DNA of 64,000 bases from an uncultured Pelagibacteraceae bacterium (lineage in GTDB: Bacteria > Pseudomonadota > Alphaproteobacteria > Pelagibacterales > Pelagibacteraceae), in NCBI GenBank assembly GCA_902517535.1, contig CABYCK010000001.1, forward strand, positions 21,317-85,316, given 5' to 3'. Each line of letters starts with the position of its first letter. The first letter of the stretch is position 1. Below are positions 1-64,000 of the stretch, in pieces. Under the pieces are notes generated by a model that ran no database searches, had not been told where the DNA came from, and worked only from the letters and a program-made list of their open reading frames with translations. A program made the translations under genes and the position numbers.

Positions 1-169
1 TCACAGCCATAAAATCATATTTTCCTCTTAGGCCAGAGTATTGAGTTACTTTCGCTCCTACAGAAGCAGCTAAAGCTGATGTTGCAGCTTTTCTGTCTGT
101 TGAGGGGTTACTTACAAACCCTGCGAGACCCTTAGCTGTATAACATCCAAGTGTATAGAATTTAACCAT
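1..169 (-). CDS. GYD-domain-like small protein (partial, runs off window start)
   Basis: Not in ORF track. ATG at 169 with SD AAGGAG upstream; translates MVKFYTLGCYTAKGLAGFVSNPSTDRKAATSALAASVGAKVTQYSGLRGKYDFMAV..., with a G-x-YD motif. Confidence 0.65.
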   Translation of the reverse strand, partial: MVKFYTLGCYTAKGLAGFVSNPSTDRKAATSALAASVGAKVTQYSGLRGKYDFMAV

Positions 170-182
170 CGTTTCTCCTTTC

Positions 183-476
183 TTATTTTTCGATTACAAC
201 TGTACCAGAGTGAGGGTCAGTAACACCTAACTCGGATGACAGTTCTTCTAAAGTGTGCCGAAGTGAGTCCAAAAATTCAATCATCTTTGGTCTTGCTTTG
301 GCTATTGCATCTTCAGAATTCCATTCACCGATCATAAAAAATTCGTTAGGTTTAGTTTCAACATACTTAGCTGAAATTTGCCCATCGAACTTTGGCATCT
401 CGTCAATTTTTTTTAGATACTCTTCTCGATTAGATGTTTTCACTTTACATCTAACAATGTTCATAAATTTTGCCAT
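183..476 (-). CDS. ABM-like dimeric alpha+beta barrel small protein
   Basis: 97 aa with AAGGAG SD; pattern 'FFMIGEWNSEDAIAKAR' resembles ABM/DUF718-like proteins. Confidence 0.6.
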   Translation of the reverse strand: MAKFMNIVRCKVKTSNREEYLKKIDEMPKFDGQISAKYVETKPNEFFMIGEWNSEDAIAKARPKMIEFLDSLRHTLEELSSELGVTDPHSGTVVIEK

Positions 477-484
477 ATATCTCC

Positions 485-901
485 TTAAACGTAAATTTTA
501 TCTGCTAAACCGTAACAAAGAATAGCACTGATAAAAACAAGAACTAGAGGAACATATATTCCATCATTTCTAGTTTTTTTTGTTAAACCTGTTTTATCAA
601 TTTTTAATGTATAAAAATTTACAACCAATATTGAAACATTAACTATAAAAACTAAGTTAAAGAACGCCCAAGTAGCATCTAAACCACCCGATCTTACAAA
701 GGCTACATAGATCGCCATTAAAACTAATGCAACCATAAATGAACCAGCGAATCTAGTGATTAAAGTAGCTGTCTTATCTACTCCTCTACCTTTAAGAAAT
801 TTTTTAGTATCAAATACTAGTTGGTACGCGTAACTTCCAACTATAATGAAATGAGCTAAGTAAATTATTAAATAAAATGCGTTTCCAAATTTATCTATCA
901 T
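485..901 (-). CDS. Hypothetical 4-TM membrane protein
   Basis: 138 aa, four hydrophobic segments, co-oriented with neighbours. Confidence 0.7.
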   Translation of the reverse strand: MIDKFGNAFYLIIYLAHFIIVGSYAYQLVFDTKKFLKGRGVDKTATLITRFAGSFMVALVLMAIYVAFVRSGGLDATWAFFNLVFIVNVSILVVNFYTLKIDKTGLTKKTRNDGIYVPLVLVFISAILCYGLADKIYV

Positions 902-915
902 ATTTATCCTTTTAT

Positions 916-1206
916 TTATCCTTTATATTGTTCTAACAGATCTTCGCCCATTAAAGTTGTAACGGATTTCTCTAAGACTACTCCAGCTGCTGCTCTTTCT
1001 TTATGAAGTTCCTCATCAGCCTTAAAAGCTTGAAGACCTTCCAGTGTATCAAATCTAATAATGGTAGTGATTTTTGAGTCATTATCTTTTTCTGTTCCAG
1101 CATAAAGAAATGTCATACCGTATTTCTTAATTTTTTCTGAATTGCTATGAACCATTGCTTTCCATTTTGCAAAAGTTTCAATTGGACTTTCTATTTTTAC
1201 TATCAT
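916..1206 (-). CDS. Small dimeric alpha+beta barrel-like protein (DUF3764-like)
   Basis: 96 aa; 'FAKWKA...FDTLEGLQAFKADEELHKERAAAGV' pattern. Confidence 0.55.
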   Translation of the reverse strand: MIVKIESPIETFAKWKAMVHSNSEKIKKYGMTFLYAGTEKDNDSKITTIIRFDTLEGLQAFKADEELHKERAAAGVVLEKSVTTLMGEDLLEQYKG

Positions 1207-1223
1207 GTTTTACTTCGTTTAGT

Positions 1224-1601
1224 TTAATAAATCCCAGATTTTACTAATTTGTCTATCTCTTCCTTTGCCTCTGGTATTAATTTGTAAATATATCTATCAC
1301 ATTCACTAGTTATTTTTTCATCATATGGTTTTCCATACAGTTCATCGATAGATTTATTAAGTTCTGTATTAATAAAATCCTCTTTTACTCCCTCTTTAAT
1401 TAAATATGATGTTAAAAATTTCTTTGCCGAAATAGAATAAACAATCTTATCTAGTTCTAAAGTACCTTGAGGTATCATGCTATTAGCGTAATATAATCCT
1501 GTACATTTTAATGTAGCCTTTTTGTCTTTTTCACTTAAATGCCCTCCAGCATGTAACGTGGAAAAGAAACTTAAAAAAATGATTAAAATAATTTTTTTCA
1601 T
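1224..1601 (-). CDS. Exported hypothetical protein
   Basis: 125 aa, signal peptide MKKIILIIFLSFFSTLHA, two Cys. Confidence 0.65.
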   Translation of the reverse strand: MKKIILIIFLSFFSTLHAGGHLSEKDKKATLKCTGLYYANSMIPQGTLELDKIVYSISAKKFLTSYLIKEGVKEDFINTELNKSIDELYGKPYDEKITSECDRYIYKLIPEAKEEIDKLVKSGIY

Positions 1602-1687
1602 ATTTTGATAATAATTAAAATTAATCTAATTTAACTATGTTATATTTTCTTTTCAGGTATGCAATTTGTCTACAACTATAGGATGAA

Positions 1688-2692
1688 CTAGGGTATAAGT
1701 ATGATTTTGGGAGCAACACAGGAACCATTATGTATTTCTTGAAAAGCTTCAGATCCTTTTTTCAGATCTCTAAACTCAATCCAACCTAAATCTCCTAGTT
1801 TTTTTTCTTTTAAAATTTCTAAGGTCTTTTGGAAATCTTTATTTGTATAACAGTAAGTTCCAACTAATGTTACTTCTTGAATTGTTAATTTCTTAAAATC
1901 AAACGTTCCAGACGGTTGTGTTAATCCTATATGTAAAATAGTGCCACCAGGAACGATTGATTTAATGGCTTGATGTCGTGTAGCCTCGAGACCAACTGAC
2001 TCTAATATCAAATCAAAATTATTTTCTTTAATTGATTTATCATTCGGGGACACGAAGTTTGCTTTTAAATATTTACTGCACTCATTTAATCTTTTTTTAT
2101 TTGGATCTGACATTATAATGTTAGTAGCTTTTTTTTCTTTATTTAATACTAAACCACATAATAACCCTATCGCACCTGCTCCTTGAATTAATATTTTGCA
2201 TTCAGACAAAGGCTTTTTTAAATTTTGTTCGGCTAATAAAACGGCATGTAAAGCTACGGCTGCAGGTTCAGCTAATGCTGCCTCTTTGATACTTAATTTT
2301 TCTGGAACTTCAAATATGTTTTTTTCTGGTACTGAAACTAATTCTGCCAATCCCCCTTCTCTTTTAATTGGCGTGCTCATCCCAATCATTGTTCTATCTG
2401 GACATAAATGTTCCCTCTCATTTTTACAATAATCGCAATCTTCACAGCTTATTAATGGATTTATAACAACATCTTTATTTTTAAATTTGCCATCTAGACT
2501 AGTTCCGCTCACTTCGTGACCTAATATTAATGGTGGTATTCTTCTTTCGTCATTACCGTGATAAGCGTGCATATCTGAGCCACAAATACCTGAGGCTTTT
2601 ACTTTTATTAATGTCTCACCTGGTTTTGCGATTGGATCTTTTTCTTCTCTGAAATCTATTGTATTAGTACCAGTATAAACTAGTGCTTGCAT
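1688..2692 (-). CDS. hpsP: Zn-dependent MDR dehydrogenase, probable DHPS dehydrogenase HpsP
   Basis: CGSD, GHE, CxxCxxC...C and GAGAIG motifs; translationally coupled to hpsN. Confidence 0.7.
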   Translation of the reverse strand: MQALVYTGTNTIDFREEKDPIAKPGETLIKVKASGICGSDMHAYHGNDERRIPPLILGHEVSGTSLDGKFKNKDVVINPLISCEDCDYCKNEREHLCPDRTMIGMSTPIKREGGLAELVSVPEKNIFEVPEKLSIKEAALAEPAAVALHAVLLAEQNLKKPLSECKILIQGAGAIGLLCGLVLNKEKKATNIIMSDPNKKRLNECSKYLKANFVSPNDKSIKENNFDLILESVGLEATRHQAIKSIVPGGTILHIGLTQPSGTFDFKKLTIQEVTLVGTYCYTNKDFQKTLEILKEKKLGDLGWIEFRDLKKGSEAFQEIHNGSCVAPKIILIP

Positions 2693-3978
2693 TAATTTGA
2701 AAAGCCGTATTTTCTTAATCTTACGTCTGCGGTTCTAGCGTGAGCTTCCATACCTTCTGCTCTTCCCAATCTTGCAGCTGTAGCTCCAACCACTTCTGTA
2801 GCTTCCTTTGTCATTCTTTGGAAAGTAAGAGTTTTAATAAATTTTCCTACAAATAAACCGCCTGTATATCTTCCACCACCTTTTGTTGGTAGAATGTGAT
2901 TTGTGCCTGAGCATTTATCTCCATAAGCAACGGTAGTTTCTTCTCCTAAAAATAGAGATCCATAATTCCGTAATCTTTTTAACCACCAATTTAAATTTTC
3001 TGCATGAACTTCTAAATGTTCAGATGCATATTTATCGCTTACCTCAGCCATTTCCTCATTAGTATCACATAGGATTACTTCACCGTAATCTTTCCAAGCT
3101 GCTGTAGCATTAACTTTTGCAAGTTCTGGTAGATCATTTATTAATTCAGGCACTCTTTTCATTGTAAAGTCAGCCAAATCTTTGTCGGTAGTAAATAACC
3201 AACCAGGAGAATTATAACCATGCTCTAGTTGACCAACAAGATCGACAGCCACTATTTCTTTATCAGCTGTTTTATCAGCTATGATAGCTATTTCAGTTGG
3301 TCCAGCAAATTGATCTATACCTACCTTACCATAAACAATTCTTTTAGCTTCAGCTACATATTGATTCCCTGCTCCTACTAAAAAATCTACTGGGGGATTT
3401 TTAAAACATCCATGTGTCATTGAACCTATTGCGGCTACACCACCTAAATTCATTATTACATCAGCACCGCAATGATTCGCAGCAAAAATTATTCCAGGAT
3501 TAGCTCCATCCTTATCTTTAGGAGGGCTGGCACAAATAATAGTTTTTACACCAGCTACTTTTGCAGGTGTAATAGCCATTACAGCTGAAGAAATATGCGC
3601 ATATCTTCCTCCTGGAATGTAACAACCAGCAGTGTCTACCGGGATCAATCTTTGTCCAGCAAATAATCCTTTGGACAGTTCAACTTCAAAGCTATTATTC
3701 ATACTTTTTAATTGATGTTCAGCAAATTTTTTAATTCTTTCATGAGCAAATTTCACATCATCTTTAGTTTTTTGATCGACTTTCTCAATTGCTTCTTCAA
3801 TTTTCTCCTTTGAAACAATTACTTCACCTTCATATTTATCAAATTTTTTATTTAATTCTCTAAGAGCTTCTTCTTTTCTTTTTGATATATCATTAAGAAT
3901 ATTTTGTACCGCGGCTTGTGTTTTATGGTCATCCGTCTCTGGGGTCTTAGCTGCTTTTTTTATATATTTAACTGCCAT
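2692..3978 (-). CDS. hpsN: Sulfopropanediol (DHPS) 3-dehydrogenase, histidinol dehydrogenase family
   Basis: HisD fold (YIPGG, GAGNQYVAEAKR, AGPTE, SEHL, GTNHILPT) located next to a TRAP transporter and Zn-ADH rather than his genes. Confidence 0.85.
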   Translation of the reverse strand: MAVKYIKKAAKTPETDDHKTQAAVQNILNDISKRKEEALRELNKKFDKYEGEVIVSKEKIEEAIEKVDQKTKDDVKFAHERIKKFAEHQLKSMNNSFEVELSKGLFAGQRLIPVDTAGCYIPGGRYAHISSAVMAITPAKVAGVKTIICASPPKDKDGANPGIIFAANHCGADVIMNLGGVAAIGSMTHGCFKNPPVDFLVGAGNQYVAEAKRIVYGKVGIDQFAGPTEIAIIADKTADKEIVAVDLVGQLEHGYNSPGWLFTTDKDLADFTMKRVPELINDLPELAKVNATAAWKDYGEVILCDTNEEMAEVSDKYASEHLEVHAENLNWWLKRLRNYGSLFLGEETTVAYGDKCSGTNHILPTKGGGRYTGGLFVGKFIKTLTFQRMTKEATEVVGATAARLGRAEGMEAHARTADVRLRKYGFSN

Positions 3979-5302
3979 AAAGTAATGTTGGTAACCACAA
4001 AGCTATTTGCGGAAATACTACTATTAATACTAATCCAATAATTTGCAAGACCATAAATTGCATCATTCCAAAATAAATATCTTTTAAATCCCATTCAGGC
4101 ACAACACCTTTTAAAAAATAGGCTGAAAGTGCAACAGGTGGAGATAACCAGGCGGTCTGGAGATTGACTGCTACCAATATCGCAAACCAAGTTAGATTAA
4201 ACCCTAATGCCTCTACTAACGGTAGGATAATAGGAATAATAATCATTACTATAGGTACCCATTCTAAAGGCCATCCAAGTAAAAATATCATTACCATTAT
4301 CATTGCTAAAATTAGATATTTATTCATTTCTAATCCAAGTAAAAACTCTGTTAGTAATGTTGGAGTACCTAGTCTCGCAAATACAGCTCCAAAAAAATTT
4401 GATGCTGCAACTAAAACCATTATTAAAGCAGTTATTTCTAAAGTCTTAACTAAAGCTTCTTGTAATTTTGGTAATGTTAATTTTTTATACGCTAATGATA
4501 AAAGAAGTGCGCCCATTGCTCCACAACCAGCTGCCTCGGTAGGAGTAGCAAAACCAAATAAAATACTTCCAAGTGCTGCAAATACCAAAGCAGCTGGAGG
4601 AACTAGTCCAAGAAAAAATTCAATCCATACTGTGGTCATGCTCGTAGCTCTCATTTCAACGGGTAAAGGTGGGCCAAGTTTTGGGTTCAACATACATCTA
4701 ACTGTTGTGTAAGCAGCATACAACGTCGCCAATAATATTCCTGGAAATATAGCTGCAGCAAATAAATCAATTACAGGAATTTCCATTATTGGCCCCATAA
4801 CTACAAGCATAATGCTTGGTGGAATTAAAATTCCTAAAGTTCCTCCAGCAGTAATTGTTCCTGCAGCTAACCTTACGTCATAACCTGATCTATTCATTGA
4901 TTTAGCAGCCATAATTCCTAAAATTGTTACTGAAGCACCTACAATTCCTGTTGCTGCTGCAAATATTACTGAAACAAATAAAACAGCGTAATATAGTGAT
5001 CCTCTAACTCTTGCCAACATTAATTGAAATGCTGAAAACAATCTTTCCATAAGACCGGCTTGTTCCATCATAATTCCCATAAATACAAAGAGTGGGACGG
5101 CAGCGAGAGTTTGTTCGGTCATGACCATAGAAAACTGTAAGGTCATTAAGTAAAAAACAAGTTTTCCAAATCCTAGATAACCAAACACGAAACCTAAAAA
5201 TATAAGTGTGAACGAAATAGGAAATCCAACAAATATTGCAAAAAGCATTACTCCTACAAGAATAAAACCAAGAACCGCTGGATCTATCAATTCAGCAATC
5301 AT
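3968..5302 (-). CDS. TRAP transporter large permease (DctM family)
   Basis: 444 aa, highly hydrophobic; GGTLGILIPPS, TPTEAA and SPPVA motifs. Confidence 0.92.
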   Translation of the reverse strand: MIAELIDPAVLGFILVGVMLFAIFVGFPISFTLIFLGFVFGYLGFGKLVFYLMTLQFSMVMTEQTLAAVPLFVFMGIMMEQAGLMERLFSAFQLMLARVRGSLYYAVLFVSVIFAAATGIVGASVTILGIMAAKSMNRSGYDVRLAAGTITAGGTLGILIPPSIMLVVMGPIMEIPVIDLFAAAIFPGILLATLYAAYTTVRCMLNPKLGPPLPVEMRATSMTTVWIEFFLGLVPPAALVFAALGSILFGFATPTEAAGCGAMGALLLSLAYKKLTLPKLQEALVKTLEITALIMVLVAASNFFGAVFARLGTPTLLTEFLLGLEMNKYLILAMIMVMIFLLGWPLEWVPIVMIIIPIILPLVEALGFNLTWFAILVAVNLQTAWLSPPVALSAYFLKGVVPEWDLKDIYFGMMQFMVLQIIGLVLIVVFPQIALWLPTLLYGS

Positions 5303-5913
5303 TTACTATCTCCAGGCCACTCACCTTTTTTTGCTGCCCAATAACTTTTTAATAATTCTGAAATACCTTGAATTAAAAGAAATATAATTCCAACAAGTAA
5401 ACATGTTTTTATTGGCCACATATATGGCATCCATGTTGTGTCCATCCCTCTTTCTCCTCTTTGTATTGACTCACCTACATAACCAATTGTCATGTAAAGA
5501 AAGACTAGTAAGCCTGGAAAATAAAATAAAATATATAACCAAAAATCTACAAGTCCTTGATTTTTGATTTTAAAATTTCGGTATAAAAAATCTGCTCTAA
5601 TGTGAACACCTTTGGAAAGAGCATAACCTGCTCCTAACATAAAAAGTGCGCCATATAAAAATCTACTAATATCGTAAGCCCAAATTGTAGGTGCTAAAAA
5701 AAATTTTCTCATTATGACTTCATAAGTCATAGCGAAAATTAAAGGCATTAAAATCCAACAAACTACGTTACCCACTCTCTTGCTGAATTTATCTATTGAT
5801 GTAATAGTGTTTGCCATCCACTCAGGCATATCCACTGGCATTTTGCCAGTACCTCCTCGCCTTTGGGCATTCGTTTCATCTGAAATATCGATTTTAGAAG
5901 GTTCGTCGTTCAT
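5299..5913 (-). CDS. TRAP transporter small permease (DctQ family)
   Basis: 4 TM segments, 'HIRADFLY' motif, lies between DctP and DctM. Confidence 0.9.
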   Translation of the reverse strand: MNDEPSKIDISDETNAQRRGGTGKMPVDMPEWMANTITSIDKFSKRVGNVVCWILMPLIFAMTYEVIMRKFFLAPTIWAYDISRFLYGALFMLGAGYALSKGVHIRADFLYRNFKIKNQGLVDFWLYILFYFPGLLVFLYMTIGYVGESIQRGERGMDTTWMPYMWPIKTCLLVGIIFLLIQGISELLKSYWAAKKGEWPGDSK

Positions 5914-5939
5914 AATTTTTTTTACTTATTTTAAAAAAC

Positions 5940-5965
5940 TAGAGCGGGTTATTAAACCCGCTCTA
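5940..5965 (-). terminator. Stem-loop after the TRAP binding-protein gene (terminator or mRNA stabiliser)
   Basis: Perfect inverted repeat tagagcgggtt-atta-aacccgctcta followed by a U-tract on the minus strand. Confidence 0.75.
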
Positions 5966-5991
5966 ATATATCTTTAAATTTTTTCTACTGA

Positions 5992-7086
5992 TTACTTAAG
6001 TGTCGCCGCGTGAGCCATTCCTAGCTTAGCATTTGACATTTGAGCACCACTCCAGAATGGAACAGCAATATCAGCAAACTCTTTCATTGAGTCATAAACT
6101 TTAGCAAAAAATTTATTATCTGCTGCGTTTTTGTTCAATGTTTTCTTTGCTGCTGCCATATATTCTTTAAAGTAGTCCGAAGGTGTATCTTCTAAGATAA
6201 CACCATGCTTAGTAGTTAATTCTTTTAAAGCTTTTCCATTTTCATAGATTCTATAGCTTAAAGATTTAGCTAACGAAGCGTTTGCAGCTACTTCTAGAGA
6301 CTTTTTCTCATGAGCAGTCATACTTTTGTATGTCTTTCCAGTAATATAAAAGTCAGCATTAACTACTACTTGGTGTAAACCTTGTAGGTAATAGTGTTTT
6401 AATACTTTTTGGAAACCAAATGTTAAATCTGGTTTTGGACAACACCATTCTGCTGCATCGATTGTTCCTGCTTGTAATGCTGGAAGAATATCTCCACCAC
6501 CCATTGCTACAGAAGCTATACCGATGTCTTTATATGTTTGTCCAGGAATTCCTGGAGGTGTTCTGAATTTATATTTTCTAAAGTCAGCCATGTCTTTAAT
6601 TGGTTTTGGAAACCAACCTAAAGCTTCTGGTCCAACTGGTTGAAGCATAAATCCTTTAATGTCTCTTCCCATTTCTTTCCACAGCTGGTCATATAATTCT
6701 TTACCACCGCCATATTGGAACCATGATAAGAAAGCTAAATTATCTATACCTACTCCACCGCCTGCTACTGGTGAACCAAATAACATAGCCGCCGGATGAT
6801 CGCCAGACCAATAGTGCGTCCATGCAAATCCACAGTCGATTAACCCTTTGTCAACTGCATCTAAAGTTTCTTTTACTCCTACAACAGCACCTGCTGGTAA
6901 AATTTCAAATTTTAAAGATCCATCAGTTAATGTTGTTACAGTGTCAGTAAAGTCCTTTAACATCTTCACTTCATCAGCTTTAGTGTTAAGAACGGTCTGA
7001 CATTTTAATGTTTTCGCGTTTGCAGTACTCATTGAAAATCCAATAAATACAGCTAAACTCAAAACAACAGTTAATAATTTTTTCAT
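5992..7086 (-). CDS. TRAP substrate-binding protein (DctP family), probably sulfonate-binding
   Basis: Signal peptide; 'LPAGAVV...LDAV', 'KFRTPP' and 'GTIDAAEW' motifs; first gene of the hps unit. Confidence 0.9.
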   Translation of the reverse strand: MKKLLTVVLSLAVFIGFSMSTANAKTLKCQTVLNTKADEVKMLKDFTDTVTTLTDGSLKFEILPAGAVVGVKETLDAVDKGLIDCGFAWTHYWSGDHPAAMLFGSPVAGGGVGIDNLAFLSWFQYGGGKELYDQLWKEMGRDIKGFMLQPVGPEALGWFPKPIKDMADFRKYKFRTPPGIPGQTYKDIGIASVAMGGGDILPALQAGTIDAAEWCCPKPDLTFGFQKVLKHYYLQGLHQVVVNADFYITGKTYKSMTAHEKKSLEVAANASLAKSLSYRIYENGKALKELTTKHGVILEDTPSDYFKEYMAAAKKTLNKNAADNKFFAKVYDSMKEFADIAVPFWSGAQMSNAKLGMAHAATLK

Positions 7087-7224
7087 TATTCCCCCGTTTG
7101 GTTATTATTAATCTTGGAATTAAACCTTTTTAAAAATATAGAGTCAAATAATAGAATTAAAACTTCAGGTTGAATTTCATACATTGGCAATTAGTTATTT
7201 TCCACTTATAAAGATTAAATAATC

Positions 7225-8832
7225 ATGGAAAATTTTGATTACATCATAATTGGGGCTGGTTCAGCGGGGTGTGTTTTGGCAAACCGTTTGACCTCAAGTG
7301 GGAAAAATAAAGTCCTGTTATTAGAGGCTGGAGGTAAAGATACTTATCCATGGATACATATTCCAGTTGGTTATTACAAAACAATGCATAATCCAAAAGT
7401 TGATTGGTGTTTTCATACTGAAAAAGATGAAACGATGGCAAATAGATCTATACGTTATCCAAGAGGAAAAACACTTGGGGGGAGTTCATCTATAAATGGC
7501 CTTTTATGGATTAGAGGTCAGAGCAATGACTATGACAATTGGAGACAACAAGGAAATACCGGTTGGGGTTGGCAAGATGTTCTTCCTTATTTTTTAAAAT
7601 CAGAAAATAATGAATTAGGAAAAAGTGAATTTCATAACGATGATGGGCCAATAACCGTTAGTAATAAAAAGATTAATTTAAAAATGTTAGAAGAGTTTCA
7701 GAATGCAGCTGAGGAATACGGGATACCTAGAACCGAAGACTTTAATACTGGTGATAATTTTGGTGTAGGATATTTTCAATTTACTACTAATAGAGAGAAA
7801 TTACTTAAATTAAGATGTAGTGCTGCAAAAGGATATTTAAATCCTATAAAGAAAAGATCTAATTTAAAAATAATTGTTAATGCACATGTACAAAAAATAA
7901 ACTTTGTAGATAAAAAAGCTTTTAGTGTCAGTTTTCATGTTAATGGAAAATTAAAAACTATCTCTGCAAATAGAGAAATTTTACTTTCAGCTGGGTCGAT
8001 AGGTTCACCTCATATTCTACAAGTTTCTGGGATTGGTGATAGTCAAAAATTAAAAAATCACGGCATTGAACTTGTTCATGAATTAAAAGGTGTTGGAAAA
8101 AATCTACAGGACCATTTAATGTTCAGGCCAGTTTATAAAGTTAAAAATTTAAAATCTCTTAATGGAAAAATTAATAGTTTATTTGGAAATTTATTGATTG
8201 GTTTAGAATATATATTCAATCAAAGTGGCCCCATGACAATGGGAGCAAGTCAGGTATGTGGTTTTTTGAAAAGTGATCCATCTAAAGCAACTCCAGATTT
8301 GCAATTTCATGTTCAGCCAATAAGTACAGATATATTGGGAGCTACCAAAATGCATGACTTTGACGGAATTACTCCGACTATTGCAAATATAAGACCAACT
8401 AGTAGGGGTGAAATAAATATTGTAAGTAATGACACAAGAGATAATCCAAAAATTAAGATGAATTATTTATCAACACAAGTTGATAGAGACATTGCAGCAA
8501 AAAGTTTAAAAATTGTAAGAAAAATTATGTTAGAAACTAAAGCTTTTAAAAAATATGAACCAGAAGAATTTAGACCTGGAGTACATATAACTGATGATGA
8601 GGAATTGGTGCAAGCTGGTAGTAATCATACTCAAACTATATTTCATCCTGTAGGCACTTGTAAAATGGGTAAAGGAGAAGACTCAGTGGTTGATGAAAAA
8701 TTAAAAGTAAGAGGATTAGAAAATTTAAGAGTAATTGATGCTTCAATAATGCCAAATATCACTTCGGGTAATACTAATGCACCAACTATAATGATTGCTG
8801 AAAAGGCCTCAGACATGATATTGAATCAATAA
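7225..8832 (+). CDS. GMC (choline dehydrogenase-like) flavoprotein oxidoreductase; candidate isethionate dehydrogenase
   Basis: [26 protein letters not shown] and GNTNAP motifs. Confidence 0.85.
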
Positions 8833-8834
8833 AT

Positions 8835-9410
8835 ATGTCTGAACAAATAATCATATTTTCACAAATAGTTTTTATAGATCTTATTTTAGCTGGAGATAAT
8901 GCGATTATTATTGGTATGGTAGCTTCAAAATTTCCTCCAGCCCAAAGAAAGTTAATAATTTTTTGGGGAATAGGTGGAGCAGTAATTCTTAGAATTATTT
9001 TAACTTTACTCACAGCATATTTGCTTCAAATCACTGGATTAAGATTAATCGGAGGTATTCTTTTGCTTTTTATAGTCTACAAACTTTACATAGATGTAAT
9101 AAAGCATGAATCCTCTAAAGATAAAGAAATTAAAGTTGATAACACAAGTTTATTAGGAGCAATTTGGACAGTGCTATTAGCTGATTTTACGATGAGTTTA
9201 GATAATGTTCTCGGAGTAGCTGGAGCAGCAGGTCATCATTACCATCTACTAATATTTGGGTTGGTTTTATCGATTATTTTGATGGCAGTTGCTGCTAATC
9301 TCATTTCACTTTGGATAAAAAAATATAAGTGGATTGCTTGGATTGGTTTAATAGCTATATTAATAGTTGCTATTGATTTAATTTATACTGATTTAAAATT
9401 ATTGATTTAA
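8835..9410 (+). CDS. TerC/YjbE family membrane protein
   Basis: DLILAGDNA and ADFTMSLDNV motifs. Confidence 0.85.
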   Translation: MSEQIIIFSQIVFIDLILAGDNAIIIGMVASKFPPAQRKLIIFWGIGGAVILRIILTLLTAYLLQITGLRLIGGILLLFIVYKLYIDVIKHESSKDKEIKVDNTSLLGAIWTVLLADFTMSLDNVLGVAGAAGHHYHLLIFGLVLSIILMAVAANLISLWIKKYKWIAWIGLIAILIVAIDLIYTDLKLLI

Positions 9411-10174
9411 TGCTAAAACAAATAAATCTAAAAAATAAAATCGCTTTAGTAACTGGAGCTGGAAAAGGAATAGGTAAAGCTTGCGCAATAGCTTTAGCTC
9501 AAGCTGGTGCAAAAGTTATTATTGTTAGTAGAACAAAAAATGATTTGGATAAAGTTAATAAGATAATAAAAAAAACAAAAGGATCTTGTGTTTCTTTTGT
9601 ATGTGATGTTACGAATACTTCAAAATTCAATTCTTTCGTAAATAGCTTAAGCAGATTAGATATATTAGTAAATAACGCTGGAAATAATCGTCCTGAACAT
9701 TTTACAAAGGTAAAAAAGTCAGACATGGATTATATTGTCAATTTAAACTTAAAAGCTTGTTTTAATATTGCTCAAATTTGTACAAGAAAAATGTTAGAAG
9801 CTAAAAATAGAAGAAAAATTGGTGGTTCTATAATAAATATGTCTTCTCAACTTGGTAAAGTAGGTGCTCCTATAAGAAGCGTGTATAATATGACTAAGTT
9901 TGGTTTGGAGGGTCTCACTAGAGGAATGGCAATTGATTTAGCTAAAAATAATATTAGAGTAAATACTGTTTGTCCCACATTTGTTTTAACTCCTATGGTT
10001 AAAGGTTTTTTTAAAAATAAAAAATTCCAAAAAGAAATGATAAAGAATATACCATTAGGTAGAGTGGCGGAAGAAAGTGATGTAGCTACTGCAGTTGCTT
10101 TTTTGGCAGGCGATAGCTCAGCGATGATTACGGGAACATCTTTGGTGGTTGATGGTGGTTGGACAGCTCAGTAA
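9410..10174 (+). CDS. hpsO: Classical SDR, probable DHPS 2-dehydrogenase HpsO
   Basis: TGAGKGIG, NNAG, YNMTK motifs, ends DGGWTAQ; close to hpsN/hpsP. Confidence 0.6.
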   Translation: MLKQINLKNKIALVTGAGKGIGKACAIALAQAGAKVIIVSRTKNDLDKVNKIIKKTKGSCVSFVCDVTNTSKFNSFVNSLSRLDILVNNAGNNRPEHFTKVKKSDMDYIVNLNLKACFNIAQICTRKMLEAKNRRKIGGSIINMSSQLGKVGAPIRSVYNMTKFGLEGLTRGMAIDLAKNNIRVNTVCPTFVLTPMVKGFFKNKKFQKEMIKNIPLGRVAEESDVATAVAFLAGDSSAMITGTSLVVDGGWTAQ

Positions 10175-10964
10175 AATTTTATTATTGGTATCTTTAGTTT
10201 TTTTTTTTTCTCAAAAACTAATTGCAACTGAGTTCAAAGGTAAGTTTGAACAAGGAGCTTTTATTTTAGGTAAAACAAAACCAGGCTCGCAAGTAATTAT
10301 AGATGAAAAAAAGATAAGAGTTTCAAAAGAAGGTTTTTTTGCATTCGGTTTAGGAAGAGATAGAAATAACGATATTATTATCAAAGTATTATATGAAGGC
10401 AAATTGGAAGTTTTTGAAAAAAAAATATTTAAACGAAAATATAAAATTCAAAGAATTGATGGTTTGCCAAAAAAACAAGTGACTCCACCTAAAGAAGTTT
10501 ACGAAAGAATTAAAAAAGATAATGTTCTTATTGGACAAGCTAGACAAACAGATAGTCCTTTGGATTTTTTTAAAGATCAGTTCCTAAAACCAGTCGACAA
10601 TGCGATAATCACAGGCGTTTATGGAAGTCAAAGGATCTTAAATGGCAAACCCAGAAGACCTCATTATGGTTTAGATTATGCCGTGAGAGAAGGAACTCCT
10701 GTAAAAGCTATGATGGATGGAATAGTCACCTTAGCTGAAAAAGATCTGTATTTTACCGGAGGGACGATAATTTTTGATCATGGACATGGCATCAGTACGC
10801 TTTACATGCATCTAAAAGATATAAATGTAAAAAAAGGTCAAAAAATTAATAGAGGTGATATCGTTGGAACAGTTGGTCAAACTGGCAGAGCTACCGGCCC
10901 ACATCTAGATATTAGATTGAACTGGTTTGATGTAAAGCTAGATCCGGCCTCAATACTAAATTAA
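10152..10964 (+). CDS. M23 family metallopeptidase
   Basis: HYGLD (HxxxD) and GPHLD motifs; N-terminal hydrophobic segment. Confidence 0.88.
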   Translation: MVVGQLSKILLLVSLVFFFSQKLIATEFKGKFEQGAFILGKTKPGSQVIIDEKKIRVSKEGFFAFGLGRDRNNDIIIKVLYEGKLEVFEKKIFKRKYKIQRIDGLPKKQVTPPKEVYERIKKDNVLIGQARQTDSPLDFFKDQFLKPVDNAIITGVYGSQRILNGKPRRPHYGLDYAVREGTPVKAMMDGIVTLAEKDLYFTGGTIIFDHGHGISTLYMHLKDINVKKGQKINRGDIVGTVGQTGRATGPHLDIRLNWFDVKLDPASILN

Positions 10965-10965
10965 T

Positions 10966-12060
10966 TTATTTTTTATATAAATCTAAAAATTCTTCTGCTA
11001 AAGTTTGATTTCCAAGTTCATTAAAATGTGAATCATTATTAATGTAATATTTTTTATAGGCTTTTAAATAATTCTCCTCAAAAAATACTGGCATTAAATT
11101 ATAAAATTTTTTGCATCTTTTTTTGCAAAAATTTTTCCAAATTTTAACATGTTTATTATTTTCCGAATCGTATTTAAGTGTACCTGGCCATGGATAAACG
11201 GCTAAGCTTAATTCAATAGAATTTTGTTTTAGAAGATCATACAAATTATTCATGTGGTTAACTGAAACACTAATAGCATCTTCATATTCAAGATCGTTAT
11301 ATAAATTTTTATTGTAATTGTAGGTCCATTCTGATCTTGAATTATTGAAAACATTCAATGTTTTTGTGTTTTCTGATTGTTTCTTCACGAACAGATTTTT
11401 TATTCTATCAACAAGTATTTTTGTAATTTTAAAATTTTTATTATAAAACTCAAAAAATTTATTTTTTTTTTCATTAAAATTTTTAAAACAAGTATTAAAA
11501 GTTGATTTTCTCTTTACTTTGTCTTTCACTACTTCATAACATAAAATGTCATCAGGTAAGTCTGAAAGATCTACAAAGACAATTACTTCATCAAATTTAA
11601 AACCATCTTTTATTAATTTATTCAACTTTGTGTAATATATAGAAGTGCTGTATGAACTCATCGCTAAATTTGCTATTTTTTTTTGTTTGAGCTCATTGTC
11701 TATAATCCCCACAAAGGTCTTTTCATATTCATATCCTAAGCCATCAGTGAATGAGTCTCCAATAAAAGCTAAATCAAAACTTTTCAAATTTTTATCCTTC
11801 TTTTTACAGGCAGTACGAAAACCATTGTTGTCTGTGCAAAGTTTATATCTCAAATTTCCCCAACCACCGAGAGCATCGAAATTTTTAGGATATTTGTGAT
11901 CGTAAAATTCGTCAAGTTTTGAAAAATTAATATTAATATCTTGTAATTGAACCCTTATATATTTTTTATAAATATATTTACCTATTGTAGAATCTAGAAA
12001 AAGAAAAAGAACAATAGAAATGAAAACAATTTTAGTAAAATCACTATATCTATTTGACAT
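10966..12060 (-). CDS. Membrane-anchored SGNH/GDSL hydrolase-like protein
   Basis: GDSF block I, C-terminal DSH, N-terminal TM. Confidence 0.75.
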   Translation of the reverse strand: MSNRYSDFTKIVFISIVLFLFLDSTIGKYIYKKYIRVQLQDININFSKLDEFYDHKYPKNFDALGGWGNLRYKLCTDNNGFRTACKKKDKNLKSFDLAFIGDSFTDGLGYEYEKTFVGIIDNELKQKKIANLAMSSYSTSIYYTKLNKLIKDGFKFDEVIVFVDLSDLPDDILCYEVVKDKVKRKSTFNTCFKNFNEKKNKFFEFYNKNFKITKILVDRIKNLFVKKQSENTKTLNVFNNSRSEWTYNYNKNLYNDLEYEDAISVSVNHMNNLYDLLKQNSIELSLAVYPWPGTLKYDSENNKHVKIWKNFCKKRCKKFYNLMPVFFEENYLKAYKKYYINNDSHFNELGNQTLAEEFLDLYKK

Positions 12061-12069
12061 TTTAATAAA

Positions 12070-13905
12070 TTAATCTAATTCAAATCTATTTTTATAATTT
12101 TTTATTAAAGATTTATCTTGTTCTTCTTTGTACAATATAAAATCTTCAATAATCAATATATCTAAATTAGTGCCCATAAAACAATTAAATGCGTCTTTAA
12201 CTGAACAAACAATTGGTTCTCCTCTTACATTAAAAGAAGTGTTGACAAGAACTGGGCAGCCTGTAATTTTTTTAAACTCATTAATAAGTTCATAATATTT
12301 TTTGTTAGTTTCTTTATGAACTGTTTGTATTCTTGCTGAATAATCAACATGAGTAACCGCAGGAATTGTTGATCTTTTTATGTTCAATTTATCTATACCG
12401 AATAATTTATCAGACTCCTCTGACATGTTTATTTGCTTATTTTTTTTAACGTTTGCAACTAATAGCATATACGGACTATCATAGTTCAGTTCGAACCATT
12501 CATTTACATCTTCTCTTAAAATAGAAGGAGCAAATGGCCGGAAACTTTCTCTGAATTTAATTTTCAAATTTAGTTCCTTTTGCATTTTTTCAGATCTTGG
12601 ATCAGCTAATATTGACCGACCGCCCAAGGCCCTTGGCCCAAATTCCATTCTACCTTGAAACCAACCAATTATTTTATTATTTGATATTTCTTTAGCAGTT
12701 AAGGCAATAATTTCTTTTGTTGTTTTCTTTTTAAAATTTGCTTTCAGCACTTTTAATTCTGCCTCAACATCGTCTTCGTTTAATTTTGGTCCAAGATAAG
12801 AACCTTTCATTTGATCTTTAAAAATAACTCTAGATTTATTCATCTCTCTATACCAATATGCTAAAGCACCGCCCAAAGAGCCCCCTGCATCCCCTGCAGC
12901 TGGCTGTATCCAGATATTTTCAAAATAATTTTTTTTTAAGATTTTTCCGTTAGCTACACAATTAAGAGCTACTCCTCCTGCAAGACATAAATTCTTAATT
13001 TTATATTCTTCAGCTATATCTTTAGTCAATCGTACTACAATTTCTTCTGTTACTGCCTGAATAGATGATGCAATATCCATATGAAATTGAGTAAGCAAAT
13101 CTTTTTTTGGATCCCTAACTGGTTGACCAAAAAGTTTTGAAAATTTTTCATTAGTCATTGTAAGACCGGTAGCGTAATTGAAATAATCCATCTTTAATTT
13201 AAATGACCCATCTTGTTTTAAATCAATTAAATTATTCATTATTAAATCTTTAAATTTTGGTTCTCCATATGGAGCTAAACCCATAACTTTGTACTCACCA
13301 CTATTAACTTTAAATCCAGTATAGTAAGTAAATGCTGAATAAAGCAAACCTAAAGAATGGGGAAAGTGAATTTCTTTCAACATTTGAAGTTTATTATCTC
13401 TACCAAGTGCAACAGTAGTAGTAGCCCATTCTCCTACTCCATCTAACGTTAGAACGATTGCTTCCTTAAATGGAGAAGGATAAAACGCACTCGCAGCATG
13501 GCTGTAGTGATGTTCAGAAAATTTAATTTTATTTATATCGTTAAAATTTTCGTCATGACTTTTTAATTTTTCATATAAAAATTTCTTTTGGAATAATTTT
13601 TCTCTTAACCAAATCGGCATTGATAAACTAAATGACTTAAAACCTCTTGGTGCGAATGCCATATATGTTTCCAAAATTCTTTCAAATTTAAGAAAAGGTT
13701 TTTCAAAAAAAACAATATGATCAACATTACTAAGTTCTAGATTTGCCTGTTTTAAAACATATTTAACAGCATTAAATGGGTAAGATGGATCGTGTTTTTT
13801 TCTTGAGAATCTTTCCTCTTGTGCTGCTGCTATAATTTCTCCATCTAAAATTAATGCTGCTGCGCTGTCATGATAAAATGCTGATATACCTAAAATAGAT
13901 GTCAC
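12070..13905 (-). CDS. O-carbamoyltransferase (NodU/CmcH/SxtI family)
   Basis: GISAFYHDSAA, QEERF, HHYSHAASA, GEYKVMGLA, EFGPRALG and NTSFN motifs; GTG start. Confidence 0.93.
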   Translation of the reverse strand: MTSILGISAFYHDSAAALILDGEIIAAAQEERFSRKKHDPSYPFNAVKYVLKQANLELSNVDHIVFFEKPFLKFERILETYMAFAPRGFKSFSLSMPIWLREKLFQKKFLYEKLKSHDENFNDINKIKFSEHHYSHAASAFYPSPFKEAIVLTLDGVGEWATTTVALGRDNKLQMLKEIHFPHSLGLLYSAFTYYTGFKVNSGEYKVMGLAPYGEPKFKDLIMNNLIDLKQDGSFKLKMDYFNYATGLTMTNEKFSKLFGQPVRDPKKDLLTQFHMDIASSIQAVTEEIVVRLTKDIAEEYKIKNLCLAGGVALNCVANGKILKKNYFENIWIQPAAGDAGGSLGGALAYWYREMNKSRVIFKDQMKGSYLGPKLNEDDVEAELKVLKANFKKKTTKEIIALTAKEISNNKIIGWFQGRMEFGPRALGGRSILADPRSEKMQKELNLKIKFRESFRPFAPSILREDVNEWFELNYDSPYMLLVANVKKNKQINMSEESDKLFGIDKLNIKRSTIPAVTHVDYSARIQTVHKETNKKYYELINEFKKITGCPVLVNTSFNVRGEPIVCSVKDAFNCFMGTNLDILIIEDFILYKEEQDKSLIKNYKNRFELD

Positions 13906-14058
13906 TTAAAAAATTGTGTAAATAAATGGTGCAACTGCTGATCCCTGGCTTAAAACGATTAATACTCCAAATAAAGCTAAAACAATTATAATTGGTAATA
14001 GCCAGTACTTTTTTCTTTCTCTCAAAAACTCACAAAATTCCTTTAAAAAACTTATCAT
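13906..14058 (-). CDS. DUF5989/SxtK-like 50-aa membrane protein
   Basis: Not in ORF track; MISFLKEFCEFLRERKKYWLLPIIIVLAFIGVLIVLSQGSAVAPFIYTIF; fills the gap between its neighbours exactly. Confidence 0.85.
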   Translation of the reverse strand: MISFLKEFCEFLRERKKYWLLPIIIVLALFGVLIVLSQGSAVAPFIYTIF

Positions 14059-14436
14059 CTAAAATTGTTTGTCCATTGGTCCTAAATCTTTTTTTCTCGT
14101 TATCCAGTAAGACTTATTTTTTGAAAATCTCATATTTAGTAAATCTTTACCGAATATTCTTACAATAAGACTAATAGGTGTTAAAATAAAGAAATATACC
14201 AAGCTCATTACTAGAGGAGCAATTATTTTTCCTAACAAATCACCAAATTTAATCCATACCTTCTTTAAAGGTGTCAAAAAGCTTGAGTCAAGACCCCCCA
14301 ACACCAAAAAAATTGTAGCGATTGTTATAAAATATAGGTTTATATTTCCACTGTTTTTAAGAGGCCAAATTCCAATCAAGGCAAATACAATAAAAAATAG
14401 TAAACCGAAGCCCCTATTGTTGTTTTTAGATTTCAT
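14059..14436 (-). CDS. SxtJ family membrane protein
   Basis: 'RGFGLLF...WIKFGDLLGKI...YFFILTP...GKDLL...SYWI...MDKQF' pattern. Confidence 0.82.
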   Translation of the reverse strand: MKSKNNNRGFGLLFFIVFALIGIWPLKNSGNINLYFITIATIFLVLGGLDSSFLTPLKKVWIKFGDLLGKIIAPLVMSLVYFFILTPISLIVRIFGKDLLNMRFSKNKSYWITRKKDLGPMDKQF

Positions 14437-14447
14437 TAATTTTGTTT

Positions 14448-16229
14448 TTAATTAAGACCTTTTTGATTTTTCATATCTTCTTTTTTTATACCAGCGACTC
14501 TAACTGGTTTTCTCATCGCATCTCTTCTAAAAGGATCTCCCAGCTCTTGATTAAGTATAACTTCTATAAAAGTTGTAATTCCTTTTTTCTGGTCTTCACA
14601 AGACTGCTTTAAAGCACTTGTTGTGTCTTCCATAGTTTTTACCGTCACACCTTTTAACCCACATGCTTCAGCAACTTTCGCGTAACTCAATTCTGGATCT
14701 AATTCAGTTCCTACAAAATTATTATCAAACCATAATATTGAATTTCTTTTTTCTGCACCCCATTGATAATTTCTAAAAATTACCATTGTTATTGCTGGCC
14801 ATTCTTTTCTCGCACAGGAACTCATTTCATTCATGCTTATTCCAAAAGCTCCATCACCCGCAAAACCAATTACTGGTGTATTAGGACAACCAATTTTAGC
14901 CCCTAGAATTGCAGGAAATCCATAACCACAAGGACCAAATAATCCAGGTGCTAAATATTTTCTTCCTTTTTCAAAAGTTGGGTAGGCATTACCTATTGCG
15001 CAATTGTTTCCAATATCACTTGAAATAATAACATCTTTTGGCATTCCAGCTTGGATAGCTCTCCAAGCTTGCCTTGGTGACATCCTGTCTTTATCTCTTT
15101 CTCTAGCTTCTTTATTCCAAACTGTGCCTGGATCATCTTCTTCGTGATCTAAACTAGCTAGTTTTTGCAACCAAGCAGATTTTGTTTGATGTATTAAATC
15201 TTTCCTTTTCTGTCTATCAGTATCACCTGCCTTTGAAGATAATTTAGCAAGCAATTGTTGTGAAACTAATTTTGCATCACCACATATTGCTACAGTAACT
15301 TTTTTTGTTAAACCAATTCTATCTGAATTCATATCGACTTGGATAATTTGTGCATTTTTGGGCCAGTAATCAATTCCATAACCTGGTAAAGTAGAAAAAG
15401 GATTTAATCTTGTACCCAATGCGAGCACGACATCAGCTTTAGATATTAATTCCATAGCAGCTTTTGAACCGTTATATCCTAAAGGGCCAACTGCTAAAGG
15501 ATGACTTCCCGGAAAGCTATCATTATGTTGATAACCAGAACATACCGGGGAGTCTAGTTTCTCAGCTAATTTTACACAATCTTCTATAGCACCACCAATT
15601 ACAACACCTGCGCCAGATAATATAACTGGGAATTTTGAATTAGATAAAATTTTTGCAGCTTTTTCAATTGCGTCTGCACCACCTGCTTGTCTCTCTAATC
15701 TAATGATTGGAGGTAAATCTACATCAATCACTTGGGTCCAATAATCTCTAGGTACATTTATTTGTGCTGGCGCAGATCCTCTTATAGCTTTTTCAATAAC
15801 ACGATTTAGTACTTCAGCCATTCTAGATGGGTCTCTTACTTCTTCTTGGTAACAAACCATGTCCTTAAATAAATTCATTTGTTCAACTTCTTGAAAGCCT
15901 CCTTGTCCCATTGTTTTGTTTGCTGCTTGAGGTGTTACTAAAAGTAATGGTGTGTGATTCCAATATGCAGTTTTAATGGGTGTTACTAATCCTGTGATCC
16001 CAGGACCGTTTTGCGCAATTACCATTGACATTTTTCCAGTTGCTCTTGTATAGCCGTCTGCAATTAATCCTCCATTTGTCTCATGAGCTACATCCCAAAA
16101 TGTAATACCTGCATCTGGGAAAATATCAGAGATTGGCATAAAAGCAGAGCCAATTATTCCAAAAGCATGTTCAATCCCATGCATCTGTAAAACTTTTACA
16201 AAAGCTTCCTCGGTTGTCATTTTTGCCAT
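14448..16229 (-). CDS. xsc: Sulfoacetaldehyde acetyltransferase (ThDP-dependent)
   Basis: N-terminus MTTEEAFVKVLQMHGIEHAFGIIGSA; GDG...N ThDP motif; PFRRDAM at C-terminus. Confidence 0.93.
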   Translation of the reverse strand: MAKMTTEEAFVKVLQMHGIEHAFGIIGSAFMPISDIFPDAGITFWDVAHETNGGLIADGYTRATGKMSMVIAQNGPGITGLVTPIKTAYWNHTPLLLVTPQAANKTMGQGGFQEVEQMNLFKDMVCYQEEVRDPSRMAEVLNRVIEKAIRGSAPAQINVPRDYWTQVIDVDLPPIIRLERQAGGADAIEKAAKILSNSKFPVILSGAGVVIGGAIEDCVKLAEKLDSPVCSGYQHNDSFPGSHPLAVGPLGYNGSKAAMELISKADVVLALGTRLNPFSTLPGYGIDYWPKNAQIIQVDMNSDRIGLTKKVTVAICGDAKLVSQQLLAKLSSKAGDTDRQKRKDLIHQTKSAWLQKLASLDHEEDDPGTVWNKEARERDKDRMSPRQAWRAIQAGMPKDVIISSDIGNNCAIGNAYPTFEKGRKYLAPGLFGPCGYGFPAILGAKIGCPNTPVIGFAGDGAFGISMNEMSSCARKEWPAITMVIFRNYQWGAEKRNSILWFDNNFVGTELDPELSYAKVAEACGLKGVTVKTMEDTTSALKQSCEDQKKGITTFIEVILNQELGDPFRRDAMRKPVRVAGIKKEDMKNQKGLN

Positions 16230-16301
16230 AGAAAATCCTTAAAATAAATTAAAACACTCTTTCAATATATCAAAATTTAGTCTATATCCATTAAATATTT
16301 T

Positions 16302-16589
16302 ATGTCACAGCCAGACCTTATTATTCACGACGAAAAAGATAACGTTGGAGTTGTTGTAATAGAAACTACTAAAAAAGGTCAAGAATGTAGTGCCTGGATA
16401 ATGGAAAATGATAAAACAATTAAAGTAAGTTCAACTAATGAAGTTCCATTAGGTCACAAAATTGCGCTGAAAGATCTTAAGGAAGGTGACACTATATTAA
16501 AATATGGTCATGATATTGGTAAAGTAGTAAAGTCTATTAAAAAAGGTGATCATGTTCATGTTCATAATGTAAAAACGAAAAAGTGGTAA
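16302..16589 (+). CDS. suyA: Sulfolactate sulfo-lyase alpha subunit (SAF domain)
   Basis: [22 protein letters not shown] motifs; directly upstream of a UxaA-like gene. Confidence 0.85.
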
Positions 16590-16590
16590 T

Positions 16591-17760
16591 TTGATGGATA
16601 TTCCAAAAAGTTTTTTAGGCTTTAAAAGAGAGAATGGAAGAGCAGGAACAAGAAACCATGTGATTATACTTCCAGTAGATGATATTTCTAATGCTTGTGC
16701 AGAAGCAGTAGCAAACAATATTAAAGGTACCATCGCTTTACCTCACTCATACGGAAGATTGCAATTTGGAGCAGATCTCGAGTTGCATTTTAGAACAATG
16801 ATTGGAACAGGAAAAAATCCAAATGTTGCAGCTGTAATAGTTATTGGAATTGAACCTAAATGGACAAAAAGAATTGTTGACGAAATAGCAAAAACAGGAA
16901 AACCAGTAGAAGGATTTCATATAGAAAGAACTGGCGATATTGGAACAATAATGAAGGCGTCTAAAAAAGCTCAAGAATTTTCTCAGTGGGCATCTGAAAA
17001 ACAAAGAGAAGAGTGTCCCCTAAGTGATTTGTGGATTTCAGTTAAATGCGGAGAATCAGATACTACATCTGGATTGGCCTCAAACCCAACTGTAGGAAAT
17101 TTGATGGAAAAATTAGAACCCTTTGGAGTGCATTTATGTTTTGGAGAAACTTCAGAGTTAACCGGAGCAGAAACTGTTTGTGCAGCTCGAGGAGCAACTC
17201 CAGAAGCAAAAGAAAAATTTATGAAAACATGGAGCTCATACAATGATTTTATTCTGAAAGAAGCAACTAACGATCTTTCTGAAAGTCAACCTACAGCAGG
17301 TAATATTGCTGGTGGTTTAACAACTATAGAAGAAAAAGCTTTTGGAAACTTTCAAAAAATTGGAAACTTAAAATTTATTGATGTTCTTGAGCCTGCTGAG
17401 GAACCAAAGAAAGGTAAAGGATTATATTTTATGGATACTTCGTCTGCTGCAGCCGAGTGCGTAACTTTGCAAGCTGCTGGAGGTTTTAATATTCACTTAT
17501 TCCCTACAGGACAAGGAAACATTATTGGTAATCCCATAGAGCCAGTGGTCAAACTTACTGCAAACCCATTAACAGCTAAATTAATGAAAGAACATGTAGA
17601 CTGTGATGTTTCTAAAATTTTATCAAGAGAAATGAATTTATCTCAAGCTGGAGATCAACTTATCAAAACAATGTTAAAAGTGGCTAATGGAAGACTTACA
17701 TGTGCTGAAGCATTGGGTCACAGAGAATTTGTCATGACTAAATTATATAGAAGTGCGTAA
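16591..17760 (+). CDS. suyB: Sulfolactate sulfo-lyase beta subunit (UxaA family)
   Basis: [34 protein letters not shown] motifs, ends KLYRSA; sulfonate context. Confidence 0.85.
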
Positions 17761-17812
17761 TGCCCTCAGCCGATGAGTGTATTTTTTGCTCAAAGAAATA
17801 CTGTAAAATAAT

Positions 17813-18946
17813 TTATTTTTCCGGAAACTTAATTTCTTCTTTTTTTGGTTGATCTTTTTTTCTAAAGTCACTTAGTAGTCTTTTTATTATCGGACTTAAA
17901 ATTTTTCTAGCAACAGCTGCTAATGTTCCCAAAGAAACAGCTAGTATTATAGCTAAAGCTCCGTACAAAAATGGTGCTTCATTAGAAAAATTTACTGTAA
18001 ATTCGGCTAAAAAATTTAAATCTGATTTTGTTACTTGAACTCCATTTGAAATATTAGTTTTATCTCTAAAAAAAGAGTCGTAACCTATTGCAATTGAAAC
18101 TGATAAAAGAAGCATTGCAAAAAGAGATTTTAATTCTGTGCTATCTAAAAACTGGCCAACTTTTTGTCCGATTTGAACTCCAACTATTGATCCTAAAATT
18201 AAAGGTAAAACTAAAAATAAATCAATAGATCCATAGTTAAAAGCATGAAGAACGGTTACTATTGCGCTAATAAAAATTGTTACGAACAGTGAAGTACCAG
18301 GTATTAATTTCACTGGCATCCCAACAATATATATCATTGCGGGCACCATTAAAAATGCACCACCTATTCCCATCATTGATGCAACAAAGCCAACTACTAA
18401 TCCAAGTAATATTGGAGTAATGGCACTTTCATAAAGTTTTGATTTATGAAATCTCATTCTTAGAGGTAAGCCTTGAAGCCAATTATGGTCGTGTAATTTT
18501 TGTTTAATGGAAATCTTTTTTATTTTTCTATTTTTTTCCTTTACACCTTCAATTAGCATTAAAGTCCCAACGATTGCTAATAAATACATGTATAGAAGTG
18601 AAATAATTAAACTTATTTTACCTATTTCTGAAAAATAAGAAAAAGTTGTTATTCCAATAACTGTTCCGGCAACTCCTCCTAAAACGATCATTAATCCCAT
18701 TTTATAATCTAAAGTATTTTTATACCAATGAGTTAAAGAACCTGAAACCGAAGTTGCTAAAATGTTATTAACCTCATTTGGAACAGCATAAATAGGAGGA
18801 ATGCCCATAAAAATTAAAAAAGGTGTCATTAAAAACCCTCCACCTACTCCAAATAAGCCTGATAAAACTCCTACAGCTAAACTTAAGAAAAGAAGTAAAA
18901 AGATATCTACATTTACTTGAGCTATTGGTAAGTAAATATCTAGCAT
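17813..18946 (-). CDS. TauE/SafE family sulfite exporter
   Basis: Duplicated GLFGVGGG / MMGIGGA motifs; multi-TM. Confidence 0.85.
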   Translation of the reverse strand: MLDIYLPIAQVNVDIFLLLFLSLAVGVLSGLFGVGGGFLMTPFLIFMGIPPIYAVPNEVNNILATSVSGSLTHWYKNTLDYKMGLMIVLGGVAGTVIGITTFSYFSEIGKISLIISLLYMYLLAIVGTLMLIEGVKEKNRKIKKISIKQKLHDHNWLQGLPLRMRFHKSKLYESAITPILLGLVVGFVASMMGIGGAFLMVPAMIYIVGMPVKLIPGTSLFVTIFISAIVTVLHAFNYGSIDLFLVLPLILGSIVGVQIGQKVGQFLDSTELKSLFAMLLLSVSIAIGYDSFFRDKTNISNGVQVTKSDLNFLAEFTVNFSNEAPFLYGALAIILAVSLGTLAAVARKILSPIIKRLLSDFRKKDQPKKEEIKFPEK

Positions 18947-18982
18947 TCTTCTAATTATGCCCGAACTGAGATCATGTCAATC

Positions 18983-19333
18983 TTAATAAATTGTTGCACC
19001 AAATACTTTTATTTCATCTCCCTCTAAGCCTAAAACTAATCTACCTAGAAATTCGCCTGGTAATACATTGCTGGTTTGCTTGTAAAGGACAGTAATAAAC
19101 TTGTCTCTTCTAATGCAACCTAAAAATTCTTGTTTTTCAGAAAGGCTTGTAAGTAGTTTATTATTTGACCATTGTTTACCTAGCTCTACCTCATTAGCGC
19201 CATATAACATTTGCGAGGAAAAATCTTTTGTAAAACCTCCATAATCTTTAATATTAGATGATTTAACCAAATTTAACCAAATGGGATTAGCAATTTTAAT
19301 GATTTCTTCATCATTTTTGTCTAATAAATCCAT
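18983..19333 (-). CDS. Hypothetical protein downstream of aprA (possibly NTF2-like)
   Basis: 116 aa ORF starting 9 bp after the aprA stop. Confidence 0.7.
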   Translation of the reverse strand: MDLLDKNDEEIIKIANPIWLNLVKSSNIKDYGGFTKDFSSQMLYGANEVELGKQWSNNKLLTSLSEKQEFLGCIRRDKFITVLYKQTSNVLPGEFLGRLVLGLEGDEIKVFGATIY

Positions 19334-19342
19334 TAAAGATTT

Positions 19343-21202
19343 TTAAGAAGCTTTCTTATCTTTTTCGTCTCCAACAATATGGTAAACAGGCATTTTTTCC
19401 ATACTGAATTTACCAGTTTTTGGATCTCGTCTAGAAACTGTTAAGCAGTGCCAGTTCTCATCATCTAACTTTAGTTTATCACCTCTGTAATAATATCCTG
19501 GCCAACGAGTTTCTTCTCTAAATAAAGTATGTTCTGTTACGCATTGAGACGTTAATGTTCTATGTTTTAACTCCCATGCTCTCATCAACTGATGATAATC
19601 TTCGGCACCGACATTTTCTAAATCTTCTTGTAACCAATCCAAAAGCTCTAAACCTTTTTTAAGTAAGTTATCATTAGTCATATAATTAGCGGTAATACCT
19701 CCAACATATTCATCCATAATTTTTTGTAGTCGTTGTAGACCTTGAATTGGTGAAATATAACTTGGTGAAACTGTTCCGCCAGTAATTTCATTTCTGCCGA
19801 TGGTATAATTGTCTAAAGGTTTAAATATAATTTCTTTTAATTCGTCACACTGTTTATCCGTTACTTTAAGATTTTCAGCTTTTTTGTCCTCAATATATTT
19901 GACTGCTGCTTTAGCTGCTAATCTACCTTCCGTAAATGATCCAGATGAAAATTTATGGGCACTGCCTCCTACTGTGTCTCCAGCTCCAAAAAGGCCTTCT
20001 ATAGTTGTCATTCTGTTATAACCCCAAAAGTATTCTGGTGGAGATATATCTTCTGGCCCGCTTACCCAAGCCCCTGAACAAGTGGCATGTGACCCCATAA
20101 CATAAGGTTCGGATGTAGTAAGTTCTGGATTAGTATATTTTGGATCTATGTTTTGAGAAGCCCATACTACTGCTTGACCAACTGTCATTCCTAGAAAGTT
20201 TTCCCACCCAACTGTTTCTAAGTGAGGATCTTGAAAAGCTTCTTTTGTAACCATGTGTATTGGACCATTACCAGCCATTACTTCTTGAATAAATGCATGA
20301 TTTCTTAAACATGTCAGGGTTGGATGATGGTCTATATATTCCCCAACTAATTCTTTAGTTTTATCGTACCATTTTTTTTCGTAATTTTCACCGTTAGCAT
20401 TTTGCGTATAAGTTTTTAAATGCAAGAAGTATGCACCTACGGGACCGTAACCATCTTTAAATCTACATAATACAATTCTATTTTCCATTTGAGTCATTTT
20501 CGCACCTGCTGCAATTGGTAAAGCGTAAGCGGAACCATTGCTCCAAGGTGCGTACCATGTTCTACCCATGCCTTCACCAACAGATCGAGGTTTAAATATA
20601 TGTGAAGCGCCTCCAGCAGCCACAATTACGGTTTTAGCTCTAAATACATGGTAATCACCAGTTCTCATGTTAAAACCAACAGCGCCACCTACTCGATTAC
20701 TATTGCTCTCATCCATAAGTAAATGCGTAACCATTATTCTGTTATAAATTTTATCAGCTGATTTTTTTGCAGCCTCGGCAACTATTGGCTTGTAACTTTC
20801 ACCGTGAATCATTATTTGCCATTTACCTTCACGTTGATACCTCCCAGTTTTTTTATCTTTCATCATTGGAAGACCCCATTCATCGAACATATGGACTGTT
20901 GAGTCAACATGACGAGCCATGTCATAACCTAAATCTTCTCTTACTAATCCCATAAGATCATTTCTTGCATATCTTACGTGATCCTCGGGTTGATTTTCAT
21001 TCCATCTCATACCCATGTAACAATTAATTGCGTACAGACCTTGAGCTACAGCTCCACTTCTATCAATGTTTGCTTTTTCTACGCAGATGATTTTTAAATC
21101 TCTTCCCCAGTGCCTAGCTTCAAATGTTGCGCCAGTTCCGGCCATGCCTCCACCAACAACCAGTACATCGCAATCTTCATGAATTGTTTTGTTTTTAGGC
21201 AT
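19343..21202 (-). CDS. aprA: Adenylylsulfate reductase alpha subunit
   Basis: RSGAVAQGLYAIN, WQIMIHGESYK, RFKDGYGPVG, GSAHKFSSGS, ETRWPGYY motifs. Confidence 0.96.
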   Translation of the reverse strand: MPKNKTIHEDCDVLVVGGGMAGTGATFEARHWGRDLKIICVEKANIDRSGAVAQGLYAINCYMGMRWNENQPEDHVRYARNDLMGLVREDLGYDMARHVDSTVHMFDEWGLPMMKDKKTGRYQREGKWQIMIHGESYKPIVAEAAKKSADKIYNRIMVTHLLMDESNSNRVGGAVGFNMRTGDYHVFRAKTVIVAAGGASHIFKPRSVGEGMGRTWYAPWSNGSAYALPIAAGAKMTQMENRIVLCRFKDGYGPVGAYFLHLKTYTQNANGENYEKKWYDKTKELVGEYIDHHPTLTCLRNHAFIQEVMAGNGPIHMVTKEAFQDPHLETVGWENFLGMTVGQAVVWASQNIDPKYTNPELTTSEPYVMGSHATCSGAWVSGPEDISPPEYFWGYNRMTTIEGLFGAGDTVGGSAHKFSSGSFTEGRLAAKAAVKYIEDKKAENLKVTDKQCDELKEIIFKPLDNYTIGRNEITGGTVSPSYISPIQGLQRLQKIMDEYVGGITANYMTNDNLLKKGLELLDWLQEDLENVGAEDYHQLMRAWELKHRTLTSQCVTEHTLFREETRWPGYYYRGDKLKLDDENWHCLTVSRRDPKTGKFSMEKMPVYHIVGDEKDKKAS

Positions 21203-21672
21203 TAATAGTAAACACCCTTTTTAAAAGAGTCTTTACTTATTGTAGGCAAATCTTTTTTAGTATCAAGTCCCTCAGGTTCTGAGTATAAAACTTCTGAGTT
21301 CATTTCTCCTTGTCTAGGTTTATCACCTTCAGCCAACTTGGGAATAAATTTTCCCCAAGGCTTAGTTGTAATAGGTGAAACAAAATCTTTTTCAGTTCCA
21401 TTTCTAAACTTTATTTTCCAAGATATAGTTCCTTTTTCCTCTTCCCTTCTTACTCTTACGCTATGACCCATGGGTGCAAAATCTGCGTAACCTCTAACAT
21501 CAATAGCGTGATTAGGACAAGCTTTTACACATGAATAACATTCCCAGCAAAAATTAGGTTCAATATTTTTTGCTCTACGAATAGTTTCATCAATATGCAT
21601 AATGTCTGAAGGACAAATATCTACACAGTGTCCGCATCCATCGCATCTCGTCATATATACAAAAGTAGACAT
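21202..21672 (-). CDS. aprB: Adenylylsulfate reductase beta subunit
   Basis: Two [4Fe-4S] motifs CDGCGHCVDICP and CWECYSCVKACP; VRGYADF. Confidence 0.96.
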   Translation of the reverse strand: MSTFVYMTRCDGCGHCVDICPSDIMHIDETIRRAKNIEPNFCWECYSCVKACPNHAIDVRGYADFAPMGHSVRVRREEEKGTISWKIKFRNGTEKDFVSPITTKPWGKFIPKLAEGDKPRQGEMNSEVLYSEPEGLDTKKDLPTISKDSFKKGVYY

Positions 21673-21735
21673 AATTATTTCTTCTCAGTTTTTACATTAG
21701 CTTTATATAATATACTAGTTTTATTAATCATGATG

Positions 21736-22527
21736 TTAATAATGTTTTGGTTGTTCTCTTTTAATACCTAAGCCAAATTGTTCTGGTGCATCGGCTGGAG
21801 GAGGCAAATTGTCTCTAGAACCATCTGCTTCAGCTAAATTTTTTTGTATAGCAGCACCAGGTTTATAAAACATATGTGCAAATTTAGACCAGTAAACTCC
21901 ACCGAATAACACTAGATTTGCTAGAAAAAATAAAATTAAAAATAAATAGCTTAATCCTGTCATTCCCGATGATTGTAAAAATGACCAAGCTAATCCAAAA
22001 GTAGCACAGGCTAGCAAGGCTAAAACAAATAAATCAGCGGTAATAATTCTATACCAAGGATGAGCCTCTGCTGAAACATCTACTCTTAAAAAAAACCAAA
22101 ACCAATAACCGCCAACACAAGTCATTATCGCCCCTATATGCCACATAATGGGAATGTAAGTTGGAGCTTCTACACCTTCAGAATATTTAAATATTAAAAT
22201 TACTGACGCGATCCAAAAGAGAATTGTACCGTACATTCCAAGAACATGAGCTAGTCTTCTTTTACCAAAGCCAAGCTCTGATGTTGTAGCTATATCGCTT
22301 GCTACAGTTTTTAAAATCACAGCTGTTTTTTTTCCAGTACTTAATTCTGTTTTTGCGGATTTTTTTGCTTTTTTAGCATTTCTAAAAAAATAAATTACGT
22401 TCTTTTTATGTAGCATGTCTAAACTTGTTCCAATGATAATAAATAAAATCATGGCGATAACGAAAAATTGTATTGCTTGGGCTGAAATAATTAAAGCTAA
22501 ATCTGCAAATGGGTTATGTGTAAGCAT
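21736..22527 (-). CDS. aprM: APS reductase membrane anchor AprM
   Basis: Multi-TM; AHVLGMYG, WFFLRVDV and WSKFAHMFYKP motifs; directly upstream of aprBA. Confidence 0.9.
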   Translation of the reverse strand: MLTHNPFADLALIISAQAIQFFVIAMILFIIIGTSLDMLHKKNVIYFFRNAKKAKKSAKTELSTGKKTAVILKTVASDIATTSELGFGKRRLAHVLGMYGTILFWIASVILIFKYSEGVEAPTYIPIMWHIGAIMTCVGGYWFWFFLRVDVSAEAHPWYRIITADLFVLALLACATFGLAWSFLQSSGMTGLSYLFLILFFLANLVLFGGVYWSKFAHMFYKPGAAIQKNLAEADGSRDNLPPPADAPEQFGLGIKREQPKHY

Positions 22528-22551
22528 ATTGATTATCTCCTTGAGATCATT

Positions 22552-22580
22552 ATTTTATATATGAGATATTTGAAGGTCAA
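22552..22580 (-). promoter_or_regulatory. Sigma70-type promoter for aprMBA
   Basis: TTGACC-N17-TAAAAT on the minus strand, then AAGGAG SD and the aprM ATG. Confidence 0.65.
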
Positions 22581-22597
22581 GTGAGAACAGCTCGCAA

Positions 22598-22978
22598 TTA
22601 TTTGAGCTTTCCTTCTTTTCGCATTTGTGCTCTTATTTTAGTAGCTGAAATCTGTTGTATTTTTTCATCAAGGACTATTTCCTCAATTTTATAACCTACA
22701 CCTCTACCGTAACAAATATTGGTAATATTTGGAACTAAAGTGACTTGAATTCTATTTTTGTAATCTTTTAAAGCAGTAAGTATATTTTTTTTTACTGTTT
22801 CAAATTCAAATGGATTATCTTCTACACCCTGGACATCTCTAACCATAATATTTACTTGACCAGTTTTTTTTAAAATTTCCTCAAACAATTTTTGGTGACC
22901 TGCGTGCCACGGTTGCCATCGTCCTAGCATCTGAGCAGTGGGAAGCTTGTTATCCCAAACGTGATTGTCGTTTTTCAT
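22598..22978 (-). CDS. Minimal HxGH nucleotidyltransferase (cytidylyltransferase-like)
   Basis: GRWQPWHAGH (HxGH) and ISATKIR motifs in 126 aa. Confidence 0.8.
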   Translation of the reverse strand: MKNDNHVWDNKLPTAQMLGRWQPWHAGHQKLFEEILKKTGQVNIMVRDVQGVEDNPFEFETVKKNILTALKDYKNRIQVTLVPNITNICYGRGVGYKIEEIVLDEKIQQISATKIRAQMRKEGKLK

Positions 22979-22995
22979 TTAACTTTTAAAAATTT

Positions 22996-23667
22996 TTAAG
23001 CAGCTGCTGTCTGTAACTTATGTTTAGAAGTCATTCCACTTAAAAAATTCCAAAGATACCTTGCTGTTAAGAGAGAGGCTTTTTCAGCTTTCTCTTGTTC
23101 TTCTTTAGATAAATCATCTAAAAGTTTTTCACATTCCGCTCTATGTATTACATCTGCAGATTTGTGAGCTTCAAAAAATTCAAGACCGTCTTTAGAATTT
23201 ACTCCATAAAATTTTTTAAGTCCTTGGATCTTAGTTTCAGCTATTTCCGGTATTTGTCTTTCATAAGTATACAAAGACGCCAATCCTTCAGCATAAGATT
23301 TTCGAGCTTGATAAAAAAAATTTTCAATCATATCTTTTGTAAACCAATCTAGCTTTACGTTTTCAATATTTTTATCGTCAGCTCCCAAAGCTTTAGCAAA
23401 ATTTTTCCATAATTTTGGATGATCTCCATCTTTATTTTCTTCATCTTGCAAATTCTCTAAAAGAATTCTTCTTTTATCTAAGTCTTCGCATATAGAATGA
23501 GTGGCGCTAATATATCTGGGAAATGCTTTAACATGCTGATAATATTGTTCAGCATAATCTTTAATTATTTCTCGAGTTAATTTTCCTTCATTCCAATATA
23601 CTTGGTAAAAAGGATGTTTGAGTAAATGAAATTTGTCTAACTTTTCTCCTAAATCTTTTGAAAACAT
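22996..23667 (-). CDS. CADD-family (PqqC/heme-oxygenase-like dimetal) putative para-aminobenzoate synthase
   Basis: HLLKHPFY, QYYQHVKAFPRY, ENLQDEE...H, YERQIPEIAETKIQGL, H...D..H metal ligands. Confidence 0.85.
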   Translation of the reverse strand: MFSKDLGEKLDKFHLLKHPFYQVYWNEGKLTREIIKDYAEQYYQHVKAFPRYISATHSICEDLDKRRILLENLQDEENKDGDHPKLWKNFAKALGADDKNIENVKLDWFTKDMIENFFYQARKSYAEGLASLYTYERQIPEIAETKIQGLKKFYGVNSKDGLEFFEAHKSADVIHRAECEKLLDDLSKEEQEKAEKASLLTARYLWNFLSGMTSKHKLQTAAA

Positions 23668-23748
23668 TTTTTCTCCTTGGTTAATTAAATTTTAAAGTGT
23701 AATAAGAACACTATTAAATACGTTTTTTAATTAAATCAAAAAAAACAA

Positions 23749-23757
23749 TTATCCACA
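23749..23757 (+). promoter_or_regulatory. DnaA box
   Basis: Perfect TTATCCACA in a ~200-bp intergenic region. Confidence 0.5.
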
Positions 23758-23873
23758 AGTCTGAATTTTAAAAAACGAATGTTCACCTTTTGATTCACTT
23801 TTGATTCCAAAGTGGACTCATAATACAACTTGAGGGTGATTTACTCACAGTCCGTTTTGATATTTGCCTTAGG

Positions 23874-25091
23874 TTATCTGGCTGCCTCAACAGTAAGTGG
23901 TTTTTCATCAATAGGTAAATGCACTAGCGTAGCGAACATTGATAAAGCTATAGCAATATACCAAGCGTAGTCATACGATCCATATAAATCATAAAAATAG
24001 CCGCCTAAAAATGATCCTGCAAAAGCTCCTACTTGATGACTGAAAAAAACGATTCCAAAAAGAGTACTTAAATATTTTGTGCCAAAAATTTGTGCAACAA
24101 TCCCATTTGTAGGGGGCACAGTAGACAACCAAAGTAATCCGAAAGTTATTCCAAAAAATATAGACATATAAATTGAAGGTGGAGAAAATATGAAAATAGC
24201 AATGATTATAGCTCTTAAAAAATATAGAATACTTAACAATATTTTTTTACTATATTTTGTCCCTAGATATCCTATTCCTAGGGTTCCAATTATATTAAAC
24301 AACCCTATGAGAGATAAAATTATTGTAGCTGTCCAACCACCTAGCCCTCTGTCTTGCATATAGCCTGGAACATGTGTGCCAACTAAAGTTATTTGAAATC
24401 CACATACAAAAAATCCTGCAACTAACAAAATATATCCTTTGTGTGTAAAAGCCTCAATCAGAGCCTCAGTGAAATTCTGTTTTTTTTCAGTCTTTAAAAT
24501 ATATGCTTGTTTCTTAGGTAAAATAAATATTGAGGCAATAAGTCCAAATAAAATAAAGTACATAAAATATTTTAAAGTTTGTTCCCATCCTGCAACTCCT
24601 AGCGTATATTGCGTAAACAATGGAGCTAGAAAATAACCTACTGAGGCAGCAGCTGTGACCATGCCTGTGGCGATTGTCCTTTTTTCATTAGAAAAATGTT
24701 TGCCGACTTCTGAAACTGGAACACTCATTGCTGTAGCTCCGAGCGCCGTTCCTACTAGGACTCCTAAACTTATTTGAAAAAAAATTCCTGTATTTGGCCC
24801 TGAATATAACATGTAGATACCTAAACCAAATATTATAAATCCAATAAAAACAGCTTTATTTCCTCCAAATTTATCCGCAATAATACCAAATATTGGAGCA
24901 AACATTCCCCAAAATAACATTTGCAATCCTATTGCTAAACCAAATTCTGTTCTAGTACAGTTTAATCCTTCCTCGAAAGCACTAAAAAATAATCCAAAAG
25001 TTTGTCTTAAACCCATTGAAATTAAAATTACCGAACTTGCAGCAAGCAATGTTATAAAAGCTAATTTGTTAGGGATGAATCTTTCAGACAA
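23874..25091 (-). CDS. MFS transporter
   Basis: ~12 TM; 'GIIADKFG' motif A; TTG start. Confidence 0.88.
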   Translation of the reverse strand: MSERFIPNKLAFITLLAASSVILISMGLRQTFGLFFSAFEEGLNCTRTEFGLAIGLQMLFWGMFAPIFGIIADKFGGNKAVFIGFIIFGLGIYMLYSGPNTGIFFQISLGVLVGTALGATAMSVPVSEVGKHFSNEKRTIATGMVTAAASVGYFLAPLFTQYTLGVAGWEQTLKYFMYFILFGLIASIFILPKKQAYILKTEKKQNFTEALIEAFTHKGYILLVAGFFVCGFQITLVGTHVPGYMQDRGLGGWTATIILSLIGLFNIIGTLGIGYLGTKYSKKILLSILYFLRAIIIAIFIFSPPSIYMSIFFGITFGLLWLSTVPPTNGIVAQIFGTKYLSTLFGIVFFSHQVGAFAGSFLGGYFYDLYGSYDYAWYIAIALSMFATLVHLPIDEKPLTVEAAR

Positions 25092-26045
25092 TTAAATGCT
25101 ACCTTTCAGTTTTCTTATTTCTAACCATTTTTCTACTGAGTCCGTTTTCTGTCTTATTTTTTCAATATCTTTAATTTCATTTCTTTTTTTTGCTAGTATT
25201 ATTTGATGATTTCTCAAATGAGGAATACAAAAAGCTAAATATTTAGCCGCTAAGAATATTCCATGTTTTATTCCCCATTTAATTTTATGATCTACAATTT
25301 TGCTTTTAGAATTATTAAATTTATACTCGGTTTGTTTTCTGTCAAAGTACTCATGTTTAATTATCTCAAAACCGCTATATTCAAGTAAAAAAGATAGTTC
25401 TTCTTTGCTGAATTCTCTATTATGTGGCCTCCAGTCTCCGATATACACCTTTGAAGATAGTAAATAAGGAACATTTGGGCTTTTGCCTTTTCTTAACATA
25501 TCTTGGATATATAAAAAATTAGTAATGTTATCCGTAGTAATAATTAAATAACCATTCATTTTTAATGATTTATTAATTTGATCTAAACAATAGTTTGGTT
25601 CTACAAGATGCTCAATTGTATCTAGCAAAAGAGTTAGGTCGTAATTTTTGATTTGCCAATCAATTGACTTTTTTGCAAATGGAAAAGAAGGATCGATTTC
25701 TGTGCTTATACAATTTACATTGTCTTTTTTTAACTCATCCACAAATTTTTTATCAAAACTTAAACCTATAGCGGTGCATTCTGATAAACGCTCTTTGAAT
25801 AAATCTTTTATTAGTTTAATCATATTTCCTGGCCAAGCACCGACATCAACTACTTTAACAGATTTTGAAAGTTTATTTTCTATGTCAAGAATGTATGTGA
25901 AAACTTTGTAAAATCTTTTATAGCTTATCAAAAAACTATTTTTGCCTTTAAAACCAGGTCTTTCATCGTAATCTTTGTGTTCCCAATCAAATGGCTTATA
26001 ATTTAAAACGAAATTTTCAAAATATTTTTTCTTATTTTTAATCAT
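25092..26045 (-). CDS. Class I SAM-dependent methyltransferase-like protein
   Basis: VVDVGAWPG, DTIEHL and HNREFS motifs. Confidence 0.75.
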   Translation of the reverse strand: MIKNKKKYFENFVLNYKPFDWEHKDYDERPGFKGKNSFLISYKRFYKVFTYILDIENKLSKSVKVVDVGAWPGNMIKLIKDLFKERLSECTAIGLSFDKKFVDELKKDNVNCISTEIDPSFPFAKKSIDWQIKNYDLTLLLDTIEHLVEPNYCLDQINKSLKMNGYLIITTDNITNFLYIQDMLRKGKSPNVPYLLSSKVYIGDWRPHNREFSKEELSFLLEYSGFEIIKHEYFDRKQTEYKFNNSKSKIVDHKIKWGIKHGIFLAAKYLAFCIPHLRNHQIILAKKRNEIKDIEKIRQKTDSVEKWLEIRKLKGSI

Positions 26046-26051
26046 AATTAT

Positions 26052-27242
26052 CTATTTAATGAACTTAAGGCATTTCCTTAAATCTGTTATTAAATCTTTA
26101 GGGTCTTCTAAACCAATGTGAAGTCTTACAATGTATTCATCTTTTGCAAATCTGAAATATTTCCTTGCTTCGGTATATTTCGTTCTAGCTCTTAAATCCT
26201 GCAAAAGGACTAAGCTCTCGAAGCCTCCCCAGCTATAACCAATTCCAAATAATTCTAGTGAATTTACGAATTTAATGACTGATGATTTTTTTTTACTTTT
26301 TATAACTACGGAGAATAAACCATTTGCCCCTGAATAATATTTTTTCCACAATTTATAATTTTTAGAAGAAGGTTTGTAGGGATAAAGTATTTCTTTTATT
26401 TTTTTTTGTTTCTTTAAAAAATTAATGATTATTTTTGTATTTTCGTAATGTTTTTTAAGCCTTACATCCAATGTTCTTAAACCTCTTATGATTAGATAAG
26501 CTTCATCAGCCGACATTCTATAACCTGATAGTTTATAAAAAAACATTACCTTTTTAAAAACTTTTTTGTTAACTGCCAGGGAACCACCCATTGCATCAGA
26601 GTGACCTGAATAATATTTTGTAGCAGAGCAAAAAGACATATCAAAACCAATTTTAAGAGGTTTCAAGTATAAAGGTGTGCCCCAAGTATTATCGAGAAAA
26701 GTTAAAATATTTTTTCTTTTTGCAACCTTGATAATTTTTGAAAGATCTTGAAATTCGAAAGTATTACTTCCAGGATTCTCTACTATTATCATTTTAGTTT
26801 TTTTTGAAATTTTATTCTTTAAATCTTCAAAATTGTCTGGATCATAAAAAATTGAGTTAATATTAAATTCTTTTACAAGGTGTTCAGATATTTCTTTTGT
26901 TGGCCCATAAACATTATCTGAAACTACAATTTCATCTCCGGGTCTGCATAAGCTCATGATCGCAAGGGCAACCCCACCGAACCCTGTGCCAGTTAAAAAA
27001 ACATGATAGGCTTGTTCTAATTCTTTAAGAATATTCTCTAATTCTATAGTTGTTGAGCTTCCGTATCTTCCATAGCTGTAGTAGCTAATTTTTTTGTTAG
27101 CCTTTATTTTTTTTTCATGCTGCAAAAGTTCCTGCATGGAGTTGAAAAGTATTGTAGATGCCCTTGTTACAGAAGGATTAGCTGACCTATTGGTGCTATC
27201 TTTTATGGGTTGTTTTAAAAATGTGCTTATAGACTTTTTCAT
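26052..27242 (-). CDS. metC: Cystathionine beta-lyase
   Basis: YGRYG, ENPGS, DNTW, SATKY (PLP Lys), YSWGGFESL, RLHIGLED; start reassigned to ATG 27242 (MKKSIST). Confidence 0.88.
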   Translation of the reverse strand: MKKSISTFLKQPIKDSTNRSANPSVTRASTILFNSMQELLQHEKKIKANKKISYYSYGRYGSSTTIELENILKELEQAYHVFLTGTGFGGVALAIMSLCRPGDEIVVSDNVYGPTKEISEHLVKEFNINSIFYDPDNFEDLKNKISKKTKMIIVENPGSNTFEFQDLSKIIKVAKRKNILTFLDNTWGTPLYLKPLKIGFDMSFCSATKYYSGHSDAMGGSLAVNKKVFKKVMFFYKLSGYRMSADEAYLIIRGLRTLDVRLKKHYENTKIIINFLKKQKKIKEILYPYKPSSKNYKLWKKYYSGANGLFSVVIKSKKKSSVIKFVNSLELFGIGYSWGGFESLVLLQDLRARTKYTEARKYFRFAKDEYIVRLHIGLEDPKDLITDLRKCLKFIK

Positions 27243-27307
27243 AAAATAAGTATAATTGAAACTTACATAAGATTTATACAACAAAATATAAAAAAGGAGG
27301 CAAAAAT

Positions 27308-27391
27308 ATGGGTTATCCAAAAAAACACCGAGGACGAAGGAAAATTGGCTCAAAAAAAAGAAGAGCTAGAAAAAGAAACAAAAGAAAATAA
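27308..27391 (+). CDS. 27-aa Lys/Arg-rich microprotein
   Basis: Not in ORF track; AAGGAGG SD 7 nt upstream; MGYPKKHRGRRKIGSKKRRARKRNKRK. Confidence 0.7.
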   Translation: MGYPKKHRGRRKIGSKKRRARKRNKRK

Positions 27392-27406
27392 TCAAAATTT
27401 AAACTT

Positions 27407-28114
27407 ATGAAACAAATAACTCAAATTAGAAAATTGAGTATTTTAATCTTTATAATTCCTTTGATGGGAATTAATTTATGTTTAATAATTTCTCAGAATT
27501 CAGAATTTTTAGATGGTACTATTTTCGTAGTTGACCAAATTGGCAGATCTGGTTTTTCGATTCCTTATTTTGATGGTGGTTTATCAATTAGTAGGGCGTC
27601 AAGAACATATCCTCAATATTTAATTTTTAAGCCCTCAATGATTATTACAGCGATTATGCTTTATTATTATTGGAATAATAATAATAATTTAGTTAATAGT
27701 TTGAATTCAACTAATATAAATCATAAATTTAAAACTTACGGTATTTTGTCAGCGTTGTTCCTTGTGATTCACTCTCTTCTTCTTGGAATAAAATTTGATA
27801 TTCAGATCTACAAATTATTTAGAAGGATCGTTTTGTTAGCTTTTATTATTTTCGAAATAATTGCTCAAGGTATATTGGTCTATTATCTATTTAAATTGAA
27901 AACAAAAATTAAAAACCTAATTAATGGTAATATCCTTAAACTTAAACTTCTTTTAGTTGGAATACTTGCGGTAGTTGCTATTTTTAGTTTACCTTTATTG
28001 ATCACCAAAGGTAACACTCACTTCAAACATGCCTTAGAATGGAATTATTTTGTTGGAGTAATATTATTTTATTTATTATCAAATTTATTTTGGAAAAAAA
28101 TTAAGATTAGTTAA
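27407..28114 (+). CDS. Hypothetical multi-TM membrane protein
   Basis: 235 aa, ~6 hydrophobic segments. Confidence 0.75.
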   Translation: MKQITQIRKLSILIFIIPLMGINLCLIISQNSEFLDGTIFVVDQIGRSGFSIPYFDGGLSISRASRTYPQYLIFKPSMIITAIMLYYYWNNNNNLVNSLNSTNINHKFKTYGILSALFLVIHSLLLGIKFDIQIYKLFRRIVLLAFIIFEIIAQGILVYYLFKLKTKIKNLINGNILKLKLLLVGILAVVAIFSLPLLITKGNTHFKHALEWNYFVGVILFYLLSNLFWKKIKIS

Positions 28115-28320
28115 TTAGAAGATGCTCTCTGAACCACATAAATTTCTAGGCTTTCGCCCAGAAATTTAGTAGTTTTGGCTCGTCGTTTTAGGCGCTACCG
28201 CCAAGCCTTCCCGATGGACTATTCTAGCGCTACTAGGTCCACCTTTCTGCCCTTTAAGCTTGAACCTCTCGGTTTTTCCCTAAATGGCCAGTTAAGAGTT
28301 GCCTCTTAATTAAATTCATT
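28111..28320 (-). ncRNA. Structured non-coding RNA (~200 nt), IMES-4-like from recollection
   Basis: GC-enriched gap with no plausible ORF and at least five hairpins; three GNRA tetraloops (GCAA, GAGA, GAAA) and G-U pairs appear on the minus strand; family name unverified. Confidence 0.75.
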
Positions 28321-28366
28321 AAATCATTTTTAAAAAAAAAAGATATCACTTAATACGTGCTGGATA

Positions 28367-29500
28367 TTACGATGTTAACTTAGTGGATAATTCTTTGTTA
28401 AAAGCCTTGTCTATCCACCCACCTCCTAATAATTTATCCCCAAGATCATCTCTACAGTAAAAAACACAAGCTTGTCCAGGCGAGATACCGGTTTCTTTTT
28501 CTAAAATATAAACCGTTTTTTCTTCTAAATTAATATCAGCTTTAAGAAGTCTTCCTGTGGACCTAACTTTTATATTGATGGTTTTGTTAAATTCATTTTT
28601 GTTTCCTAAAATATTTAAATCTCTTAACTTGATTTTTTTAATTTCTAAAAAATCTTTTGATCCAACTATTATAGTATTTTTGTAGGCATTAATGCTTACT
28701 ACGTATAGAGGTTTGTCATTTGATACTCTAATTCCTTTTCTTTGGCCAATAGTGTAATTAATAATTCCTTCATGATCACCAATATGTTTTCCATAAACAT
28801 CTAATATTTTTCCTTGTTTGAAAGACTCTGGTCTAAATTTTTTTATTACTGAGCTATAATCACCATTAGGTACAAAACAAATGTCTTGGCTATCTGGTTT
28901 GTTTGCTACATTTAAATCTAGTTTTTTTGCCAAGCTTCTGGTTTCTGATTTGTTAATTTCTCCTAAAGGAAATCTAAGATAATCAAGTTGAGCTTGAGAA
29001 GTATTAAACAAAAAATAGCTTTGATCACGATTTTGATCTTTTGCCATATACATTTTCGCATGACCATTATTTTGGATTCTAGTTACATAATGACCTGTGA
29101 TCAAGGCATCTGCTTTTAAATCTTTAGCATATTTAAAAAGATCTCTGAATTTGACTGTTTGGTTACATTGTACACACGGTATTGGTGTTTCTCCTGCAGT
29201 ATAACTATCTACGAAAGAGTCAATTACCTCAGATTTAAATTTTTTTTGATAATATAATATCTTGTGTTCAAAGTTTAGTTTTTCTGAAACTCTTTTTGCG
29301 TCTAATATATCTTGACCAGCACAACATTGTCTTCCATCTGTCGAAGATTTAGAGTCGTCATATAACTTTAAAGTAATACCAGTAACGTTGTATCCCTCAT
29401 TTTTCATTAAAGCAGCCACTACTGAGGAGTCTACTCCACCAGACATTGCAACGACAACATTTGTGTCTTTTTTAGATTTATTAATACCTAGAGAATTCAT
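28367..29500 (-). CDS. mnmA: tRNA 2-thiouridine(34) synthase
   Basis: [44 protein letters not shown] motifs. Confidence 0.96.
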
Positions 29501-29539
29501 TTTTAAAGTGTATAATATAAAAAAGAATAATTTTCCATA

Positions 29540-29719
29540 ATGTATATTGATCTAGAGCCAGGTGATTATGTAACTAATCCAGCAAATCAAAGCTGGGGTG
29601 TGGGACAAATTCAATCTATAATTGGTAGTAAAGTTACTGTAAATTTTGAAAATTTTGGAAAACAAGTGCTAAATATTGAAAAGGTTACTTTAAAGAAATT
29701 AGATAATGAACAAAAATGA
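29540..29719 (+). CDS. DUF3553-like small protein (59 aa)
   Basis: Not in ORF track; [41 protein letters not shown]...; overlaps the cysQ start. Confidence 0.8.
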
Positions 29720-30485
29720 ACTTAAAATCTTAGCCGAGAGTTTACTCGAAACTTTCCATTTTGCAGGTCAAAAATCAATTGAATTGTATGAGAATGGATT
29801 AAATATCAATATTAAAAAAGACAAAACACCTGTTAGCAATGGAGATCTTGAGGTTAATAAAATTATTACAAGTAAAATTTCAAATATCACTCCAAATATA
29901 CCAATTATTTCTGAAGAAACAGTTGACACTAATATAAAAAATAAAGCCAAAATTTTTTGGCTGATTGATCCTATTGATGGAACCAGAGAGTATATTGCAG
30001 GAAAAAATGAATATACGTTAAATGCAGCTTTAGTAATAGACAAAATTCCGGTACTAGGTCTAGTAGGTGTTCCAAAAAAAAATAGACTTTTTTATTCATT
30101 TAATCCAGGAGAAAGTTTTTTAATAGAAAATAATTCTACAAAAAAATTAGATTGTTCAAAAAAACAACCAAAAAATAAAATTGTAGCTTTATCAAGTGTT
30201 GGAAAACCTTCAGATATAATCTTGAATACACTAAAGAAATTTGATGTAAATTTAATTGTACAAATGGCTAGTTCATATAAATTTTGTGTTATTGCTACAG
30301 GCGAATATGATATTTATGCCGCTAGAGAAAGAGCAAATGAGTGGGACTATGCTGCAGGTCACGCTATAGCATCAAATGCAGGTGCAATTATCAAAACTTT
30401 GGATGGTAAACCATTTTTATATGGCAAAGAAGATTATAGAAATCCTAGTTTGTTAATAAAGAGATCAGAAAACTTAAATGATTAA
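29706..30485 (+). CDS. cysQ: 3'(2'),5'-bisphosphate nucleotidase
   Basis: ISEE, WLIDPIDGTREY, EWDYAAGHA and YGK motifs. Confidence 0.85.
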   Translation: MNKNELKILAESLLETFHFAGQKSIELYENGLNINIKKDKTPVSNGDLEVNKIITSKISNITPNIPIISEETVDTNIKNKAKIFWLIDPIDGTREYIAGKNEYTLNAALVIDKIPVLGLVGVPKKNRLFYSFNPGESFLIENNSTKKLDCSKKQPKNKIVALSSVGKPSDIILNTLKKFDVNLIVQMASSYKFCVIATGEYDIYAARERANEWDYAAGHAIASNAGAIIKTLDGKPFLYGKEDYRNPSLLIKRSENLND

Positions 30486-30615
30486 AACAATTCTAATAAT
30501 AATAACATCCGTAACTTTTTTAGGTGTTTTGTTTTTTATAATCGTTAAAAATTTACTTAAGAGAAAAATTGATCAGTTAGTCAAAGATGAAAAAAATAGG
30601 ACTAAGAAATCCTAA
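30478..30615 (+). CDS. 45-aa single-TM microprotein
   Basis: Not in ORF track; ATG overlaps the cysQ end; MIKTILIIITSVTFLGVLFFIIVKNLLKRKIDQLVKDEKNRTKKS. Confidence 0.5.
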   Translation: MIKTILIIITSVTFLGVLFFIIVKNLLKRKIDQLVKDEKNRTKKS

Positions 30616-31162
30616 TGAGTTTTTTAAACTCATTTGGATCGAGACTTAACACTCTTTTAGATAATTCAAAACTAAAACCACCTCTCGCAAGAATACCCAT
30701 GTCTTTTTTGTAAAACAATTCTCTATTAGCTTCCGGCCTTAATGGCCCTATCCTTCTTCTTTTGCATAACTTTAATGCAGAAACAAAATCTGGTTCAATT
30801 TCATTATCTTTTATCTTATCTATTGTTTTTTTGATAAATTTACTGTCAATCCCTTTGGTTCTTAATGTTTGATTTATCTTATTAAGTGAATATCCTCTTT
30901 TTAAAAACATCCTTGCCTTAGAGTCTGAATAAAGCTCATCATTAATAATTCTATTTTTTTCAAGATTAGCAACAATTTTATCTATTATTAAGGATACTTC
31001 TTTTTTTGATTTAGTTCCTTTAATCTTTAGTAAGTATTTTTTTAATAGGTAAATTTTCAGTTGTTGTTTAGAAGGGCTATATTTTTCTAAATAGGAGTAA
31101 GCTAAATCTTTTAAATTGGTAGTTAGGTCTTCAAAATCAGTTTTATTTAATGTGGGATTCAT
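30602..31162 (-). CDS. recX: RecA regulator RecX
   Basis: 'AYSYLEKY', 'INDELY', 'RGYSLNKINQTLRTKGI', 'RRRIGP', 'LARGGFSF' motifs. Confidence 0.8.
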   Translation of the reverse strand: MNPTLNKTDFEDLTTNLKDLAYSYLEKYSPSKQQLKIYLLKKYLLKIKGTKSKKEVSLIIDKIVANLEKNRIINDELYSDSKARMFLKRGYSLNKINQTLRTKGIDSKFIKKTIDKIKDNEIEPDFVSALKLCKRRRIGPLRPEANRELFYKKDMGILARGGFSFELSKRVLSLDPNEFKKLIRIS

Positions 31163-31188
31163 TAGGCTAATATACTATATTATTTTGA

Positions 31189-31659
31189 ATGATAAATAAT
31201 CTTCTAGATATATTAACTTACAATAATATTTATTTATTTGCTAATTGGGGAATTATTCCTTTTTGGATAATGTTGATAATTTTGCCTAATCACGTAGTAA
31301 CTAACTTTTTTGTGCAATCAATTATTGTGCCTTTATTGCTTGCCGCTGCGTATGGATATATTGCATACAATATTTTTTTAGATGGAAATATTTTGGATGG
31401 ATTTGAATTATATTCAGGCTTAGATGGTCTTTATTCAATGTTTTCTAATGAAGCATTTCTTTTAATTTTTTGGTTACATTTTTTAGCTATAAGTTTATTT
31501 GTTGGAGCTTGGATTGTTAGAGACTCTACAAGATTTATAATACCTAAATTTTTTGTTTTAATTTCTCTTTTCCTAACTTATTTTACAGGACCTGTAGGCC
31601 TTCTATTTTATTGGTTCATTAGAATTTTTTTCTCAAAAAAAATTAGTTTCAATGATTAA
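31189..31659 (+). CDS. ABA4-like (DUF4281) membrane protein
   Basis: 'PFWIML', 'WLHFLAISLFVG.W', 'GPVGLLFY' motifs. Confidence 0.75.
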   Translation: MINNLLDILTYNNIYLFANWGIIPFWIMLIILPNHVVTNFFVQSIIVPLLLAAAYGYIAYNIFLDGNILDGFELYSGLDGLYSMFSNEAFLLIFWLHFLAISLFVGAWIVRDSTRFIIPKFFVLISLFLTYFTGPVGLLFYWFIRIFFSKKISFND

Positions 31660-32239
31660 ACCATTTGAATTTTATTTTGATTTCATCAGCCCATATTCCT
31701 TTTTAGCTCATAAAGAAATAAAAAAAATAGAAAAAAAATTTTCAATAAAAGTTCAATACAAACCTATTTTATTGGGAGGATTACATAATTTACATGGAAT
31801 AAAAGCCCCAGCGTTTATACCGGCTAAAGCAAGACATATGATACGAGACTGTAAGTTAATTGCAGAAAAAAATAAAGTGAAATTTAAATTTAATTCTTAT
31901 TTTCCAATAAGAAGTTTAAATTTAATGAGGGGTGTGCTGGTCGCTGAAGAGGACAATTTTAAAAACTATTATGTGGATACTATTTTTAACTCAATCTGGC
32001 AAGATGGGCTTAACATGAATGATGATAATGTTGTTCAAAAAGTTCTTAAAAATTTAAATGTAAACCCAAAAACATTTTTTTTAAGATCTGCCTCTGCTTC
32101 AATTAAAGATTCATTGAGAAAAAGGACAAGTGATGCTTATGATAAAGGAATTTTTGGAGCACCAAGTTTTGTTTCAAACAATAAAGTATTTTGGGGGCAA
32201 GACAGAATAGAATTTGTTCTCAAAGAATCTTATAAATAA
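31652..32239 (+). CDS. 2-hydroxychromene-2-carboxylate isomerase / kappa-GST family protein
   Basis: FYFDFISPYS, GIFGAPSF and FWGQDR motifs. Confidence 0.88.
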   Translation: MIKPFEFYFDFISPYSFLAHKEIKKIEKKFSIKVQYKPILLGGLHNLHGIKAPAFIPAKARHMIRDCKLIAEKNKVKFKFNSYFPIRSLNLMRGVLVAEEDNFKNYYVDTIFNSIWQDGLNMNDDNVVQKVLKNLNVNPKTFFLRSASASIKDSLRKRTSDAYDKGIFGAPSFVSNNKVFWGQDRIEFVLKESYK

Positions 32240-32638
32240 TTACTTTCTTTCTTTTTTAACAACCGGTAATCCGATATTTTTTAATGACTCAAATCCCCCA
32301 TCAACATTAGCTACGTTTTGAAATCCCATTTCTTTCAAAGCTTTAGTTGCTAAAGCCGATCTAAATCCTAATGCACAATATAAAACTATATTTTTCATAT
32401 CTCCAATTTTTTTTTCTTGATAATAAGAACTTTGAGGGTCTAGCCAAAATTCAAGCATTCCTCTTGGAATATGAATTGAATTCTTAATAGCTCCTTCTTT
32501 CCAAAGCTCTCGAACGTCTCTCACGTCAATTAGTGTTATATCACCTTTTTCGTAAGCACTTTTTACTTCTGCTGAGGACATAACCTTAATGGTTTTATTA
32601 GCTTCATCAACAAGTTCTTTAGAAGATTTAATATTCAT
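32240..32638 (-). CDS. Rhodanese-like sulfurtransferase
   Basis: IDVRD, HIPRGMLEF, YCALGFRS, DGGF motifs; start reassigned to ATG 32638. Confidence 0.88.
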   Translation of the reverse strand: MNIKSSKELVDEANKTIKVMSSAEVKSAYEKGDITLIDVRDVRELWKEGAIKNSIHIPRGMLEFWLDPQSSYYQEKKIGDMKNIVLYCALGFRSALATKALKEMGFQNVANVDGGFESLKNIGLPVVKKERK

Positions 32639-32657
32639 GTTATTAAAATATATATCA

Positions 32658-33644
32658 ATGAAAGAAATTAAAAGCTCTAAAAAGAATAATTTTATAAAGA
32701 AAATTTTAATTAAAATTTGTCGCATATTTGGCTATGAATTAATCGATCAAAGCACTCTAGAATTTCCAGTTTCAAACAAAAACTACCAAGATGTCTTGAG
32801 TGAACCAGGAAACAAATCTATTAATTTAGGTCTTGGAGAAACTTCTATTAACAGGAAAGTAACTAATTTAGATATAATAATAAAAACCTGCACTAGTGTT
32901 CAGCTTGTGTCTCAAAATAAAAAAAGAATTTTTGAAAAAGATAAGTCCGAGTATACTTTTAGAACGGTGAATTCTTTGATCAATTCAGCACATCATCTAA
33001 AAAAAAGATTTGAAAAATTAACAATTAAATTTACAATTCTAGACGTAAACTCACCAGAGACACATATTGAAAAGATGCTGACTAAATTTAATAAAGAGGG
33101 TTTTGAAGTAGATCATTTTCCAGTAAAAATAGACAAAAATTTTAAAGACAATATGTCAACCACTATGGCATCTATAAAGCATTCATTTAATTTGGCTAAA
33201 AACTGTAAGGATTTAATTTATTTTGTGGAAGATGATTATGTTCATAAAAATGAAGCTTTAACGGAAATGTTGTTTGCTTATGAAAAATTTTGCTCTATTT
33301 ATCAAAATGAAATATTTATTTTATCTACTGATTACCCCTATCTTTATAAAAAGATGAATAGTTCAAACATTTTAATTGGTGAGAATACACATTGGAGGAC
33401 GGTTAAAGAATCTTTGTTAACATTCATGACTAGTAAAAAAATGGTTGAAAAATATTTTGATAAATTAATTGATATGACTACCAGACAAAGTGATCCGTTT
33501 GAGAAAAATCTGCATGAAATTTATGAACAGGAAAAATGCCTATCACCAATTCCATCGCTGAGTGTTCATTGTACTAATATCAATTCTGTTTTTGGAATAT
33601 CTCCAAATTTAAATGTTAAAAAAATTTGGGATGAAAATAAATAA
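32658..33644 (+). CDS. GT-A fold glycosyltransferase-like protein
   Basis: YFVEDDYVH DxD-like motif; start reassigned to ATG 32658. Confidence 0.65.
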   Translation: MKEIKSSKKNNFIKKILIKICRIFGYELIDQSTLEFPVSNKNYQDVLSEPGNKSINLGLGETSINRKVTNLDIIIKTCTSVQLVSQNKKRIFEKDKSEYTFRTVNSLINSAHHLKKRFEKLTIKFTILDVNSPETHIEKMLTKFNKEGFEVDHFPVKIDKNFKDNMSTTMASIKHSFNLAKNCKDLIYFVEDDYVHKNEALTEMLFAYEKFCSIYQNEIFILSTDYPYLYKKMNSSNILIGENTHWRTVKESLLTFMTSKKMVEKYFDKLIDMTTRQSDPFEKNLHEIYEQEKCLSPIPSLSVHCTNINSVFGISPNLNVKKIWDENK

Positions 33645-33698
33645 GGCCCAGAGAGGATCTGGGCCTTAAATTTCTCCTTAAAACGAGGGAGGAGATTT
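33642..33698. terminator. Tandem hairpins between convergent genes
   Basis: taaggcccaga-N5-tctgggcctta, followed by aaatttctcct...aggagattt. Confidence 0.7.
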
Positions 33699-33708
33699 GC
33701 GTAACTTT

Positions 33709-35007
33709 TTAGTCTCTAATACCGTAAGCTATTACACCAACTTCTGACTTGTCGGTTCCTAGTCTTTCAGCTTCTTTACTTATTCTTAATCCAACTGTAT
33801 TTTTAATAATTTGGAAAACAATAAACGAGACTACGAATACGAATACCACTACTGAGATAGTTCCAAGGAATTGTGCTCCGAAAGAAACATCTCCATTTGT
33901 TAATGGCACTGCTAATGTACCCCATACTCCAGCTACTAAGTGTGCTGGTATGGCACCTACTACGTCGTCAATTTTCATTTTGAACAATAGTTTTGTTGAG
34001 AAGTACATTAATACTCCTGCTATCGCTCCTATAAAGATTGCAGCTAACGGACTTGGTGTTAATGGCTCTGCCGTAATTCCAACTAATCCAGCTATAGCGC
34101 CGTTTAGCATCATTACTACGTCGGTTTTGCCACCAATTAATCTAGACACGGTTGCGGCAGCTAAAACACCACCACCTGCAGCTAAATTCGTATTGATATA
34201 AATTGTTGCAACTGATGAAACGTCTTCTAACGTTCCAGAAGCTAACTGAGATCCACCGTTAAATCCGAACCAACCTAACCAAAGTATAAATACTCCTAGT
34301 GTTGCTAACGGAATTGATGATGCAGCAAATGGTGTCATAGCTTTGACTCCGCCGCTAGAACTAAATCTTCCAGATCTTGCTCCAAGCACTATTGCACCTG
34401 CTAAAGCGGCAGCACCACCTGCAGCATGTACTAGTGTTGAACCGGCAAAGTCTGAAAATCCAGCAACAGATAACCATCCGCCACCCCACTGCCAACCCAT
34501 TGAAATTGGATATATAATTCCAGTTAAAATTGCGGCAAATAAGAAAAATGGCCAGATCTTAATTCTTTCAGCTAACGTACCAGATACGATTGACATTGTA
34601 GTTGCACAGAACACCATTTGGAAAAACCAGTCAGAACCATCAGAATATCCTGTCTCTAATGCTGAATTATCACTCCATGGTGTGAATGAACCTATATATC
34701 CGCCTTCTGGGATACCGTAAGCTAAATTGTAACCAACCAACCAGAACATTACTCCAGCGATTGAGTATAAACCTATATTTTTTGCACAGATTGCTGATAC
34801 AGATTTTGATGTTACCAGTCCTGACTCTAACATTGCGAAACCTGCGGCCATCCACATGACCAAGAAACCTGACATTAAAAATAATAGGGTATTAAATATG
34901 TATTGTACTTCAGCAGATACAGTGGTTTCGGCATAACCTAAACCTGCAAATCCAAAATAGATTGCTGTTCCTGCAAAGAAGTAACTTATGTATTTTTTCA
35001 TTTTCAC
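33709..35007 (-). CDS. amtB: Ammonium transporter
   Basis: FFQMVF, AER, DFAGSTLVH, WFGFNGGS, DDVVGAIPAH motifs. Confidence 0.95.
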   Translation of the reverse strand: MKMKKYISYFFAGTAIYFGFAGLGYAETTVSAEVQYIFNTLLFLMSGFLVMWMAAGFAMLESGLVTSKSVSAICAKNIGLYSIAGVMFWLVGYNLAYGIPEGGYIGSFTPWSDNSALETGYSDGSDWFFQMVFCATTMSIVSGTLAERIKIWPFFLFAAILTGIIYPISMGWQWGGGWLSVAGFSDFAGSTLVHAAGGAAALAGAIVLGARSGRFSSSGGVKAMTPFAASSIPLATLGVFILWLGWFGFNGGSQLASGTLEDVSSVATIYINTNLAAGGGVLAAATVSRLIGGKTDVVMMLNGAIAGLVGITAEPLTPSPLAAIFIGAIAGVLMYFSTKLLFKMKIDDVVGAIPAHLVAGVWGTLAVPLTNGDVSFGAQFLGTISVVVFVFVVSFIVFQIIKNTVGLRISKEAERLGTDKSEVGVIAYGIRD

Positions 35008-35098
35008 TCCCTTTTTTGATTATTTGAAACGTATATTTTGATGAATATTGAATAACCAACGAAATAAGAGAGATTTAGCTATGCAATTTTTGCAAGTA

Positions 35099-35136
35099 GT
35101 TTAGCCCTTATTTGAAAAAGCAAATAAGGGCTAAAA
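35099..35136 (-). terminator. Intrinsic terminator after the HU gene
   Basis: Inverted repeat tttagcccttatttg-N6-caaataagggctaaa. Confidence 0.75.
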
Positions 35137-35143
35137 TTGTTGT

Positions 35144-35419
35144 TTATCGATTAAACATTTCTTTTAAGCTTTTAGCGGGTAAAAACTTAACTTTTTGAGA
35201 TGCTGCAATCTGTATTGACTCCCCTGTTCTTGGATTTCTACCAACTCTAGCTTTTCTTTTTGCTACTTTATAAGTACCAAAACCAGCTATTTTTACAGTG
35301 TCATCGTTTTTCAAAGCATCTAAAATAATTGTCGTAATTGAGTCAAAAGTTCTTTCTGCATCAGCTTTACTCTGACCCAATGTGGACGATATTTTTGCTA
35401 CTAGTTGTTTTTTGTTCAT
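35144..35419 (-). CDS. hup: HU family DNA-binding protein
   Basis: IAGFGTY and GRNPRTGE motifs. Confidence 0.93.
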   Translation of the reverse strand: MNKKQLVAKISSTLGQSKADAERTFDSITTIILDALKNDDTVKIAGFGTYKVAKRKARVGRNPRTGESIQIAASQKVKFLPAKSLKEMFNR

Positions 35420-35501
35420 TTATGCCCCTTCATGGTTAATATTGAATTTCAACAATTTGCTAGTAAAATCAACACTTTTTTAGTGTTTCACATAAATATT
35501 A

Positions 35502-35517
35502 ACACTACATATTGTAG
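35502..35517. promoter_or_regulatory. NrdR-box-like palindrome upstream of HU
   Basis: ACACTACATATTGTAG compared with consensus acaCwAtATaTwGtgt. Confidence 0.45.
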
Positions 35518-35563
35518 TCTAAAAGTATTGATTTTATTGACTTTTTTAGATGATAAAAGGGGC

Positions 35564-36679
35564 TTAAAATAAGCCTAAATCTTTTAAATCGTTAATAGTG
35601 GTAAATAACATTAAAAAAACAAGCAAAAAAAGCCCGATTCGAAAAAAACCCTCTTGAGTTTTCTGTGTTAAAGGTCTTCCTAAAATTTTTTCAAAAAAAT
35701 AAAACATTAGATGACCGCCATCCAACATTGGAATAGGAAAAAGATTAATAAATCCTAAGCTAATAGAAATGTAGGCCATTATACTTAAAAAGGCTACTAC
35801 GCCGTATTGAGCAACTTGACCAGTAATTTTGGCGATTTTAATTGGCCCCCCTAGTTGCGTTGTGTCACCTTTGCCTTTTAACATAGATAAGACAAAATCT
35901 AACGAAGCTTGAGTTACAAACCATGTTTCTTTAATGGCGTAAAATAATGCTGTAGCTGGACCTAGTCTTTCTTTATTAAATTCATTATTTTTTGGAGATA
36001 TTTTTATTCCTATAATCTTTTTATTTATTGTGTTTCCAAACGAGTCTTCACTTTTAACCTTTTCTGGTATTACTGTAAAATTAATTTCAGAATTATTTCT
36101 TAAAATTTTAATTTCAACATTTTCAGAGGTTGAAGTATTAATAAAAGTAGATACTTCTAGTATGCTATTAACCTTTTTTTCATTTATCGAAATAATTAAG
36201 TCTCCACTTTTAATACCTGCAGAATAAGCTGGACTATCCTTTTGGACTTCATGAATTTGAGCAGGAGTAAAGTCTTTTCCAGAAAAAATATAAATTAAAG
36301 CAAAAATTACTATTGCAAGCAAAAAATTAGCCATAGGACCAGCGGCCACGATCAAAGATCTTTGATAAAGTGGTTTTGTGACAAAAAGCTTATCTTGATC
36401 TTCTTTCGAATATTTTTTTAAAAGTTCATCTTGTTCTGCTTGACTAAAAACGTTTCTATCTCCAAAGAATTTGACATACCCTCCAAGTGGTATGGCACAA
36501 AACTTCCATCTAGTGCCTGATTTATCATGAAAGCCAAAAATTTCTTTTCCAAAACCTACGGAAAAATCTGTAACTCCTACTCCAAATCTTTTTGCAAAAT
36601 AATAATGTCCATACTCATGAACAAAAACAACAACTGTTAATAAAATAATAAAAGGTATAATAAAATTTAAAATTTCCAT
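35564..36679 (-). CDS. rseP: Site-2 intramembrane metalloprotease
   Basis: HEYGH, one PDZ domain, NLFPIPMLDGG. Confidence 0.93.
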   Translation of the reverse strand: MEILNFIIPFIILLTVVVFVHEYGHYYFAKRFGVGVTDFSVGFGKEIFGFHDKSGTRWKFCAIPLGGYVKFFGDRNVFSQAEQDELLKKYSKEDQDKLFVTKPLYQRSLIVAAGPMANFLLAIVIFALIYIFSGKDFTPAQIHEVQKDSPAYSAGIKSGDLIISINEKKVNSILEVSTFINTSTSENVEIKILRNNSEINFTVIPEKVKSEDSFGNTINKKIIGIKISPKNNEFNKERLGPATALFYAIKETWFVTQASLDFVLSMLKGKGDTTQLGGPIKIAKITGQVAQYGVVAFLSIMAYISISLGFINLFPIPMLDGGHLMFYFFEKILGRPLTQKTQEGFFRIGLFLLVFLMLFTTINDLKDLGLF

Positions 36680-37557
36680 TCGTTTACCTTGCTAAAAATA
36701 AAATTTCTAAATGCAGTTAATCTGGCGTTCTTTTTTAAAGAAGCTGGATAAACAAAATGTGTTTCTGTGGGTTTCCCTGACTCATTAGGTAAAACTTTTG
36801 TTAAATTAGGAACATTTTGAACGATATAATCTGGGAGGGCAGCTAATCCAACGCCGCTTTGCACTGCTAGCAATAAACCATAAACACTATTTACTTTCAT
36901 AATTGATTTTCTTTTTTTTCCCTCTTTAATACCTAGCTTTAAAACCCAGTCAGGATTATATACTGGTGAAGGAGCTCCTCTTCCATAAGTTATAAATTTA
37001 TGATTATTTAAATCTTTGATAGTTTTGGGATATCCATTTTTCTCTAAATATTGATTGGAGCCATATATATGATAATTAAAATCAACAAATTTTTTTTGAA
37101 TATAGTTTAATTGCTTAGGCCTTCGCATCCATATGCCCACGTCTGCTTGACGAGTACTTAGATCTAATTCTTTGTCATCAAATATAAGCTCTAGTTCAAC
37201 ACCAGGATTTAAATCCATGAATTCTTTAATACGTGGAGTTAACCAGGTAGTACCAAAGCTTACGACTGTAGTAACTGTAAGTTTTCCATCAAGTTTATCT
37301 TTTCCTCCGCTTAGATTTGACTCTACATCTTTTAATTTTGATATAACTTCATGAGCTGATTTAAACAAGTACTCTCCATTCTCAGTTAAAACTAATCCTC
37401 TGGCATGTCTCTCAAAAAGTGGCACTTTTAAATCATTTTCTAAGGCTTGAATTTGCCTGCTAATAGCAGATTGACTTAAATTTAATATTGTTGAGGCTTT
37501 AGTAAAACTCGAGGCTTCTGCAACAGTATGAAAAATTTTTAACTTATCCCAATCCAT
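36667..37557 (-). CDS. LysR family transcriptional regulator
   Basis: N-terminal HTH 'SFTKAS..LNLSQSAISRQIQALE'. Confidence 0.93.
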   Translation of the reverse strand: MDWDKLKIFHTVAEASSFTKASTILNLSQSAISRQIQALENDLKVPLFERHARGLVLTENGEYLFKSAHEVISKLKDVESNLSGGKDKLDGKLTVTTVVSFGTTWLTPRIKEFMDLNPGVELELIFDDKELDLSTRQADVGIWMRRPKQLNYIQKKFVDFNYHIYGSNQYLEKNGYPKTIKDLNNHKFITYGRGAPSPVYNPDWVLKLGIKEGKKRKSIMKVNSVYGLLLAVQSGVGLAALPDYIVQNVPNLTKVLPNESGKPTETHFVYPASLKKNARLTAFRNFIFSKVNEWKF

Positions 37558-37574
37558 TTAATTATATTTATAGT

Positions 37575-38576
37575 TTATTTATTTGGATTTACTATAGCTC
37601 TTCCAAAATATTCTCCTTTTAACAGCTTAGGAAAAGTCTCCAAAAGGTCTTTAAAAGATAGCTCTTTCGTTAATGATTGAATTTTGTCAAAATCTATTAA
37701 TTTGTCAGCCTCGTTCCATAAAAATTCTCTTCTTTTTATTGAAGCGCCGGAAGAATCTATTCCCCAAAGTTTAACACCTCTTATGATAAAAGGCATAACT
37801 GAGGTATTTATCTTAATCCCTCCTGCATTACCACAGGCCGCTACTATTCCATTGGGTTTTACTTGAGCAAAAATTTTTGTCAAAGCTGAGCCTCCTACAG
37901 TATCAACTACTCCATCCCAAATTCCTTTTTCTAATAACTTACTTTCACCTTCAAATTCTTTTCTATCAATTATATTTTTCGCTCCTAAATTTTTCAGATA
38001 ATCATTTTTATCTCTTTTTCCGGTAACTGCATGCACATTGTAACCCATTTTTGATAAAATCATTATAGCTATACTTCCAACGCCTCCTGTAGAGCCTGTA
38101 ACCAAAACATCACTAACTTTTTCTCCCAACAATAAATCTTCTCTAGCTTTAATTGCAAATGAGCATTGGAGTGCTGTAAATCCTGCAGTTCCTAACATCA
38201 TGGCTTTTTTATTATCAAGTGAGTCAGGTGTTTTAATTAAAAAATTTGAATCAACTTTTGCATATTGTGAGAAACCACCAAAATAAGCTTCTCCGACTCT
38301 AAATCCTGTTAATATAACTTTGTCATCTTTTTTGAATTTATTATCTTCACTTTCTACTACTTTTCCTGAGAAATCTATTCCAGGAACAAAAGGAAATTTT
38401 CTTACAATTTTTCCTCCATTGTTTAAAATAAGTGCATCTTTATAATTCAAACTTGAATAGTCAATTTTTATTAAAACATTGCCATCTTTTAAATCATTTT
38501 TGTTAATTTCTTTTATATCTCGTGTAAATTTTTCGTTTTGATTGTCTATAATAATTGCTTGAAATTTATCTGACAT
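37575..38576 (-). CDS. acuI: Acrylyl-CoA reductase (YhdH/AcuI family MDR)
   Basis: SSLNYKD, PGIDFSG, GTAGFTA, TGSTGGVGS, PFIIRGV motifs. Confidence 0.8.
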   Translation of the reverse strand: MSDKFQAIIIDNQNEKFTRDIKEINKNDLKDGNVLIKIDYSSLNYKDALILNNGGKIVRKFPFVPGIDFSGKVVESEDNKFKKDDKVILTGFRVGEAYFGGFSQYAKVDSNFLIKTPDSLDNKKAMMLGTAGFTALQCSFAIKAREDLLLGEKVSDVLVTGSTGGVGSIAIMILSKMGYNVHAVTGKRDKNDYLKNLGAKNIIDRKEFEGESKLLEKGIWDGVVDTVGGSALTKIFAQVKPNGIVAACGNAGGIKINTSVMPFIIRGVKLWGIDSSGASIKRREFLWNEADKLIDFDKIQSLTKELSFKDLLETFPKLLKGEYFGRAIVNPNK

Positions 38577-39209
38577 TTATTTTGCTATATATCTTAAATA
38601 TCTATTCTGATAACTAAGATCTTCTTTAAAAGCTCCGAGATAATAATTTGTTACAGTCGTGGCTTTTTCTTTTTTTATGCCTCTCATCGTCATACATTGA
38701 TGAGCTGCATCTATGGTTACAGCTACCCCTTTGGCGTCAAGTGCGGACATTAAAGTTTTGGCTATCTGCATTGTAAGTCTTTCTTGCGTTTGTAATCTTT
38801 TTGAAAAAACTTCTACTGTTCTAGCAAGTTTACTTAAACCAACAACTTTTTTATTCGGGATATAAGCAATATGGGCAACTCCTATAATTGGAGCCATATG
38901 GTGTTCACAATGACTTTCTAAAGTTATATTTTTTTCTACTACCATATCATCATAGCCCTCTACATCTCCAAAAGTTTTAAGTAAATCTGCACTAGCATCT
39001 TGATGGTAACCTTTGAAATATTCTTTAAAAGCTTTAACTACTCTTTTTGGAGTTTCCAATAAGCCCTCTCTGTTTGGATTTTCTCCTATCCAGGTTAAAA
39101 TAGTCTTAAACGCTTCTTCAGCCTGTTTATCTGTAACTTCAGGTTTTTTCGAGCTTGATTTATCAATGTCTTTAACTAATTTCATACAGCGATCATTTTT
39201 ATAGGACAT
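38577..39209 (-). CDS. folE: GTP cyclohydrolase I
   Basis: ETPKRV, CEHH, GLSKLAR, RLQTQERL, HQCMTMRG motifs. Confidence 0.95.
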   Translation of the reverse strand: MSYKNDRCMKLVKDIDKSSSKKPEVTDKQAEEAFKTILTWIGENPNREGLLETPKRVVKAFKEYFKGYHQDASADLLKTFGDVEGYDDMVVEKNITLESHCEHHMAPIIGVAHIAYIPNKKVVGLSKLARTVEVFSKRLQTQERLTMQIAKTLMSALDAKGVAVTIDAAHQCMTMRGIKKEKATTVTNYYLGAFKEDLSYQNRYLRYIAK

Positions 39210-39260
39210 ATTTCATTAATGCAAATTGCTATTTTGTCTTTTTTTCACTATTTTACGCCC

Positions 39261-39728
39261 ATGTTTAAAAAAAGAGAGAGCATTTTTGAGATAGAAGAGG
39301 GTAAATTTCTTTCACCTAAATTTGATGAGAAAGGACTTATACCTGTAACTACAACTGACCATAAATCAGGTGAAGTTTTAATGCACGGTTATATGAACCA
39401 AGAAGCATTAAAATTAACTATTGAAAAAAAAGAAGCTTGTTATTGGAGTAGATCAAGAAAGGCTCTATGGCATAAAGGAAAAACAAGTGGTTTTGTACAA
39501 AAAGTTGTAGACATAAGAATTGATGATGATCAAGATGCCTTATGGTTAACAGTGGACATTGGTGACGGAGCTAGTTGCCACGTAGGTTATAAATCATGTT
39601 TTTATAGGTCAATTCCATTGGGACAAATAGATAATTCTGAAAAGATAAAACTTGAATTTAAAGAAAAAGAAAAAAAATTTGATCCAGAAAAAGTATACAA
39701 AGGTCAACCTAATCCAACTAAATTGTAA
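39261..39728 (+). CDS. hisI: Phosphoribosyl-AMP cyclohydrolase
   Basis: YWSRSR..LWHKGKTSG, DDDQD, CHVGYKSCF motifs; start reassigned to ATG 39261. Confidence 0.92.
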   Translation: MFKKRESIFEIEEGKFLSPKFDEKGLIPVTTTDHKSGEVLMHGYMNQEALKLTIEKKEACYWSRSRKALWHKGKTSGFVQKVVDIRIDDDQDALWLTVDIGDGASCHVGYKSCFYRSIPLGQIDNSEKIKLEFKEKEKKFDPEKVYKGQPNPTKL

Positions 39729-39737
39729 ATATTAAAA

Positions 39738-40115
39738 GTGAATAAGAATAAACAAAAAAATGTATTTGGAGAAAATTTAGAGCCTTGCTCAAATAAACCG
39801 TTAACTGGCTGGTTAAGAGATGGTTGTTGTAACACCGATAAAAATGATCGAGGAGTTCATACAGTTTGCGCAAAAGTTACCAACGAATTTTTAATATGGT
39901 CAAAGAAAGTTGGAAATGATCTAATTACACCTCATCCGGAGTTTGGGTTTCCAGGATTAAAAGAAGGTGATAGTTGGTGTTTGTGTGCTACTTGGTATGC
40001 TAGAGCTTTAGAAGAAAATGTAGCATGTTCTATTTACTTAAAAAAAACAAATATAAAAACTTTAGAATTAATCCCTATTGAAAAACTTAAAAAATTTGCT
40101 TTAGATCTTTCTTAA
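39738..40115 (+). CDS. DUF2237 family protein
   Basis: 'TGWLRDGCC', 'GNDLITP', 'FPGLKEGDSWCLCA' motifs. Confidence 0.85.
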   Translation: MNKNKQKNVFGENLEPCSNKPLTGWLRDGCCNTDKNDRGVHTVCAKVTNEFLIWSKKVGNDLITPHPEFGFPGLKEGDSWCLCATWYARALEENVACSIYLKKTNIKTLELIPIEKLKKFALDLS

Positions 40116-40594
40116 TAAACTTTAACACCTCGAGTTTTAATAATTAGTTCTAGTTCTTCATACTCTTCACAATTACAATTTTTTAGAACATCTAATCTTT
40201 CATTGGCTTTGTCAATTCGATTGGTTTGGACATACAGCTCACCAAGATATTCATTGATACCATTATGATCAGGCTTAAGCATTAAGCCTGTTAAGTAAAA
40301 CTTTTCAGCTTGTTCAAAATTACCGATTTTTCTAGATGTATAACCCATATAATTCAGAATATCTGGATTCTTTTTGTCTGATGAATATGCTTTTTCCAAT
40401 TTTTTAAAAGCCTGAGAATAAAGTTTTTTGGCTTTATCATTTTTTTCTTTTTTTTCTAACTTACCAGCTTGTTTAACTAATTTTTTTGCATCATCATAAT
40501 AGTTTGACTTACTTTCCTCTGAGCTATCACTGCCTGCAGAATATGCATATTGAGAAATTAAACTTATTAGAATTATATAAACTATTTTTTTCAT
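40112..40594 (-). CDS. Exported TPR-repeat protein
   Basis: Signal peptide from ATG 40594; TPR-like 'NYMGYTSRK' and 'EYLGELY'. Confidence 0.8.
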   Translation of the reverse strand: MKKIVYIILISLISQYAYSAGSDSSEESKSNYYDDAKKLVKQAGKLEKKEKNDKAKKLYSQAFKKLEKAYSSDKKNPDILNYMGYTSRKIGNFEQAEKFYLTGLMLKPDHNGINEYLGELYVQTNRIDKANERLDVLKNCNCEEYEELELIIKTRGVKVY

Positions 40595-40596
40595 AA

Positions 40597-41307
40597 CTAT
40601 GTTAAAGAAGATCTCCCCCCGTCTACACCTAAAATTTGTCCAGTTATCCATGAACTATTATCACTTAATAAAAAATTTGCAACCGACGCAGAGTCACTTC
40701 CCTCCCCTACTCTTTTTAGTGGGTGCATTTTTGCTATGCTCTCTGCCATCTTCTCATTTTTTAAAATAAAATTTGCTATTTTAGATTTTGATATACTTGG
40801 AGCTATACAATTAACCCTTATGTTTGGAGCCAATTCAGCAGCTAATGATAAGGTCAATCCCTCAATTGCACCTTTTGCAGATGATACTATGCTGTGATTA
40901 GTAAAACCTCTCCTGACTGCCACAGTGGAAAATAACACTATTGAACCTTTGTTTTGTTTTAAACTATTTAAAGCACGTCTAATAATTTCTGTTGCTGATA
41001 TCAAATTAAGATTAAATGACTGCATGTAATCACTTTTTTTTGTCATTTTGATTGGTTTTAAATCTATTGAGCCAACACAGTACGCTAAACCATTTATCGG
41101 AGTTTCTCCTAGATCATTAAAAATCTTATCAGAAAAATTCTCCTCCAAAACATCGCAAGTTGTAAAAGTAGAATTCAGCTCTGAAGCAAGCTCAGATAAA
41201 CTTGACTCATCTCTACCAACTAAATGTACTTCACCACCGTCGGCTATTACTTTTTTTGCTAAAGATGATCCAATTGAGCCAGTAGCCCCTAAAATTAATT
41301 TTTTCAT
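40597..41307 (-). CDS. Atypical SDR oxidoreductase
   Basis: GATGSIG, RVNCIAP, ITGQILGVDGG; catalytic YxxxK replaced by VSSAK. Confidence 0.85.
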   Translation of the reverse strand: MKKLILGATGSIGSSLAKKVIADGGEVHLVGRDESSLSELASELNSTFTTCDVLEENFSDKIFNDLGETPINGLAYCVGSIDLKPIKMTKKSDYMQSFNLNLISATEIIRRALNSLKQNKGSIVLFSTVAVRRGFTNHSIVSSAKGAIEGLTLSLAAELAPNIRVNCIAPSISKSKIANFILKNEKMAESIAKMHPLKRVGEGSDSASVANFLLSDNSSWITGQILGVDGGRSSLT

Positions 41308-41392
41308 TATGTTTATTTAACACTATTTTTTGAAATGAATAGGCAAATAATGACGCGTTTATTTTCTCTAAAAGATATATAATTTAGGATAT

Positions 41393-42874
41393 ATGAGGCT
41401 TTTTATTATTCTAGGAAACCAGCTGTTTAATCCAAACTATTTAAAAGACTTTAAAGATCATGTTTTTTATATGGCCGAAGATTACGATCTTTGTACATAT
41501 GAAAAACATCATAAGCTTAAAATATTACTTTTTTTGTCATCCATGAGATCGTTTAGAGATGAGCTAAAATCAAAAAAATTTAAAATAATTTATGAAGATA
41601 TAGATTCAAAGTTTAAAATTTCTTACGGAAAAAAATTAGAAAAAGTAATAAGGGACAAAAAAATTAAAGAAGTAAGTTTTTTTGAAGTTGAAGATAAGCC
41701 ATTTGAAAAAAAAATTATTACGCTACTTAAAAAGATGAATATAAAAGTAAATCAAATTAAAACTCCAATGTTTTTGACAACAAGGAAAGAATTTAAGGAA
41801 TATCTCTCTAAATACAAAAAGCCATTTATGGCTAATTTTTATAAATCAATGAGAACAAAATTAAATATTTTAGTGAATAGTGATGGAAAACCAAAAGGCA
41901 ATAAATGGAGTTTTGATGAAGATAATCGTAAAAAACTACCTAAGGATATCAAAATACCAGAAATACCTAAACTCAAATTTACAAATCATACCAATCAGTT
42001 GAAAAAATTTATTGAGTTAAATTTTAAAAATCATCCTGGAAGTACAGAAAACTTTTGGTTTCCTACAACCAGATTAGATGCTCAAAAACAACTTGATCGT
42101 TTTCTTAAAGAAAGAATTAAATTGTTTGGTGACTATGAAGATGCTGTTAGTTATAAATCGAATACAATGTTCCATAGTGCTTTGAGTCCATTAATAAATT
42201 TAGGACTTTTAACACCAGAGGAAATTTTGATTAAATTAAATAAGATAGAAAATAAAGTCCCAATAAATTCTTTTGAAGGTTACGTGAGACAAATTATTGG
42301 CTGGAGAGAATTCATGAGAGGTATCTATCAAAATTTTGACTCTCAAATGAATAAATCAAATTTTTTTAACCACAAACGAACAATGAAGAAATCTTGGTAT
42401 AATGGTAATACTGGTTTAGATCCACTTGATTTTTCAATTAAAAATGCTGAACGCTTTGGATGGTCTCATCATATAGAAAGGTTAATGATTCTCTCCAATA
42501 TTATGAATCTTTGTGAAATTCATCCAAAACAAGTTTATAAATGGTTCATGGAAATGTTTGTCGATTCATCTGACTGGGTAATGTCACCAAATGTTTATGG
42601 AATGGGTCTATTTAGTGACGGAGGAATATTTGCGACTAAGCCTTATATTTGTGGCTCTAGCTATTTTTTAAAAATGATGCATTTTAAAAAAGGACCTTGG
42701 TGTGATGTTATGGATGGACTTTATTGGAAATTTATAGATAAAAATAAAAAATTCTTTTTAAAAAATCCCAGACTAGCAATGATGGTAAGGGTTTCAGAAA
42801 AAATGAACAAAGATAGAAAAATAAGAATTTTTAAAGCTGCAAACAGTTTTATAAAAGAAAATACAAATGGTTAA
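41393..42874 (+). CDS. Bacterial (6-4) photolyase / PhrB-like cryptochrome-photolyase family protein
   Basis: ILGNQL, HKLKI, WSFDEDNR, RQIIGWREF, HHIERLM, DWVM.PNV.GM, KPY motifs. Confidence 0.88.
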   Translation: MRLFIILGNQLFNPNYLKDFKDHVFYMAEDYDLCTYEKHHKLKILLFLSSMRSFRDELKSKKFKIIYEDIDSKFKISYGKKLEKVIRDKKIKEVSFFEVEDKPFEKKIITLLKKMNIKVNQIKTPMFLTTRKEFKEYLSKYKKPFMANFYKSMRTKLNILVNSDGKPKGNKWSFDEDNRKKLPKDIKIPEIPKLKFTNHTNQLKKFIELNFKNHPGSTENFWFPTTRLDAQKQLDRFLKERIKLFGDYEDAVSYKSNTMFHSALSPLINLGLLTPEEILIKLNKIENKVPINSFEGYVRQIIGWREFMRGIYQNFDSQMNKSNFFNHKRTMKKSWYNGNTGLDPLDFSIKNAERFGWSHHIERLMILSNIMNLCEIHPKQVYKWFMEMFVDSSDWVMSPNVYGMGLFSDGGIFATKPYICGSSYFLKMMHFKKGPWCDVMDGLYWKFIDKNKKFFLKNPRLAMMVRVSEKMNKDRKIRIFKAANSFIKENTNG

Positions 42875-43226
42875 AGTTTTTTTTAACAATTCATGTAATA
42901 TTTGTAGAGCTGAGATTAGCCATTACAAAAAGCACAGTGATGAAAAAGTTGAATGGATAGATGTTACTAATAACGAGGAAGCTCAAAGAATTACATCAAA
43001 ATCATATAAAGAACTTTTAAGAAGAATGCATGTTATACAAGATGGTAAAATAATTGATGGAGCAGAGTCTTTTTTAATAATTTGGAAAAATGTACCTAAA
43101 TACAATTTTTTATATAAAATTTTTAAGATCAAAGCTTTATTTTTTTTGTTGAATATTTTTTACGAAATTGCGGCTTATATACTTTTTATAAAGAATAAAC
43201 ATCTGTTAAATAATGAAAAAAACTAA
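42867..43226 (+). CDS. DCC1-like (DUF393) thiol-disulfide oxidoreductase family protein
   Basis: N-terminal 'FFNNSCNIC' (DxxCxxC variant) and 'RRMHV'. Confidence 0.8.
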
Positions 43227-43347
43227 TTTACCTAAAAAGAATTGTCCAGTTTGTAGTAAGCCTTTCTCTTGGAGAAAAAAATGGAGATTAAATTGGGAAA
43301 AAGTAAAATACTGTTCTAAGAAATGCTCTAGGGCTAATTTAATTTAA
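43213..43347 (+). CDS. DUF2256 family Cys-rich microprotein (44 aa)
   Basis: Not in ORF track; [44 protein letters not shown]. Confidence 0.85.
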
Positions 43348-44473
43348 AAGTTGACAATATTATAGGTATATTTGACTTAAAATTAAAATACCCTTTATTT
43401 GAAAATTTCCAGCAAAATTCGTCTTCTTTTCGCATAATATAATTTAAATCTAGATTTTCTTTTTTTACTAACATTTTTAAAAATGAAAAATTTTCACCAA
43501 TAGAGGGATATATGACATCAAATGATTTAGAGGTTTTAGAAAAGTTTGTAAAACTCTTTCCATCTAAAAATTCAGCCTTGTTTTTAATTTCATTTAATCG
43601 TGATTTGATGACATTTTTTTTATAATCCATTACTTTTGTAGATAATTGAATTGATCTATTTTCGTTGCCCAACAAAACAAAATAAATTTTTTTATATTTT
43701 TCATGGTCAAGGAAATCATCATACATTTCATTTTCAAAAATAATTAAATGATCATTTGAGACCTCGTTATTTCTAATTGGAGCTATAGAAATTTTATATT
43801 CTCTTTTATCTATAATTGGTAACGCAGTCTCATTTAACTTTACATTTTTATACTTATTGTTTGTAAATTTACTTATATTCCATGATTGAGCTAAATAATT
43901 TTTACCTTTTGTTTGTATTCCTGCAACCCACCGCCAACTTAAAGTATTTGAAGCTGCATCTCCGTCATATAAATGTTTCATAAAAAATTCTGCTCCCTTT
44001 TGCCAAGGTAATCCTAGAGTAAATATCCAAATACTTGCAAACAACATTCTAGTATGGTTATGAAGGTAATTAAAATTTTTTAGTTCGTTTACCCAATCAT
44101 TAAAACATTCAATTTCGGTTTCACTATTTACTGCTTTTAAATAATTTTCATCTTCTTTAATTGTCTTAAGATCTTCTATAAAATCAATCCAGACTTTTGG
44201 TCTTAGTTCAAGCCAGCCTTTCCAGTAAACCCTCCAAAATATTTCTTGAATAAATTTATCTACTTTTTGAAAAGGATATTTTTTTAAAACAAGTTTAGTG
44301 GTTTCATATTCTGTAATTAATCTGTGAGTAATATAAGGTGATAAGCAAGAAACATTGCTTCTGTTAGTAACACCAAAATCAAAATTCCTTTTAGCATTAT
44401 ATTTTGAAATATCACTTTCTAAATATTTATTAAGTTTATCTAAAGCTTCTGATCTAGAGGTTATAAACTGCAT
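43334..44473 (-). CDS. Short photolyase with N-terminal FAD-binding domain (NewPHL-like)
   Basis: Begins with the catalytic region ([45 protein letters not shown]); no N-terminal antenna domain. Confidence 0.8.
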
Positions 44474-44673
44474 TAATCTTCGTCATCCCTCCAATCATCA
44501 ATATATAATTTCCAACAAGCAAAAGTTACACAAATTATCCCGACAGAAAAACCTAGAAGCACTCCATTTTCTCTACCTAAATAAATTGAGCCGTAGTGAG
44601 CACTAAGAATTGGTGGAAAAACCAAAATGCATCCTACGATTATATAACGATATATGAAGGGTGGTCTTTTCAA
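44473..44673 (-). CDS. Small 2-TM membrane protein
   Basis: 66 aa, translationally coupled to both neighbours. Confidence 0.6.
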   Translation of the reverse strand: MKRPPFIYRYIIVGCILVFPPILSAHYGSIYLGRENGVLLGFSVGIICVTFACWKLYIDDWRDDED

Positions 44674-45137
44674 ATTGTGTTTCCTTGATCAAATGGTTGG
44701 GACACGGCAGATGTAAACCAACAATTTTTACAATTGTCATCGCTGCCTTTCTGGACATGCCATTCATAAATAAATAGTTTTTTATTTTCTGATAAAATTT
44801 CAATTCTATAAACATAAGTGTTAGGACTATTAGTAATTAATTTAATCTTATGTGAGGAGTGATTAATAAGGTGTTTATATTGTTGCCCATAAATCATAAT
44901 TCTAAATCTAGCAAAAGGTCCTGTGGCTTTCTTATTATCTGGATGGGCAAACAACCATGTTTGTCTAATTCCTTGATCTTTTTGATCGTTATTTTTCAAT
45001 GCTTCAAGTTGAATTTTTACAACATCATAAGGATCTAATTTCTTATTTGGTTTAATAAGTTCTGCGCTATAAGAGCCCGTAAACAGAAAAATTATTAATA
45101 ATTGACTTAATAATGCTTTTAATAATATTTTTTTCAC
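44670..45137 (-). CDS. DUF4864-like exported protein
   Basis: 'P.DVVKIQLEALK...FAHP.N...GP..RF..M' pattern. Confidence 0.65.
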   Translation of the reverse strand: MKKILLKALLSQLLIIFLFTGSYSAELIKPNKKLDPYDVVKIQLEALKNNDQKDQGIRQTWLFAHPDNKKATGPFARFRIMIYGQQYKHLINHSSHKIKLITNSPNTYVYRIEILSENKKLFIYEWHVQKGSDDNCKNCWFTSAVSQPFDQGNTI

Positions 45138-45188
45138 AAGTTAATATTAAAATAGATCTAATATTTTAAAAGGTGTATCTTGTCCTAT

Positions 45189-45320
45189 ATGGAAGATGTT
45201 TTTGACGATATTTGCGAAGAATGCAACCAAGAAGATGAAAGTGTTAAAACAAATCTAATAATTACTGGGTATAAAATTTGTGACAGTTGTAAATTATCAA
45301 AGAATATATTTCCTGTTTAA
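45189..45320 (+). CDS. 43-aa CxxC-x18-CxxC zinc-finger-like microprotein
   Basis: Not in ORF track; MEDVFDDICEECNQEDESVKTNLIITGYKICDSCKLSKNIFPV; AAGGTG upstream. Confidence 0.6.
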   Translation: MEDVFDDICEECNQEDESVKTNLIITGYKICDSCKLSKNIFPV

Positions 45321-45838
45321 ATGCCTTTAAACAAAATTATTACTAGTAATAGAAAAAACGCTTGAAATAGCCAAGCAACAATTACTACTCCAAAAGCTTT
45401 CCATAAGCTCTCATAGTCTAATGCGGATTTCACTGCGACTACCATACAAGCCAACATCCAAAAAGCAGAGCCAATGAATGTTACTGTCATTAAGTCTGGA
45501 GTAACACCAAAAACTCTAATTAAACCAGGTGCACTTGAAAATCCAATAGTTCTTAAAAGTTCTCCATGATTACTTCGAGTCGATGGGCTTCCAAATAGTT
45601 TTACACCAACGAAATAAATTACGTAAGCCCACACATACCAACTCAACAAAGAAAGAATTGGTGCAATTAAAAAATTTGATGCTCCAAGTTGTAATGCACC
45701 TACTCCAGCAGCTAAACTTGATAAAACAACTACTATTCCAGCTTGGACAGTTGCTGATTTATCTTTTTCAACTTCCTCATAAAGATCTATATCAATTTTG
45801 ATAGCTCTATATATCCTGTTTATAAATTTATTTATCAT
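45317..45838 (-). CDS. YIP1 family membrane protein
   Basis: 'YEEVEKD', 'ELLRTIGFSSAPG', multi-TM. Confidence 0.75.
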   Translation of the reverse strand: MINKFINRIYRAIKIDIDLYEEVEKDKSATVQAGIVVVLSSLAAGVGALQLGASNFLIAPILSLLSWYVWAYVIYFVGVKLFGSPSTRSNHGELLRTIGFSSAPGLIRVFGVTPDLMTVTFIGSAFWMLACMVVAVKSALDYESLWKAFGVVIVAWLFQAFFLLLVIILFKGI

Positions 45839-46632
45839 TTTATATTTTTTATAATAGGATTGATTATTTTTAATATCTTCCTATGAAGTTTCTTATTGGA
45901 AGTTGCCAATATATTTCCACCTTCCTCAGCTGAATTATTTTTCCAAGTTGATATACACCCACCAGAATTTTTGATAATAGGTATTAATGGCACAATATCA
46001 TATGACTTTAAATTTGACTCAATTACAACATCTATTTTTCCTTCTGCTAACAAGCAATAACTCAGTGCGTCATAGCTAACATTTCTAAACATTTTTCCAA
46101 AGGTTTTAGTTAGTTTAATCTTTTTTCTCAAATGATTTCCATGAAAATTACTAATAATTTTTATTTTTTTTAAATCATAATTATTGGAAGATTTTAAAAT
46201 AATTTTTTTTTCATTTTTATACAAGTAAGTATTTTTTTTATCGTTTAGATAGTATCTATTAAGTTCAGGAAAATTTGCTAAACCAATAATTGATTTTTCT
46301 TTGTAAGTTAATCCAATTAAATTTGACCATGTTGGAACTCCAATAACAAAAGCTTTAGTTCCGTCTATTGGGTCAATTGACCATTTAAAATTGTTCATTG
46401 AATTTTTATCTTTAAATTCTTCTCCAGTAATTGCATCTTTTGAAAAAGATTTACTAATTAAAGATCTTATAAATTTTTCAAAAGATTTATCGAAATTAGT
46501 GACTGGATTGTATTTTTTTTTATCTTTAGATTTATCACTAATAATTATAGCTGATTTTAACTTTTTAAAATAAAAACTATTAAGTTTTTTTGGTAAATTT
46601 TTCAAAAAAATAAATGGTTTTATTAATTCCAT
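45835..46632 (-). CDS. Inositol monophosphatase family protein, probable histidinol-phosphatase (HisN-like)
   Basis: PVT..D, GEE, WSIDPIDGTKAF..G.P.W, YDIVPLIPII motifs. Confidence 0.8.
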   Translation of the reverse strand: MELIKPFIFLKNLPKKLNSFYFKKLKSAIIISDKSKDKKKYNPVTNFDKSFEKFIRSLISKSFSKDAITGEEFKDKNSMNNFKWSIDPIDGTKAFVIGVPTWSNLIGLTYKEKSIIGLANFPELNRYYLNDKKNTYLYKNEKKIILKSSNNYDLKKIKIISNFHGNHLRKKIKLTKTFGKMFRNVSYDALSYCLLAEGKIDVVIESNLKSYDIVPLIPIIKNSGGCISTWKNNSAEEGGNILATSNKKLHRKILKIINPIIKNIK

Positions 46633-46666
46633 AACTGTATATAACCCAACTGGAGAGAAAACACAT

Positions 46667-47134
46667 ATGAAAATACCAAAAAAATATAACCCGATTATCT
46701 CTGGATTTGCAGCAGCAATTACGATATCTGTTCTAGCGTATTTAACTTTAGAAACATCAGCGGGTATTTGGTTAATGTTTTCATTTGGTGCTACCGTTTT
46801 TTTAGTTTTTGTTTTATATGAACTGGATACCGCACAACCAAAAAATATATTTTTTGGTCACTTAATCTCTATACTTGTAGGAATTATCTTTAATGAAACT
46901 ATAGGAATTTCATTTTACTCTTTAGGTCTGTCTGTTGGAGTTGCAATAATTTTAATGGTTTATTTCAAAGTTATGCATCCACCGGCTGCTTCTAATCCTT
47001 TGGTAGCCTTATCTATGGATTTGTCGTTTGATTATGTTTTATTCCCAGTGATTACTGGCTCGCTAGTTATTATAATTATGGCTTTGTTAATTAATAAAAT
47101 TATTTTAAAAAGAAATTATCCTAAAAAAATTTAA
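46667..47134 (+). CDS. HPP family membrane protein
   Basis: SFGAT, AQPKN..GH and HPP motifs. Confidence 0.88.
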   Translation: MKIPKKYNPIISGFAAAITISVLAYLTLETSAGIWLMFSFGATVFLVFVLYELDTAQPKNIFFGHLISILVGIIFNETIGISFYSLGLSVGVAIILMVYFKVMHPPAASNPLVALSMDLSFDYVLFPVITGSLVIIIMALLINKIILKRNYPKKI

Positions 47135-47595
47135 TTTAAGATATAAATTGAAATATTTAGTATAAACGCATAGCTTGACCAAATTAAATATGGTAAAAAT
47201 AAATAAAAGCTAGTTTTGTTCTCTCTTAAATAAATTTTCATTAAAATAATTATAAATATTAAAATAATGAACAGATCTAATAATGCAAGTGTTATTGAAT
47301 GAAATCCAAAGAATATAACGCTCCAACTAGCGTTGAAAAAAATATGATAAAAGTAAATTTTTAAATATTTTTTATTAAAAGTTTTTATCCATATAGACCA
47401 CGCAGCGATAGACATACAAATATACAATGTAGTCCACACAGGGCCGAATACCCAACTAGGTGGATTAAAACTAGGCAGAATTATTTGTGAATACCAAGGT
47501 TCTTTAAAAGCAGATGTGATAAAACCACCAATAGCTGATGCTGTAAAAGTTATTATTAGTATTAAAACAAGAGATAAATATTTATTCTTTGTCAT
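47131..47595 (-). CDS. tspO: TspO/MBR tryptophan-rich sensory protein
   Basis: WY...P.FNPPSWVFGPVWTTLY and PYLIW..YA motifs. Confidence 0.9.
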   Translation of the reverse strand: MTKNKYLSLVLILIITFTASAIGGFITSAFKEPWYSQIILPSFNPPSWVFGPVWTTLYICMSIAAWSIWIKTFNKKYLKIYFYHIFFNASWSVIFFGFHSITLALLDLFIILIFIIILMKIYLRENKTSFYLFLPYLIWSSYAFILNISIYILN

Positions 47596-47616
47596 AAATT
47601 AATATATAACTAATAA

Positions 47617-48369
47617 ATGAATGAAAAGCAGAAAAAAATTTGGATCACGGGAGCCAGTAGTGGAATAGGTAAAGCCACAGCAGAAAAGTTTGCGTTGGAA
47701 GGATGGAAAGTTGCGGTATCAGCCAGGAGGAAAGAACTACTAGATGAAATGACTAAAAATAAAGATATATTTTCATTTCCTTTAGACGTAACTAATAAAG
47801 AACAAATTGAGAAGGTTTTCAAAAGTATTATTGACAAATTTGGTGACCTAGATATGTGTTTGTTTTCTAGCGGCACTTATAATCCTAAAGATGAACAAAG
47901 TATTGATACGGAGAAAATTAAAAGAGTCATAAATGTTAATTTTTTTGGGGTTATTGATTGTGTTAAAGTTGTAGAAGATTATTTTAAAAAAAGGAAATCT
48001 GGTCATATTTCAATAGTTTCTTCTATTGCAAGTTATAGGGGATTGCCAAATTCTAGTGGTTACGGGCCATCAAAGGCTGCACTGTCCAATTTTGCTGAAA
48101 GTATTTATTTTGATTTTAAAAAATTTGATGTGAAAGTTTCAATAGTTTCACCTGGATTTATTAAAACGCCATTGACAGATAAAAATAAGTTTCAAATGCC
48201 TTTTTTAAAATCACCCGAATTTGCTGCAAATAAAATATTTAAGGGATTAACAAAATCAAATTCTTTTGAAATTCATTTTCCTAAACAATTAACTTTGATA
48301 TTGAAAATCCTTAGGATTTTACCCTATAAAATTTATTTGTTTTTAATTAATAAGAGCGTTAAACGTTAA
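47617..48369 (+). CDS. Classical SDR oxidoreductase associated with the cfa/DUF3833 cluster
   Basis: WITGASSGIG, YGPSKAA, PGFIKTPLTDKN.F.MP motifs. Confidence 0.88.
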   Translation: MNEKQKKIWITGASSGIGKATAEKFALEGWKVAVSARRKELLDEMTKNKDIFSFPLDVTNKEQIEKVFKSIIDKFGDLDMCLFSSGTYNPKDEQSIDTEKIKRVINVNFFGVIDCVKVVEDYFKKRKSGHISIVSSIASYRGLPNSSGYGPSKAALSNFAESIYFDFKKFDVKVSIVSPGFIKTPLTDKNKFQMPFLKSPEFAANKIFKGLTKSNSFEIHFPKQLTLILKILRILPYKIYLFLINKSVKR

Positions 48370-48890
48370 TCTTTAATAAACATTACTGTTAATTCAGCGA
48401 CTTTAATTCCAAACTTTTTCATAGTAGCTCTATTAATTGCAACACGCTCATCTTGCATAAAAATCCAATCATCAAAGGTAATTTTAATATTTTTGCCTTT
48501 AACCGGAACTAATAGCACGTACTCAAATTTGAATGATGGCCCATAAGAAAATCCTTTGGCAGTTCCAACTACATCTGAGGCGGTACCTTCGTAATTATGA
48601 TCATCAATTTTTTTTATCTTCCATTGGCGAGTTTGTTTTTCTCCATCATTCCAATTAAATATCTCATCCAATATCAATTCAGACCCATTCCATTGTCCGG
48701 TCAAGTCTGCTTTAAATTGTCTCGTTACTTTTCCTGACCTGTTTTGTAAAACGCCCCATGCTTTAACATTACCTGATAAGTACTCCTCAATTATCAAACG
48801 AGGCTTTTGATTTTTAAAATCTATAGGTTTCATATTATTAGAACAACTAGTAAAAAAAATAACTAAAATTAAACTAAGTAATTTGTTCAT
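48366..48890 (-). CDS. DUF3833 family lipoprotein
   Basis: Lipobox FTSC; 'AWG', 'FDDWIF', 'KFG' motifs. Confidence 0.82.
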   Translation of the reverse strand: MNKLLSLILVIFFTSCSNNMKPIDFKNQKPRLIIEEYLSGNVKAWGVLQNRSGKVTRQFKADLTGQWNGSELILDEIFNWNDGEKQTRQWKIKKIDDHNYEGTASDVVGTAKGFSYGPSFKFEYVLLVPVKGKNIKITFDDWIFMQDERVAINRATMKKFGIKVAELTVMFIKD

Positions 48891-50077
48891 GAGGATTGTT
48901 TATTAGACAAAGAAAATTGAATCAAGTCTATATTTTTTGCCCTAAATCCCGCTTCACAATAAGTTAAGTAAAATTCCCACATTCTTTTAAAATATTCATC
49001 AAACCCTAAAGGTGAAATATTGCCCCAGGCTTCTAAAAAATTTTGTCTCCATATCGCAAGCGTTTTTGCATAATCATTTGAATAAGAGTTAATTTTTTCA
49101 ATTACTAATTTATTATTTTTTGTCAATTTTTTAATTTGCATTAAAGAAGGTAAAAAACCTCCAGGAAAAATATATTTTTGAATGAAATCTTCATTGTTTT
49201 TATACCTATCAAATAATTCATCTTTGATGATGATTCCTTGAATAGCCGCCTTACCATTTAATTTTAATGAATTTTTTATTTTTTTAAAGTACTCATTTAA
49301 ATGATCATCACCAACGGCCTCGATCATTTCTATGGAAGCTATTTTATTGTATTTATCATTTAAATCTCTGTAGTCTAAAAATTTCACATTAACTTTATTA
49401 TTTAAACCACTTTCAAATATTCTCTTTTTAGTATAATCAAATTGTTCTTTTGAAATTGTAATGCAATCAACTAGAACATTATAGTTTTTTGCTACATATT
49501 CTGAAAATCCTCCCCAACCACAACCGATTTCTAGAACTTTATCTTTCTCACTTATTTCAAGTAAATTTATTAGTTCTTGATATTTATTTTTTTGAGCAGT
49601 TTCTAAGTCATCATTTTTATTTTTATAAATCGCGCTTGAATATGTTAACGTTTTGTCTAGCCACAAACTAAAAAAATCATTTCCTAAATCGTAGTGTTTT
49701 GAAATATTTTTAATGCTTTTAGACTTAGTGTTAGAAAAAAACAATTTTTTTAAAAAATTTTTTATAGTTTGAATTTTTAGACTACCTGAAAATTTATAAA
49801 CCAAGCTAATATTTTTTGCTGCTATTTCTATGAGCTTTGTTAAATTTGAAGAATAAAAATCTTTGTTTATATGTGCCTCACCAAGAGCTGAACTTCCCCC
49901 TAAAATAATATTTAAAAAGAATTTAGGGTTATTTATTTGAATATCAGTTGAAAAAGAGTCTTCTAAATTGCCAAACTGATAAACTTTTCCATCATAATTA
50001 ATTAGTTTCAAATTACCATTTTGAATAAGTTTAAGTTTATTAATGATAATTTTTTCTGCTACTTTTGCTAAGCTCAT
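48887..50077 (-). CDS. Cyclopropane-fatty-acid synthase family SAM methyltransferase (UfaM-like)
   Basis: HYDLGNDFF, YSSA, LEIGCGWG, SIEMIEAVG, YIFPGG, YCEAGF motifs. Confidence 0.9.
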   Translation of the reverse strand: MSLAKVAEKIIINKLKLIQNGNLKLINYDGKVYQFGNLEDSFSTDIQINNPKFFLNIILGGSSALGEAHINKDFYSSNLTKLIEIAAKNISLVYKFSGSLKIQTIKNFLKKLFFSNTKSKSIKNISKHYDLGNDFFSLWLDKTLTYSSAIYKNKNDDLETAQKNKYQELINLLEISEKDKVLEIGCGWGGFSEYVAKNYNVLVDCITISKEQFDYTKKRIFESGLNNKVNVKFLDYRDLNDKYNKIASIEMIEAVGDDHLNEYFKKIKNSLKLNGKAAIQGIIIKDELFDRYKNNEDFIQKYIFPGGFLPSLMQIKKLTKNNKLVIEKINSYSNDYAKTLAIWRQNFLEAWGNISPLGFDEYFKRMWEFYLTYCEAGFRAKNIDLIQFSLSNKQSS

Positions 50078-50080
50078 AAT

Positions 50081-50833
50081 TTACTCATAACTAAAATTAT
50101 TTTTAATTTTTCGACTTCTTGATCTGTATATTGCCCCTTTTTTCCATAATAAAAATGCTTCAAAATGTATCGCTGTTATTATTTTAAAAGTCATTAAGGG
50201 ATATTTGAAAAAATTAACTAATAATTGTTTAAAATTAAATTCTTTTCTTTCGCCTTTTTGAATTGCTGTTAAAATTGTGCCTTTTTTATCTGTTTGTTTA
50301 ATTGATACAAATAATTTTTTTTTTGGGTTTTGTAATTTGAAATCATAAAAAGTTTTCATGTCCATAAAAGGAGATACATAAAATTTTTTTTTGCATCTTT
50401 GTTCTATTTTTTCAATATCATTTACTTTAAAAATATACGTATGTTGCTCATTGAAAGTATTTTTTACTTCATAGAAAATTGCTTTTAAAGAATTGTTTTT
50501 GTAACAATAAAAAATGCTTAAAGGATTAAATACATAACCAAAAATTCTTGGATAACAAAGTAATTTAATTTTGTTAATTTTCGAGTTAATCTTAAATTTT
50601 TTTAATTTATTTAATGCCCATTTTTTCAATGACTTGCTATTTCTATCTCCGTGATCTTTGTCATAAAAACTAAAAATATTAATCCTATTGTGAGAAAAAA
50701 TTGGATTTTTTTTATTTAAATTATTTAATTCATCTAAATCAATGAAAAGAGAGAATGTATTATATTTTAAAAAATGTTTTACTGGTTTAAATCTTTTGTG
50801 TGTAACAACACCATTGTAAATACATGTATTCAT
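50081..50833 (-). CDS. DUF1365 family protein
   Basis: H.RF.P..H, PRIFGYVFNPLS, EVKNTF.E.H, K.FYVSPF motifs. Confidence 0.9.
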   Translation of the reverse strand: MNTCIYNGVVTHKRFKPVKHFLKYNTFSLFIDLDELNNLNKKNPIFSHNRINIFSFYDKDHGDRNSKSLKKWALNKLKKFKINSKINKIKLLCYPRIFGYVFNPLSIFYCYKNNSLKAIFYEVKNTFNEQHTYIFKVNDIEKIEQRCKKKFYVSPFMDMKTFYDFKLQNPKKKLFVSIKQTDKKGTILTAIQKGERKEFNFKQLLVNFFKYPLMTFKIITAIHFEAFLLWKKGAIYRSRSRKIKNNFSYE

Positions 50834-52062
50834 TAATGATTTCTAAAAATTTTATATAAATTAATCGCTGATTTTAACCCATCCTCGTGAAAACCATAGC
50901 CAAAATAACTTCCACAATACCAGGTTCTCATCTTTCCTTGAATTAAATCTAAACTTTTTTGGTATTTCTTTGTTTCTAAATTGAAGTAAGGATGCTTAAA
51001 ATTAATCGATTTAATTACATTTTTTTTGTTTATCTCATTAATTGGATTTAATGTTAAAAAAAAATTTTCTTCACATCTAAGATTTTGTAATTTATTTAGC
51101 CAGTATGTTACACAAGTGTGATTTCCATTGGATATTGAATTCCAACTAGACCAAGCCAACTTTCGTTTAGGCATAAAACTATTGTCGGAATGTAAAATTG
51201 CTGTATTAGATACATATTTAAATTTTTCTAAGACTTTTTTTTCATCGTCTGTTGGTTTGTCAAGTAGTTTAAGACTTTGGTCAGCATGAGATGCTAGAAC
51301 AACGTGATCATAATTTAAATACTCATGACCAATAGTTATTTTTACATTGTCATTGCTTCGGCTCACTTTATTCACTTTGTAGTTTTTATATACCTCTCCG
51401 CTAATTTTTTTTATAACTTTTTTAACATAAGTTCTGCTTCGATTGCTTACTGTGTACCATTGAGGTCTATTTTTTAATTTAAATAATCCATGATTTATGA
51501 AAAAATTTAAGAAAAGGTCTAGAGGCATGTCTTTAGCTTTTTTAAACGGCATTGACCATATGGCTGCAACCATGGGAATTATATGATATTCAATAAAATA
51601 TTTAGAGAAGTTTGATTTTTCTAAATAACTTCCAAGTGTTTCGTTGTCTAAATTCATTTTGAGTAAAGAAGGTGCCATTTTGTAAAACGATATTATTTCT
51701 TTTATCATTTTTAAAAATTTATAATTGAAAATATTGAACTTATTTGCAAAAATTGCCCCTAGCCCGCTACCTCCATATTCCATATTGCTTCCTCTAAGGG
51801 AGACAGAAAAAGACATATTACTTTTTTCAAAAGGAACTTCTATTTCACTAAAAAAATTGATTAAATTAGGATAGGTTAGTTTATTAAATACAATAAATCC
51901 TAAATCTACAGGAATTGTTTTATTCCTATTTTTTATATCGAAGGTATAAGAATGACCTCCAAATTGATCTTCTTGCTCAAATAGATCTACCTTGAATTTT
52001 TTTGAGAGATAATAGGCTGCTGATAAACCTGAGATACCTGATCCAATAACTGCGATTTTCAT
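50833..52062 (-). CDS. FAD/NAD(P)-binding amine-oxidase-like protein of the cfa cluster
   Basis: GSGISG, GGH, VDLGFIVFN..TYP, AIWS, YGFHEDG motifs. Confidence 0.9.
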   Translation of the reverse strand: MKIAVIGSGISGLSAAYYLSKKFKVDLFEQEDQFGGHSYTFDIKNRNKTIPVDLGFIVFNKLTYPNLINFFSEIEVPFEKSNMSFSVSLRGSNMEYGGSGLGAIFANKFNIFNYKFLKMIKEIISFYKMAPSLLKMNLDNETLGSYLEKSNFSKYFIEYHIIPMVAAIWSMPFKKAKDMPLDLFLNFFINHGLFKLKNRPQWYTVSNRSRTYVKKVIKKISGEVYKNYKVNKVSRSNDNVKITIGHEYLNYDHVVLASHADQSLKLLDKPTDDEKKVLEKFKYVSNTAILHSDNSFMPKRKLAWSSWNSISNGNHTCVTYWLNKLQNLRCEENFFLTLNPINEINKKNVIKSINFKHPYFNLETKKYQKSLDLIQGKMRTWYCGSYFGYGFHEDGLKSAINLYKIFRNH

Positions 52063-52065
52063 CTT

Positions 52066-54933
52066 TTAAGCAGCTGCATCTTTGTATTCATCCATTGACG
52101 GACATGAACATACAAGGTTTCTATCTCCATAAACATTATCTACTCTAGCGACCGGCGCCCAGTATTTGTAGTCTTTTAAATGAATTTGTGGAAAAGCTGC
52201 TTCTTTTCTAGTGTACGAATGTTTCCAATTATCCTCTGATAATTCTAAATACGTATGAGGTGCATTTATTATAGGATTGTCCTCTTTTTTAAATTGACCA
52301 TTATCGATTTTGTCTATTTCATCTTTAATATTTAATAATGTATCACAAAATCTATCTATTTCTTCTAGATTTTCACTTTCGGTTGGTTCAATCATAATGG
52401 TTCCTGAAACTGGCCATGACATTGTTGGAGCATGATAGCCATAATCGATTAATCTTTTTGCTATATCTTCCTCTGAGATACCCGATTTTTCTTTTATATG
52501 TCTTAAATCAACAATACACTCGTGGGCAACATTGCCATTTTTTCCTGTATATAATATTTTAAATTTTTTTGATAATCTTTTTGCAATATAGTTTGCGTTT
52601 AAAATAGCTGTTTGAGATGCTAGCTTTAATCCTTTTGATCCCATCATCTTTATATACATCCATGATATAACTAAAATACTTGCGCTGCCCCACGGCGCAG
52701 CAGAAACTGGGCCAATACCTTTATCAGAGTTTAAACTATTGACGTATCTATGTGTTGGTAAGAATTCCTGTAAATGTTTTGCGCAAGCGATTGGCCCCAT
52801 ACCCGGACCTCCACCACCATGGGGAATACAAAATGTTTTATGTAGATTTATATGACATACATCTGGTCCAAATTTTCCTGGTTTTGCGATACCAACCAGT
52901 GCATTTAAATTTGCGCCATCCATATAAACTTGGCCGCCTTTGGAATGCACTATCTCACAGATTTCATTGATTTTCTCCTCAAAAACACCATGAGTTGAAG
53001 GATAAGTTACCATTAAAGCAGCGAGATCCTTTGAATATTTTTCTGATTTATTTTTTAAGTCTTGTATATCAATATTTCCATTTTCATCACAATTTATAAC
53101 AACAACTTTCATACCTGACATCTGAGCGCTTGCAGGATTGGTTCCGTGAGCAGAGCTCGGTATTAAACAAATATTCCTATTAGATTGTTTATTGTTTTTA
53201 TGAAATGCCCTTATTGTCATTAAGCCGGCATATTCTCCTTGCGCACCAGAATTCGGTTGCAAAGAGACTGCTGCAAATCCAGTAATTTCTTTAAGATCTT
53301 TTATTAAATCATTAAATAATATCTTATAACCTTTCATTTGATTTTCTGGAACAAAAGGATGAGGCAAAGAAAATTCTTTCCATGAAATAGGTATCATTTC
53401 TGCAGTAGAATTCAATTTCATTGTACATGAACCAAGTGCAATCATTGATCTATTTAAAGCAATGTCACTATCCTCTAATCTTTTTAAATATCTCATCATT
53501 TCTGTTTCCGAATGATATTTTTTAAAAACAGGATGAGTTAAATAATTTGATGTTCTTAATAAATTTTTAGGAAGATTATGAAGAATAACATCGCTTGTAT
53601 TCGTAACATCTTTATTAACTCCAAATATCTTTAAAAGCAAATTTACATGGTCGAGCCTTTTGGCTTCATCGAATGCAATAGATAAAGTTTCTTTATCTAC
53701 TTTTCTCAAATTTACTTTTTCGGATAACGCTTTATTAAATATTTCATCAGTTTTATTTTTTGTTTTTACAGTTACCGTATCAAAAAAATTATCAGTATAA
53801 AGTTCGAAACCATCTTTTTTTATATTATCTGCAAATAACTTTGCTAGTTTAGATGTCCTGTTTGCGATTTCAAGAATTCCTTCAGGTCCATGATAAATTG
53901 CGTATGCAGCCGAAACTATTGCGAGTAGAGCTTGTGCGGTACATATATTACTTGTTGCCTTATCCCTTCTGATATGTTGCTCTCGAGTTTGTAATGACAG
54001 CCTATAGGCTTTTTTACCAAATTTATCTACTGACACACCGATAATTCTTCCAGGCATTGATCTTTTAAATTCTTCCTTTGTAGCAAAAAAAGCTGCATGA
54101 GGCCCTCCATATCCCATTGGAACTCCAAATCTTTGAGCGTTTCCTACTGCAATATCCGCCCCAAGTTCAGCCGGAGTTTTAATTCTCGCTAAAGACAGAA
54201 GATCACAAACCACTATAGCTTTACCACCTTTTTTATGAATTAAGCTTATTGACTCGCTAGGATCTTTTATTTCTCCATAAGTATCTGGATAAGCTATCAC
54301 TCCACAAATAATTTCGTCTTTAATATTTTTGATATAATCTTCTTGGTTGCCAACTAAAAGTTCAAGACCAAAAGGTTCGGCTCTAGTTTTAATTAAATCT
54401 ATGGTTTGAGGATTGCATGCGTCAGAAACATAAATTTTTTTAGAATTATTTTTGTTTACTCTTTGTGCTAAACCGACTGCTTCAGCGGCAGCTGTAGCTT
54501 CATCTAGTAAAGAGGCGTTCGCAATGTCCATTCCAGTAAAATCAATTATCATTTGTTGAAAATTCAACAGCATTTCTAATCTTCCTTGAGCTACTTCGGG
54601 CTGATAAGGTGTATATGAAGTATACCATCCCGGGTTCTCTAATATATTTCTCAGGACAACGTGAGGGGTAAAACAATTATAATATCCCATCCCAATAAAA
54701 TTTCTAAACGGCTCGTTTTTTTGAGATATTAATTTTAATTTTTTTAAAGCCTCACTTTCAGATAAAGAATTATCAATTTTTAAGTCTTCTTTTAATAAAA
54801 TATTTTCAGGCACAGTATCTTTAATTAACTGTTCTAGGGAGTTGCTTCCTATATATTCTAATATTTTTTTTTGATCCTTCTTTGAAGGACCAATGTGTCT
54901 GTTTATAAATTCTTTTGTAGTATCGTCTATCAT
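52066..54933 (-). CDS. gcvP: Glycine dehydrogenase (decarboxylating), P protein
   Basis: YTPYQPE, TREQHIRR.KATSNICT, LGSCTMK, NLHKTF motifs. Confidence 0.97.
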   Translation of the reverse strand: MIDDTTKEFINRHIGPSKKDQKKILEYIGSNSLEQLIKDTVPENILLKEDLKIDNSLSESEALKKLKLISQKNEPFRNFIGMGYYNCFTPHVVLRNILENPGWYTSYTPYQPEVAQGRLEMLLNFQQMIIDFTGMDIANASLLDEATAAAEAVGLAQRVNKNNSKKIYVSDACNPQTIDLIKTRAEPFGLELLVGNQEDYIKNIKDEIICGVIAYPDTYGEIKDPSESISLIHKKGGKAIVVCDLLSLARIKTPAELGADIAVGNAQRFGVPMGYGGPHAAFFATKEEFKRSMPGRIIGVSVDKFGKKAYRLSLQTREQHIRRDKATSNICTAQALLAIVSAAYAIYHGPEGILEIANRTSKLAKLFADNIKKDGFELYTDNFFDTVTVKTKNKTDEIFNKALSEKVNLRKVDKETLSIAFDEAKRLDHVNLLLKIFGVNKDVTNTSDVILHNLPKNLLRTSNYLTHPVFKKYHSETEMMRYLKRLEDSDIALNRSMIALGSCTMKLNSTAEMIPISWKEFSLPHPFVPENQMKGYKILFNDLIKDLKEITGFAAVSLQPNSGAQGEYAGLMTIRAFHKNNKQSNRNICLIPSSAHGTNPASAQMSGMKVVVINCDENGNIDIQDLKNKSEKYSKDLAALMVTYPSTHGVFEEKINEICEIVHSKGGQVYMDGANLNALVGIAKPGKFGPDVCHINLHKTFCIPHGGGGPGMGPIACAKHLQEFLPTHRYVNSLNSDKGIGPVSAAPWGSASILVISWMYIKMMGSKGLKLASQTAILNANYIAKRLSKKFKILYTGKNGNVAHECIVDLRHIKEKSGISEEDIAKRLIDYGYHAPTMSWPVSGTIMIEPTESENLEEIDRFCDTLLNIKDEIDKIDNGQFKKEDNPIINAPHTYLELSEDNWKHSYTRKEAAFPQIHLKDYKYWAPVARVDNVYGDRNLVCSCPSMDEYKDAAA

Positions 54934-55314
54934 TTAATTAGGATTCTCCTTACAAAATTTTTCGTACTCATCTTTTGACATCAAAGAATTAATTTCTCCT
55001 TTATCTTTAATTTTTAATTTAAAAAACCAACTTGCTCCCTCTGGGTCTGCATTAATACTACTCGGATCATCTACTATAGTTTTGTTTCCTTCAGTAATTT
55101 CTCCAGAGATAGGTGAATAAACATCGCTAGCTGCTTTAGTTGACTCAACAACAGCTGCTTGACCTTCTTTTTCTACAGATTTACCTGCTTCTGGTACTTC
55201 TGCAAAAACTATATCTCCAAGCAATTCTGTAGCATGTTTAGTGATACCTACTGTAGCTATATCGCCTTCTAATAAAACCCACTCGTGTTTCTTAGAAAAT
55301 TTTTTTTCAGTCAT
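54934..55314 (-). CDS. gcvH: Glycine cleavage H protein
   Basis: HEW and [13 protein letters not shown] (lipoyl Lys) motifs. Confidence 0.96.
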
Positions 55315-55326
55315 TTTTACCTCTTT

Positions 55327-56421
55327 TTATTTTACGTAACTTTTTTTATAAAATGGAAGCTCTGAAATTTTGCCTCCATATTTTTTTCCTCTTACTTCAA
55401 GTTTTATTAGCGTTCCGACTTTAGCATAATTTGAATTTACATATCCCATTGCAACTGGTGCATTTACACTTGGACCAAAAGTTCCACTTGTAACAAGGCC
55501 TATCTTATTGTCATCAGTTGAATAAATTTGCGTGTTTTCCCTAGCTATAACTTTACCCTCAGGCTTAATACCTACCCTAATTTTTTCACTGCCATTAGTT
55601 AATACGTTTTTAATCTTGTCCCACCCATTGAAACCACCAACTTCTTTCCTTTTTTTTGCGATTGCCCATTTTAAATTTGCCTCTACCGGATTGATTTTTT
55701 CATTTAAATCATGTCCGTATAAACAAAGACCTGCTTCTAGTCTTAATGTATCTCTAGCTCCTAAGCCTATTGGTTTGACCTCTTTTGAAATTAAAAATTT
55801 AATTAATTTTTCAACTTTTTTATTTGAGATAGAAATTTCAAAACCATCTTCTCCTGTGTAACCAGATCTTGTTATATATAATTTTTCATTATCATAATTA
55901 AAATTGCTCCCAGTCATAAATTTTAAACTGGAAACACCTGGTATAAGTTTATCTAATATTTCAACCGATTTAGGCCCTTGCAAGGCTATTAATGATAAAT
56001 CATTATTTAAAAGGTGCTTATGATTTTTTCCTAAAAATCGCAAGATTTGATTGATGTCATTTTCCTTACAAGCTGCGTTTAAAATTATACAAAATCCCTT
56101 TTCAGTCTTTGTAACAATCAAATCATCAATTATTCCTCCATCATTATTAAGTAAAAAAGAATATTTTGAATGATTAATTCTTAAAGATTTTAAATCCGCT
56201 GGAATAATTTTTTCTAAAGCTTCGGTCAATGTTTCGTCACCTTCTAAAAAAAATTGTCCCATATGAGAAACATCAAAAAATCCAGCATACGTTCTGGTTG
56301 AGATGTGCTCTTTTACAATCCCATCTTTGTACTGAATTGGCATTTCGTAACCTGCAAAAGGTACGAATTTAGCACCCAAATTTTTATGTATTTGATACAG
56401 TGCGGTTTTTTGTGTTTCCAT
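55327..56421 (-). CDS. gcvT: Glycine cleavage T protein (aminomethyltransferase)
   Basis: FDVSHMG, RSGYTGEDGFEI, GLGARDTLRLEAG motifs; start reassigned to ATG 56421, downstream of the riboswitch. Confidence 0.96.
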   Translation of the reverse strand: METQKTALYQIHKNLGAKFVPFAGYEMPIQYKDGIVKEHISTRTYAGFFDVSHMGQFFLEGDETLTEALEKIIPADLKSLRINHSKYSFLLNNDGGIIDDLIVTKTEKGFCIILNAACKENDINQILRFLGKNHKHLLNNDLSLIALQGPKSVEILDKLIPGVSSLKFMTGSNFNYDNEKLYITRSGYTGEDGFEISISNKKVEKLIKFLISKEVKPIGLGARDTLRLEAGLCLYGHDLNEKINPVEANLKWAIAKKRKEVGGFNGWDKIKNVLTNGSEKIRVGIKPEGKVIARENTQIYSTDDNKIGLVTSGTFGPSVNAPVAMGYVNSNYAKVGTLIKLEVRGKKYGGKISELPFYKKSYVK

Positions 56422-56424
56422 AAT

Positions 56425-56585
56425 AACTCTTTTCATCCCTATCTGTCTGTTTACCTGAGAGATTTAATCCTTCGGTGAGGCTTTAGCCTTCTTTCCAGAG
56501 TTATTACAGCAACGGTCCTTTTGCCTGAGAGTTTTTAGGGTATTTGCTCCTTCGGCGCTAAATTTATTAGTCTCTCCCGTTACAT
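56425..56585 (-). ncRNA. Tandem glycine riboswitch
   Basis: Minus strand: GGAGAGA...CGCCGAAGGAGCAA...AAACTCTCAGGCAAAAGGAC, then CTCTGGAAAG...CACCGAAGG...CTCTCAGGTAAACAGACAGA, upstream of gcvT. Confidence 0.95.
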
Positions 56586-56589
56586 TTTG

Positions 56590-56618
56590 ATTCTCTTCGA
56601 AATACAACTAAAAGTCAA
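56590..56618 (-). promoter_or_regulatory. Sigma70-type promoter for the gcv riboswitch leader
   Basis: TTGACT-N17-GAGAAT immediately upstream of aptamer 1. Confidence 0.55.
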
Positions 56619-56624
56619 ATGTAA

Positions 56625-57491
56625 TTAAGACACAATAGTCTTGTTTTTATCTAGACTTTTTATGATTATAGCAAAAATAATTATTGTTCCTCCGATAAAC
56701 ACACTTTGAGGTGGAATTTCATTTTGAAATAGCCAAACCCATAAAGGTGCAAAAAGAGTTTCTATAAGCATTAACAAGCCAACAGTTACTGACCTAGTGG
56801 TTCTTGTTCCAATAGTTATGCAAATAAAGCCAAAAGTAAGTTGCGGAACTCCTAAAAGAAAACCCATTAAGATATCGTTGTTACTAAAATTAAAACTTTC
56901 AACTTGAGTAATAGAGTATAAAATACTAAGGATAGAAGCGTACCAAATAGCTGGAACCAAGTCTAAATTAGGATTTTTTCTAACCACCATTACTAATATT
57001 GAAAAACTGATTGGAATTGTTAAAGCTACCAAGTTTCCAAATAAAGTTCCTGAAGATAACGAATCTCCAACCATTAAAGTTATTCCTGACATAGCCAAAA
57101 TAATTGAAACTAAACCTACTAATGAAATTTTTTCTTTCAAATAAAAGTAACCAAATATAGCTAAAAACATTGTTTGGGTACTTATTATGAAAACAACATT
57201 AGCTACATAAGTATTTAACATAGCAAATACAAAAGCGATAAAGCTAAAAGACATTACGAGTCCCCCTAAAATTCCAGGAAGGCCAGCTTTTGTAATTATT
57301 TTAAAGGCTTTTTTTTTATAAGTTAAAATTAAAAAAGAAGAAACACCTAAGAAAAAAAAGGAAGATCTTAAAAATAATATTTCCCAAGCGTTAGATGTAT
57401 CAAATGATCTTATTATTAAACCACCCCAACTTAGACAGAAACCACCAAATAATAAAAGCAAATAACCAGGTAATCTATAAAGAAACTGCAT
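56625..57491 (-). CDS. DMT/EamA family transporter
   Basis: ~10 TM in two EamA repeats; 'YLKEKI' and 'E...AP.WVW...E.P'. Confidence 0.88.
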   Translation of the reverse strand: MQFLYRLPGYLLLLFGGFCLSWGGLIIRSFDTSNAWEILFLRSSFFFLGVSSFLILTYKKKAFKIITKAGLPGILGGLVMSFSFIAFVFAMLNTYVANVVFIISTQTMFLAIFGYFYLKEKISLVGLVSIILAMSGITLMVGDSLSSGTLFGNLVALTIPISFSILVMVVRKNPNLDLVPAIWYASILSILYSITQVESFNFSNNDILMGFLLGVPQLTFGFICITIGTRTTRSVTVGLLMLIETLFAPLWVWLFQNEIPPQSVFIGGTIIIFAIIIKSLDKNKTIVS

Positions 57492-58817
57492 TTAAAATTT
57501 TTTTAAAATTTCCTTAAAAAAATACTTTAATGCTAAAGATCTAAATACCATAAATAATAATAATGAAAACCATAATCCGTGATTGCCAAAATACTTAGTT
57601 AAGTATATAGATGTAATAATAAAAGAAGCAACTGAAATAATTGTTCCATTTCTAATTTCTTTAGTTTGTGAAGTGCCAATGAAAATACCATCTAATTGAT
57701 AACAAAATGAAGCTATTGGTGGAATTAATATTATCCAAATTAAATGTTTGTAAGCAATAAATCTTAAGATTTCAATATCAGTAATTATATTTATAATTTG
57801 TTTTGAAAAAACTATGTATACTATTGAAATAATTAATGCTGTAAAAAAACTTATTTGTATAGAATTGTTTACTATTGATAAAAAAGATTTTTTATTTCTT
57901 CTTCCTAAAGAAAAACCTATTATTCCTTCTGTTGAAAAAGCATATGCGTCGAGAAAAAATGCAGATAATATTATAAATTGCATTAAAATAGTGTTTACAG
58001 CTAAATAATCTTCTCCCATTTTAGAACCAAGAAATGTAATCCATAAAAATGAAAAAGTAAGAAATAAAGTTCTTATGAAAATATCGAGATTTACATTAAA
58101 TAATTTAATTATTTTTTTTGGTTCGAAAATTTTTTCAAATTTTGGAATAATTTGAAATTTTTTGATTATATATCTGTAAGTATAAGTTAAAAATATTGTC
58201 ACTGTTATTAAACTTGCTATTAAAGTACCTAGCGCTACACCTGGAACTTCCAAACCAAGAGACAAAACAAAAAAAGAACTAAATAATACATTAAGGACGG
58301 ACAAGGTAATAACCAAGAGACTTGATATATTTGTTTTTTGAATACCTAGGTAAAATCCAATTAAAATATATATTATGAGTTCTGCAGGAACAGAAAATAT
58401 TCTAATTGAAATATAAGTATTAATTAAATTTTGTGTTTCTGTTGAGGTTGGAAAAAAGTTACTAATTAAGGATACTATTAATGGTTTTAAAATAATTATT
58501 ATTAAAGAAATAAATACCGCTAATAATAAGTTCCTCAAAATTGTTCTGACTATCTCTCTAAATTCTCCTCTGCCAAATGACTGAGCTACAAGGCCAACCG
58601 TTCCCATTCTTAAGAATCCGAAGCTCCAAATAATCATTGTCATTACAGATGTGGCAATACTAGTTGCAGCTAAAAATTTAGTTTGTCCTAAATTTCCCAT
58701 AAGACCTGTGTCTACTATGCCTACTAGAGGAGTAGCTAAATTTGAAAAAAAAATTGGGATAGATAACAGAAAGATTTTTTTTTTAGAAAAATGAGAAGAA
58801 TATGATCTTTGAAGCAT
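57492..58817 (-). CDS. MATE family efflux transporter (DinF-like)
   Basis: PLVGIVDT, GFLRMGT.G, F.D..A...E, DGIFIG motifs. Confidence 0.9.
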   Translation of the reverse strand: MLQRSYSSHFSKKKIFLLSIPIFFSNLATPLVGIVDTGLMGNLGQTKFLAATSIATSVMTMIIWSFGFLRMGTVGLVAQSFGRGEFREIVRTILRNLLLAVFISLIIIILKPLIVSLISNFFPTSTETQNLINTYISIRIFSVPAELIIYILIGFYLGIQKTNISSLLVITLSVLNVLFSSFFVLSLGLEVPGVALGTLIASLITVTIFLTYTYRYIIKKFQIIPKFEKIFEPKKIIKLFNVNLDIFIRTLFLTFSFLWITFLGSKMGEDYLAVNTILMQFIILSAFFLDAYAFSTEGIIGFSLGRRNKKSFLSIVNNSIQISFFTALIISIVYIVFSKQIINIITDIEILRFIAYKHLIWIILIPPIASFCYQLDGIFIGTSQTKEIRNGTIISVASFIITSIYLTKYFGNHGLWFSLLLFMVFRSLALKYFFKEILKKF

Positions 58818-58835
58818 TTAATTAAATATAAATAT

Positions 58836-59462
58836 TTAACCTATGCTAAATAAAAATTTATATTTTTCATTTATTGAAAGAACTTCTAACCCTACTAATC
58901 CACCAATAATTAGTTGAATGGCAATTATTAAAATTACAAATAGTCCGACATATCCCAACCACTGATGCCTTTTAATGTATTCAGCAAAATAACTTGCAAG
59001 TGTTGCAATTAGAAATACTGATAAAAGTAAGCCAGTAACCATAAGATAGTAGTTGCCTTTTGCTGCACCAACTACACCCAAAACGTTATCAAAACTTATT
59101 GTTAAATCTGCGACTAGAACTTTATAAACTCCTTGCCTAAAAGATTGAGTTTCACCTGATTTTAATTGTGGTGTTCTAACTTTGTTTTTTCCAAAAAAAT
59201 CTTGTCTTAAGTTGTTAATAATCCATAAAAGTAGAACTCCACCTAAAATTTTAAGCCAGTCAAACTGGAACATGTAGTCTGCACCAAAGGCAAAAATAAT
59301 CCTAAAGATAAATGCTGCGGCTACTCCCCAAGCTATAATTTTTTTTCTATTTTCTGTAGCAAAGTTTGATGCAATCAATCCAATAATGATTGCGTTGTCA
59401 GCAGCCATTACTATGTCTATAAGTATGATTTGTACTGAAATAAATATTTGCTCTAACATCAT
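58836..59462 (-). CDS. TerC/YjbE family membrane protein (second paralog)
   Basis: DIVMAADNA and ADLTISFDNV motifs. Confidence 0.85.
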   Translation of the reverse strand: MMLEQIFISVQIILIDIVMAADNAIIIGLIASNFATENRKKIIAWGVAAAFIFRIIFAFGADYMFQFDWLKILGGVLLLWIINNLRQDFFGKNKVRTPQLKSGETQSFRQGVYKVLVADLTISFDNVLGVVGAAKGNYYLMVTGLLLSVFLIATLASYFAEYIKRHQWLGYVGLFVILIIAIQLIIGGLVGLEVLSINEKYKFLFSIG

Positions 59463-59542
59463 ACAAGTGTGTTTATATAATCTAATTTGGTGATTTTAAA
59501 GAATAAAAGCTTGTATAACATAATAAATTTTTATTTTAAAAA

Positions 59543-59574
59543 AAAACCCACCTAAAACTAATTAGATGGGTTTT
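59543..59574 (-). terminator. Intrinsic terminator after the outer-membrane protein gene
   Basis: aaaacccacctaa-N6-ttagatgggtttt with a long U-tract on the minus strand. Confidence 0.75.
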
Positions 59575-59594
59575 AATTTCGCTTTAAATTTTAA

Positions 59595-60302
59595 TTAAAA
59601 TTTATAACCTATAGCAAACTTAATTGACTCAACATCTAAATCTGCCGTAACTTTGTTAGTTTCTGCAGTTACACTGTTTCCAGTTGATGTTAAGCTTAAA
59701 GAGTCAAAGTCCGTTTTCTCATAGAAAAACTTGTAAGCCAAATTATCTGTAAGATCGCCTTTGAAACCAACGCCATAGTTTGTACCCTGCACGCCTGCAT
59801 TTCCGTAACTACCACCATTTGAAGATTTAACTTCTAAAGTGTTCACATCAATGTCGGCCATACCAGCTCTTACGAAAATACTGTTGTAAACTGGAATTTC
59901 CACATAAAAGTTTGTGTAATTCTCAACTTCTGCTTGGGCTTTAAAATCCCTTGTTCCAGTGTTACTAGTTTCATCGCCAGTTACTGATCCTTCAATATCT
60001 TGCCTAGATTTTACGCTGCTACTTACGTCTGCAGAACCAGGAGTGTGTTCAAATCCTAGAGTTATTCCCCAGAAATCTGATTCATATTCAAGATAATAAG
60101 ATCCGAGAGGTACATTCTTATGTTCAACGCTTGCACTATTCGTATTTGCTGCACCAGAGTCTCCTGCGCCAGTAACTTCTGAACCGTCTGCAGACACTTT
60201 GGCTATTGCTCCCGTAACACCAATATTAAAACTTGCTGCATAAACTGAAGTAAATGCAAAAGTCATAAACATTGCTGTAAGAGCTACTATAATTTTTTTC
60301 AT
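59595..60302 (-). CDS. Outer-membrane beta-barrel protein
   Basis: Signal peptide from ATG 60302, amphipathic beta-strands, C-terminal BAM-type signal 'KFAIGYKF'. Confidence 0.8.
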   Translation of the reverse strand: MKKIIVALTAMFMTFAFTSVYAASFNIGVTGAIAKVSADGSEVTGAGDSGAANTNSASVEHKNVPLGSYYLEYESDFWGITLGFEHTPGSADVSSSVKSRQDIEGSVTGDETSNTGTRDFKAQAEVENYTNFYVEIPVYNSIFVRAGMADIDVNTLEVKSSNGGSYGNAGVQGTNYGVGFKGDLTDNLAYKFFYEKTDFDSLSLTSTGNSVTAETNKVTADLDVESIKFAIGYKF

Positions 60303-60486
60303 ATATATGTACTTTCTTCTTAACGTTAATATTAATATCGATCGAGCCATATATACGTATATTAACTGCGTGTTGTCTATCACTAAATAATATGCTTTAA
60401 ACTGTGGGGGTTCAAAAAGTCAATAAAATCAACGTTTTTTTGTTGCAAAAATACAACAATTACCAATTTTTTTTAAACAATAAAAG

Positions 60487-61998
60487 CTAATTAAATATCT
60501 GCCTTTTATTGGTTTTTTTTCTGTTCTGTAACGAGGGAATCACTTTAATGTTTAATCCCTTAAGATCTCTTGCCTTTAGTTTTCTTAAATTTTGAACTAA
60601 ATTTAAAAATCTATCAGACTCTGATTTTGAAATAATGCCGTTTGTTAAAATTTTGAATTTATTAATGTATTCTTTTCTTCCAAAAGGCCTTCTACCAGCT
60701 GGATGAGCGTCTGCAACTTTTATCTCCTCTGAAATAGTTAAACCATTTTTCATCTTAATAATTACTCTACCTCCAAAACACTTTTTTTTGGGATCTTTGT
60801 TATGATATCTTTTAGTCCACTTCTTATTCTCACGAGTTATAATTTTATGCCAAAGTTTAACTGTACTTTTTCTCCTAGCTCTTTGAGGAGTGTAAGATTT
60901 AATATGATGCCAAGCTCCATCTTCTAAGGCTACTGCAAATATATACATTATAGAATGATCTAGTGTTTCTCGGCTAGCGTTCGGGTCCATTTTCTGAGGA
61001 TCATTCGCTCCAGTACCAATTACGTAATGAGTATGGTGACTTGTTTCAATAATAATTTTTTGTATGTTAGATAAATTTTTAATTCTTTTATTTAAACTTC
61101 TTGCTAAATCAATAAGGGCTTGTGATTGGTATTCTGCTGAGTGTTCTTTGGTATAAGTTTCTAAAATCGCTTTTTTTGGCTCATTTACTCTTGGAAGAGG
61201 GACTGTGTATTTTTTTCCTGGACCAGATAAAACATAGGCGATTATACTATCTTCTCCTTCATAAATAGGGCTAGGGGCTCCCTCACCCCTCATACATCTG
61301 TCTACTGCTTCTACTGCCAGTTTTCCAGCATGGGCAGGAGCAAAAGCTTTCCAGCTAGAAATTTCACCCTTTCTGGATTGTCTTGTAGAAACTGTTATAT
61401 GTAGCGCTTGTTGAATGGATTGATATATAGTTTCAGTATTTAATTTTAATAAAGTTCCAAGTCCAGCGGCTATACTTGGGCCTAAATGAGCTATGTGATC
61501 TATCTTATGCTCATGCAAACAAATTCCTTTAACTAAATTTACTTGAACTTCATATCCTGTAAGAATTCCTTTTATTAAATCCATGCCATTACATCCAGTT
61601 TGTTGTGCTACTGCTAATATGGCAGGTATATTATCTCCTGGATGACTGTAATCAGCTGCTAAGAAAGTATCATGATAATCTAATTCCCTTACTGCCGTAC
61701 CGTTTGCCCAAGTCGCCCACTCACAATCTACTTTAATTTTTGGATTTAAACCGAAAATATTTGCTCCATTTTTTTTTGTATGTGCTAAAGCCATATCTCT
61801 AGCTGATATAACTGGCTTTCGATTATAAGAAGCGATAGCTACTGAAGCATTATCTATAATTCTATTAATGACCATCTCCAAGGCATCTTTATCAATCTTA
61901 GCTTTATCGGAAGCTATCTCTGCAATTTTCCAAGCTAATTGATCTTTCTTTTTTAAATTGGCTTTAGAAGGATGTACTTTAACAGTAATATTTCTCAT
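60487..61998 (-). CDS. prpD: MmgE/PrpD family 2-methylcitrate dehydratase
   Basis: [30 protein letters not shown] motifs; coupled to acnA. Confidence 0.85.
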
Positions 61999-64000
61999 CA
62001 ACTTAACATATTCCTTAAAACGTACTGGAGAATTCCACCATTTTTATAATATTCAACTTCGTTTTCTGTATCTATTCTGCACAACACTTTTATTTTCTTG
62101 CTAATTCCATCTTTATATTTGATCTCACAAGTCACTTCTTCTCTAGGCTTCACACCTTTTTCAATATCTACGACAGTAATTAACTCCGCTCCAGTGATGT
62201 TTAATTTTTTTCGATCAAATCCATCTTTAAATTGTAAAGGTAAAACTCCCATACCAACTAAATTTGATCTATGTATTCTCTCAAAACTTTCAGCTAAAAC
62301 AGCTTTAATTCCAAGTAACTTAGTTCCTTTAGCTGCCCAGTCCCTAGAAGAGCCTGTTCCGTATTCCATTCCAGCTATCACAACTAAGTCATTATTTCTC
62401 TTTTTGTATTCCATTGCTGCATCATAAACGCTCATTACTTTTCCGTCAGGTTGCAGAGTTGTAAAACCACCCTCTGTACCTGGTGCCATTTCATTTCTTA
62501 TTTTAATATTGCCAAATGTTCCTCTCATCATAACTTCATGATTTCCTCTTCTAGCGCCATAAGAATTAAAATCTTTTTGATGAATTTGATGAGACATAAA
62601 ATAATCACCAGTTGGGCTATCTTTTTTTATACTTCCTGCTGGTGAAATGTGGTCAGTTGTTACTGTGTCTGCTAATAACAATAAAATTCTAGCATCATTT
62701 ATAGCTTTAAATCCCTCAGGCTTGTCAGGTAGATTGTCAAAGAAAGGCGGTTTTTTTACATAAGTAGAATTTTCCTCCCAGTTATAAATATCACTATTCA
62801 CTGTGTTAATTGCCTGCCACTCTTTTGGTCCATCTGAAACATTTGAATATCTTTTTTTAAACATATCCGCACTTAAAGAACTCAACATTAAATCCTCTAT
62901 CTCTTTATTACTTGGCCAAATATCTTTAAGAAAAACATCTTTGCCATCTTTATCTTTACCAAGTGGTGATTTATATAAATCAAAATTCATATTCCCAGCT
63001 AATGCATAAGCAACAACTAAAGGAGGTGAAGCTAAGTAATTAGCTTTTACATCAGGATTTATTCTTCCTTCGAAGTTTCTATTTCCAGAAAGAACAGATA
63101 CCGCATATAAATCATTTTTATTAATAGCGTCTGAAATACTTTTATTTAATGGACCAGAATTTCCAATGCAAGTTGTACAGCCATAGCCTACTAAATTAAA
63201 GCCAAGCTCATCTAAATACTTGTTCAATCCAGCTTTCTCCAGATAGTCAGTCACAACTTTTGAACCAGGAGCAAGAGATGTTTTAACCCAAGGTTTAACT
63301 TTTAATCCTTTTTTGTAAGCTTTTTTTGCTAACAGTCCTGCTCCAATTAATACACTTGGATTAGATGTATTAGTGCAAGATGTTATTGCTGCAATAACGA
63401 TATCTCCATCTTTAATTTTAAAATCTTTTCCTTCAACTGTAGACACTATAGCTTGATCTCTTTTTGTTATTTCTTTGTAAACTTTTGCAAAAGCAGAAGA
63501 TGAATCGGTTAATAATACTTTGTCTTGCGGTCTTTTAGGTCCAGAAATGCTCGCAACTACGCTACTAACGTCTAACGAAAGATTTTCAGTAAAGGATACA
63601 TCGCTGCTTATCCAAAAACCTTGTTCCTTAGAATATTTTTCGACTAAACTTATTGTTTCATTATCTCTTCCAGATAATCTTAAATATTTTAATGTCTCAT
63701 CATCAACTGGAAAAAAACCACATGTAGCACCGTACTCTGGTGCCATATTAGCAATTGTTGCTCTATCTGCTAAAGTTAGATTTTTTAAACCTTCTCCGTA
63801 AAATTCTACAAATTTTCCAACTACTCCTTTTTTTCTTAACATTTCCACAATTGTTAAAACTAAATCTGTTGCAGTTGTTCCCTCTTTTAATTTTCCTTTA
63901 AGTTCAACACCTACAACTTCTGGAATTAACATTGAAATAGGTTGACCTAGCATTGCTGCTTCAGCTTCTATACCACCAACGCCCCAGCCTAAAACTGATA
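61998..64000 (-). CDS. acnA: Aconitate hydratase A (partial, N-terminus outside window)
   Basis: [50 protein letters not shown] motifs. Confidence 0.96.

What the first reader, a model, noticed from the sequence alone, without database searches (positions are those of the whole stretch)
22598..22978. Minimal HxGH nucleotidyltransferase in the sat position: candidate non-canonical ATP sulfurylase
Seen: no ATP sulfurylase in the window. The gene directly upstream of aprM on the same strand encodes a 126-aa protein with GRWQPWHAGH and ISATKIR. Established: AprM-type sulfur oxidisers often have the order sat-aprM-aprB-aprA; Sat belongs to the same HxGH nucleotidyltransferase superfamily and has an ISGT-x-x-R-like motif; oxidative Apr needs an enzyme that removes APS. 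Inference: this stripped-down domain may catalyse APS + PPi -> ATP + sulfate (or APS hydrolysis/phosphorolysis), completing a streamlined sulfite-oxidation pathway. Caveat: a sigma70-like promoter lies between it and aprM, so co-transcription is not shown.
Basis: partly seen in the sequence, partly recalled or inferred. Interest (0 to 1): 0.8.

Follow-up and report, generated by a model that had tools for sequence, protein, structure and literature searches.

The report
Miniature ATP sulfurylase candidate beside aprMBA
A 126-residue gene sitting directly in front of the sulfite-oxidising genes of a SAR11 ocean bacterium likely encodes an unrecognised, very small ATP sulfurylase that would turn the pathway's intermediate APS into ATP and sulfate, a step these abundant bacteria have been thought to lack.

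Summary
The ORF is real and conserved. It lies directly upstream of aprM in a SAR11 sulfonate-degradation cluster, and no sat or cysD was found in the 78%-complete genome. It is not a trimmed Sat: it derives from NadM (profile E 5e-22, Sat 0.003) and lacks QxRN. Its partners nevertheless all handle APS. It is fused or adjacent to an APS-kinase-like domain in 217 of 235 viral and metagenome loci, fused to full CysC behind a sulfotransferase in 5 of 5 haloarchaeal plasmids examined, and beside aprMBA in two separate SAR11 lineages (10 of 10 and 13 of 13 apr-positive genomes). Canonical Sat was found in 5 of 141 SAR11 genomes. A homodimer, apparently strand-swapped, is predicted. Best reading: an ATP sulfurylase run as APS + PPi to ATP + sulfate (0.6; the family acting on APS about 0.75). 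Against: no assay; aprM has its own conserved promoter; in the largest genus a HIT protein holds this slot and the mini gene is unlinked. The scan noted this family before on other DNA; the kinase-free sat-position form, the HIT rival and the dimer were not in the notes I saw.

The parts
22598..22978 (-). Mini HxGH nucleotidyltransferase, 126 aa; candidate NadM-derived ATP sulfurylase
22895..22924 (-). GRWQPWHAGH motif (residues 19-28), the HxGH ATP/PPi site, NadM-type
   Evidence: G19 and H28 invariant, R20/Q22/P23/H25/G27 at 97-98% in 64 non-redundant homologues
22838..22840 (-). Arg47, which stands where NadM has its GSA segment; candidate sulfate/anion contact (inferred)
   Evidence: R 91%, K 8%; alignment to NadM
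22691..22711 (-). YGRGVGY (residues 90-96; family YGR[D/G/K]VGY), candidate counterpart of the Sat GRD loop, predicted to be supplied by the partner subunit
   Evidence: G91 and G95 invariant, R92 98%, D93 64%; dimer contacts 14-16 with 84-89 of the other chain
22631..22651 (-). ISATKIR (residues 110-116), like the SGTxxR motif of Sat and the equivalent in NadM
   Evidence: R116 invariant; Sat motif from PMC3779200; NadM alignment
22552..22580 (-). Conserved sigma70-like promoter of aprM (TTGACC, 17 nt, TAAAAT)
   Evidence: TTGACC in 56 of 56 loci
22582..22596 (.). 15-bp imperfect palindrome (TG-N11-CA) just upstream of the -35 box; candidate operator
   Evidence: TG-N11-CA in 51 of 56 loci, mean 5.0 of 7 pairs
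21736..22527 (-). aprM, membrane anchor of APS reductase (named from position and a weak QmoC match)
21202..21672 (-). aprB
   Evidence: TIGR02060 above cut-off
19343..21202 (-). aprA
   Evidence: TIGR02061 above cut-off
18983..19333 (-). Conserved 116-aa NTF2/SnoaL-like ORF after aprA
17813..18946 (-). TauE/SafE-family sulfite exporter
   Evidence: PF01925
16302..17760 (+). SAF + UxaA-family pair, probably SuyAB sulfolactate sulfo-lyase (a sulfite source; name inferred from the family)
   Evidence: PMC12636525 passage
14448..16229 (-). xsc, sulfoacetaldehyde acetyltransferase (a sulfite source)
   Evidence: TIGR03457 above cut-off
22996..23667 (-). CADD-family folate gene, 17 bp upstream; neighbour, probably not a functional partner
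   Evidence: TIGR04305; pabB-pabA-pabC occupy this slot in other genera

Best explanation
The gene encodes a 126-residue, NadM-derived HxGH nucleotidyltransferase that likely works as an ATP sulfurylase, and in this cell would run backwards, converting the APS made by the neighbouring AprMBA into ATP and sulfate using pyrophosphate. Shown: the gene, its conservation, its fold class, its neighbours and the failure to find Sat or CysD. Inferred chain: Xsc and SuyAB release sulfite from sulfonates; AprBA joins sulfite to AMP and passes electrons to AprM; the mini enzyme does APS + PPi to ATP + sulfate, which regenerates the adenylate. Predicted: the protein is a strand-swapped homodimer in which the HxGH half of one chain and the YGR[D/G]VG loop of the other form each active site. 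Elsewhere (phages, haloarchaea, other SAR11) the same domain, paired with an APS kinase, would run forwards to make PAPS for sulfotransferases.
For: Partner 1, APS kinase: 118 of the top 120 longer homologues and 26 of 30 distant representatives of at least 220 aa carry an APS-kinase-like domain; all 11 PDB hits of a fusion are APS kinases; the kinase is fused or within 1.2 kb in 74 of 80 and 71 of 75 viral loci and 72 of 80 metagenome loci; fusions to full-length CysC exist in both orders (P0379; haloarchaea). Partner 2, PAPS-dependent sulfotransferases: 5 of 5 haloarchaeal plasmid loci examined; 33 of 315 other loci, 32 of them on the same strand and 23 abutting the kinase/mini unit; none of the 315 loci held sat or cysD; a Microvirga nod cluster has it between a NodH-like sulfotransferase and CysD/CysN-like genes. 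Partner 3, APS reductase: in the window's genus all 10 apr-positive genomes have it within 1.3-1.4 kb of aprB, and 9 of the 10 gave no kinase match; in a second family it is present in exactly the 13 of 20 genomes with aprB, 12 of them within 2.7 kb, on the other side and opposite strand; an AU test rejects one clade for the two apr-linked groups (p 0.008). Family-wide: both 85, mini only 8, apr only 5, neither 23 of 121. Sat in 4 of 121 and 1 of 20 genomes, CysD in 0 of 5. Housekeeping roles are filled by other genes: CoaD and a RibF-sized CTP_transf_like protein in this genome, NadD in 7 of 9 relatives, with the misses explained by assembly gaps. H+-PPase in 5 of 5, soluble PPases in 0 of 5, consistent with PPi being conserved. 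Homodimer score 0.83 against best control 0.00; this mark was reached by 20 of 30 solved homodimers and 1 of 23 monomers; runs agree on 100% of contacts, pLDDT at least 90.
Against: No biochemical test exists. Sequence and fold point to NadM/PPAT rather than Sat: hhalign NadM probability 99.5% against Sat 11%; structural Z 10.6 PPAT, 10.2 NadM, 8.3 Thermus Sat. The sulfate-binding QxRN motif of Sat (PMC3779200) is absent. aprM has its own promoter in 56 of 56 loci. In genus g5 the gene is on the same contig as aprB in 49 genomes and never closer than 38.9 kb, while a HIT protein lies within 1.5 kb of aprB in 75 genomes. Three close relatives keep an intact copy without apr at the locus (L034, L051, G011). 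Five apr-positive genomes gave no match. The partner kinase is truncated (about 135 aa) and its activity is untested. Most close phage loci (79 of 80) and the two cultured phage loci examined show no sulfotransferase. The genomes are related, so the counts are not independent, and no background rate for sulfotransferase adjacency was computed.
Confidence: 0.6

Rival explanations
1. It is an ATP sulfurylase but its job is biosynthetic: it makes APS for PAPS together with an unlinked kinase, while a HIT protein removes the APS made by AprBA. Its position beside aprM is an accident of a variable insertion slot.
For: The family's usual partner is the kinase. This genome has an unlinked 141-aa kinase of the same family on contig C10. 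A 133-aa HIT protein is within 1.5 kb of aprB in 75 genomes and within 3.9 kb in 5 more. HIT proteins hydrolyse APS (Table 1 of PMC4613722) and APAT is the known alternative to Sat (PMC8232776). Other genes also insert between CADD and this gene.
Against: 9 of 10 apr-positive genomes of this genus gave no kinase match, so PAPS could not be made. The apr-linked HIT was not found in this genome, in 4 others of the genus (90-96% complete) or in any of 20 genomes of the second family. No sulfotransferase was found in this assembly with a local HMM.
Confidence: 0.13
2. It acts on APS but by phosphorolysis (APS + Pi to ADP + sulfate) or hydrolysis (to AMP + sulfate), not with PPi.
For: Genomic context shows only that APS is the likely shared metabolite; interchange with a HIT protein in the same slot fits any APS-removing chemistry.
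Against: The HxGH and SATxIR motifs, which bind the ATP beta/gamma phosphates or PPi in this superfamily (PMC3779200), are near-invariant. A hydrolase makes little sense fused to APS kinase in sulfotransferase cassettes that lack any other APS source.
Confidence: 0.08
3. It is a minimal NMN/NaMN adenylyltransferase, and the kinase-plus-transferase pair is a NadR-like NAD salvage module common in phages.
For: Closest families are NadM. NadR joins the same two folds (recalled; NadR chains appear). The unlinked kinase of this genome follows an NAD kinase gene.
Against: The kinase matches APS kinases at E about 1e-13 against 1e-3 for the NadR kinase. About 30 residues of NadM, including the D..W segment recalled to hold the nicotinamide riboside, are missing. 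NadD is present in relatives. No Nampt, PnuC or other salvage gene appeared among the neighbours scanned.
Confidence: 0.08
4. It is a non-catalytic APS/adenylate-binding subunit or regulator of APS kinase and APS reductase.
For: It is very small and one copy beside CysD/CysN-like genes has degenerate motifs (L189).
Against: Catalytic-type residues H25, H28, R20, R92 and R116 are 98-100% conserved in 64 non-redundant homologues; strong purifying selection.
Confidence: 0.05
5. It works with the upstream CADD gene in folate or pABA metabolism.
For: 17-bp spacing and shared strand; one RNA-derived contig bridges the two genes.
Against: No CADD next to it in genus g5, the second family, phages or archaea; pabB-pabA-pabC replace CADD in this slot.
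Confidence: 0.02

Closest known systems
Sat-type ATP sulfurylase (PF01747/TIGR00339), e.g. Allochromatium vinosum sat-aprMBA (PMC3779200)
   Same: Same superfamily fold (Z 5.6-8.3), HxxH and SGTxxR-like motifs, a GRD-like loop, the same gene position before aprM, and the same proposed reaction.
   Different: 126 aa against about 340-400 aa; no PUA domain; no QxRN or GxxKxxD; below the Pfam cut-off (13.8 against 24.3 bits); profile match only E 0.003; separate promoter before aprM.
NadM-type NMN adenylyltransferase (MJ0541, PRK01153, PRK05379)
   Same: GRxQPxHxGH, NP motif, SAT.IR; profile probability 99.5%; Z about 10.
   Different: Far below the family cut-offs (27.7 against 127 bits); about 30 residues deleted; GSA replaced by RD; own PNI..I.YGR.VGY signature; partners are sulfur enzymes.
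Bifunctional PAPS synthases and Sat-CysC fusions (human PAPSS1, Aquifex 2gks)
   Same: APS-kinase domain joined to an HxGH transferase, in either order, next to sulfotransferases.
   Different: About 260 aa in all; the transferase is NadM-derived and the kinase usually truncated; the window's copy has no kinase attached.
APAT (ADP sulfurylase) and APS-hydrolysing HIT proteins
   Same: Alternative APS-removing step after APS reductase; a HIT protein holds the same slot in other SAR11.
   Different: Unrelated fold; the window protein has no HIT motif.
PHROG 10255 ('kinase') and database label 'cytidyltransferase'
   Same: The protein matches the C-terminal half of phrog_10255 (E 3e-26) and the genome's unlinked kinase matches its N-terminal half.
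   Different: These labels assign no substrate to the transferase domain.

Membership tests
Sat ATP sulfurylase (PF01747) | Score above the family cut-off | tested here: not met
   13.8 bits against 24.3
Sat ATP sulfurylase (PF01747) | QxRNxxHxxH motif | tested here: not met
   GRWQPWHAGH; HxxH kept, QxRN not
Sat ATP sulfurylase (PF01747) | GRD loop | tested here: inconclusive
   YGR[D/G/K]VG is conserved and predicted to follow the strand next to beta1, but hhalign did not align it with GRD
Sat ATP sulfurylase (PF01747) | SGTxxR motif | tested here: met
   S[AG]TxIR, R116 invariant; shared with NadM, so not diagnostic
Sat ATP sulfurylase (PF01747) | N-terminal PUA-like domain | tested here: not met
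   No PF14306 hit; the protein is 126 aa
Sat ATP sulfurylase (PF01747) | ATP + sulfate <-> APS + PPi activity | not testable with these tools
   needs an enzyme assay
NadM NMN adenylyltransferase | Score above the family cut-off | tested here: not met
   PRK01153 27.7 against 127; TIGR01527 23.1 against 181
NadM NMN adenylyltransferase | GRFQPxHxGH, NP and SAT.IR motifs | tested here: met
NadM NMN adenylyltransferase | GSA segment and D..W helix (roles in NMN binding recalled, not read here) | tested here: not met
   GSA replaced by RD; about 30 residues missing in this region
HUP/HxGH nucleotidyltransferase superfamily | Rossmann-like fold with HxGH | tested here: met
   Model pLDDT 93; the top 32 structural matches are of this superfamily, best Z 10.6, rmsd 2.9, 114 aligned
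CysD (PP-loop ATP sulfurylase subunit) | PAPS_reduct/CysD family match | tested here: not met
   No PF01507 or TIGR02039 hit for this protein
sat-aprMBA operon | Gene directly upstream of aprM on the same strand | tested here: met
   56 of 80 best loci; 10 of 10 apr-positive genomes of the genus
sat-aprMBA operon | Co-transcription with aprMBA | tested here: inconclusive
   Conserved internal promoter, no terminator found on the minus strand; RNA contigs cannot show transcript ends

The most novel reading that the evidence does not exclude
This is a third family of ATP sulfurylase, evolved separately from a NadM-type NAD enzyme by deleting the nicotinamide-binding helix and forming a strand-swapped dimer. 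It is the smallest known, lets most SAR11 make ATP by substrate-level phosphorylation from sulfonate-derived sulfite, was recruited to aprMBA at least twice, and gives many phages and some archaea a self-contained PAPS synthase now mislabelled as cysC or cytidyltransferase.
Probability: 0.55. Interest if true: 0.86.

Novelty: new variant of a known kind. Interest (0 to 1): 0.73.

Why it matters
Papers state that SAR11 keeps aprBA under very strong purifying selection (PMC12636525) yet lacks sat and cysDN (PMC5069961), which leaves the fate of APS unexplained. This gene, and the HIT protein found in the same slot of other lineages, give two small soluble candidates that can be assayed directly. 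If the PPi route holds, the ocean's most abundant cells gain ATP, not only detoxification, from sulfonate sulfur. Pathway reconstructions that score 'no sat/cysDN' as 'no sulfate activation' would be wrong for SAR11, many phage cysC genes and some haloarchaea.

Tried and rejected
Fold search was not diagnostic: Foldseek gave no match at E<=0.001, and the wide search ranks PPAT, NadM and Sat closely. The ESM Atlas gave only 'cytidyltransferase' clusters. The family was not found in 400 other Pseudomonadota with this query at E 1e-8, so sat replacement outside SAR11 could not be tested there. RNA evidence was weak: 24 runs held at most 10% of the words; contigs from 4 runs cover the gene and are thin between it and aprM, which ranks nothing and shows no transcript ends. 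The careful tree did not finish; the quick tree has 42 of 83 branches open. The AU test used 44 of the 86 rows, left out 7 long rows and 35 others, used the simpler model, and was run after seeing the first tree. The idea that this genome lacks NadD was rejected: the whole ctpA-nadD-proA block is missing from the assembly. Of 199 neighbour clusters, 89 were scanned in Pfam; of 137 metagenome neighbours, 109; of 104 further neighbours, 43. Ten literature searches showed no paper assigning a function to this domain; the library lacks most subscription papers. PMC12774641, PMC8305020 and PMC5099947 were searched for passages and did not bear on the question. No supplements were read; the structural annotation tables of bioRxiv 10.64898/2026.04.03.716430 could mention this protein. 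Haloarchaeal chromosomes were not searched for sat or cysD.

Full report
Observation. The ORF at 22598-22978 (minus strand) encodes 126 aa with GRWQPWHAGH and ISATKIR as described. The order is CADD, this gene ('mini'), aprM, aprB, aprA, a 116-aa ORF and tauE, followed by a probable suyAB pair and xsc. Relatives identify the organism as SAR11 (Pelagibacteraceae). The gene is under strong purifying selection: dN 0.035-0.069, dS 1.6 or saturated, in 12 comparisons. The assembly is 78% complete and gave no Sat and no CysD.

What the protein is. It falls below every curated cut-off: CTP_transf_like 18.6 against 21 bits, ATP-sulfurylase 13.8 against 24.3, archaeal NadM 27.7 against 127. The model is confident (pLDDT 93) and belongs to the HxGH nucleotidyltransferases, with PPAT Z 10.6, NadM 10.2 and Thermus Sat 8.3. 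Profile comparison of 64 non-redundant homologues with 8 NadM, 34 Sat and 4 NadD sequences fetched here gave NadM 99.5% (E 5e-22), NadD 81% and Sat 11%. It is therefore NadM-derived, not a trimmed Sat. Against NadM it lacks about 30 residues, has RD in place of GSA, and carries its own signature PNI..I.YGR[D/G/K]VGY. From recall, the lost segment holds the nicotinamide riboside in NadM. Sat binds APS through QxRN, HxxH, a GRD loop and SGTxxR (PMC3779200, passages). The mini protein keeps HxxH and S[AG]TxIR, has a GRD-like loop, and lacks QxRN; R47 and R92 are the candidate anion contacts (inference).

How so small a protein could be complete. The monomer model leaves residues 83-104 without regular structure. 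A two-copy prediction scored 0.83 against a best control of 0.00, a mark reached by 20 of 30 solved homodimers and 1 of 23 monomers, with full agreement between runs and pLDDT of at least 90. Residues 14-16 of one chain contact 84-89 of the other. I read this as a swapped fourth strand, so that each site would combine the HxGH of one chain with the YGR loop of the other. This is a prediction, and likeness to solved oligomers of the superfamily may contribute.

Partner 1: APS kinase. Of the top 120 longer homologues, 118 carry an N-terminal P-loop domain, as do 26 of 30 distant representatives of at least 220 aa. All 11 PDB matches of one fusion are APS kinases; in the profile search APS kinases score about 1e-13 and the NadR kinase 1e-3. 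The kinase is fused or within 1.2 kb in 74 of 80 and 71 of 75 viral loci, 72 of 80 metagenome loci, and 16 of 80 genome loci. Fusions to full-length CysC occur in both orders (P0379; haloarchaea).

Partner 2: sulfotransferases. Ten haloarchaeal plasmids carry the domain; the 5 examined all read sulfotransferase then CysC fused to mini, with no sat or cysD annotated in 14 kb. A Microvirga nod cluster has the fusion between a NodH-like gene and CysD/CysN-like genes, with degenerate motifs. A local HMM, built from 11 of these sulfotransferases, found one in 1 of 80, 1 of 80, 11 of 80 and 20 of 75 loci; 32 of 33 are on the same strand and 23 abut the unit; none of the 315 loci held sat or cysD. 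Eight of the metagenome hits were first identified by Pfam; the 20 viral hits rest on the local HMM. No background rate was computed and many loci are related.

Partner 3: APS reductase. In 121 genomes of the family, 85 have both mini and aprB, 8 mini only, 5 aprB only and 23 neither; Sat is in 4 (the unpublished G087 is one of the 85). In the window's genus, all 10 apr-positive genomes have mini 1.3-1.4 kb from aprB, and 9 of them gave no kinase match. Among the 80 best genome loci, 59 of the 64 without a kinase lie beside apr. In a second family of the order, mini is in exactly the 13 of 20 genomes that have aprB, 12 within 2.7 kb and one split by a contig end, as a kinase-mini pair converging on aprA; none of the 13 has Sat. 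One further genome has kinase-mini three genes upstream of aprM. In the quick tree the window's group nests among kinase fusions and the second family lies elsewhere; one clade for both is rejected (p 0.008, thinned set). This fits two recruitments, though descent with the host and later rearrangement is not excluded.

Results against the simple picture. First, in genus g5 the pair is unlinked from apr: at least 38.9 kb away in the 49 genomes where both share a contig; 71 of 80 mini-positive genomes outside the window's genus have the kinase adjacent. There a HIT-family protein occupies the slot before aprM, within 1.5 kb of aprB in 75 genomes. HIT proteins hydrolyse APS (PMC4613722, passages) and APAT is the known alternative to Sat (PMC8232776, passages). 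This HIT was not found in the window's genome, in 4 other apr-positive genomes of its genus, or in the second family, where mini is the only candidate seen. Second, aprM has its own promoter in 56 of 56 loci, with a palindrome beside it in 51, so co-transcription is unproven; RNA contigs could not decide it. Third, three relatives keep intact mini without apr at the locus. Fourth, most close phage loci lack a sulfotransferase.

Other roles are filled. CoaD and a RibF-sized protein are in this genome. NadD was found in 7 of 9 relatives; its absence here and in two others follows assembly gaps. CADD is replaced by pabB-pabA-pabC in the same slot elsewhere, so it is a folate neighbour. Five of 5 genomes have an H+-pyrophosphatase and none a soluble one. 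From established knowledge, ATP formation from APS and PPi is the thermodynamically favoured direction.

Literature. SAR11 lacks cysDNCHIJ and sat and is thought to use AprBA to remove sulfite (PMC5069961, passages). aprAB are among its most constrained core genes (PMC12636525, passage). sat was seen in one of seven strains (PMC3448164, passages). A. vinosum co-transcribes sat-aprMBA (PMC3779200). Ten searches showed no paper giving this domain a function. Earlier notes of this scan reached the same idea for kinase-paired copies on other DNA; they are not independent evidence.

Verdict. The only metabolite shared by APS kinase, sulfotransferase cassettes lacking Sat, and APS reductase is APS, and an HxGH transferase acting on APS is by chemistry an ATP sulfurylase. 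I put about 0.75 on the family acting catalytically on APS, and 0.6 on APS + PPi to ATP + sulfate serving AprMBA in this cell. It fails membership of Sat and of NadM. It would be a separately evolved variant of a known reaction that closes a recognised gap in SAR11 and can be tested in one assay. Interest 0.73.

Noticed in passing
L279:5534-5932 (P0390); G017:C1:745533: A 133-aa HIT-family protein sits directly upstream of aprM in genus g5 (within 1.5 kb of aprB in 75 genomes) and 3.8 kb away in 5 genomes of the window's genus. It is a candidate APAT or APS hydrolase, and is absent from the window's apr cluster.
   Followed up: yes
window 22582-22596: Conserved TG-N11-CA palindrome abutting the aprM -35 box in 51 of 56 loci. 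It fits the faint shared consensus of alphaproteobacterial iron regulators in PMC1698941, which does not list aprM as a target in the passages read; it was not seen in the 8 loci from other genera checked.
   Followed up: partly
window 18983-19333: A 116-aa NTF2/SnoaL-like ORF follows aprA in both SAR11 families; function unknown.
   Followed up: partly
G000:C10:21511-21933 (L001): Orphan 141-aa APS-kinase-like gene of the partner family, between an NAD kinase and an alkaline-phosphatase-superfamily gene, with no transferase next to it.
   Followed up: partly
window 22996-23667; L279:3099-5531; L276:7783-10248: CADD and pabB-pabA-pabC alternate in the same slot upstream of aprM, suggesting displacement of pABA synthesis between SAR11 genera.
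   Followed up: partly
L184-L188: Haloarchaeal plasmid cassette: sulfotransferase, CysC fused to the mini domain, and a YqcI/YcgG protein; the sulfated product is unknown.
   Followed up: partly
L189:4809-10347: Microvirga lotononidis nod cluster carries a kinase fusion with degenerate transferase motifs directly before CysD/CysN-like genes, as if relaxed by redundancy (one case).
   Followed up: no
L174-L177, L407: The rare canonical Sat genes in SAR11 are divergent, 339-364 aa. A pyruvate-kinase-family gene neighbours one of them (L176) and also several island-type kinase fusions (L231, L232, L246, L278, L286).
   Followed up: no
G000:C30; All 5 SAR11 genomes tested have a membrane H+-pyrophosphatase, and none gave a match to family I or II soluble pyrophosphatase.
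   Followed up: partly
window 29706-30485: A CysQ-like inositol-monophosphatase-family gene lies 7 kb away; L245 has it directly after a kinase fusion.
   Followed up: no
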